Of a DNA stretch of 5,423 bases, positions 1 through 5,423 are shown one piece after another. Numbering within the stretch: the stretch's first letter is position 1; each line of letters begins with the position of its first letter. Origin of the DNA: a virus (taxonomy: Duplodnaviria; Heunggongvirae; Uroviricota; Caudoviricetes). Both the position numbers and the translations under genes were made by a program. Under the pieces are notes generated by a model, which saw only the letters and a list, made by a program, of their open reading frames with translations, ran no database searches and had not been told where the DNA came from. Location of the stretch: the IMG/VR virus record IMGVR_UViG_2802429220_000009, positions 1 through 5,423 of that record. One strand, 5' to 3'.

Positions 1-480
1 CTGGGCTTTTTCCATCCAGAGCTGCATGTAGCAAAGGAGGATGATTTCCTCGGCTGTGAATTGTGGCTGAATCTGCGGCTGCTGTTCGGTTGGTGCTGTT
101 TTTCCCTGGCTGAAATAGCAGTCTTCCAGTTTTTCGAATACTTCCCACGCCTGATCGGTTTCGAGCATTTTTGCGTGACGGGCTGCGCCGCGTTCTGTCC
201 AGAGTATGAGCGAGCGGGCTTTCGGGGAAATTTGTAACCCTCTTAAAGATGGTTGCAAATTTTGTGAGTTACTTAAAGTAACCCGCAAATTTTTCAACTC
301 ATCACCAACAACCTTGAAAAAGTGTTTACCCTCAACAAAACGCTCGGAATTACGGGTGTAATTTACTTTGATGTTGTTGATCTCGGTACAGTAAAGCTGT
401 GCCAGTAACTCGGTAGTGATAACGGGAATTTGGTTGTGTGTAATTGGGGAAAGAGTTTCGACAGAAATCTGAGTGGCCAT
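1..480 (-). CDS. ORF6N-domain phage antirepressor-like protein, 5' part (160 codons; C-terminus lies beyond the window)
   Basis: Minus-strand ATG at 480..478 preceded by GGAG about 8 nt upstream; open frame with no stop through position 1, absent from the track because it runs off the window. Translation MATQISVETLSPITHNQIPVITTELLAQLYCTEINNIKVNYTRNSERFVEGKHFFKVVGDELKNL...SLILWTERGAARHAKMLETDQAWEVFEKLEDCYF matches my recollection of the ORF6N N-terminal domain of phage antirepressors (family assignment from memory). Confidence 0.65.
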   Translation of the reverse strand, partial: MATQISVETLSPITHNQIPVITTELLAQLYCTEINNIKVNYTRNSERFVEGKHFFKVVGDELKNLRVTLSNSQNLQPSLRGLQISPKARSLILWTERGAARHAKMLETDQAWEVFEKLEDCYFSQGKTAPTEQQPQIQPQFTAEEIILLCYMQLWMEKAQ

Positions 481-637
481 AACGATAACTCCGTACATTT
501 GGACATTATCGCCACCGTCAGGTGCTAATCATCGTGGTGGCGAACTGTGCGGGGTTAGCACTACCGGGTACGGAAACCGGCGAGCCTTTCGGCTCCCCCA
601 CACAGCCCGCCATAAATCGCGAATGTGACTGTGCAAA

Positions 638-672
638 CGATATGAAAAAAGACGCGGGCGCGTCTCATATCG
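638..672 (-). terminator. Intrinsic terminator on the minus strand (GC hairpin plus U6), nested in an outer inverted repeat CGATATG/CATATCG
   Basis: Minus-strand RNA reads CGAUAUG-A-GACGCGCCCGCGUC-UUUUUU-CAUAUCG: a 5-bp GC-rich stem GACGC/GCGUC with a 4-nt loop, immediately followed by six U (plus-strand A6 at 645-650). Outer arms 638-644 and 666-672 are exact reverse complements. Confidence 0.5.
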
Positions 673-721
673 CTCCGTAAACATCCGGGGTGCTAATCCC
701 GACGCCAGATTTTGCTGGCGT
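645..721 (-). ncRNA. Candidate ~75-nt structured small transcript or leader (promoter to intrinsic terminator); function unknown
   Basis: Bounded by the minus-strand promoter at 728-757 and the terminator at 638-672. Predicted 5' hairpin CGCCAG-CAAAAU-CUGGCG (plus 703-720), an internal GGG/CCC stem, and the 3' terminator hairpin. No plausible ORF: the only ATG-initiated frame reads through the terminator. Confidence 0.3.
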
Positions 722-727
722 GCGAAG

Positions 728-757
728 AATATAATCCCGGATACGTGACGTTGTCAA
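728..757 (-). promoter_or_regulatory. Sigma70-like promoter on the minus strand (-35 TTGACA, 18-bp spacer, -10 TATATT)
   Basis: Reverse complement of 752-757 is a perfect TTGACA; reverse complement of 728-733 is TATATT (5 of 6 to TATAAT). Predicted start near 720, pointing at the terminator at 638-672 and the antirepressor-like gene beyond. A plus-strand TATAAT (730-735) overlaps it. Confidence 0.35.
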
Positions 758-767
758 ACTGATGGCA

Positions 768-796
768 TTGCAGATCCCTACACAATGTAATACTAT
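768..796 (+). promoter_or_regulatory. Putative promoter of the toxin-antitoxin operon (-35 TTGCAG, 17-bp spacer, -10 TACTAT), flanked by short inverted-repeat arms
   Basis: TTGCAG at 768-773 and TACTAT at 791-796 with a 17-bp spacer, about 30 nt upstream of the toxin ATG at 825. Inverted-repeat arms AATGTA (784-789) and TACATT (803-808) bracket the -10, as expected for an autoregulated TA operator. Confidence 0.4.
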
Positions 797-824
797 GTGT
801 TATACATTAATAACGGAACAAAAA

Positions 825-1196
825 ATGCGCATTTTTAAAAACGCCTGGTTTGAGCGATTTGCACGCAAAAACAAAATATCCGACCAGTCACTGCGCGAAA
901 TTGTTAAACAGGCTGATAACGGGCTTATCTCAGCAAACCTGGGTAACGGCGTTATCAAGCAACGTCTGCCACGAGTCGGTGGCGGCAAATCTGGCGGTTA
1001 TCGCACAATCATTTTCTATCGCGTCGGCACAAGGGCCTTTTTCGTATATGCATACGCAAAAAATGAACGTGAAAATATAACCGCTACTGAGGAAAGTGCA
1101 TTTCGGAAGGCGGCTCCTCACGTACTCAATCTAACAGATGAACAACTGGCACAACTGATTCTACAGGGTCAGTTTACGGAGGTACCCAATGAGTAA
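825..1196 (+). CDS. Type II toxin, RelE/ParE-superfamily (HigB-like, toxin-first operon), 123 aa
   Basis: Track ORF 762..1196 trimmed to the internal ATG at 825 (MRIFKNAWFERF...), because the predicted -10 lies inside the 5' extension. Contains the motif RVGGGKSGGYRTIIFYRVG, which I recall as typical of RelE/ParE-like toxins paired with HTH antitoxins. The stop TAA 1194-1196 overlaps the next gene's start in ATGAGTAA. Confidence 0.8.
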   Translation: MRIFKNAWFERFARKNKISDQSLREIVKQADNGLISANLGNGVIKQRLPRVGGGKSGGYRTIIFYRVGTRAFFVYAYAKNERENITATEESAFRKAAPHVLNLTDEQLAQLILQGQFTEVPNE

Positions 1197-1506
1197 AAAT
1201 TACCGCAGTGATGCGCTTGCATCCGTACATGAAATGATGGAATCGCTTCATGATATCGGCGCAGTAACGAAACAGACTATGCGAGAATTCGATGAAACTT
1301 GTCTCCAGCCAGCGCCGGTAATGTCTCCGGAAAGGATCCGTGCACTGCGCGAACGAGAGCATCTGTCTCAACCTGTTTTTGCCAGATACCTCAACGTCAG
1401 TAAAAACCTGATATCAGACTGGGAACGTGGTGTAAAACGGCCGGGAGGTGCCGCTCTTCGCCTTCTTTCAGTCGTAGAGAAAAACGGGATACAGGTAATA
1501 TCATGA
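1189..1506 (+). CDS. HTH (XRE-type) DNA-binding antitoxin of the type II TA pair, 105 aa
   Basis: ATG at 1189 with GGAGG 5 nt upstream; 8-nt overlap with the toxin gene. Helix-turn-helix signature in the C-terminal half (SQPVFARYLNVSKNLISDWERGVKRPGGAALRLL). Size and toxin-first order fit a HigA-like antitoxin. Confidence 0.85.
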   Translation: MSKNYRSDALASVHEMMESLHDIGAVTKQTMREFDETCLQPAPVMSPERIRALREREHLSQPVFARYLNVSKNLISDWERGVKRPGGAALRLLSVVEKNGIQVIS

Positions 1507-1522
1507 TACTCCAATACAACAA

Positions 1523-1540
1523 AACCCGCCGAAGCGGGTT
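1523..1540. terminator. Intrinsic terminator between the convergent TA operon and hok; U-tract on the minus strand (hok mRNA 3' end), weaker for the plus strand
   Basis: Stem AACCCGC/GCGGGTT with a 4-nt loop. On the minus strand the loop is the stable tetraloop UUCG and the stem is followed by UUUUGUUGUAUU; on the plus strand the loop is CGAA and no U-tract follows. Confidence 0.55.
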
Positions 1541-1608
1541 AAGTGCGGGTGCGTTGAGGATGCCTGACACATCAGAGGTGGCGAGGGATTTCTCCCTCGC
1601 CTGGTCTC

Positions 1609-1764
1609 TTACTCCTCAGGTTCGTAAGCTGTGAAGACAGTGACCTCCGTCTGGCCGGTTCGGATTCGTACCTCGCAGAGGTCTTTCCTCGTTACCAGTG
1701 CCGTCACAATGACGGTAATACAGATGACGATCAGGGCGACTAACATCGCCTTTTGCTGCTTCAT
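1609..1764 (-). CDS. hok: Hok/Gef-family type I membrane toxin, 51 aa
   Basis: Internal ATG of track ORF 1609..1821 at 1764..1762 with SD AAGGAGA 7 nt upstream. Product MKQQKAMLVALIVICITVIVTALVTRKDLCEVRIRTGQTEVTVFTAYEPEE is near-identical to E. coli HokD/HokC as I recall them (single transmembrane helix, conserved Cys). Confidence 0.9.
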   Translation of the reverse strand: MKQQKAMLVALIVICITVIVTALVTRKDLCEVRIRTGQTEVTVFTAYEPEE

Positions 1765-1821
1765 AGCCTGCTTCTCCTTGCCTTTCGGCGCGTAAGAGGC
1801 TAACCTACATGTGTCTAGCAT
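1609..1821 (-). CDS. mok: Mok-like in-frame N-terminally extended reading frame (70 aa) coupling hok translation
   Basis: ATG at 1821..1819 in frame with hok, adding MLDTCRLASYAPKGKEKQA; this resembles the MokC N-terminus as I recall it (MLNTCR...KEKRAMKQ). GAGG lies 8 nt upstream. Confidence 0.55.
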   Translation of the reverse strand: MLDTCRLASYAPKGKEKQAMKQQKAMLVALIVICITVIVTALVTRKDLCEVRIRTGQTEVTVFTAYEPEE

Positions 1822-1980
1822 AAAATTGGCCTCAGATTAATGTTAGGCGTCTTGCAGGACGCGTAATGTTAACTGGGGCTTTTCTCTGTCTGCCTTACGG
1901 TGGCATGCCCGAGGCAGACAGCCTCAAGCACCCGCAGCAATTCTACTTAACTCTCGCTTTACCGCAAACCGTTTTTACCC

Positions 1981-2000
1981 GATATGGGAATTCCCATATC
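1981..2000. repeat. Perfect 20-bp palindrome GATATGGGAATTCCCATATC (EcoRI core) between the small-peptide ORFs and the hok leader
   Basis: Positions 1981-1990 and 1991-2000 are exact reverse complements. No U-tract follows on either strand, so it is more likely an operator or RNA structure than a terminator. The flanking bases extend the arms to CGATATG/CATATCG, the same arms as the 638-672 element. Confidence 0.6.
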
Positions 2001-2009
2001 GTAATGAAT

Positions 2010-2114
2010 TCAGTTCCCTAGTCGATCCATCAAAAACACAACCAGGCAGTAAACGCCCACAACAGCAATAACAGCCAGCGCACCTTCCATTGCCAGTGAT
2101 ATATCATCCGACAT
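2010..2114 (-). CDS. Small hydrophobic peptide, 34 aa (predicted single transmembrane helix); function unknown
   Basis: ATG at 2114..2112 with a strong SD AAGGAGGG 4-5 nt upstream; stop TGA at 2012..2010. Product MSDDISLAMEGALAVIAVVGVYCLVVFLMDRLGN. Below the length cutoff of the supplied track. Confidence 0.45.
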   Translation of the reverse strand: MSDDISLAMEGALAVIAVVGVYCLVVFLMDRLGN

Positions 2115-2149
2115 ATTCCCTCCTTTGGTGTTAATCCCGGCGAACGTTT

Positions 2150-2233
2150 TTACCCCCACCGACAAATAACATATACTAAAAAAGCGATAGCCATAGCAAC
2201 GCCTGTAATTGCAAATGCTTCAGGCCAGTTCAT
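2150..2233 (-). CDS. Small hydrophobic peptide, 27 aa (predicted single transmembrane helix); translationally coupled to the upstream gene
   Basis: ATG at 2233..2231 overlaps the stop of the 194-aa gene in ATGA; SD AGGAGG 8 nt upstream. Product MNWPEAFAITGVAMAIAFLVYVICRWG, stop TAA at 2152..2150. Confidence 0.45.
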   Translation of the reverse strand: MNWPEAFAITGVAMAIAFLVYVICRWG

Positions 2234-2814
2234 TGGCGCACCTCCTGCGGCGGTTCTGGTAGCGGCATCCAGTCGGTTACATTGCGGCTCTGTGTTTCGA
2301 AAAATTCATCACCATCACGGACTACATCAAAAAACTCACCGTCTCGATATTGCGCATAAAGAACGAATGCGCCATCACATAAAATAATTACGTGCTGACC
2401 GTCATCCGGCATTCGCTCACTACAGCTTATCCAACCATCCAGAGTTACCGGATGGTTGGTTGACGTTTCCGAGATTTCCCGAAAATTATTGGTTGACGAA
2501 CCCTTCTTTTCCCGAAAGTTTCCAGCCTGAAGCATGGCGGCGCTGTCTGGCGGGGCAGCATATAGCGGCACGTATATTTCCGGTTCCTTATCAGCACCGG
2601 GTTGCTCTTCCAGTGAGAATGTCTTTCCGGTAAATCGATTCATATAAAGCACGGGCTCTGCTTCCAGCGAAGCCTGAGCAACAAGGGCCAGTGCTAAATC
2701 CAACTCAATTGCCTCGAGAGAATTTTTGAATGCTGTCTGTTTTACTGCAAATTTCATCGCCTTTACATTTTCACTAACATGACTGATTAACTGCTCTTTT
2801 GTAAAAGTGGTCAT
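2230..2814 (-). CDS. Hypothetical prophage protein with a DUF551-like C-terminal domain, 194 aa
   Basis: Track ORF 2230..2943 trimmed to the ATG at 2814 (MTTFTKEQ...), which has SD AAGGAG 7 nt upstream; the longer frame would overlap the preceding gene. C-terminus WISCSERMPDDGQHVIILCDGAFVLYAQYRDGEFFDVVRDG...VTDWMPLPEPP fits my recollection of DUF551. Confidence 0.8.
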   Translation of the reverse strand: MTTFTKEQLISHVSENVKAMKFAVKQTAFKNSLEAIELDLALALVAQASLEAEPVLYMNRFTGKTFSLEEQPGADKEPEIYVPLYAAPPDSAAMLQAGNFREKKGSSTNNFREISETSTNHPVTLDGWISCSERMPDDGQHVIILCDGAFVLYAQYRDGEFFDVVRDGDEFFETQSRNVTDWMPLPEPPQEVRQ

Positions 2815-2870
2815 CTCATTCTCCTTTGATGCGAATGCCAGCGACAATTGAAGCCTGATAGCTAATTCAC

Positions 2871-3263
2871 TCACAGTACCGCCTCCTGAAAATTCCCCTG
2901 ATAGAAAGCCAGCACACGCTGCATAACTTCGCTCTGGCGGCACTCACGACAAATTATGTTCTGCCGTCTGTTGTAACGACGTATTTCTCCGTCAGGTAAC
3001 TTTCGAATCAGTGTCGGGTCAGCAGCCTTCTCCGGTGTCTTACGCCATACGCGATACGCCTGCTCTGATGGAAATACCCCGCAATCAGAGAGCCAGACAT
3101 CACCACTGGCCGCAAGCGCACCAGATAAACGACGAATAGCGGTCTTACTGACACCCGTTTTATCTGCCAGTTGTCGAAAAGTTTCTCGTCCGCTCAGGCG
3201 CACGAATTCCACAATGCGCGCCTTCACTTCTTCCCGCTCTTCTGGTGTAAATACTTTTGCCAT
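2871..3263 (-). CDS. Hypothetical HTH-containing protein, 130 aa
   Basis: ATG at 3263 (MAKVFTPEER...) with SD GGAGG 5 nt upstream; the track's TTG start at 3278 is rejected. HTH-like segment ETFRQLADKTGVSKTAIRRLSGAL; a CxxC pair (CRECRQ) near the C-terminus. No family recognised. Confidence 0.7.
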   Translation of the reverse strand: MAKVFTPEEREEVKARIVEFVRLSGRETFRQLADKTGVSKTAIRRLSGALAASGDVWLSDCGVFPSEQAYRVWRKTPEKAADPTLIRKLPDGEIRRYNRRQNIICRECRQSEVMQRVLAFYQGNFQEAVL

Positions 3264-3278
3264 AAGCGCCTCCGGCAA

Positions 3279-4049
3279 TCACTTTTCCGATACAACACGG
3301 CGGGAAGAATCAGTAATCTGTCGAACAATATCCCGGTGCTTGTTCAGCTCCCGCAGCGCGGCACAGACACGCTCCCACTTCTGGACCTGTTTTTGGGCGC
3401 GACGAAGTTCTCGACTGGCAGCATGCAGCGATGGAAGCATCACCAAACTGGCAGATTTTTCGGTGAATGATGGAACTTCTCGGATAAACTCATCTGTACT
3501 GGCCTTTGCCGTGCTCTCTGATGCCAACGGAAAACGATTCATTTCATCGCCTGCCGCGCTGTTTTCTGCGTCATGGTGTGATTGCTTATTCTGCGATGAT
3601 AAAGCGCTCAAATCGCCGTTTTCGACATCAGGCATTTTGTAACGGAATTTTCCGTTGCTGATCTCGCGTACCAGGCGTCTCGTTGCTGTTACCACCGCCA
3701 ACGTGGAAGCAACCTTACGAGTGCTGACACCGAACTTCCCCGCAAGTTCCTCACACGTTTTAGCCCCATCCTGACCGATAAACTCAATCATCATGTCTGC
3801 GGTAACTTTTGGAGCGACCTCTTCGGTTACCACATCCGGCGCTTCAGGTTGTAGTGCCTGCCCTTCGGTTACCCCGGCTTCACCTTCGACAGCCAGAAAC
3901 CAGGTGTGACCCGTTTTATCAACAACGCCATTTTTTTTGAGCTCCCACAGTTCGTTGAGAACTTCTTCACGGCTGATATCAAGCCGCGCCGCCAGTTCAA
4001 CAGAATTGGCTTTTCCCATCGCTTTCAGTGCATGCAGTACGGTTTCCAT
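3279..4049 (-). CDS. Hypothetical protein with two tandem helix-turn-helix-like segments, 256 aa
   Basis: ATG at 4049, 25 nt after the DnaC-like stop, GAGG upstream. Two HTH-like segments (NSVELAARLDISREEVLNELWELKKNGVV and KTCEELAGKFGVSTRKVASTLAVV) followed by a charged, probably helical C-terminus. No catalytic motif recognised. Confidence 0.75.
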   Translation of the reverse strand: METVLHALKAMGKANSVELAARLDISREEVLNELWELKKNGVVDKTGHTWFLAVEGEAGVTEGQALQPEAPDVVTEEVAPKVTADMMIEFIGQDGAKTCEELAGKFGVSTRKVASTLAVVTATRRLVREISNGKFRYKMPDVENGDLSALSSQNKQSHHDAENSAAGDEMNRFPLASESTAKASTDEFIREVPSFTEKSASLVMLPSLHAASRELRRAQKQVQKWERVCAALRELNKHRDIVRQITDSSRRVVSEK

Positions 4050-4074
4050 CGAAAATTTACCTCGTCAAAAATTC

Positions 4075-4815
4075 TCACATACCCTGACGCCCAACGTTTG
4101 ATCGCCAGCTCTCCCAGTTAAAATTCACCCAACGACCACCGTTCATGGTCATACGGTCCATCACCCGCTCGCCGAGGAGTGTGCTCATCGCTGCGTGATT
4201 CAGGTTCGTCAGCATCCCGACACTGCGCAGTGATGCCGTCCGGCGGTCAACAATCTGGTGCAGTACCACCTGCTCGTTTTTCGTCTCACGCTGGATGCCA
4301 ATTTCGTCAAGAACCAGGAGGTCCACTTCGCACAGTTCACGCAAAAATTTTTCCCCTGACAGTCCGTCGTCATAGCTGGCATGTAACGCGCTCATCACAT
4401 CCGCCACGGTGACCACTATCACGGATTTACCGGCATTCAGCAGACGATTACCCACAGCCGCCGCCAGATGATTTTTTCCGGTTCCCGGATTCCCGCTGAA
4501 CACGAAGTTTGTATAACCGGTCATCAATTCATCGGCAATGGATTTCGCCTGGCTCAGAGCATGGCGCTGACCGTCGTTCTGCACCCGGTAGTTCCCGAAT
4601 GAGCACTTCCTGTGAAGCGGCTGGATGCCCGCACGGTTCAGGATTTTTTCAACCCGCGCCTGATGATTCAGGCGGTTAATTTCCTCGCTGCGCTTACGGC
4701 CCTCAGCCAGTTGCCATTCCCGCCATTCGTCGGTCGTCCGGAACGGTGCTGCCACGTGCGGTGGTGCCAGACGGCGCACCCGTTCAAGAATCCCTCCTGT
4801 CGAAATGTTTTTCAT
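4075..4815 (-). CDS. DnaC-like replicative helicase loader (phage P-analog, AAA+ ATPase), 246 aa
   Basis: Strong resemblance to E. coli DnaC as I recall it: MKN... N-terminus, CSFGNYRV, Walker A GNPGTGKNHLAAAVG, Walker B LLVLDEIG, then GMLTNLN and LGERVMDRM. SD GGGGG upstream of the ATG at 4815. Confidence 0.92.
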   Translation of the reverse strand: MKNISTGGILERVRRLAPPHVAAPFRTTDEWREWQLAEGRKRSEEINRLNHQARVEKILNRAGIQPLHRKCSFGNYRVQNDGQRHALSQAKSIADELMTGYTNFVFSGNPGTGKNHLAAAVGNRLLNAGKSVIVVTVADVMSALHASYDDGLSGEKFLRELCEVDLLVLDEIGIQRETKNEQVVLHQIVDRRTASLRSVGMLTNLNHAAMSTLLGERVMDRMTMNGGRWVNFNWESWRSNVGRQGM

Positions 4816-4821
4816 GGCTGA

Positions 4822-5423
4822 TTACCCCCTGAAACCCGGCGGAATTTCGGTGTCCGGTTCAGAAATGTGATTCACGCAACGCAGGCTGACTGCGCCAGCC
4901 TTCGGCAGCGACCACGGATTTTCGAAATTCCTGTTCGGGCCAAAAAACGTCGATGCCTGCTGAACAAATTCAGTTCCCGCTTTCCCGGTAGCCTCCAGGT
5001 ATCTTGCGTAACGCCTCACGCCATCCAGCACGACATCCGGTGACACCCCTTCGCGTAATCTGGCCCTCCAGGCATTGAACGCGGATTTCTTCGGGTTTGA
5101 CCCTGCCCGATGCGGATATTCACGCCAGACCCGTTCGAACACGTCAGGATAATCAACTCGTCCCGCAGACGGTCCCGGCATCGCCCGGGTTAACCCAATC
5201 GGCTTCCCGCTCATCGCGGAATCGGCTTCAGGCTGCTGCGGTTGGCGTTGTTGCTCCGGTTCGACGATCAGCACCTGCTGCACACAACGCCCGGAATCTG
5301 CTTCCGGTGTCGTGCCAGCTGGTCCTGGACGTTCAGTCAGAACAGGACAAAAATCCCCCCGTGGGTCCGTGGCGATTTTTTCGCCATGGACCAGAAGGGT
5401 TTTATCCCTTTCCTGTTCTTGTT
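4822..5423 (-). CDS. Phage replication-initiation protein (O/DnaT-like partner of the DnaC-like loader), 3' part; N-terminus beyond the window
   Basis: Frame is open from the window edge (5423) to stop TAA at 4824..4822, so the track's GTG start at 5283 is internal. Sits 6 nt upstream of the DnaC-like gene, the usual initiator-loader arrangement. Product assignment rests on position and a Gln/Pro-rich linker, not a recognised motif. Confidence 0.65.
   Translation of the reverse strand, partial: QEQERDKTLLVHGEKIATDPRGDFCPVLTERPGPAGTTPEADSGRCVQQVLIVEPEQQRQPQQPEADSAMSGKPIGLTRAMPGPSAGRVDYPDVFERVWREYPHRAGSNPKKSAFNAWRARLREGVSPDVVLDGVRRYARYLEATGKAGTEFVQQASTFFGPNRNFENPWSLPKAGAVSLRCVNHISEPDTEIPPGFRG

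Follow-up and report, generated by a model that had tools for sequence, protein, structure and literature searches.

Upstream of an antirepressor-like gene in the window, by which we mean the whole 5,423-nt stretch of viral DNA that was analysed, a promoter and a terminator on the minus strand enclose a short structured interval. The question addressed here was what this unit encodes and on which partner its product acts. In our judgement, the unit probably specifies the IsrK-type a1b1 RNA of an immI-like (P1 c4-type) RNA switch, which controls the prophage antirepressor. The unit belongs to the already described IsrK family and is not a new element. The features of the locus are compiled in Table 1.

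Table 1. Features of the IsrK-type and C4-type RNA module in the window
Feature	Position	Strand	Remark
-35 hexamer TTGACA	752..757	-	best of six promoter-like sites in the window
-10 hexamer TATATT	728..733	-	18-nt spacer to -35 TTGACA
IsrK-family small RNA (a1b1 RNA), 77 nt, putatively from A721 to the end of U6	645..721	-	Rfam RF01394
Hairpin 1, 7-bp stem, conserved loop CAAAAU	702..721	-	fold and compensatory changes
Hairpin 2, motif a1 in the loop	686..701	-	fold and covariation analysis
Motif a1 UUAGCAC	690..696	-	same as a2; complement of C4 a'
Motif b1 UACGGAG	673..679	-	mimics b2, which contains the Shine-Dalgarno sequence
Intrinsic terminator, 7-bp GC-rich stem (4 G-C), 4-nt loop, U6	645..666	-	hairpin scan and fold
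C4-type antisense RNA, 85 nt	533..617	-	Rfam RF01695
C4 loop b' UCCGUAC	568..574	-	pairs with b1 and b2
C4 single-stranded a' GUGCUAA	555..561	-	exact complement of a1 and a2
Target site a2 UUAGCAC, antirepressor mRNA leader	522..528	-	exact copy of a1; exact complement of a'
Target site b2 GUACGGAG	489..496	-	overlaps Shine-Dalgarno GGAG 492..489
Antirepressor-like gene, 5' part, ORF6N and P22AR_C	1..480	-	ATG 480..478; runs past the window edge

A preliminary description of this DNA had proposed a perfect -35 hexamer with a good -10 on the minus strand, a GC hairpin with a U6 terminator, a stable 5' hairpin and an interval devoid of any convincing ORF. All of these elements were recovered. 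The promoter (757..728) is of the sigma-70 type and matches the consensus in 11 of 12 positions, and the terminator at 666..645 consists of a hairpin (666..649) followed by T6 (650..645). Two 5' hairpins were found (721..702 and 701..686), the first of them with compensatory changes. Between 637 and 757, no convincing ORF was detected; the only candidates, of 30–51 codons, have no Shine-Dalgarno sequence and cross hypervariable RNA motifs. The promoter-to-terminator unit itself thus stands as described, whereas its functional partner, a C4 antisense RNA at 617..533, had been overlooked.

The interval 721..645 matched the Rfam family isrK (RF01394) over model positions 1–77 of 77 with 73.5 bits (gathering 50; E = 6.5e-15). 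The family c4-a1b1 (RF03163) scored 46.1 bits over 734..682, which is 0.6 below its gathering threshold of 46.7. The same interval was predicted to fold into hairpin 1, hairpin 2 and the terminator, with a minimum free energy (MFE) of -26.5 kcal/mol. Elsewhere in the window, a second, weak isrK match (1600..1519) stayed below threshold with 27.8 bits. It overlaps the 3' terminator of a hok mRNA and carries no a/b motifs, and was set aside as terminator-driven similarity.

Promoter-like and terminator-like sequences might lie next to each other by chance and yield no transcript of their own. Consensus scans found about as many such sites in shuffled sequence as in the window (4.4 against 6 promoter-like and 6.9 against 10 terminator-like sites), and the z-score of the 721..645 fold against dinucleotide shuffles was a modest -2.08. 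A full-length Rfam match above threshold speaks against this explanation, as does the experimental detection of the homologous RNA in Salmonella. Furthermore, dozens of diverged loci keep promoter, hairpins and terminator in place and show compensatory changes. Similarity to other phages begins at the -35 hexamer or 14 nt downstream of it, and TTGAC(A/G/C) was found again at the equivalent position in most homologous loci. At a fixed distance from hairpin 1, a sigma-70 match of ≥8/12 was present in 75 of 82 non-identical homologous loci, compared to 4 of 82 after the upstream sequence had been shuffled. Of all upstream blocks, the -10 region is conserved best across these loci (majority fraction 0.74), with TATATT or TATAGT at a fixed offset in 46 of 94 unique loci. 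Over 67 distinct sequences, 99.8% of the cells of the hairpin 1 stem were paired and six of its seven pairs had changed on both sides, with a covariation score that was attained in none of 500 shuffles. Of 95 unique loci, 83 retained a hairpin with a T-run at about +66..+83. A chance pair, to which we assign a negligible probability, was ruled out on the grounds of Rfam score, conserved position and covariation.

Rfam family C4 (RF01695) matched 617..533 over its full length with 78 bits (gathering 45), and the predicted fold (MFE -49 kcal/mol, z-score -5.75) was equalled in stability by none of 200 shuffles. It comprises a long closing stem and two inner hairpins and leaves a' and b' exposed. 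At its 3' side, the sequence carries a tRNA-like GCCACCA (543..537). The C4 RNA of P1 is matured from a precursor by RNase P. Together, the IsrK-type and C4-type RNA genes and the target sites fill the interval between a RelE-type toxin gene and the antirepressor gene. The latter could be assessed in a full-length copy (L001), which matched the Pfam domains ORF6N (70 bits) and P22_AR_C (83.5 bits). The protein is 61% identical to AnrP of the Salmonella prophage Gifsy-1 over 153 aa.

The short RNA is complementary to C4 at a1:a' (7 nt) and b1:b' (6 nt). Motifs a1 and a2 are identical (UUAGCAC) and both are exactly complementary to a' (GUGCUAA). Loop b' (UCCGUAC) pairs with UACGGA of b1 over six contiguous bases and with GUACGGA of b2 over seven; the ATG at 480 follows the b2/Shine-Dalgarno site at a distance of 8 nt. 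When duplex scoring was limited to the exposed segment of C4, the duplex with IsrK reached -28.0 kcal/mol (4 of 500 shuffles were as good) and that with the leader -22.4 kcal/mol (20 of 500). Energies calculated with duplexfold for the whole RNAs (-53.8 and -36.0 kcal/mol) were discarded, as this procedure is blind to intramolecular structure.

Comparison across loci strengthened these assignments. The loci were gathered with a pattern that fixes part of the hairpin 1 loop and the a1 skeleton, and they represent the IsrK-like branch of the family only; in 83 of 94 unique loci, the 7-mer of the a motif (10 variants) was matched by an exact reverse complement within C4 and recurred unchanged 30–35 nt further on. 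For 45 distinct specificities, the longest complement between b' and b1 averaged 7.07 nt within a locus and 3.18 nt across loci, and that between b' and b2 averaged 8.00 and 3.71 nt, respectively. The position of b1 is hypervariable among loci, yet b1 is complementary to the C4 RNA of its own locus. The three motif copies co-vary over these 45 specificities, which were derived from viral contigs; at least 45 a/b specificities occur among 120 contigs, and a and b motifs reassort. In nearly all loci, the antirepressor gene's own Shine-Dalgarno sequence is embedded in b2. The elements, their complementarities and the three-way covariation across loci were thereby established at the level of sequence comparison.

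These data also bear on the view that the short RNA is a free-standing, trans-acting sRNA, its main targets being host or other phage mRNAs and its link to the downstream gene being incidental. Such an RNA would have its own promoter and terminator, as is the case here. The Rfam family is named as an Hfq-binding RNA, and Salmonella lysogens express IsrK at high levels under every condition tested. However, the action of IsrK in Gifsy-1 is Hfq-independent (PMC4825925), and in the loci examined the isrK-type unit is always followed by a C4 RNA and an antirepressor-type gene. Because the variable parts of the small RNA track the C4 RNA and the leader of the same locus, a local partner is indicated, and we regard the free-standing alternative as very improbable.

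The closest experimentally studied relative is the isrK-orf45-anrP region of Gifsy-1. There, isrK (79.3 bits), C4 (69 bits) and c4-a1b1 (48.1 bits) were found in the same order, upstream of anrP. Common to both loci are identical nucleotides 1–27 of the short RNA, including the whole of hairpin 1 (nt 1–20), its length of 77 nt, its own promoter and an intrinsic terminator. Both also have a C4-type RNA followed by a2/b2 and an ORF6N antirepressor gene, and in both the central part of the sRNA shows complementarity to the RNA that follows. The specificity motifs differ: the a motif is UUAGCAC in the window and UUGGCGU in Gifsy-1, and the b motif is UACGGA and UCACCG, respectively. Moreover, the window protein has an extra P22AR_C domain compared to AnrP. 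The window module is located upstream of Q, with a second (KilAC) antirepressor gene after it; the Gifsy-1 module is located downstream of antQ, with isrJ after it. Counting from the homologous A, the published Gifsy-1 mutations G28, G31, A107, C159 and C162 all fall on the expected bases. Because these numbers fit, A721 is taken as the probable counterpart of the mapped 5' end of Gifsy-1 IsrK, and the transcript of the window locus would accordingly run from there to the end of the terminator.

Experiments on Gifsy-1 revealed that anrP is transcribed from the isrK promoter and that this mRNA is untranslated (Hershko-Shalev et al., 2016; PMC4825925). Short IsrK and the read-through mRNA originate from one promoter, and a processed RNA of ~80 nt, STnc1160, also needs the isrK promoter (PMC4825925). 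Supplied in trans, IsrK increased anrP translation 139-fold, while the a1 variants G28A and G31A were inactive in trans (PMC4825925). The preliminary description had left open whether the unit is a standalone small RNA or a terminator-containing leader of the ORF6N gene; in the Gifsy-1 homologue, both hold at once.

From these observations, the following mechanism is proposed. The sigma-70 promoter (757..728) would start transcription at about A721, and most transcripts would stop at the terminator (666..645), giving a 77-nt RNA that would present a1, in the hairpin 2 loop, and b1, shortly after it. A fraction of the transcripts would read through into C4 (617..533), a2 (528..522), b2 (496..489) and the ORF6N gene (ATG 480). 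C4 is probably excised as a stable RNA of ~80 nt, and its exposed a' and b' would pair with a2 and b2. This pairing would block translation of the antirepressor because b2 contains the Shine-Dalgarno sequence. As both motifs are also present in the short RNA, it may compete for C4, either free or embedded in the read-through transcript, and relieve the block. Antirepressor output would then be set by the ratio of terminated to read-through transcripts, and specificity would be determined by the a/b sequences, as it is in P1/P7 heteroimmunity. In this scheme, trans-activation by the short RNA and the ~80-nt processed RNA are carried over from the Gifsy-1 experiments by analogy, and repression by C4 at the ribosome-binding site from work on P1; for the window locus, we infer the direction of regulation, the processing of C4 and the partial read-through.

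The authors of the Gifsy-1 study favour a different mechanism, namely a structural switch in cis with translational coupling via orf45 (PMC4825925). Applied unchanged to the window, the read-through RNA would be locked in cis, and the short RNA would free the ribosome-binding site of the small ORF, which is coupled to the antirepressor start. Mutational and native-gel data support this in Gifsy-1 (PMC4825925). In the window, an AUG at the equivalent position of the C4 5' stem (613..611) opens an ORF of 31 codons (613..518). Furthermore, when cut to 180 nt, the read-through RNA adopts the same cis pairing (a1:a'/b1:b'), with an energy near that of the C4 fold; at 190 nt, however, the C4 fold is the MFE structure. 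Since the 180-nt RNA also forms the cis structure, cis and trans effects are inseparable by sequence.

The coupling itself fared worse. The window ORF ends inside the a2 region at 518, 38 nt short of the ATG at 480. It therefore lacks the AUGA stop-start overlap with the antirepressor gene that is seen in Gifsy-1; such an overlap is characteristic of the Gifsy-1 mechanism and has no place in the model of the RNA family. Across the 45 specificities, the C4-internal ORF comprises 8–49 codons or is fused to the downstream gene, and only about five have an overlapping stop-start. With length and frame varying in this way, a conserved orf45-like coupling ORF was rejected. The Gifsy-1 authors themselves noted that orf45's nucleotide sequence is conserved while its amino acid sequence is not (PMC4825925). 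The Shine-Dalgarno sequence that the antirepressor gene has within b2 in nearly all loci likewise argues against dependence on a coupled ORF. We therefore consider the unchanged Gifsy-1 model unlikely, although it is the strongest of the alternatives.

Some of the Gifsy-1 mutations can be read in terms of C4. C159U and C162U, which derepress translation (PMC4825925), map to C4 a'. The double mutants reached 224 and 327, compared to a wild-type basal level of 4, and did not return to basal (PMC4825925). Such levels are expected if pairing between a' and a2 stays weakened. In its simple form, the decoy model nevertheless leaves some Gifsy-1 results unexplained: in cis, G28A and G31A in a1 raise basal anrP translation, and growth arrest mediated by IsrK was not prevented, but even enhanced, when the orf45/STnc1160 region was expressed constitutively (PMC4825925). 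As a tentative generalization, to which we give somewhat less than an even chance, IsrK-type RNAs, C4 RNAs and a2b2 leaders may constitute many orthogonal three-part "lock, key and decoy" systems that set the specificity of antirepressor immunity in lambdoid and other prophages. Gifsy-1 orf45 would then be C4 itself (STnc1160), and trans-activation by IsrK would be titration of C4 and not the unmasking of a small ORF.

The immI region of P1 and P7 supports the assignment of the window locus to this type of switch. Its order, a1 b1 - c4 - a2 b2 - icd - ant, corresponds to the order of elements in the window. Both have a two-hairpin a1b1 leader, a C4 fold with a'/b' and control of an antirepressor, and in both b2 overlaps the Shine-Dalgarno sequence of the first downstream ORF. 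In P1, where a1, b1, c4, a2 and b2 are annotated, C4 scored 68.8, c4-a1b1 51 and isrK 35.1 bits, the last being below threshold. The P1 leader also carries a hairpin and a U-run; unlike IsrK, however, it is not known as a separate terminated sRNA. The P1 C4 RNA represses at the ribosome-binding site. Regulation of ant in P1 is indirect, through the small icd ORF, whereas in the window b2 and its Shine-Dalgarno sequence directly precede the antirepressor ORF and no icd-like ORF was found between the target sites and the antirepressor gene. Additionally, P1 is a plasmid prophage with two promoters, one of them with a C1 operator; the prophage studied here is lambdoid and has no P1 C1 system, and the antirepressors are unrelated in domain content. 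The idea of competition between a1b1 and a2b2 stems from the original P1 work, as cited by Weinberg et al. (2010). In the part of the literature covered, no paper equating IsrK with the C4 a1b1 leader was found; the only paper found that contains both, a 2025 review, treats them separately.

The CI RNA of P4 immunity provides a further parallel. There too, a small RNA processed from a leader pairs with complementary copies upstream and downstream, and seqA was called a structural homologue of IsrK by the Gifsy-1 authors (PMC4825925). The P4 system acts by premature transcription termination of replication genes and not by occlusion of an antirepressor ribosome-binding site. Transferred to the window, C4 would act on nascent a1b1 and alter termination at 666..645, so that the unit would serve as an autoregulatory attenuator, with the short RNA being chiefly a by-product. 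The analogy with P4 CI RNA and seqA/seqC was raised by the Gifsy-1 authors, and IsrK in trans increased an anrP transcriptional fusion 8-fold (PMC4825925). The a1b1 motifs are closely followed by the terminator. Such an 8-fold effect on transcription, however, can also follow from translation-dependent protection against Rho. For P1 icd-ant, this protection is known. Because b1 (679..673) is located outside the terminator stem (666..649), pairing at b1 would not directly make or break the terminator hairpin. Conservation and co-variation of a2/b2 at the Shine-Dalgarno sequence would not be required by termination control alone, and in Gifsy-1 constitutive STnc1160 did not reduce the effect of IsrK (PMC4825925). 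Termination control of this kind appears improbable.

Two suggestions of the preliminary description had to be abandoned. Classical attenuation does not agree with the position of b1 outside the terminator stem, and RNA-RNA pairing at the ribosome-binding site is proposed in its place. The analogy to Q-dependent late regulation (pR'/tR') of lambdoid phages did not hold either. Lambda 6S RNA and StxS (pR'-tR') are similar to the window unit in having a constitutive promoter near an intrinsic terminator and in giving a short, abundant RNA in lysogens. They are encoded directly downstream of Q, and Q antitermination allows transcription to read through them. By contrast, the window unit lies in the nin region of a lambdoid prophage, ~2.6 kb upstream of Q on the same strand; the full prophage copy has two antirepressor genes, DUF1364, rusA and ninH between the unit and Q. 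The window unit precedes antirepressor genes and is homologous to IsrK and the P1 immI a1b1 leader.

The isrK-C4 module was found in 423 of 5,426 complete E. coli genomes, including Stx phages, and the RefSeq annotation of E. coli genomes lacks both RNA genes. The record of phage APSE-7, on the other hand, annotates isrK, C4 and a'/b' upstream of a Bro-N antirepressor gene. For the window, the main value of this work is annotation, namely two RNA genes, IsrK-type and C4-type, with their target sites; the element is of an already described kind and captured by a curated Rfam family. The comparative loci represent a ready-made set of natural orthogonal RNA triads. Our data suggest that the orf45 model of Gifsy-1 should be re-examined in view of the embedded C4 RNA. 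If true, the orthogonal-triad reading would merge the Salmonella IsrK and P1 c4 literatures, which were still separate in the 2025 review. The IsrK-type and C4-type RNAs probably gate the antirepressor and may thereby influence prophage induction; this bears on the biology of Shiga-toxin phages.

The whole window was scanned against Rfam, which gave four relevant matches (see table). Because the isrK model matched the 77-nt stretch starting at A721, the minus-strand unit at 637-757 is an IsrK-family RNA. A minus-strand promoter, a structured transcript of ~75 nt and a terminator had been claimed in the preliminary description, and these are confirmed by the isrK score, by a conserved promoter and by covariation in hairpin 1. 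The promoter (757..728) showed an 11/12 match and ranked first among the window's six promoter-like sites; the 77-nt stretch begins ~7 nt 3' of TATATT and folds as three elements. Its fold was only modestly better than that of shuffled sequences (z = -2.08), and consensus scans for promoter or terminator sites across the window did not rise above background, so that the case from the single sequence was suggestive, not strong.

Features in the window (Rfam gathering scores in brackets)
Feature	Position	Strand	Basis or remark
-35 TTGACA	757..752	-	sigma-70 type promoter scan
c4-a1b1 (RF03163)	734..682	-	46.1 bits (46.7)
-10 TATATT	733..728	-	18-nt spacer from TTGACA
isrK (RF01394)	721..645	-	73.5 bits (50)
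Hairpin 1	721..702	-	fold of 77-nt stretch
Hairpin 2	701..686	-	fold of 77-nt stretch
a1 UUAGCAC	696..690	-	small RNA, loop of hairpin 2
b1 UACGGAG	679..673	-	small RNA, between hairpin 2 and terminator
GC-rich terminator hairpin	666..649	-	fold; then U6 at 650..645
C4 antisense RNA (RF01695)	617..533	-	78 bits (45)
b' UCCGUAC	574..568	-	C4, exposed in hairpin loop
a' GUGCUAA	561..555	-	C4, exposed in adjoining single strand
a2 UUAGCAC	528..522	-	downstream of C4
b2 GUACGGAG	496..489	-	downstream of C4
RelE-family toxin	825..1196	+	Pfam RelE 158 bits; transcribed away from IsrK promoter
HTH antitoxin	1189..1506	+	transcribed away from IsrK promoter
sok (RF01794)	1933..1759	-	115.2 bits (59)

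The C4 RNA, located between terminator and antirepressor gene, folds very stably (MFE -49 kcal/mol, z = -5.75). Its 3' end, GCCACCA, resembles a tRNA acceptor end. C4 of phage P1 is processed by RNase P and, by analogy, the 3' end of the window C4 fits such processing.

The pairing motifs were named following the P1 nomenclature. Motif b2 includes the Shine-Dalgarno sequence GGAG, 8 nt ahead of ATG 480. Judged by the positions and sequences of the motifs, the small RNA is a copy of the C4-binding site of the mRNA, including its Shine-Dalgarno-like end. Motifs a1 and b1 are complementary to a' and b' of C4. The duplex of the exposed C4 segment with IsrK reached -28.0 kcal/mol (equalled by 4 of 500 shuffled targets), and that with the leader -22.4 kcal/mol (20 of 500). 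Before the terminator stem, CGAUAUGA (672..665, minus strand) is the perfect complement of UCAUAUCG (644..637, minus strand) after the U-run, so that a read-through RNA could fold into an extended helix from which the U-run bulges. At least five of the nine nucleotides 3' of the U-run were predicted to be paired in 81 of 82 homologous loci, compared to 51 of 82 with shuffled tails. A role of this helix (637-672, minus strand) in processing or stability is possible.

The conserved skeleton was turned into a search pattern, GCAAAATC-N6-CGGG-N-TT-N-GCA, which picked out 120 viral contigs with 94-95 unique versions. As the pattern fixes the hairpin 1 loop and part of a1, the sample represents the IsrK-like branch only; all features counted (a/b matches, hairpin 1, promoter, and T-run) were left free by it. 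The a-motif 7-mer was present in 10 variants. For 83 of the 94 unique versions, its reverse complement occurred without mismatch 110-175 nt downstream, and the same 83 carried an exact second copy of the 7-mer 30-35 nt past that. Although hypervariable, the b' loop of C4 fits its own locus far better than others (45 distinct a/b specificities). The mean longest b'-b1 complement was 7.07 nt at the own locus and 3.18 nt at other loci, with complements of at least 7 nt in 67% and 1%, respectively; the corresponding values for b'-b2 were 8.00 and 3.71 nt, and 84% and 2.8%. Nearly every locus has b2 merging into GGAG or GAGG close 5' of the ATG. Pairing in hairpin 1 reached 99.8%, and 6 of 7 pairs had changed on both sides; no shuffle out of 500 attained this covariation, and slid registers dropped to 27-47% paired. 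Promoter matches of at least 8/12 at a constant offset occurred in 75 of 82 loci (4 of 82 with shuffled upstream sequence), and most loci had a T-run at +66..+83. The elements, complementarities and covariation are thus plain from the sequences themselves.

In some of the viral contigs, a second IsrK-type module lies 0.5-1.8 kb from the first (L034, 4164-5095; L085, 6553-8400; and L091). The pair in L034 differs in a/b specificity (a = UUAGCAG and UUCGCAU), suggesting antirepressor switches in tandem that are keyed independently of each other.

The Salmonella prophage Gifsy-1 (NC_010392) showed the same three matches in the same order 5' of anrP (isrK 79.3, C4 69, and c4-a1b1 48.1 bits). Published mutations were placed by counting from the homologous RNA start: the up-mutations G28A and G31A map to a1, and C159U and C162U to a' of C4. 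The reading frame orf45 has as its first AUG (A107) the AUGG that is conserved in the C4 5' stem, and spans C4, a2, and b2 up to an AUGA overlap with anrP. The C4 match (34131-34214 of the Gifsy-1 sequence, L123) lies on the published region of orf45 and STnc1160, a processed RNA of ~80 nt (Hershko-Shalev et al., 2016; PMC4825925). From this mapping, STnc1160 coincides with the C4 RNA. The isrK promoter of Gifsy-1 yields an untranslated read-through mRNA; IsrK supplied in trans increases the translation of anrP 139-fold and its transcription 8-fold, independently of Hfq, and a1 mutants are inactive in trans (PMC4825925).

The annotated order in P1 immI is a1, b1, c4, a2, b2, icd, ant, and the leader scored 51 bits with the c4-a1b1 model and a sub-threshold 35.1 bits with isrK. 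Weinberg et al. (2010) described the two-hairpin a1b1 motif and credit the idea of competition between a1b1 and a2b2 for C4 to the original P1 work. The P1 leader (L124, 4231-4312), annotated as target sites only, ends in a hairpin and U-run, GCGGUAUUUUU, within the isrK match; P1 may therefore likewise make a short terminated a1b1 RNA. The public record of APSE-7 already has isrK, C4, a', and b' annotated 5' of a Bro-N antirepressor.

We propose that C4 would cover the antirepressor ribosome-binding site by pairing of a' with a2 and of b' with b2. The terminated 77-nt RNA would be a target mimic: by tying up a'/b', be it in C4 that is free or in the read-through RNA, it would permit antirepressor translation. 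Read-through of the terminator would be the source of C4 and mRNA alike. The direction of these effects is borrowed from the homologues, and we infer C4 processing and partial read-through at the window locus. A pure decoy model is at odds with two Gifsy-1 results: a1 mutations in cis raised basal translation, and STnc1160 expressed constitutively failed to counteract IsrK (PMC4825925). The double mutants G28A/C162U and G31A/C159U gave 224 and 327 compared to a wild-type basal value of 4 (PMC4825925), which weakened a'-a2 pairing predicts, unlike a restored cis helix. Upon folding, window and Gifsy-1 RNAs cut at 180 nt adopted the cis a1:a'/b1:b' structure, and at 190 nt the C4 fold won in both; at 250 nt, the window RNA kept the C4 fold and Gifsy-1 returned to the cis structure. 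Both structures are thus available in these predictions. Translational coupling of the orf45 type, a step of the Gifsy-1 model, is unlikely at the window locus: the positional equivalent (613..518, minus strand) opens at the AUGG conserved in the C4 5' stem, but has 31 codons and stops inside a2, 38 nt before ATG 480. C4-internal reading frames are unconserved across the family (8-49 codons, or fused to the downstream gene). A P4-like role of C4 in transcription termination is unlikely; b1 does not overlap the terminator stem.

The gene starting at ATG 480 encodes an ORF6N and P22AR_C protein whose first 153 residues share 61% identity with AnrP, the antirepressor-like protein encoded 3' of IsrK in Gifsy-1 (PMC4825925). 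A 98.4% identical copy resides inside a lambdoid prophage of an E. coli chromosome. There, the module is preceded by cI, cro, cII, O, a DnaC-type P, DUF1627, DUF977, DUF551, hok/sok, and, on the opposite strand, the RelE/HTH toxin-antitoxin pair; ORF6N and KilAC antirepressors, DUF1364, rusA, ninH, and Q follow. The site is the nin region, ~2.6 kb upstream of Q, which rules out the analogy with pR'-tR' late leader RNAs. The earlier interpretation, a small RNA or leader controlling the ORF6N gene, was right in outline, but overlooked the C4 partner and drew the wrong analogy to lambdoid late regulation.

Of 5,426 complete E. coli genomes, 423 carry the module; it also occurs in 302 phage records, mainly of Stx-converting phages. 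In the phage records, homology sets in at the -35 (query position 44) or 14 nt past it (position 58), so that the toxin-antitoxin pair (762-1506, plus strand) is a mosaic insertion beside the module boundary. A possible operator of this pair is an AT-rich imperfect palindrome at ~778-812. Further upstream, a hok/sok type I toxin-antitoxin module occupies 1609-1933 (minus strand), with a hokD-like ORF ending at 1609. A weak second isrK match (1600..1519, minus strand; 27.8 bits, under the gathering score of 50) lacks a/b motifs and runs across a strong terminator-like hairpin (1540..1523) where the hok transcript has its 3' end; this match probably reflects terminator similarity only.

As a member of a described, curated family with an experimentally studied homologue, the 77-nt element is already known. 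No RNA gene, be it for IsrK or C4, is annotated at the locus in RefSeq copies of the prophage, and the absence of these RNAs from E. coli and Stx-phage genome annotation is one point of remaining interest. Another is the equation of IsrK with the a1b1 leader and of orf45/STnc1160 with C4, which, like the placement of C159U/C162U in a', is stated in none of the searchable papers. Beyond these, the a/b specificities are of interest for their scale and orthogonality.

Follow-up and report, generated by a model that had tools for sequence, protein, structure and literature searches.

What kind of system do the two overlapping genes at this locus form, and what do they do for the prophage that carries them? 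The initial annotation had seen here a toxin-first type II toxin–antitoxin (TA) pair, in which a toxin of the RelE/ParE superfamily precedes a helix-turn-helix (HTH) antitoxin. We examined both genes in the window, by which we mean the whole stretch of 5,423 nucleotides that was analysed, and followed their relatives through bacterial genomes, plasmids and phages. Our main reading, to which we give a probability of roughly 0.85, is that the two genes form an intact type II TA operon of the HigB2/HigA2 family, which a lambdoid Escherichia coli prophage carries as an accessory "moron" in its nin region, with addiction to the prophage segment as its likely role.

The toxin gene spans positions 825-1196 on the + strand (ATG at 825, TAA at 1194-1196) and encodes a protein of 123 aa that begins MRIFKNAWFERF...; the antitoxin gene follows on the same strand at 1189-1506 (ATG at 1189, TGA stop ending at 1506) and encodes 105 aa. 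The overlap of 8 nt between them, proposed earlier, is present: positions 1189-1196 (+ strand) read ATGAGTAA, so that the start of the antitoxin is shared with the stop of the toxin. A longer open reading frame (ORF) of 144 aa, starting from the ATG at 762, was considered as the toxin gene and rejected, since the relatives all start with MRIFKNAWF and the extension would overlie the operator palindrome described below. The two ORFs are not a chance pair, as is evident from the Pfam score of the toxin (157.8 bits; cut-off 27), the occurrence of the same arrangement in 77 of 80 related loci and the mostly synonymous codon differences between alleles.

To which toxin lineage does the first gene belong? 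The profile search matched the toxin to the Pfam family PF06296 ("RelE", formerly DUF1044; curated gathering threshold 27 bits) with an E-value of 1.7e-46 across profile positions 1-120 of 120, and the antitoxin to HTH_3 with an E-value of 1e-7. Nothing in Pfam matched the toxin other than PF06296; specifically, PF05015 (Rts1-type HigB), PF09907 (HigB) and PF05016 (ParE/E. coli K-12 RelE) gave no match at E <= 0.1. No NCBIfam model matched the toxin, and the matching PHROG families, 5869 and 2104, are both labelled "unknown function". PF06296 was carried by all homologues among the matches listed (120 of 1928). That the family was already known, as had been stated, is borne out by the RefSeq entry for the identical protein (WP_077168034.1), which is labelled "type II toxin-antitoxin system RelE/ParE family toxin".

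The only solved sequence relatives of the toxin were chains of HigB-2 from Vibrio cholerae (VcHigB2), found with an E-value of 0.003 from the single sequence and 1.4e-4 from the family profile; identity is about 20-25%, and the sequence match is limited to the central 55 residues. For VcHigB2 we used what we take to be its sequence, whose core and residue numbering agree with the alignments and the papers; it scored 34.5 bits against PF06296, above the cut-off. HigB-2 (Q9KMA6) has been assigned to the PF06296 family, which is listed under ribosome-dependent mRNA degradation and the toxin-antitoxin gene order (PMC11980606). An AlphaFold2 model of the window toxin, built from 34 homologues and of moderate confidence only (pLDDT 77, pTM 0.73), predicted a strand, two helices, three strands, two helices and a final strand, with a disordered loop at residues 53-57 (pLDDT <50). 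Searched against the PDB with Foldseek, this model retrieved VcHigB2 chains as all of its ten best matches (probability 1.0, TM 0.5-0.65), with the mRNases HigB1, YafQ and YoeB far behind. By family assignment and predicted fold, then, the toxin is a member of the HigB2 lineage, and not of the Rts1 HigB (PF05015) or ParE (PF05016) lineages; we annotate it as a HigB2-family, predicted RelE-fold mRNA interferase.

The second gene points to the same lineage. The antitoxin, which is HigA2/YiaG-like, matched HTH_3 over residues 50-94, within a predicted XRE-type HTH domain (residues 45-99, nt 1321-1485, + strand). Its best match in the PDB was VcHigA2 (E 8e-8 from the single sequence, 9e-10 from the profile). 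Aligned with hhalign to the VcHigA2 sequence given in the supplement of PMC11006873, residues 21-99 paired with 20-94 at 98% probability (E 2.7e-13, 36% identity), and the two proteins are nearly equal in length (105 aa in the window, 104 aa for VcHigA2). The RefSeq entry for the identical protein, WP_000042397.1, reads "helix-turn-helix domain-containing protein". Two other identities were considered and rejected. Against the MqsA models, the antitoxin scored 18 bits where 30 are needed (PF15731) and 33.5 where 61.8 are needed (TIGR03830), through its HTH part only; it has a single cysteine, C38, and MqsA is defined by an N-terminal CxxC...CxxC zinc-binding domain. Nor is it a YiaG orthologue, since NF007481 gave 25 bits against a cut-off of 110, again through the HTH part only.

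The N-terminal segment of the antitoxin (residues 1-44, + strand) is conserved across phyla, with residues Y5, S7, H14, L20, G24, K28, T30, M31, F34, C38 and L39 invariant in 32 sequences. Such conservation is consistent with a specific protein-protein interface. The first ~37 residues of VcHigA2, a disordered stretch, take the form of a helix and a strand on HigB2 and are enough to neutralise it; dimerisation and DNA binding reside in its C-terminal domain. By analogy, we infer that the N-terminal segment of the window antitoxin would neutralise the toxin.

We then asked how consistently the two genes travel together. A species scan, using one genome each, yielded 80 loci with a relative of the toxin (52-67% identity), spanning Gamma-, Beta-, Alpha- and Deltaproteobacteria, Acidobacteriota, Cyanobacteria, Chloroflexota, Spirochaetota and others. 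In 77 of the 80, a homologue of the antitoxin (49-83% identity, nearly always full length) lay directly downstream of the toxin on the same strand; at the remaining three, the contig ended <=40 nt past the toxin stop. The inverted, HigBA-like gene order proposed for the locus is thus retained across the family and can be sharpened to the HigB2/HigA2 lineage. The 8-nt overlap (ATGnnTAA/TAG) formed the junction at 26 of these 77 loci, the 23-nt type at another 26 and the 4-nt type at eight; the ATGnnTAA overlap is therefore one standard junction of the family. At E <= 0.001, the toxin family comprised 2257 clusters at 50% identity. Plasmids carried it too (276 of 72,556), among them those of 19 Coxiella records.

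Comparing the regions upstream of these loci brought to light a candidate operator. In the window it is the palindrome TAATACTATGTGTTA (TAATAC-TAT-GTGTTA) at 788-802, which a repeat search had missed because the window copy has short arms and one mismatch; the comparison of loci alone revealed it. Over the 90 nt upstream of the toxin at 74 loci, the family consensus was T[A/C]A[C/T]AC-N3-GTGT[G/T]A with T/A-rich flanks. At 61 of the 74 loci, the core AYRC-N3-GYRT lay in the 90 nt preceding the toxin start (median position -37); its density in the remainder of these loci was 0.0165 per 90 nt. The O104:H4 and O157 alleles carry the operator as a perfect palindrome, TAACACTATGTGTTA, and it is the only well-conserved upstream stretch between E. 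coli alleles that otherwise differ there. VcHigA2 likewise binds a single inverted repeat, TGTACGC-N5-GCGTACA, that extends over the -10 element (PMC11006873). The predicted autorepression by the antitoxin through the candidate operator at 788-802 is thus well supported by comparison among loci.

A candidate sigma-70 promoter, TTGCAG-17 nt-TACTAT, can be read at 768-796 (+ strand), with TGTAAT at 786-791 as an alternative -10 element. A promoter scan of the window gave no promoter above threshold on the + strand, and so the assignment is tentative; both candidates were too weak to be reported, the first agreeing with the consensus at just 7 of 12 positions. Many relatives have a perfect TATAAT that overlaps the operator in its left half-site. 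For translation, the antitoxin has a strong Shine-Dalgarno sequence, GGAGG, at 1178-1182 (+ strand), 6 nt before its ATG and within the toxin gene, and the putative ribosome-binding site of the toxin is GGA only (815-817, + strand). These sites suggest a translation ratio favouring the antitoxin. Downstream, between the antitoxin and hok, a GC-rich hairpin at 1523-1540 is followed by a T-run on the - strand only. For the hok transcript it makes a good terminator; on the + strand, where a U-tract is lacking, the TA transcript may run on into hok as antisense.

Set against characterised systems, the closest counterpart is V. cholerae HigB2/HigA2 (VCA0468/VCA0469; PDB 5JA8, 5JAA, 8A0X), known for mRNA cleavage in the ribosomal A site and for plasmid stabilisation (PMC11980606). 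The two systems share a PF06296 toxin, the toxin-first operon, a RelE-like K/R/R/Y/K active site and a Gly/Lys-rich beta2-beta3 loop; both antitoxins, of about 104 aa, combine an N-terminal toxin-binding segment (predicted here) with a C-terminal XRE HTH, and a single palindromic operator (a candidate in the window) lies at the -10 region. They differ in several respects. The toxins are only about 20-25% identical and the antitoxins 36%; the toxin of the window exceeds VcHigB2 by 13 aa and has an additional helix and strand at its C-terminus; the operator is TAAYAC-N3-GTGTTA here and TGTACGC-N5-GCGTACA there; the N-terminal segment of the window antitoxin is highly conserved across phyla; and the setting is a prophage here, whereas higBA2 is a superintegron cassette.

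A second relative is ToxP/AntitoxP (CBUA0028/CBUA0027) of Coxiella burnetii QpH1, also HigBA2-like, toxin-first and on a mobile replicon, in this case a plasmid, for which toxicity, rescue, translation inhibition and promoter binding have been demonstrated experimentally. The 19 Coxiella plasmid records were tblastn matches to the window toxin at E <= 1e-5 and may represent cbuA0028 itself. The relE-yiaG modules, described bioinformatically, also place a PF06296 toxin before a YiaG-like XRE-HTH antitoxin whose N-terminal helices are predicted to touch the toxin; their toxins are described with extended disordered N-termini (PMC11980606), whereas in the window the toxin opens directly with the conserved MRIF. 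HigB/HigA of Proteus vulgaris Rts1 resembles the pair in its toxin-first order and its ribosome-dependent mRNase toxin, but that toxin belongs to PF05015, has a topology without the C-terminal helix and is bound by its antitoxin in another mode. By computational criteria, the locus is a PF06296/HigBA2 system, and it is not an Rts1-type HigB, ParE or MqsRA system or a catalogued defence system. A literature search with protein accessions, and for HigB in lambdoid/O157 prophages, returned no study of the E. coli pair; a paper on TA genes of an O157 cryptic prophage concerns paaR2-paaA2-parE2, a different system.

The genomic setting bears on what the pair may do. A lambdoid prophage of E. coli HCP4S3_I4 matches the window at 100% identity over part of its length. 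In it, genes for a cI-like protein, cro, cII, an O-like protein, a DnaC-like replication protein, DUF1627, DUF977 (Ren-like), DUF551 and hokD are followed by the TA pair on the opposite strand, and then by two antirepressor genes, DUF1364, rusA, ninH, Q, lysis genes and terminase. The operon thus lies in the nin region, where it runs antisense to the PR early-right operon and converges on hok/sok. Placement inside a prophage and convergence with hok had both been noted from the sequence, and we located hok at 1609-1764 on the - strand and sok at 1759-1933 (Rfam, 115 bits). The pair occupies the equivalent slot, in the nin region and antisense, in different lambdoid prophages of O157:H7, GE3 and SLK172, and hokD adjoins it in those of O157:H7 and GE3. 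In O104:H4, a further TA pair, of the Doc family, has been inserted between antitoxin and hok.

Upstream of the TA pair and divergent from it is an immI-like module on the - strand. It comprises a promoter at 757..728 (- strand) that fits 11 of 12 consensus positions, RNA elements on the same strand (c4 a1/b1 targets, isrK at 73.5 bits and the C4 antisense RNA at 78 bits) and, after the C4 antisense RNA, an antirepressor ORF from 480 (- strand). We considered the antitoxin as a regulator of this divergent c4/isrK-antirepressor promoter and rejected the idea, since the operator is ~30 bp away and the adjacency is absent in O157-type loci.

What, then, does the prophage gain? The initial annotation had suggested a role in prophage stabilisation or abortive infection, and either is plausible. 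Selfish maintenance (addiction) of the prophage segment appears the most likely role, by analogy with relatives that stabilise replicons experimentally, namely V. cholerae higBA2, Acinetobacter baumannii higBA2 and Coxiella toxP/antitoxP. The strongest competitor is that the main function is anti-phage defence: infection would deplete or displace the antitoxin, and the freed mRNase would stop translation before the phage cycle ends. In favour of this, hok/sok is its neighbour in an accessory hot-spot of the prophage, to which O104:H4 adds its Doc-family pair; abortive infection is mediated by other toxins of the RelE superfamily (HigB of TAC modules), and a defensive role has been argued for this superfamily (PMC11980606). 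However, no defence-system model in PADLOC-DB 2.0 matched the toxin, and the antitoxin drew generic HTH matches only. The literature examined reports no defence phenotype for any PF06296 member, the functions demonstrated in the family being replicon stabilisation and starvation-induced transcription, and successful lineages often lose the toxin, as described below, which argues against strong selection for defence. We therefore regard defence as possible but unlikely to be the main function.

A bolder idea, to which we give little credence, is that the pair is wired into the biology of the prophage itself. On induction, transcription from PR would meet the TA operon head-on and might cut antitoxin synthesis, releasing the mRNase at lytic entry or during heteroimmune infection, with altered burst timing or abortive infection as the outcome; TA read-through might also act antisense to hok. 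This idea rests on the observation that the pair is always antisense to the PR operon, between the replication genes and Q.

To see how the pair fares in natural populations, we surveyed 5426 complete E. coli genomes and found it in 217, in two main allele groups. The window-type group, at >=99% nucleotide identity, includes O104:H4; the second, at ~84.6% nucleotide identity to the window, includes O157:H7, O145 and O103. Between the groups, protein identity is 86% for the toxin and 99% for the antitoxin. Since the codon differences are mostly synonymous (51 synonymous against 17 non-synonymous in the toxin, 22 against 1 in the antitoxin), both genes are under purifying selection. In the protein collection, the exact window toxin occurred on 272 contigs and the exact antitoxin on at least 1000.

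Many copies of the toxin are nevertheless broken. The toxin of O104:H4 is broken by two -1 frameshifts, of which the first falls in the A5 run at 867-871, beside an intact antitoxin; this allele was identical in genomes matching at 100%, and 19 genomes matched at >=99%. Among deposited phages (50,697 genomes), only PhiR12_3 has a close copy, whose toxin carries the first frameshift of O104:H4 and whose antitoxin is intact. Strain GE3 has a +1 frameshift in a G4 run, again with the antitoxin intact. We typed the G4 and G5 forms by identity bands, since allele-specific 50-mers seeded on both alleles. Among window-type alleles, eight genomes were intact (A5) and 28 frameshifted (A4); among O157-type alleles, about 114 were intact (G4) and 51 frameshifted (G5). 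Overall, a frameshifted toxin stood beside an intact antitoxin in 79 of 201 typed E. coli copies (~39%), a rate to be read with the caveats that outbreak clones are over-sampled and that homopolymer indels can be assembly errors; the O104:H4 allele, however, is the identical one noted above. Truncated toxins of 68, 85 and 104 aa were found in the protein collection on 174, 226 and 118 contigs, respectively. Independent frameshifts of the toxin with the antitoxin kept are the classic decay of a gene that is harmful alone, and with ~39% of typed copies frameshifted, the toxin is clearly dispensable.

These broken copies raise the question of whether the pair in the window has itself decayed or been domesticated, its toxin harmless and its HTH protein kept as a regulator or as an anti-addiction antitoxin. 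The frameshifted copies with intact antitoxins, and the higher identity of the antitoxin than of the toxin between alleles, speak for such a fate. The window toxin, however, is full length and keeps all alignment-invariant residues as well as the five active-site positions, substitutions between intact alleles are mostly synonymous, and the exact protein recurs on the many contigs counted above. For the copy in the window we thus consider decay improbable, and an intact operon remains the reading that we prefer.

The initial annotation had held that the catalytic class of the toxin could not be read from sequence. We found it largely readable, because the RelE-like active site of VcHigB2, defined by mutation, is conserved. 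The structure-defined active site of VcHigB2 comprises K49, R51, R64, Y82 and K84, and alanine substitutions of R51, R64, Y82 and K84 greatly reduce its activity (PMC5416850; PMC10098735). In a phmmer alignment, these five residues pair with K45, R47, R60, Y77 and K79 of the window toxin. Across 111 diverse relatives, K45 was conserved in 110, R47 in 107, R60 in all 111 and K79 in 108. Position 77 is Tyr in the window copy and in 12 of these relatives, and Phe in 97; details of the chemistry may therefore differ, as the equivalent of Tyr82 of VcHigB2 is Phe in most relatives. The motif GGGKSGGYR, which had been picked out before, is indeed present at toxin residues 52-60 (nt 978-1004, + strand), as a Gly/Lys-rich beta2-beta3 loop that ends at the predicted catalytic R60. 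It aligns with KGKGKRGGSR of VcHigB2, where Arg64 follows the disordered loop A53-S63. In VcHigB2, the beta2-beta3 loop is disordered and positively charged and has been proposed to contact 16S rRNA.

Conservation of the VcHigB2-type active site favours an mRNA endonuclease over a gyrase poison, and we assign the toxin with reasonable confidence to the RelE-like, ribosome-dependent mRNA endonucleases. That it is instead a ParE-type poison of DNA gyrase, as the generic RefSeq label "RelE/ParE family toxin" and the fold shared by both classes might suggest, is hardly credible given the lack of a PF05016 match even at E 0.1, the conserved RelE-type Lys/Arg/Tyr/Lys set, nearest structures that are the mRNase HigB2 and then HigB1, YafQ and YoeB, and the listing of PF06296 under ribosome-dependent mRNA degradation (PMC11980606).

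Taking the pair as an intact HigB2/HigA2-family operon, we propose the following mode of action. A weak promoter overlapping the palindrome at 788-802 would give a single toxin-first transcript, and a dimer of the antitoxin, through its XRE HTH, would bind this palindrome and repress the operon, as the conserved operator suggests. The embedded GGAGG, visible in the sequence, together with translational coupling across the 8-nt overlap would lead to translation of the antitoxin in excess. By homology to VcHigA2, the N-terminal ~40 residues of the antitoxin would fold onto the toxin and neutralise it. If a labile antitoxin were not replenished, free toxin would, judging from its residues and fold, enter the ribosomal A site and cleave the mRNA being translated. 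Cleavage would be carried out by K45, R47, R60, Y77 and K79, with the GGGKSGG loop contacting 16S rRNA, and translation and growth would stop.

Both the system and its annotation are already known, since RefSeq labels the identical proteins and a 2025 survey describes the pairing of PF_RelE toxins with YiaG/HigA2-like antitoxins (PMC11980606). What is new is modest, namely an operator consensus that holds across the family and the high frequency with which toxins are frameshifted. Beyond annotation, where a higB2/higA2-like label can take the place of a generic RelE/ParE toxin and HTH protein, the finding matters little. It does show that the pair holds one fixed accessory position in the nin region of the lambdoid prophages found in EHEC/EAEC lineages (O157:H7, O145, O103 and O104:H4). 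The copies with frameshifted toxins, about two in five of those typed, provide a natural data set on the decay of TA systems and, possibly, on anti-addiction.

Among the two genes of the type II pair, the HigA2-family antitoxin (1189-1506, + strand) is much more conserved than the HigB2-family toxin that precedes it (825-1196, + strand). We compared the two E. coli alleles, represented by the window (825-1506) and by a second locus, L004, which carries the O157-type allele (5001-5682). The antitoxin proteins were 99% identical and the toxins 86%, with corresponding nucleotide identities of 92.5% and 77%, and the identity climbed sharply at the toxin 3' end. Across phyla, antitoxin identity reached up to 83%, compared with up to 67% for the toxin. 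Antitoxins are usually expected to evolve faster than toxins, and the conservation observed here is the opposite of this expectation.

Examining the alleles also revealed that the toxin is inactivated by recurrent homopolymer frameshifts in two independent allele groups, while the antitoxin is intact. In the window-type group, an A5 run (867-871) is shortened to A4 in 28 genomes, compared with eight genomes that have A5. In the O157-type group, a G4 run (L004 5095-5098) is extended to G5 in approximately 51 genomes, compared with approximately 114 that have G4. The O104:H4 toxin, of the window-type group, carries an additional second -1 frameshift near codon 95, as well as F12L, a substitution of a residue that is invariant elsewhere.

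Upstream of the toxin start, an in-frame ATG at 762 (762-824) opens an ORF of 144 aa, a start that is adopted in some database entries (P0282, 144 aa). As a toxin start, it would pass through the operator (a candidate palindrome at 788-802) and the promoter, and it is almost certainly the wrong start. Such upstream calls may contribute to the reports of "extended disordered N-termini" in toxins of the Pfam family PF06296. Divergent from the operon lies an immI-like antirepressor control module (1-757, - strand). It comprises, all on the - strand, a near-consensus promoter (TTGACA-18-TATATT, 757..728), c4 a1/b1 target sites (682-734; 46.1 bits, slightly below the gathering score), the Hfq-binding RNA isrK (645-721; 73.5 bits), the C4 antisense RNA (533-617; 78 bits), and, beginning at 480, an antirepressor ORF that RefSeq describes as a P22AR C-terminal domain protein.

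On the other side, a complete hok/sok type I locus (1609-1933, - strand) encodes hokD (1609-1764), a longer mok-like ORF extending to 1821, and sok (1759-1933; Rfam match, 115 bits). The type II pair and this locus converge, so that two types of toxin-antitoxin system lie tail to tail and have one hairpin in common (1523-1540), which bears a T-run on the hok side only. A second, sub-threshold isrK-like match (1519-1600, - strand; 27.8 bits, E 0.004) spans this hairpin and probably reflects merely a common terminator-like stem.

In O104:H4 and some other strains, a cassette of ~840 bp, which carries a small upstream ORF and the gene for a toxin of the Doc (death-on-curing) family, is inserted between the antitoxin and hok (6806-7748 in L002, the O104:H4 FDAARGOS_349 locus; window ~1541), bringing the slot to three toxin-antitoxin systems. 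The identical hairpin sequence, AAAACCCGCCGAAGCGGGTT, is found at both flanks of the cassette, suggesting that recombination at the terminator allows cassettes to be exchanged.

Of the complete E. coli genomes, 4% carry the pair. Among 50,697 deposited phage genomes, however, a close copy was found in a single one, PhiR12_3, which was induced from ECOR13 and whose toxin is frameshifted. Either most of the host prophages are cryptic or not induced, or isolates under-represent phages that have an intact toxin.

Follow-up and report, generated by a model that had tools for sequence, protein, structure and literature searches.

Does the minus strand around positions 1520–1960 of the window (the whole 5423-nt stretch of DNA analysed here) carry a complete and regulated type I toxin gene, or only the remains of one, and does the complementarity between the two ends of its predicted mRNA correspond to the fold-back of the hok family? 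Our analysis suggests that the minus strand from about 1518 to 1968 is a complete hok/mok/sok type I toxin–antitoxin cassette in the early region of an Escherichia coli lambdoid prophage, a reading to which we assign a probability of about 0.88. Both hok/sok and the tac/fbi fold-back are textbook material, known from the family and from near-identical loci; the finding holds and is an ordinary one. It carries little weight as a discovery: identical DNA is present in RefSeq as hokD, and the 90%-identical hokW-sokW locus has been characterised.

Genomic setting

A 481-nt region matches E. coli NZ_CM149872.1 (strain HCP4S3_I4) with 100% identity; in this genome, the identical ORF is annotated as 'type I toxin-antitoxin system toxin HokD' (hokD, WP_052977210.1). 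The annotation is limited to the toxin ORF; mok, Sok and the RNA elements are not marked. The prophage context was established from the gene neighbourhood in NZ_CM149872.1 and from a Pfam search on the window ORFs. The locus in NZ_CM149872.1 belongs to a lambdoid prophage, where it is flanked by the replication genes on one side and by the antirepressor/nin/Q genes on the other. Upstream are cII-like, replication (DnaC-like), DUF1627, DUF977 and DUF551 genes; downstream are the antirepressor, RusA, NinH and Q genes. In this prophage slot, the intact hok/sok is arranged tail to tail with a RelE-family/HTH pair. Of 5426 complete E. coli genomes, 3906 have a full-length homologue (at least 80% of the query covered); the number of copies, in genomes that have any, reaches 10, with a median of 2. 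The locus is also found in 101 phage records, mostly of Stx-converting and other lambdoid phages.

Hok and Mok reading frames

The hok toxin ORF (1609–1764, minus strand) encodes a protein of 51 amino acids, MKQQKAMLVALIVICITVIVTALVTRKDLCEVRIRTGQTEVTVFTAYEPEE, and is preceded by the Shine-Dalgarno sequence AAGGAG (1779–1774, minus strand). It is identified by its match to Pfam PF01848 HOK_GEF (2.9e-22; 78.4 bits against a cut-off of 22), which covers positions 1–42 of the 42-residue model, and by the hokD annotation of the identical DNA. With the NCBIfam Hok subfamily model, the score is 46.8 bits, under the 73-bit cut-off; the Pfam match is clear. The mok ORF (70 amino acids; 1609–1821, minus strand), taken from the ORF list, begins at ATG 1821–1819 and is in frame with hok, with a Shine-Dalgarno sequence GAGG (1833–1830, minus strand) 9 nt upstream of the ATG. 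A Hok ORF with an in-frame Mok extension, as reported in the first-pass annotation, is thus borne out. The frame arrangement is the same as that of the annotated mokC/hokC of E. coli K-12, which have a common stop codon and differ in length by 57 nt. In K-12 mokB, by contrast, the frame differs from that of hok; both arrangements thus occur within the family, and judged from these sequences an in-frame mok is normal for this hok subgroup. Local folds around the UACG motif of Tyr47, where a TadA-type hairpin was sought, are weak (−0.6 to −5.7 kcal/mol).

Promoter, leader and ends of the hok mRNA

A consensus promoter scan reported neither the hok nor the Sok promoter, both of which are weak with respect to the consensus, and both were therefore placed by homology and conserved spacing. 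The putative hok promoter (1940–1968, minus strand) consists of the −10 box TAGAAT (1945–1940) and a weak −35 box, TTTGCG/TTGCGG (1968–1962). The −10 box aligns with TATAAT of K-12 hokC and is separated by the six-base spacer TGCTGC from the predicted start, G1933. The six-base distance between the −10 box (TAGAAT, TATAAT, TATATT or TAGTAT) and GGG is kept in all 41 related loci. The Rfam model RF01794 matches the minus strand at 1933–1759 with 115.2 bits (gathering score 59) over its full length (model positions 1–157), and model position 1 falls at 1933. On the basis of this spacing and of the model position, transcription probably starts near G1933. Together with the terminator, these data predict a full-length hok mRNA of about 416 nt (1518–1933, minus strand). 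The UUCG-loop terminator noted at first pass was found by a terminator scan at 1518–1540 (minus strand) as AACCCGC-UUCG-GCGGGUU followed by UUUGUUG, with 7 pairs and a 4-nt loop, and its hairpin also forms in the predicted RNA fold.

RF01794 is named 'sok', yet it models the hok mRNA leader. On the K-12 genome, its matches to hokC and hokB have the same strand and extent as in the window, on the strand of hok, which is not that of the annotated sokC and sokB. Because the model marks the hok-leader strand, automated annotation would misplace the antitoxin, assigning it to the wrong strand and giving it about twice its true length.

The Sok antisense gene

The Sok homologue (1813–1889, plus strand; about 77 nt) was mapped from the ends of the annotated K-12 sokC. 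Aligned end to end with the annotated sokC and sokB, it would start at G1813 and end near 1889. The RNA is predicted to begin with a single-stranded 5' tail, GUCUAGCAUAAAAUUGG, that spans the mok start, and to continue into a long hairpin and UUUUCU. The fold of the 77-nt RNA (−31.5 kcal/mol, z = −5.75) gives the hairpin followed by the U-tract, and the hairpin exceeds that of sokC and sokB by 18 nt. The putative promoter (1778–1806, plus strand), located by alignment upstream of sokC and sokB, has a −35 box TTGCCT (1778–1783), a 17-nt spacer and a −10 box TAACCT (1801–1806). The motif TTGCCT/TTGACC ... GTAAGAGGCTAAYCT is conserved across the loci; it is weak, with 7 of 12 matches to the sigma-70 consensus. 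Among cassettes that are otherwise about 90% identical, the 5' tail of Sok is the most variable part.

Comparison with known systems

The hokW-sokW locus of Sakai prophage 5 (the Stx2 phage VT2-Sakai of E. coli O157:H7) shows 90% DNA identity to the window locus from promoter to fbi. Both loci are prophage-borne, with identical tac (GGGUGCUUGAGG) and fbi (CCUCAACGCACCC) boxes, the same 18-nt-longer Sok hairpin and an in-frame 70-amino-acid Mok/Hok ORF, which is 87% identical to the 70-amino-acid 'gef homolog orf74' of VT2-Sakai. They differ in the Sok 5' tail/mok-start region (CCAAUUUUAUGCUAGAC in the window, CUCAAUCCAUGCUGAAC in hokW-sokW) and at the C-terminus of Hok (TVFTAYEPEE in the window, AVFVDYESEK in hokW-sokW). 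The terminators are also different, since the sequences diverge past fbi. Takada et al. showed HokW to be toxic and sokW RNA to counteract this toxicity; with hokW-sokW, phage release after mitomycin C was about two-fold higher (PMC8621323). The window cassette could accordingly be intact and yet have a role other than plasmid-style post-segregational killing or phage exclusion: with Sok lost on prophage induction, Hok would contribute to lysis and to the release of phage, as reported for Sp5. The location inside a lambdoid prophage and the close identity to hokW-sokW, including tac and fbi, are consistent with such a role. The position in the phage genome is different, however (early region in the window, near the right end in VT2-Sakai), as are the Sok 5' tail and the terminator, and a two-fold effect in one study is thin evidence. 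We regard this role as a candidate, at odds below even; the candidate roles are not mutually exclusive.

K-12 hokD (relF), in the Qin cryptic prophage, is nearly identical to the window in the Hok ORF, the hok Shine-Dalgarno sequence, the 3'-UTR stem-loop, fbi and the UUCG terminator, and both loci have a lambdoid prophage setting, with the immunity/replication genes on one side and Q on the other. The alignment is confined to the part between the hok Shine-Dalgarno sequence and the terminator, both included. Farther upstream, K-12 has relE instead, and the upstream 200 nt of the window are only about 50% identical to the K-12 hokD region. K-12 hokD has relBE directly upstream and is without promoter, tac, ucb, mok and sok, whereas the window has all five. 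The RF01794 search of the K-12 hokD region gave no match, and the relBEF operon arrangement of K-12 hokD (relBE upstream; no leader, mok or sok) does not occur in the window. K-12 hokD is described as inactivated by rearrangement (PMC12214031). The hokD call by PGAP, the closeness of the protein to K-12 HokD and the near identity of the 3' UTR with fbi and terminator might suggest that the window locus is likewise a decayed, decapitated remnant that keeps the toxin ORF and 3' UTR and has lost leader, mok and sok. This reading is very improbable and is refuted at the sequence level by the full RF01794 leader (115 bits) and by the mok ORF, the Sok homologue, tac and ucb, all of which are present in the window with no IS element or frameshift. 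As far as sequence and folding can indicate, all the defining elements are there and uninterrupted, in agreement with the first-pass view of an intact locus. The name 'HokD' suits the protein, not the architecture of the locus. The K-12 type, with relBE in place of the hok leader, is seen elsewhere, the relBE–hok fusion being kept across genera (locus L032 in Kluyvera and locus L028 in Enterobacteriaceae G50).

The leader of K-12 hokC/mokC/sokC (gef) aligns throughout with that of the window, with the same tac (GGGUGCUUGAGG) and with mok in frame, and the start of Sok is at the same position relative to the mok ATG. The alignment with K-12 hokC and hokD proposed at first pass as a check thus gives a leader collinear with hokC and leaves the mok/hok frame and the leader elements undisrupted. 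In K-12 hokC, IS186 is inserted shortly past the stop codon, the point at which homology ends, and fbi has been lost; the window keeps fbi. SokC is 59 nt long, compared to about 77 nt for Sok in the window. In sequence comparison, the window locus has both the leader that K-12 hokD is without, collinear with the hokC leader, and the 3' part in which homology to hokC is lost; it is therefore the complete form of the hokD-type locus. An Escherichia ruysiae locus bridges both forms, with a leader 93% identical to the window and a downstream flank 99% identical to K-12.

The prototype, hok/sok (parB) of plasmid R1, follows the same logic, which in the window is seen by folding only. In R1, the tac/fbi fold-back, the ucb anti-Shine-Dalgarno box, the metastable 5' hairpin, activation by 3' processing and the binding of Sok across the mok start have been described (PMC9841398). 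The R1 copy is on a plasmid and the window copy in a chromosomal prophage. HokW, a close relative of the window Hok, is 44% identical to R1 Hok (PMC8621323). As plasmid hok loci match the window only over about 80 nt (about 79% DNA identity), our comparison is based on the Rfam family model and on K-12 hokB and hokC.

The tac–fbi helix

The first-pass annotation based the fold-back on an exact 9-nt complementarity. The sequences UGCGGGUGC (1936–1928) and GCACCCGCA (1552–1544), both on the minus strand, are indeed exact reverse complements, at the coordinates given there, and no other exact inverted 9-mer pair with a separation of 50 nt or more occurs within 1520–1960. In 2000 dinucleotide shuffles of 1520–1960, however, 19% hold at least one such pair (mean 0.275), and the 9-mer was rejected as evidence by itself. 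With transcription starting near G1933, UGC 1936–1934 is probably not in the RNA; the stretch 1928–1936, assigned in full to the 5' leader, would belong to it only from 1933 on. The stretch 1544–1552 had been taken for the 3' end of the mRNA, which is incorrect, as the box is located just 5' of the terminator hairpin (1540–1518).

The predicted helix is formed by tac (translational activator, GGGUGCUUGAGG; 1922–1933, minus strand), which is the 5' end of the mRNA and was delimited by pair probabilities and covariation, and fbi (fold-back inhibitor, CCUCAACGCACCC; 1547–1559, minus strand), the best duplex partner of tac, at position 49 of the 3' UTR. GGGUGC-UUGAGG (1933–1922) pairs with CCUCAA-C-GCACCC (1559–1547) in 12 bp with one bulged C. 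The fbi box is just 5' of the terminator hairpin. Folding of the transcript, suggested at first pass as the way to confirm the pairing, does so in silico: the minimum free energy (MFE) fold of the full-length RNA pairs both mRNA ends (z = −8.9 compared to shuffles), with tac–fbi ensemble pair probabilities of 0.97–1.0. The duplex of the 12-nt 5' end with the 68-nt 3' UTR has a predicted energy of −21.1 kcal/mol, which was reached by 16 of 5000 shuffled UTRs (0.3%). A search of the whole 5423-nt window on both strands gave no other site at or below −18 kcal/mol save the trivial DNA complement of the 5' end. On these models, the tac–fbi fold-back is real and is the one already described for the hok family; what marks it is the bulged 12-bp helix and not the 9-mer.

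Conservation of the fold-back across related loci

We collected 57 loci encoding Hok relatives from one-genome-per-species contigs and compared the 41 unique loci. The genera sampled include Escherichia, Shigella, Kluyvera, Citrobacter, Photorhabdus, Pantoea, Erwinia and Kalamiella. Leaders were located by RF01794, and the first 13 nt of each were tested for the best partner in the 3' UTR of the same locus. Duplexes were then predicted per locus for its own and for permuted tac/fbi pairings. The best partner of tac is at 3'-UTR position 45–56 in 38 of the 41 unique loci (position 49 in the window); the three exceptions include the IS186-disrupted hokC type (L023-type loci).

Eight sequence variants of tac occur among the related loci, covarying with their own fbi. 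Helix position 4 is U-A in 24 loci, C-G in 11 and U-G in 2; position 12 is G-C in 25, A-U in 12 and G-U in 1. There is one change from U-A to C-G at position 7 (hokB) and one from G-C to A-U at position 11 (locus L051). Most of the loci with C4/A12 are from Photorhabdus; because these form one clade, the independent covariation events are few, at least two at position 12 and one or two at position 4. Pairing each tac with the fbi of its own locus gave more stable duplexes than permuted pairing in every one of 10000 permutations (mean −21.0 versus −18.6 kcal/mol). A chance inverted repeat without structural role, for which one could cite the shuffles that hold an exact 9-mer (19%) and the three of its nine bases that are probably upstream of the transcription start, is extremely improbable in view of the extension to 12 bp, the position conserved in 38 of 41 loci, the compensatory changes at positions 4, 7, 11 and 12, the permutation test (0 of 10000) and the 0.3% of shuffled UTRs that match the energy.

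Predicted structural switch

The structures described here are thermodynamic predictions for the 416-nt RNA and are models only. The upstream complementary box, ucb (AAGCCCC; 1875–1881, minus strand), is the putative anti-Shine-Dalgarno sequence of mok and was located from pair probabilities and the Rfam consensus structure. In the full-length RNA, ucb is predicted to pair with the mok Shine-Dalgarno sequence (GAGG, 1833–1830) with P = 0.99, a pairing also found in the Rfam consensus structure, and tac–ucb pairing has P = 0.0. When the 3' end is removed in silico at or beyond 1553, fbi is partly (residual tac–fbi 0.03–0.04) or wholly gone, the predicted tac–ucb pairing is about 0.9 (0.88–1.0) and that between ucb and the mok Shine-Dalgarno sequence is 0.12 or less. 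The unpaired probability of the target of the Sok tail rises somewhat, from 0.38 in the full-length RNA to 0.46–0.62 after trimming; that of the mok Shine-Dalgarno sequence after trimming varies from 0.02 to 0.86 with the chosen 3' end. In these models, the 5' end takes the anti-Shine-Dalgarno box as its new partner when the 3' end is removed, as has been described for plasmid R1.

The first 30–35 nt folded alone give a local hairpin of 11–13 bp that occupies tac (predicted −18.8 to −21.2 kcal/mol). The partner of tac in this putative transient hairpin of the nascent transcript is GCCUCGGGCAU (1905–1915, minus strand), with the loop UGUCU at 1920–1916. This agrees with the metastable 5' structure that has been described for R1 hok (PMC9841398). 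The 3' UTR contains a stem-loop, GGCGAGGGA-GAAA-UCCCUCGCC (1580–1601, minus strand), in the MFE folds of both the full-length and the shortened RNA. By analogy with R1, where a protective role of the terminal stem-loop has been described (PMC9841398), it is likely to be the 3' protective hairpin of the processed mRNA.

Proposed mechanism and biological role

The mechanism that we propose is the established R1 hok/sok model, with each step for the window allele read from folding and comparison. A constitutive promoter would give an mRNA of about 416 nt from near G1933. In the nascent RNA, the 5' end (tac) would be held in the local hairpin; in the finished RNA, tac (1933–1922) would pair with fbi (1559–1547) just upstream of the terminator. 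This pairing would let ucb (1881–1875) sequester the mok Shine-Dalgarno sequence, and because it is masked, the full-length RNA is proposed to be neither translated nor bound by Sok. Slow trimming of the 3' end would remove fbi, upon which tac would move to ucb and the mok start region would open. The short-lived Sok RNA (1813–1889, plus strand) would then pair across the mok start, and the duplex would be destroyed. Once Sok is gone, translation of Mok would drive that of the overlapping, in-frame Hok, a 51-amino-acid inner-membrane toxin.

[quoted passage not shown] Phage exclusion has been reported for hok/sok of plasmid R1, and it is to that system that the exclusion part of the first-pass proposal, which invoked post-segregational killing and phage exclusion, belongs. 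For Sp5 hokW-sokW, the reported role is phage release (PMC8621323), and the chromosomal hokA, hokB and hokC have been reported without post-segregational killing (summarised in bioRxiv 10.1101/2025.08.07.668861). We consider it conceivable, on balance doubtful, that the replication–nin/Q slot of lambdoid prophages is a site at which toxin–antitoxin systems are swapped and that the variable Sok 5' tail limits cross-talk among the several hok/sok copies of a genome.

For the hokD-type loci of E. coli, the window allele would represent the state of K-12 hokD prior to its decapitation, in which relBE took the place of the leader.

Sequences flanking the hok locus

At the left end of the window, two RNAs are arranged in tandem on the minus strand within 533-721: one is isrK-like (721-645, 73.5 bits), the other a C4 antisense RNA (617-533, 78 bits). 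The antirepressor gene lies directly downstream of the pair, starting near 480 and continuing past the left end of the window; its counterpart in L001, the identical E. coli chromosome region, is a P22AR C-terminal domain protein. The whole stretch looks like an antirepressor control region of the P1/Gifsy type. A type II toxin-antitoxin pair (762-1506, plus strand) is positioned tail to tail with hok. The toxin belongs to the RelE family (PF06296, 3e-46), and the antitoxin, whose gene overlaps that of the toxin, is an HTH protein matching HTH_3, with additional weak MqsA/HigA-like matches. The antitoxin gene ends at 1506, and the U-run of the hok terminator reaches its end 12 nt away, at 1518. 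On the other side, directly upstream of the hok promoter, a small hydrophobic ORF (2010-2165, minus strand) is annotated in L001 as a hypothetical protein of 34 aa; it gave no match in a Pfam search and contains a terminator-like hairpin at 2059-2043.

The Tyr47 codon of Hok

The codon for Tyr47 of Hok (1623-1626, minus strand) is embedded in the sequence UACGAA, as it is in K-12 hokD. In the latter, the site is reported to undergo low-level A-to-I editing by TadA, converting Tyr to Cys, and Cys at position 47 of Hok is thought to be important for toxicity (PMC12214031). Folding predicts only weak local hairpins around the Tyr47 site. The window contains another UACGAA at 1670-1665.

Related hok loci

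The 200 nt upstream of hok were compared in L028, L032, L012, L013, L047, and L056 for the arrangement in which hok has no leader and relBE is located upstream. K-12 is not alone in having this arrangement: it recurs, combined with other Hok sequences, in a Kluyvera locus (L032) and in Enterobacteriaceae G50 (L028), where the flank upstream of hok is 94% identical to the K-12 counterpart; L047 and L056 are copies with a frameshift. Many separate hok loci in the comparison set came from Photorhabdus genomes. In Photorhabdus temperata (L035), two full RF01794 leaders (456-603 and 1085-1233) are spaced by about 630 nt, which suggests tandem hok loci. In Erwinia sp. CGal63 (L053, 150-297) and Kalamiella (L057, 262-289), the hok leader is found about 100 nt downstream of CRISPR-DR4 repeats. 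E. coli-type hok with 93-95% identity is also present in very short contigs labelled Acinetobacter idrijaensis (L022) and Xanthomonas pisi (L031) and in 'Actinobacillus phage vB_Apl-pPE4' (H26); these three records are probably contaminated or mislabelled.

Sok and the hok mRNA leader

Among the otherwise approximately 90% identical cassettes (the window, the prophage cassette hokW, and loci L005-L010), the most variable stretch is the Sok 5' tail region, which coincides with the mok start (window 1813-1829). This variability could reduce cross-talk where a genome carries several copies of hok/sok. The Sok/leader hairpin is extended in the window (~1845-1865): it is 18 nt shorter in sokC and sokB, whereas hokW has the same longer hairpin. 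The Rfam family RF01794, named as the sok antitoxin, matches the window at 1759-1933 (minus strand) and the K-12 hokC and hokB regions at 602-754 (L003, minus strand) and 567-718 (L004, minus strand), respectively. The matches, about 150-175 nt in length, are on the strand of the hok mRNA leader; in K-12, this is the strand opposite the annotated sokC (59 nt) and sokB (57 nt). Annotating directly from Rfam would place the antitoxin on the wrong strand.

Follow-up and report, generated by a model that had tools for sequence, protein, structure and literature searches.

Two short open reading frames lying side by side at the distal end of a prophage operon, ORF1 (27 aa) and ORF2 (34 aa), are likely to be genuine genes that each encode a single-pass inner-membrane peptide, with ORF2 acquired separately from ORF1 and both peptides working through larger membrane proteins. 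As judged by sequence comparison, ORF1 is a conserved family of Escherichia/Shigella phages, while ORF2 has been described before as a small hypothetical protein that is translated.

Organization of the ORF1-ORF2 locus

The 5,423-nt stretch of DNA analysed here (the window) is a segment of an E. coli lambdoid prophage, and the 551 bp compared are 100% identical to E. coli O10:H32 NMBU-W12E19. Its minus strand carries, in this order, an O-like gene, an IstB/DnaC-like replication gene, the DUF1627, DUF977 and DUF551 genes, ORF1, ORF2 and mok/hok/sok; a C4/IsrK-type antisense RNA and an ORF6N antirepressor gene are found on the same strand, and the plus strand carries a RelE-like/HTH toxin-antitoxin pair. 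Lysis genes are absent from the window. A search of the whole 5.4-kb window for ATG-initiated ORFs of at least 25 aa with a correctly placed motif resembling a Shine-Dalgarno (SD) sequence returns seven, namely five established genes, ORF1 and ORF2. Since ORF1 and ORF2 are the sole ORFs of this kind besides the established genes, the pair exceeds what would be expected by chance. The elements of the locus are as follows.

2230..2814, minus strand: DUF551-domain gene upstream of ORF1 (Pfam DUF551, E = 1.3e-20; annotated in RefSeq; SD-led ATG at 2814)
2240..2246, minus strand: ORF1 Shine-Dalgarno AGGAGGT, 6 nt upstream of the ATG and inside the last DUF551 codons
2233..2150, minus strand: ORF1, gene for a 27-aa peptide with a single predicted helix, encoding MNWPEAFAITGVAMAIAFLVYVICRWG
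2145..2155, minus strand: 11-bp direct repeat GGGTAAAAACG, left copy, which covers the ORF1 stop codon and bounds the ORF2 cassette on the left
2119..2125, minus strand: ORF2 Shine-Dalgarno AAGGAGG, 4 nt before the ATG
2010..2114, minus strand: ORF2, gene for a 34-aa peptide with a single predicted helix, encoding MSDDISLAMEGALAVIAVVGVYCLVVFLMDRLGN (WP_001278450.1, ECs_5710, XECs145)
1980..2001, no strand assigned: perfect 22-bp palindrome CGATATGGGAATTCCCATATCG, just past the ORF2 stop and followed by no U-tract
1970..1980, minus strand: direct repeat GGGTAAAAACG, right copy, which bounds the 175-bp ORF2 cassette on the right
1940..1967, minus strand: putative hok promoter, read from the sequence (-35 TTGCGG at 1967-1962, 16-nt spacer, -10 TAGAAT at 1945-1940)
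1609..1933, minus strand: hok/mok/sok type I toxin-antitoxin locus (mok 1821-1609, hok 1764-1609, Rfam sok/hok RNA 1759-1933)

These positions bear out the initial annotation's description of two genes for small hydrophobic peptides, each behind a strong ribosome-binding site, that close the operon upstream of hok. The ATG of ORF1 (2233-2231) shares the sequence ATGA with the TGA of the DUF551 gene (2232-2230), an overlap that supports the proposed translational coupling of ORF1 to the upstream gene. We compared 176 loci with a recognisable copy of ORF1, drawn from IMG/VR, GenBank phages and E. coli/Shigella genomes. The ATGA overlap is kept at 173 of these loci and an SD-like motif at 165. 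A junction of roughly 20 nt running from the SD to the ATGA, CAGGAGGTG...CAATGA, accompanies ORF1 behind differing upstream genes, which include DUF551-type and Ea22-like genes and at least two other C-termini. ORF1 and its own junction move as one unit, and translation of ORF1 would be coupled to whichever 'ea'-type gene comes before it, most often the DUF551 gene.

The start codon of ORF2 lies 35 nt past the ORF1 stop, and its SD is retained as AAGGAGG in 84 of the 86 loci that carry ORF2, the other two having AGGGAGG. Directly downstream of the pair is hok, whose product matches Pfam HOK_GEF (E = 2.9e-22) and whose RNA is recognised by the Rfam sok/hok model at 115 bits. The putative hok promoter abuts the ORF2 cassette, with the Rfam match beginning at 1933, and a promoter scan in another locus (L182) identifies its equivalent as TTGGCG-17-TAGAAT. 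No sigma-70-like promoter was found on the minus strand between 2000 and 2400.

Conservation of ORF1 and probable separate acquisition of ORF2

The ORF1 family is defined by the motif M-x-W-P-[ED]-A-F, followed by about 14 hydrophobic residues and then by Y-x-I-C-R-W-G. Homologues are detected by tblastn in 92 GenBank phage records, with carriers that include 933W, VT2-Sakai, BP-4795, Min27, YYZ-2008, Av-05 and P1-like phage-plasmids; IMG/VR contains 576 relatives, and among complete E. coli genomes roughly one in four carries ORF1. A scan of GTDB species returned only E. coli and Shigella, together with a spurious match (L021) and one contig in a Segatella copri metagenome-assembled genome that we take to be mis-binned.

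The 176 loci contain 51 distinct 84-nt alleles of ORF1 and a single premature stop (L007). All indels are in frame, being 6-nt deletions in two separate lineages, and the start codon is altered at three loci (L015, L018 and L077). The alleles fall into three clades that differ at about 25% of nucleotides (about 75% identity) and preserve M-x-W-P-[ED]-A-[FI]…G…Y-x-I-C-R-W-G. Between clades, pS is 0.5-0.78 compared with a pN of 0.05-0.26, giving dN/dS values of 0.06-0.24, in contrast to ratios of about 0.8-4.4 in the other two frames of the same region; Fisher tests of synonymous versus non-synonymous change between clades yield p = 4e-6, 1e-3 and 8e-5. Purifying selection thus acts on the amino-acid sequence of ORF1. 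Similarity among the loci ceases at the stop codon, beyond which the loci continue with hok (either directly or after ORF2), with a convergent ParDE pair, with an intrinsic terminator or with DUF4222-xis-int. Within the shallow clade to which the window belongs, differences are mostly non-synonymous (4 non-synonymous and 1 synonymous in one pair), and the ORF1 allele common in O157:H7 has an Asp halfway along the helix, both of which suggest that constraint on ORF1 may be relaxed in some lineages.

ORF2 has a narrower and shallower record. About 670 of 5426 complete E. coli genomes contain its region, IMG/VR has about 394 loci of the ORF2 family, and among isolated phage genomes only a 29-aa relative, described below as ORF2b, was found. 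An exhaustive HMMER search of 1.84 billion representative sequences with ORF2 as the query recovered close E. coli relatives and none more distant. The ORF is uninterrupted at each of the 86 ORF2 loci examined, with 85 full-length copies and one that is two codons shorter. Its pN/pS is 0.22 in frame, compared with 0.90 and 2.18 out of frame, and recurrent polymorphisms are either third-position or hydrophobic-to-hydrophobic. Diversity is low (17 alleles, divergence up to about 10%), and a crude tally by codon position reaches only p = 0.06; because of this low divergence, the selection signal is weaker for ORF2 than for ORF1. Both reading frames are therefore maintained in homologous prophages, the comparison by which the initial annotation had proposed to judge them.

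Relative to collinear phages, ORF2 lies on 175 bp of additional DNA between ORF1 and the hok promoter, bounded by the 11-bp direct repeats and containing the ORF2 SD, ORF2 itself and the 22-bp palindrome. In loci that lack the cassette (L007, L008, L013, L018 and 933W), ORF1 runs straight into the hok promoter as …TGGGGATAAAAACGGTTTGCGG…TAGAAT. The discrete nature of the insert and its direct-repeat borders lead us to describe ORF2 as a moron-like cassette. Like phage morons, which are small accessory cassettes between conserved phage genes, it is a repeat-bounded insert expressed in lysogens, but it differs from them in having no convincing promoter or intrinsic terminator of its own: a terminator scan gives only a weak terminator-like match inside ORF2, and the palindrome lacks a U-tract. 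The palindrome is also not strictly conserved, with uncompensated changes in four loci (L003 to L006). Folding of the RNA from 1960 to 2260 gives z = -2.4, largely owing to the palindrome, and we found no evidence for a structured RNA as an alternative account of this region. ORF2 was probably acquired separately, on this repeat-bounded cassette that now parts ORF1 from the hok promoter; it has a strong SD of its own and is translated in uninduced lysogens.

A relative of ORF2, ORF2b (VLVLKCALAIAAVMAIYCLAVVLMDRLSD, 29 aa), occurs in mEp460-like phages, where it begins with GTG behind a conserved GGAGG. In 78 of 82 mEp460-like loci it is located just upstream of the hok promoter, at a fixed distance of 210-211 nt from the hok ATG and with its stop about 8 nt from the hok -35 box. 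The ORF2 and ORF2b lineages share 67% nucleotide identity where they align, about 33% of positions being different, and comparison between them gives no frame-specific dN/dS, pN/pS being about 0.5 in two frames.

Annotation of the two peptides and translation of ORF2

The initial annotation had called both genes unannotated. For ORF2 this proved incorrect, as RefSeq lists it as WP_001278450.1 and it corresponds to ECs_5710, a hypothetical protein of prophage Sp6 in E. coli O157:H7 Sakai. The Sakai protein is identical to ORF2 over 34 aa and has the same context (DUF551 gene, ORF1, ORF2, mok/hok). For ORF1 the statement holds in part. At every locus inspected, Sakai Sp6 and 933W among them, RefSeq lacks the 27-aa form, but it was called in a few GenBank submissions (for example ETJ68712.1 and AOM45384.1), and a 40-aa homologue from clade C is annotated as WP_255625547.1; a HMMER search with this homologue returned 4 proteins. 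Proteins of 121 aa labelled 'DUF551' that clustered with ORF1 were considered as possible DUF551-ORF1 fusions and rejected, as they are ordinary DUF551 proteins grouped by a clustering artefact. A full-text literature search for both peptide sequences and the WP accession gave no match, and neither peptide was found in the Enterobacteriaceae microproteome supplements.

ORF2 is also contained in XECs145, one of the translated novel small genes reported for the Sakai strain, for which strong ribosome footprints were observed in an uninduced lysogen (Hücker et al. 2017, PMC5597208). The published XECs145 model is 54 aa, compared with 34 aa for the SD-led ATG model, because by study design it starts at the farthest-upstream ATA (PMC5597208); we confirmed that the 54-aa model contains ORF2, and the two describe the same gene. 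In LB, XECs145 has a transcriptome RPKM of 79.1, a translatome RPKM of 346.1, an RCV of 4.35 and a coverage of 0.99 (PMC5597208, S2 Table), while in BHI its RCV is 1.14 (PMC5597208), values to be read with the caveat that reads in the repeated prophages of Sakai may multi-map. Translation of ORF2, which the initial annotation proposed to check by ribosome profiling, is accordingly seen in the O157:H7 Sakai lysogen, and the same survey predicted an inner-membrane location for XECs145 (PMC5597208). The survey covers the ORF1 locus as well, but left out ORFs of fewer than 30 aa, placing the 27-aa ORF1 below its cut-off (PMC5597208).

Membrane prediction, likely role and alternatives

Each peptide contains one hydrophobic stretch of 17-19 residues, with Kyte-Doolittle 17-residue maxima of 2.48 for ORF1 and 2.95 for ORF2 and Hessa-scale sums of -1.6 and -3.0, respectively. 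The prediction of one transmembrane helix per peptide, made at the outset, is upheld by these values, and each helix is predicted to be long enough to span the membrane in a protein of fewer than 50 aa. Searches of Pfam, NCBIfam, PHROG and PADLOC with both peptides assigned them to no family and returned only sub-threshold noise (PTR2, SecE, Cmr5). Among the PADLOC defence and exclusion families, there was no match for ORF1, the DUF551 protein or the 40-aa homologue, and ORF2 gave only the spurious Cmr5 hit (E = 0.023).

MgrB, MgtS, PmrR, AcrZ, CydX and KdpF are small single-pass inner-membrane regulatory proteins of enterobacteria. ORF1 and ORF2 resemble this class in having fewer than 50 aa, one predicted transmembrane helix, an SD of their own and operon-end or intergenic sites that are missed by annotation; they differ from it in sharing no sequence homology and in being phage-borne, whereas the class belongs to the core genome. 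The presumed common mode of the class is binding to a larger membrane protein. ORF1 and ORF2, located at the distal end of the prophage replication/DUF1627/DUF977/DUF551 operon, would each insert as one transmembrane helix, with a favoured topology in which the N-terminus, short and acidic, is outside and the C-terminus, which contains Arg, is inside; by analogy with other bacterial and phage peptides of this size, each probably binds a larger membrane protein, either of the host or of the phage. They would thereby act as accessory, lysogen-fitness or exclusion-type factors as opposed to lysis proteins or type I toxins, although among these an exclusion role is, like toxin and holin roles, somewhat disfavoured.

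Could the two ORFs instead be non-functional, arising by chance or recently, translated by virtue of SD-like sequences and conserved only as part of young, shared prophage DNA? Their confinement to Escherichia/Shigella phages and the low divergence of ORF2 alleles would be compatible with this, as would the excess of non-synonymous change within the window's ORF1 clade, the helix Asp, the L007 stop and the three altered starts. This account does not, however, explain why ORF1 clades whose nucleotide identity has fallen to about 75%, with synonymous change near saturation, still keep the peptide under frame-specific constraint, why the ORF1 indels are in frame, or why its start, SD and stop persist between unrelated flanking sequences, and ORF2 too has a frame-specific deficit of non-synonymous change. 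We judge a lack of function to be very unlikely for the pair and strongly disfavoured for ORF1. A different gene model, in which a programmed -1 slip of the ribosome on the run of G residues at the ORF1 stop codon (UGG GGG UAA) yields a 74-aa two-helix ORF1-ORF2 fusion, draws on the fact that the extended ORF2 frame is -1 relative to ORF1 and open over the 13-codon linker. A protein-database homology search with a concatenated ORF1 and ORF2 query indeed recovers 74-aa and 70-aa fusion proteins (P0001-P0004), which derive from an extra G in the G5 run or a change in a T-run. Each of these comes from only one or two contigs, however, for which homopolymer sequencing errors or mutants are the simpler explanation, and an open linker of 13 codons is by our calculation expected by chance about half the time. 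The site presents neither a canonical slippery heptamer nor a downstream stimulator, ORF2 comes with a strong SD and an ATG of its own, the 34-nt spacer of one locus (L076) alters the frame of the two ORFs relative to each other, and ORF1 occurs without ORF2 at 90 of the 176 loci. We reject programmed frameshifting as the origin of the 74-aa fusions, which we regard as rare homopolymer variants, and we consider it very unlikely that slippage operates here.

With the pair read as two separate genes for membrane peptides, the proximity of hok raises two further alternatives. One or both peptides could be toxins, type I-like or holin-like, that would permeabilise the inner membrane or collapse its potential: each is small and hydrophobic with a single predicted helix, and both are encoded beside a bona fide type I toxin gene and other toxin-antitoxin modules, and their hydrophobicity is comparable to that of Hok, though lower. 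Yet no toxin or holin family is matched in Pfam, NCBIfam, PHROGs or PADLOC, and neither peptide matches HOK_GEF or another toxin family such as Ldr, Ibs or TisB at E up to 1, a search in which the neighbouring Hok is recognised readily. Compared with Hok/Gef and other type I toxins, ORF1 and ORF2 are shorter and have almost no soluble tail, and we detected for them neither a mok-like leader nor a fold-back mRNA nor a Sok-like antisense RNA; the Rfam scan has its sole sok match at 1759-1933 and no match overlapping 2010-2233, and antisense promoter-like sites in a sequence scan are at chance level (3 found versus 2.0±1.2 expected). The strong SDs are unmasked, and the RCV of 4.35 for ORF2 in healthy, growing lysogens is at odds with tight repression or toxicity, so that its efficient translation argues against strong toxicity. 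A holin is further opposed by the neighbouring genes, which comprise replication, DUF1627, DUF977 and DUF551 genes and hok with no lysis cassette, and by C-terminal tails of only 4-5 residues (CRWG and DRLGN). We consider membrane-damaging activity unlikely. The other alternative ties ORF2 and ORF2b functionally to hok/sok, either through modulation of Hok by the peptide or through transcription or translation that reads into the hok promoter. Two lineages as distant as ORF2 and ORF2b both have an ORF2-family gene directly before the hok promoter, an arrangement seen in 69 of the 86 window-type loci and in nearly all ORF2b loci. Many hok loci nonetheless lack an ORF2-family gene, and we know of no ORF2-like gene in classical hok/sok loci. 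Among the 90 ORF1 loci without ORF2, ORF1 leads straight into the hok promoter in 33 and the remaining 57 have neither ORF2 nor hok; conversely, ORF2 is also found with an IbrB-like gene in place of hok. Given these combinations, the recurrent placement against hok promoters can be explained by simple physical linkage of a small module, and a functional tie to hok/sok seems to us rather improbable.

Implications for prophage small membrane proteins

The value of these results lies mainly in annotation and in a starting point for experiments, and they offer no evidence of a new mechanism. ORF1 is an under-annotated addition to a known class of small membrane proteins, a selection-constrained 27-codon gene that RefSeq has missed in Shiga-toxin phages as well studied as 933W, VT2-Sakai, BP-4795 and Min27. 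A more speculative arrangement, to which we assign a low probability, is that ORF2 and ORF2b form a third protein component of some phage hok/sok loci, with ORF1 as a membrane partner of DUF551/Ea22-type early proteins. If this were true, the ORF2-family peptide would modulate Hok activity or hok/sok expression, and ORF1, translationally coupled to the DUF551/Ea22-type early proteins, would tether or regulate them at the membrane. The recurrence of small peptides against hok promoters is in this respect a cheap and testable lead, and annotation of ORF1 together with the correct 34-aa model of ORF2 would provide two candidate small membrane effectors from EHEC prophages.

The ORF1–ORF2 junction and the ORF2 cassette

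The stop codon of ORF1, the 27-aa single-helix peptide gene, lies at a run of five G residues, and ORF2, the 34-aa single-helix peptide gene downstream, is carried on a 175-bp cassette bounded by direct repeats. The elements of this junction, in window coordinates, are:

2150-2158, ORF1 stop codon region with its G5 run
2145-2155 and 1970-1980, two copies of an 11-bp direct repeat, GGGTAAAAACG, flanking the 175-bp ORF2 cassette
1980-2001, perfect 22-bp palindrome, CGATATGGGAATTCCCATATCG, directly after the ORF2 stop

With one added G in TGGGGGTAA, the two ORFs are read as one, separated by a linker of 13 residues; the resulting 74-aa two-helix proteins are found in a handful of contigs (proteins P0001-P0004). 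In P0003 and P0004, the ORF2 frame is entered through earlier shifts inside ORF1, with a T-run change in P0003. In the predicted fold of the (-) strand transcript, the ORF2 Shine-Dalgarno sequence AAAGGAGGG (~2119-2126) is base-paired to CUUUUUU, a U-run within ORF1 (~2170-2180); through this pairing, ORF2 translation could depend on ribosomes passing through ORF1.

The 11-bp repeat looks like either a target duplication or microhomology by which the cassette is inserted or lost. The palindrome contains an EcoRI site and lacks a U-tract, and because related loci L003 to L006 carry uncompensated changes within it, it is not strictly conserved as a hairpin; it could serve to stabilise an RNA 3' end or to bind a protein, or be a scar left by recombination.

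Sequence variants and annotation of related loci

ORF1 variants and one upstream gene are located as follows:

L267 (O157:H7 Sakai Sp6) 1044-1127, ORF1 allele MIWPEAFAITGVAIAIDFLVYVICRWG, also in L010 and L011
L015 (E. coli AR_0119, 97-kb plasmid unitig_3) 590-690, ORF1 relative
window 2871-3278 (-), DUF977 gene, an SD-led 130-aa ORF matching the full DUF977 model (positions 1-134)

The O157:H7 allele, common to 25 loci, carries an Asp residue midway along its hydrophobic helix, reflecting either a functional variant or relaxed constraint in the O157:H7 lineage. On the AR_0119 plasmid, which we take to be P1-like, the ORF1 relative lies without annotation between two annotated genes; ATA replaces the usual ATG, an in-frame ATG is present upstream (METGGEVISWPEAF…), and the C-terminus differs (…AAIFIFWG).

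In phage HannyBb (L181 1408-1697), the conserved ORF is ORF2b, the SD-led, GTG-initiated relative of ORF2, and is overlapped by two small annotated CDSs on the opposite strand that are probably mis-calls. PGAP calls the DUF977 gene frameshifted in the E. coli NMBU-W12E19 locus (L001 2634-3030); over the 551 bp compared, locus L001 and the window are 100% identical.

Flanking toxin-antitoxin and putative antirepressor elements

Beyond hok, the window contains:

1540-1523 (-), intrinsic-terminator-like hairpin between hok and the RelE/HTH_3 pair
825-1506 (+), RelE-family toxin (Pfam RelE, E 1.7e-46) and HTH_3 antitoxin genes
533-734 (-), C4/isrK RNAs (Rfam)
1-480 (-), ORF6N-domain gene

The toxin and antitoxin genes overlap in an ATGA-type coupling, and the pair is convergent with hok. 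Rfam searches of the window scored a C4 antisense RNA at 78 bits and isrK at 73.5 bits, with a c4-a1b1 target element just short of its threshold (46.1 bits versus a gathering score of 46.7). Immediately downstream of these elements is the ORF6N-domain gene, which extends past the window edge and which we read as an antirepressor. Together, these RNA elements and the ORF6N gene resemble an IsrK/C4 antirepressor control module of the P1/P7 or Gifsy type.

Follow-up and report, generated by a model that had tools for sequence, protein, structure and literature searches.

INTRODUCTION

The Ren protein of phage lambda lets the phage escape Rex-dependent exclusion, and its gene, located directly downstream of P, is dispensable for replication. 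A two-hybrid assay showed Ren to interact with the Rex proteins, and the protein has been called 'likely involved in DNA replication' (bioRxiv 10.1101/2021.04.19.439022). The LygF protein of phage mEp460 is encoded directly after the replication gene, as ren is in lambda, and between the lambda replication genes and Q lies the nin region with its variable cargo. Within the Rac prophage of Escherichia coli K-12, the gene following the DnaC-like ydaV is ydaW (b1361), encoding a member of the DUF1627 family of 186 aa and joined to rzpR by the Rac deletion. YdaW is listed among the predicted E. coli transcription factors (PMC9308461), and ydaW came out of an over-expression screen as a blocker of RcaT, the toxin of retron-Sen2, as a screen hit obtained with the truncated K-12 protein (bioRxiv 10.1101/2020.06.22.160242). 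Finally, DUF551 has been described as a portable domain present in Ea22 V2 and YfdS (PMC10834534).

Here we analyzed a stretch of 5423 nt of Caudoviricetes DNA, from here on called the window, which contains one DUF1627, one DUF977/LygF and one DUF551 gene. The original prediction had regarded these three genes, together with two small downstream peptides, as a candidate accessory module of DNA-binding-like proteins in the slot of the variable nin-region cargo. The explanation that we came to favor instead, with a probability of roughly one half, is that the block consists of two winged-helix proteins in the position of lambda ren, here termed the 'ren slot', next to an unrelated acidic cargo protein.

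RESULTS

Gene content of the block

As seen from the open reading frame list and the sequence, the interval 2230-4049 was exactly filled by three minus-strand genes, each with its own Shine-Dalgarno sequence upstream and separated by 25 nt (loader gene to 256-aa gene), then 15 nt and then 56 nt (Table 1), so that the tight packing and the lengths of 256, 130 and 194 aa were as had been predicted. The mechanical list placed the start of the DUF977 gene at a TTG at 3278, while the RefSeq annotation has the 130-aa form; for DUF551, a GTG-extended version of 237 aa is not the annotated form. The O-like initiator gene has a full length of 1083 bp as annotated in NZ_CM149872. At the other end, the hok/mok gene was found at 1821-1609 (Pfam HOK_GEF, 2.9e-22) and sok at 1759-1933 (Rfam, 115 bits), with NinB, RusA, NinH and Q further along in the best-matching genome. 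Promoter and terminator scans gave no promoter-like or terminator-like sites above background inside the block. Neither operator-like repeats nor promoters turned up within it or next to it when promoters and repeats were scanned for, and the sole tandem repeat was located inside the DUF551 gene.

Table 1. Features of the window, with positions counted from its first nucleotide
Feature	Position	Strand	Remarks
O-like replication initiator gene, 3' part	4822..5423	-	Runs off the window; PHROG 3729 (8.5e-74)
DnaC-like helicase-loader gene	4075..4815	-	Directly upstream of the block; Pfam IstB_IS21 (1.1e-19), PHROG 50 (1.4e-80)
DUF1627/YdaW-family gene, 256 aa	3279..4049	-	ATG with GAGGT upstream; Pfam PF07789, PHROG 630
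Recombination patch	2960..3320	.	Sliding-window identity against contig L004
DUF977/LygF gene, 130 aa	2871..3263	-	ATG six bases past GGAGG; Pfam PF06163, PHROG 142
DUF551 gene, 194 aa, acidic	2230..2814	-	ATG after AAGGAG; Pfam PF04448, PHROG 60
27-aa hydrophobic peptide MNWPEAFAITGVAMAIAFLVYVICRWG	2150..2233	-	GGAGG upstream; ATG overlaps the DUF551 stop (ATGA)
34-aa hydrophobic peptide MSDDISLAMEGALAVIAVVGVYCLVVFLMDRLGN	2010..2114	-	After AAGGAGGG; RefSeq: hypothetical protein
hok/mok toxin gene and sok antisense RNA region	1609..1933	-	Distal end of the variable segment

Pfam and PHROG assigned all three genes to catalogued families. The DUF1627 protein matched its Pfam model at 1.4e-47 (161.8 bits, gathering cut-off 28.1) and PHROG 630 end to end at 4.6e-113; the DUF977 protein covered positions 1-134 of the 134 in its Pfam profile (3.5e-41, 140.8 bits, cut-off 22.1) and matched PHROG 142 at 7.9e-43; and the DUF551 protein covered positions 1-68 of 68 (1.3e-20, 74.4 bits, cut-off 22) and matched PHROG 60 at 7.2e-44. 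A very large number of E. coli and Shigella genomes encoded near-identical copies of the proteins. Judged by these profile matches, the three genes, previously taken for uncharacterized accessory genes, are ordinary members of catalogued and already known E. coli prophage families, and we consider their identity and organization as given here very probably correct. To that extent the result is routine annotation; most E. coli genomes contain genes of these DUF families.

Relation to YdaW and Ren

The DUF1627 protein showed 54% identity to K-12 YdaW over 140 aa (4e-46), a likeness spanning both winged-helix domains. In contrast to the K-12 protein, which is without the conserved C-terminal helix, the protein of the window is full-length.

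By profile and motif comparison, the DUF977 protein is a homologue of lambda Ren. Ren matched PHROG 142 at 1.6e-41, direct comparison of the two proteins gave 3e-8 with BLASTP and 94% probability (E 1.3e-7) with hhalign, and they have in common the motif ECRQSxxMxRVLAxY as well as a basic pI (9.9 for Ren, 9.7 for the DUF977 protein). The homology is remote, the identity being 28%, and most of it comes from the C-terminal motif; lambda Ren was not detected by the Pfam DUF977 model. Compared with Ren, the DUF977 protein is 34 residues longer and has an insert after the winged helix and ahead of the C-terminal motif.

Position after the helicase loader

We compared the locus with the 80 closest of 596 viral contigs, mostly from Escherichia isolates, whose counts hence are not those of an unbiased sample. 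The DUF1627 gene directly followed the helicase-loader gene in 66 of 66 such contigs, the loader being DnaC-like in 50 and lambda-P-like in the other 16, and the DUF977 start was found at most 60 bp from the DUF1627 stop in 66 of 75. Scanning a genome collection with a 14-sequence alignment, we obtained 12 loci of other species, from Escherichia albertii, E. ruysiae, Citrobacter, Serratia, Salmonella, Enterobacter and Raoultella. In nine of these, the gene immediately before DUF1627 encoded a loader (DnaC-like or lambda-P-like) or a Ren-like protein; in the remaining three, DUF1627 was located downstream of the replication genes. The Citrobacter and Raoultella loci instead had the gene for a small winged-helix protein resembling Ren just upstream of DUF1627 (PHROG 142, 7e-14 and 2.5e-6), with the Ren-like gene of Citrobacter directly after the DnaC-like gene. 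The arrangement in the window differs from that in lambda by having the DUF1627 gene between the loader and the Ren homologue.

Being fixed next to the loader across genera, the DUF1627 and DUF977 genes do not belong to the variable nin cargo. They are constant occupants of the slot after the helicase loader, which is the position of lambda ren, and lie upstream of the variable part, so that the earlier placement of all three genes in the nin-region cargo slot did not hold for the first two. At the end of the replication module, whatever the initiator or loader, lambdoid prophages of Enterobacterales retain a small winged-helix protein, or two of them (Ren, LygF or YdaW). Among 50 697 phage records, 12 had both DUF1627 and DUF977, 12 had DUF1627 only and 12 DUF977 only; since each occurs alone in half of the records having it, the two need not act together.

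The constant neighborhood of DUF1627 and the loader could also be taken to mean that both proteins are strict replication accessory factors that bind origin DNA or a replication protein (the O-like initiator, the loader or DnaB), modulate helicase loading and have no role in anti-exclusion. In favor of this are also the two-hybrid signal of Ren in an assay set that included O, and its designation as likely involved in replication (bioRxiv 10.1101/2021.04.19.439022). The dispensability of lambda ren for replication speaks against this, as does the fact that DUF1627 follows two unrelated loader types and different initiators, a pattern not expected if its partner were one particular loader or initiator. 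Many lambdoid phages furthermore replicate with neither gene, each being present in only 24 of the 50 697 records. We regard a purely replicative role as rather unlikely.

Comparison of the block among related prophages

The three genes and the two peptides had been proposed to travel as a unit, for instance as an anti-phage defense or host-manipulation cassette carried as nin cargo. The tight packing on one strand with separate Shine-Dalgarno sequences would agree with this, as would the toxin-antitoxin loci next door and the uptake of cargo by this neighborhood in relatives. Synteny, however, gave a different picture. Among 5426 complete E. coli genomes, only 50 contained 80% or more of the block without interruption, with 3523 matching some part of it, and DUF551 adjoined DUF977 in only 17 of 56 contigs. 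Moreover, the allele identities were anti-correlated, with DUF1627 at 98% going together with DUF977 at 68% and DUF1627 at 67% with DUF977 at 97%, and the DUF977 alleles did not co-vary with the adjacent DUF1627 or replication alleles. Contig L004 had about 100% identity to the window over 1521-5423 except for the recombination patch, where identity fell to 43-87%. The patch corresponds to the stretch of the DUF977 gene that encodes the winged helix, and in the window was 98% identical to contigs L035, L081 and L046, whose DUF1627 proteins were only 67-71% identical to that of the window. The DUF977 allele has hence been swapped independently of its neighbors, within an otherwise identical backbone, and the swapping has its center at the DUF977 recognition helix.

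Searches for defense genes likewise gave no backing for such a cassette. With PADLOC-DB 2.0, the three proteins and two peptides matched no defense-system model beyond generic HTH noise, the best matches being those of HTH segments to the winged helices of CARF, Csa3 and CasR (best 3.2e-5 over 46 residues), and the DUF551 protein matched nothing; no family of NCBIfam or PADLOC scored above cut-off. With the first two genes also being fixed next to the loader across genera, we find a single co-inherited cassette highly improbable. The three genes are not one co-inherited accessory module, and the 'module' breaks up on comparison into two unrelated things adjacent by chance in this prophage.

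That cargo downstream of the replication genes is variable, as had been supposed, was evident in the relatives, which at this location had DUF4406, a methyltransferase, the Paa adhesin or a STAND-like NTPase. The segment that varies among prophages is flanked by the ren slot and hok/sok; it contains also Ead/Ea22-like proteins and antirepressors, and resembles the lambda nin region.

Folds and conserved features of the two winged-helix proteins

In the AlphaFold model of the DUF1627 protein, a first winged helix (residues 1-46) was followed by a linker, a second winged helix (80-140), another linker and a C-terminal helix (208-255). Both linkers were acidic and disordered, whereas winged helix 2 and the C-terminal helix were basic, with pI values of 9.9 and 11.2, respectively. 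Pfam HTH models also matched both winged helices. Winged helix 1 was nearly invariant, with a Glu-rich recognition helix, and alignment showed that the layout, including an IPSFT motif and the basic C-terminal helix, was kept in members of the family down to 19-30% identity. The basic DUF977 protein (pI 9.7) was modeled with one N-terminal winged helix, having pLDDT >90 for residues 11-70, and had a conserved C-terminal motif, PDGEIRRY...NIICRECRxSxxMQRVLAFY. Its most variable block, comprising residues 41-50, was the recognition helix as located by alignment and model. These findings, together with the Pfam assignments, bear out the domain guesses of the original prediction, i.e. two HTH-like segments in the first protein, an HTH in the second and a DUF551-like C-terminus in the third.

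The 130-aa protein had also been described as having a CxxC motif. One such pair was indeed present (C105 and C108), with a third cysteine, C61, being Tyr in most relatives. We rejected a four-ligand zinc site, for which two CxxC or CxxH pairs are usual, as only this one pair was present and the residue of lambda Ren aligned with C105 is a Phe. Neither do we claim the two winged-helix proteins to be paralogues, as profile comparison linked winged helix 2 of DUF1627 to the winged helix of DUF977 only weakly, at 40% probability.

Fold searches with the DUF1627 and DUF977 models in the PDB, and with the DUF977 model in BFVD, yielded nothing but generic winged helices (E >0.001), the best being of MarR, IclR, GntR and Z-alpha type, and at the sequence level none of the three proteins had a meaningful match in the PDB. 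No enzyme fold was seen in the DUF1627 and DUF977 models, which consisted of winged helices, disordered acidic linkers and a basic helix only, in agreement with the earlier statement that no enzymatic motif could be recognized.

One could propose that the two proteins are sequence-specific transcription regulators that bind phage or host operators and tune the lysis-lysogeny decision or the downstream early genes, with the variable DUF977 recognition helix setting allele-specific targets. The MarR, IclR, GntR and ArsR folds found as nearest neighbors, the basic character of the DUF977 protein and of winged helix 2 and the C-terminal helix of DUF1627, the peak of DUF977 variability at the recognition helix and the listing of YdaW as a predicted transcription factor (PMC9308461) are all compatible with such a function. 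Winged helices are, however, also protein-binding modules, and the fold match therefore proves little. The negative outcome of the scans for operator-like repeats and promoters, both within the block and next to it, the lack of co-variation between DUF977 alleles and their neighbors, and the near-invariant, Glu-rich winged helix 1 of DUF1627 also stand against regulation, which we accordingly judge improbable.

The DUF551 protein and the small hydrophobic peptides

The third gene is variable cargo that travels with two tiny membrane peptides and hok/sok. The 27-aa peptide was encoded directly after a DUF551 domain in 29 of 31 loci, with 16 of its 45 matches being without a detectable DUF551 domain; in 29 of 44 loci, the 34-aa peptide came after the 27-aa peptide at a distance of no more than 80 nt; and hok came next after the 34-aa peptide in 28 of 28. 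The protein itself was 100% identical to P0241, present on at least 1000 contigs, and the 120 homologues listed were all 97-100% identical.

The DUF551 domain is C-terminal, at about residues 126-194, and follows a swappable N-terminal part, as seen from different N-termini on the same C-terminus among relatives. It is this portable C-terminal domain that the protein has in common with YfdS of CPS-53 and the Ea22 V2 variant of Stx phages (PMC10834534; PMC4776307), and it is acidic as are the Ea22 C-terminal domains (PMC10834534). The N-terminal parts and the genomic position nevertheless differ, the gene of the window being located in the early-right operon before hok and not in the b-region or early-left operon, and the yfdS phenotypes (H2O2 sensitivity and membership of a DnaA-inhibiting gene set) are not transferable to the protein studied here. 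With a pI of 4.6, and 4.05 for the domain alone, the protein had no sign of DNA binding, so that the description of the block as encoding DNA-binding-like proteins was fitting for the first two genes and not for this one. Most likely it is an accessory factor of the Ead/Ea22 type that binds protein and not DNA. Matches to polyubiquitin were dismissed as chance, being sums of about 7-bit matches over the ubiquitin repeats; a single ubiquitin gave E 0.2-0.8, with the ubiquitin helix region absent from the alignment.

A possible function in the ren slot

With regards to the two winged-helix proteins of our preferred reading, their genes are the last of the early-right replication segment, follow the loader gene directly and have no promoter or terminator between them and it, and both proteins would be made together with the replication proteins. 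They may then be non-enzymatic binding adaptors acting as Ren is thought to, in which a basic winged helix and a basic C-terminal helix would bind nucleic acid or a partner, and the invariant, acidic winged helix 1 of DUF1627 would bind a conserved protein partner. In this manner they could keep resident exclusion or abortive-infection systems from aborting phage development, which would not make them a defense system for the host. We propose this anti-exclusion mechanism tentatively, and hold it to be possible rather than probable; it counts against it that the variable recognition helix of the DUF977 protein would suit a DNA-binding regulator with sequence specificity just as well. The link to Ren, with its escape from Rex, and the screen result for ydaW against a retron toxin make it directly testable.

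More speculative, and in our opinion unlikely, is that YdaW-type and Ren-type proteins constitute a widespread counter-defense pair, made along with the replication proteins and neutralizing replication-sensing abortive-infection systems such as Rex-like systems and retron toxins. An arms race with different resident exclusion systems would then have left its mark in the hypervariable recognition helix of the Ren-type protein.

Three common prophage genes behind the replication module

The window comes from a lambdoid prophage of E. coli. Its best match was the chromosome of an E. coli from pig faeces (L001, 98.4% identity), where cI/cro/cII-like genes flank the region on one side and ninH, rusA and Q on the other. 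The three genes that the original prediction had joined with two small peptides into a candidate accessory module are present as described, both as open reading frames and as the same coding sequences annotated by RefSeq in the best-matching genome, with gaps of 25 nt between the loader and DUF1627 genes, 15 nt between DUF1627 and DUF977, and 56 nt between DUF977 and DUF551. Next, 3′ of the DUF551 gene, come a 27-aa hydrophobic peptide, the ATG of which overlaps the DUF551 stop, a 34-aa hydrophobic peptide and hok/sok. Rfam gave no RNA family within 2230-4049.

Table. Replication genes and the three following genes in the window, with the parts of the AlphaFold model of the 256-aa protein.
Feature	Position	Strand	Remark
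O-like initiator gene, 3′ part		minus	upstream of loader gene
DnaC-like helicase-loader gene	4815-4075	minus	upstream of the three genes
DUF1627 gene, 256 aa	4049-3279	minus	
DUF977 gene, 130 aa	3263-2871	minus	GGAGG six bases before ATG
DUF551 gene, 194 aa	2814-2230	minus	AAGGAG before ATG
256-aa model, winged helix	residues 1-46		
256-aa model, disordered	residues 47-79		
256-aa model, winged helix	residues 80-140		
256-aa model, disordered	residues 144-204		
256-aa model, long helix	residues 208-255		

The 256-aa protein was assigned to DUF1627 (PF07789, 1.4e-47; PHROG 630, 4.6e-113), the 130-aa protein to DUF977 (PF06163, 3.5e-41; PHROG 142 'Ren-like exclusion protein', 7.9e-43) and the C-terminal part of the 194-aa protein to DUF551 (PF04448, 1.3e-20), with NCBIfam and PADLOC searches adding weak generic HTH matches and nothing further. 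The closest clusters found were 97% identical for DUF1627 (160 members) and 95% for DUF977 (746 members), and the DUF551 protein was identical to a sequence on at least 1000 contigs. All three are common prophage proteins of known, catalogued families. Pfam, PHROG and RefSeq bore out the predicted genes and domains; the HMM searches placed the proteins in ordinary conserved families, and a defence function found no signature.

DUF1627 is a narrow family, with 153 clusters at 50% identity among 1.84 billion representatives, and its layout was retained down to 19-30% identity. YdaW of the K-12 Rac prophage, encoded after the DnaC-like ydaV gene, is a truncated member, its first 140 residues being 54% identical to the 256-aa protein (4e-46). 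Comparing the 130-aa protein with lambda Ren (sequence from NC_001416), we obtained a BLASTP match at 3e-8 with the C-terminal motif ECRQSxxMxRVLAxY common to both; Ren itself matched PHROG 142 at 1.6e-41, and a DUF977 profile matched Ren with 94% probability (E 1.3e-7). The relationship is thus real but remote, since the Pfam DUF977 model gave no match when run on Ren.

The DUF1627 and DUF977 genes share a reading frame, with TGA plus 15 nt between them (window 3263-3281). P0122, a database protein of 204 aa, bears both the PF07789 and PF06163 signatures, and is therefore probably a read-through or fused variant of the two.

DUF1627 and DUF977 occupy the lambda ren slot

For synteny, every window protein was mapped on 80 viral contigs, chosen as those nearest to the DUF1627 protein. 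A DnaC-like gene ended <120 nt before DUF1627 in 50 of the 66 loci with enough upstream sequence, and a lambda-P-like gene (25% identical to lambda P, E 5e-7) took that place in the other 16. DUF977 started ≤60 bp from the DUF1627 stop in 66/75 loci, being replaced by a different small HTH protein in nine. Twelve loci came from other species, including Escherichia albertii, E. ruysiae, Citrobacter braakii, Serratia, Salmonella, Enterobacter mori and Raoultella; nine of these had DUF1627 directly after a loader gene of DnaC-like or lambda-P-like type or after a Ren-like gene, and in the remaining three it lay downstream of the replication genes. DUF977 came after DUF1627 in E. albertii, and a small Ren-like winged-helix protein came before it in Citrobacter and Raoultella (PHROG 142 at 7e-14 and 2.5e-6). 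Among 50,697 deposited phage records, DUF1627 and DUF977 were found in 24 each, together in 12 (always 18-46 nt apart) and each alone in 12. Phage mEp460 has LygF directly after its replication gene, as lambda has ren in a like position, and between the replication genes and DUF1627/DUF977 no signal resembling a promoter or terminator rose above background. The pair is thus a fixture at the end of the replication module, in the lambda ren slot, and not variable nin-region cargo as had been proposed.

After DUF1627, PPompW prophages carry a small hypothetical gene and then the Paa adhesin. In a Rac-like prophage of E. ruysiae (L086), DUF1627 is directly followed, in the cargo slot, by the gene for a 689-aa P-loop protein (6004-8073) with ORC/CDC6-like, nSTAND3 and AAA_16 matches, a candidate defence gene. 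PP818812.1 (Actinobacillus phage vB_Apl-pPE4, deposited for Actinobacillus pleuropneumoniae) holds at 10072-16200 E. coli-prophage-like DNA 92% identical to parts of the window, including DUF1627 and hok, which suggests either that the transfer was very recent or that the host was mis-assigned.

DUF551 belongs to the variable cargo

A DUF551 domain adjoined DUF977 in 17 of 56 loci, lay 1-4 kb beyond it in 7 and escaped detection in 32. The 27-aa peptide directly followed the domain in 29/31 cases, the 34-aa peptide followed the 27-aa peptide in 29/44, and hok followed the 34-aa peptide in 28/28. Between DUF977 and this distal group we found unrelated cargo: DUF4406, methyltransferase, Ead/Ea22-like and zinc-ribbon proteins, and antirepressors. 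DUF551 is a portable domain, present in Ea22 V2 and YfdS, and over-expression of yfdS gives stress and DnaA-related phenotypes (PMC10834534, PMC4776307). The DUF551 gene belongs to the variable cargo, and what it really goes with is the pair of small peptides and hok/sok. The proposed block therefore joins two different things, a ren-slot pair and a cargo gene, and the co-inheritance of all three genes and the peptides as one module is refuted by independent shuffling. Of 5426 complete E. coli genomes, 3523 matched some part of the block and only 50 had ≥80% of it in one place.

The DUF551 gene contains a 33-nt tandem duplication (window 2456-2520, copies 75% identical), encoding NFREKKGSSTN and NFREISETSTN in the linker ahead of the domain. 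Residues 45-125 (window 2440-2682, minus) have a weak colinear similarity to ubiquitin (TGKTxxLE...PPD...AG), which we judged to be chance: single ubiquitin gave E 0.2-0.8, the helix region is absent, and polyubiquitin scores to 1e-20 were sums of many ~7-bit repeat matches.

Allele exchange, predicted structure and a possible Ren-like role

Allele identities were anti-correlated among contigs, DUF1627 at 92-98% going with DUF977 at 67-68%, and DUF977 at 95-100% with DUF1627 at 65-71%. Against contig L004 the window was ~100% identical over 1521-5423 except for a patch at ~2960-3320 (43-87%), exactly the part encoding the DUF977 winged helix; this patch was 98% identical to contigs having the DUF1627 protein at 67-71% and differing flanking genes. 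Against the best-matching genome, ~100% identity was broken by a 60-82% patch at 4244-4540, mid DnaC-like gene, probably a second intragenic recombination patch.

The 256-aa protein was modelled with AlphaFold from a 43-sequence alignment (mean pLDDT 63.5; folded parts 72-89). In the 130-aa model (mean 78.5) the winged helix was confident, with residues 11-70 above 90, and the C-terminal half was of low confidence, with a motif helix at 112-121. Fold searches of both returned generic MarR, ArsR, IclR, GntR, ScpB and Z-alpha winged helices, every E >0.001, and no enzyme fold; that the two are transcription regulators is a live alternative. The first DUF1627 winged helix is slightly acidic and nearly invariant across alleles, the second (pI 9.9) and the C-terminal helix (pI 11.2) are basic, and the linkers acidic. 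DUF977 (pI 9.7) and Ren (pI 9.9) are both basic. Winged helices are predicted in two of the three proteins labelled 'DNA-binding-like'; for the DUF551 protein, which is acidic (pI 4.6; domain alone 4.05), the label has no support. The 'HTH plus CxxC' of the 130-aa protein stands as a winged helix, the CxxC being a lone pair whose first Cys is Phe in Ren.

Rex excludes lambda ren mutants, and ren is dispensable for lambda replication. We commit, on indirect support, to a Ren-like anti-exclusion role, in which the DUF1627 and DUF977 proteins would be winged-helix adaptors without enzymatic activity, made together with the replication proteins and shielding phage development from resident systems of exclusion or abortive infection. 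This reading draws on the homology of DUF977 to Ren, and on variability peaking in the recognition helix (residues 41-50) next to a conserved motif (conservation peak at residues 91-120), which suggests changing targets. It draws further on two-hybrid contacts of Ren with Rex proteins (bioRxiv 10.1101/2021.04.19.439022) and on an over-expression screen in which ydaW blocked the retron-Sen2 toxin (bioRxiv 10.1101/2020.06.22.160242). The former study also called ren likely involved in replication, and a role as replication accessory factors in the strict sense is a second live rival; however, the same proteins follow two unrelated loader types, which speaks against a loader-specific function. 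That winged-helix proteins of the Ren/YdaW type accompany lambdoid replication modules almost universally offers a testable lead.

Other elements of the window

At 533-734 (minus), Rfam identified a C4 antisense RNA (533-617, 78 bits), an IsrK Hfq-binding sRNA (645-721, 73.5 bits) and a c4 a1/b1 target element (682-734), which together resemble an antisense control region of the P1/P7 type, whose presumed targets are the antirepressor genes located next in the best-matching genome. Two genes at 762-1506 (plus), for a RelE-family toxin (PF06296, 3e-46) and, downstream of it, an HTH antitoxin, overlap in HigB/HigA-like order and converge on the early operon; the toxin matches in contigs L004-L008 and L045 are split into two or three pieces, suggesting frameshifted copies. 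At 1519-1600 (minus) a second, weak IsrK-like match, which at 27.8 bits falls short of the gathering score, overlaps the sole good terminator-like hairpin of the region (1540-1523), just after hok.
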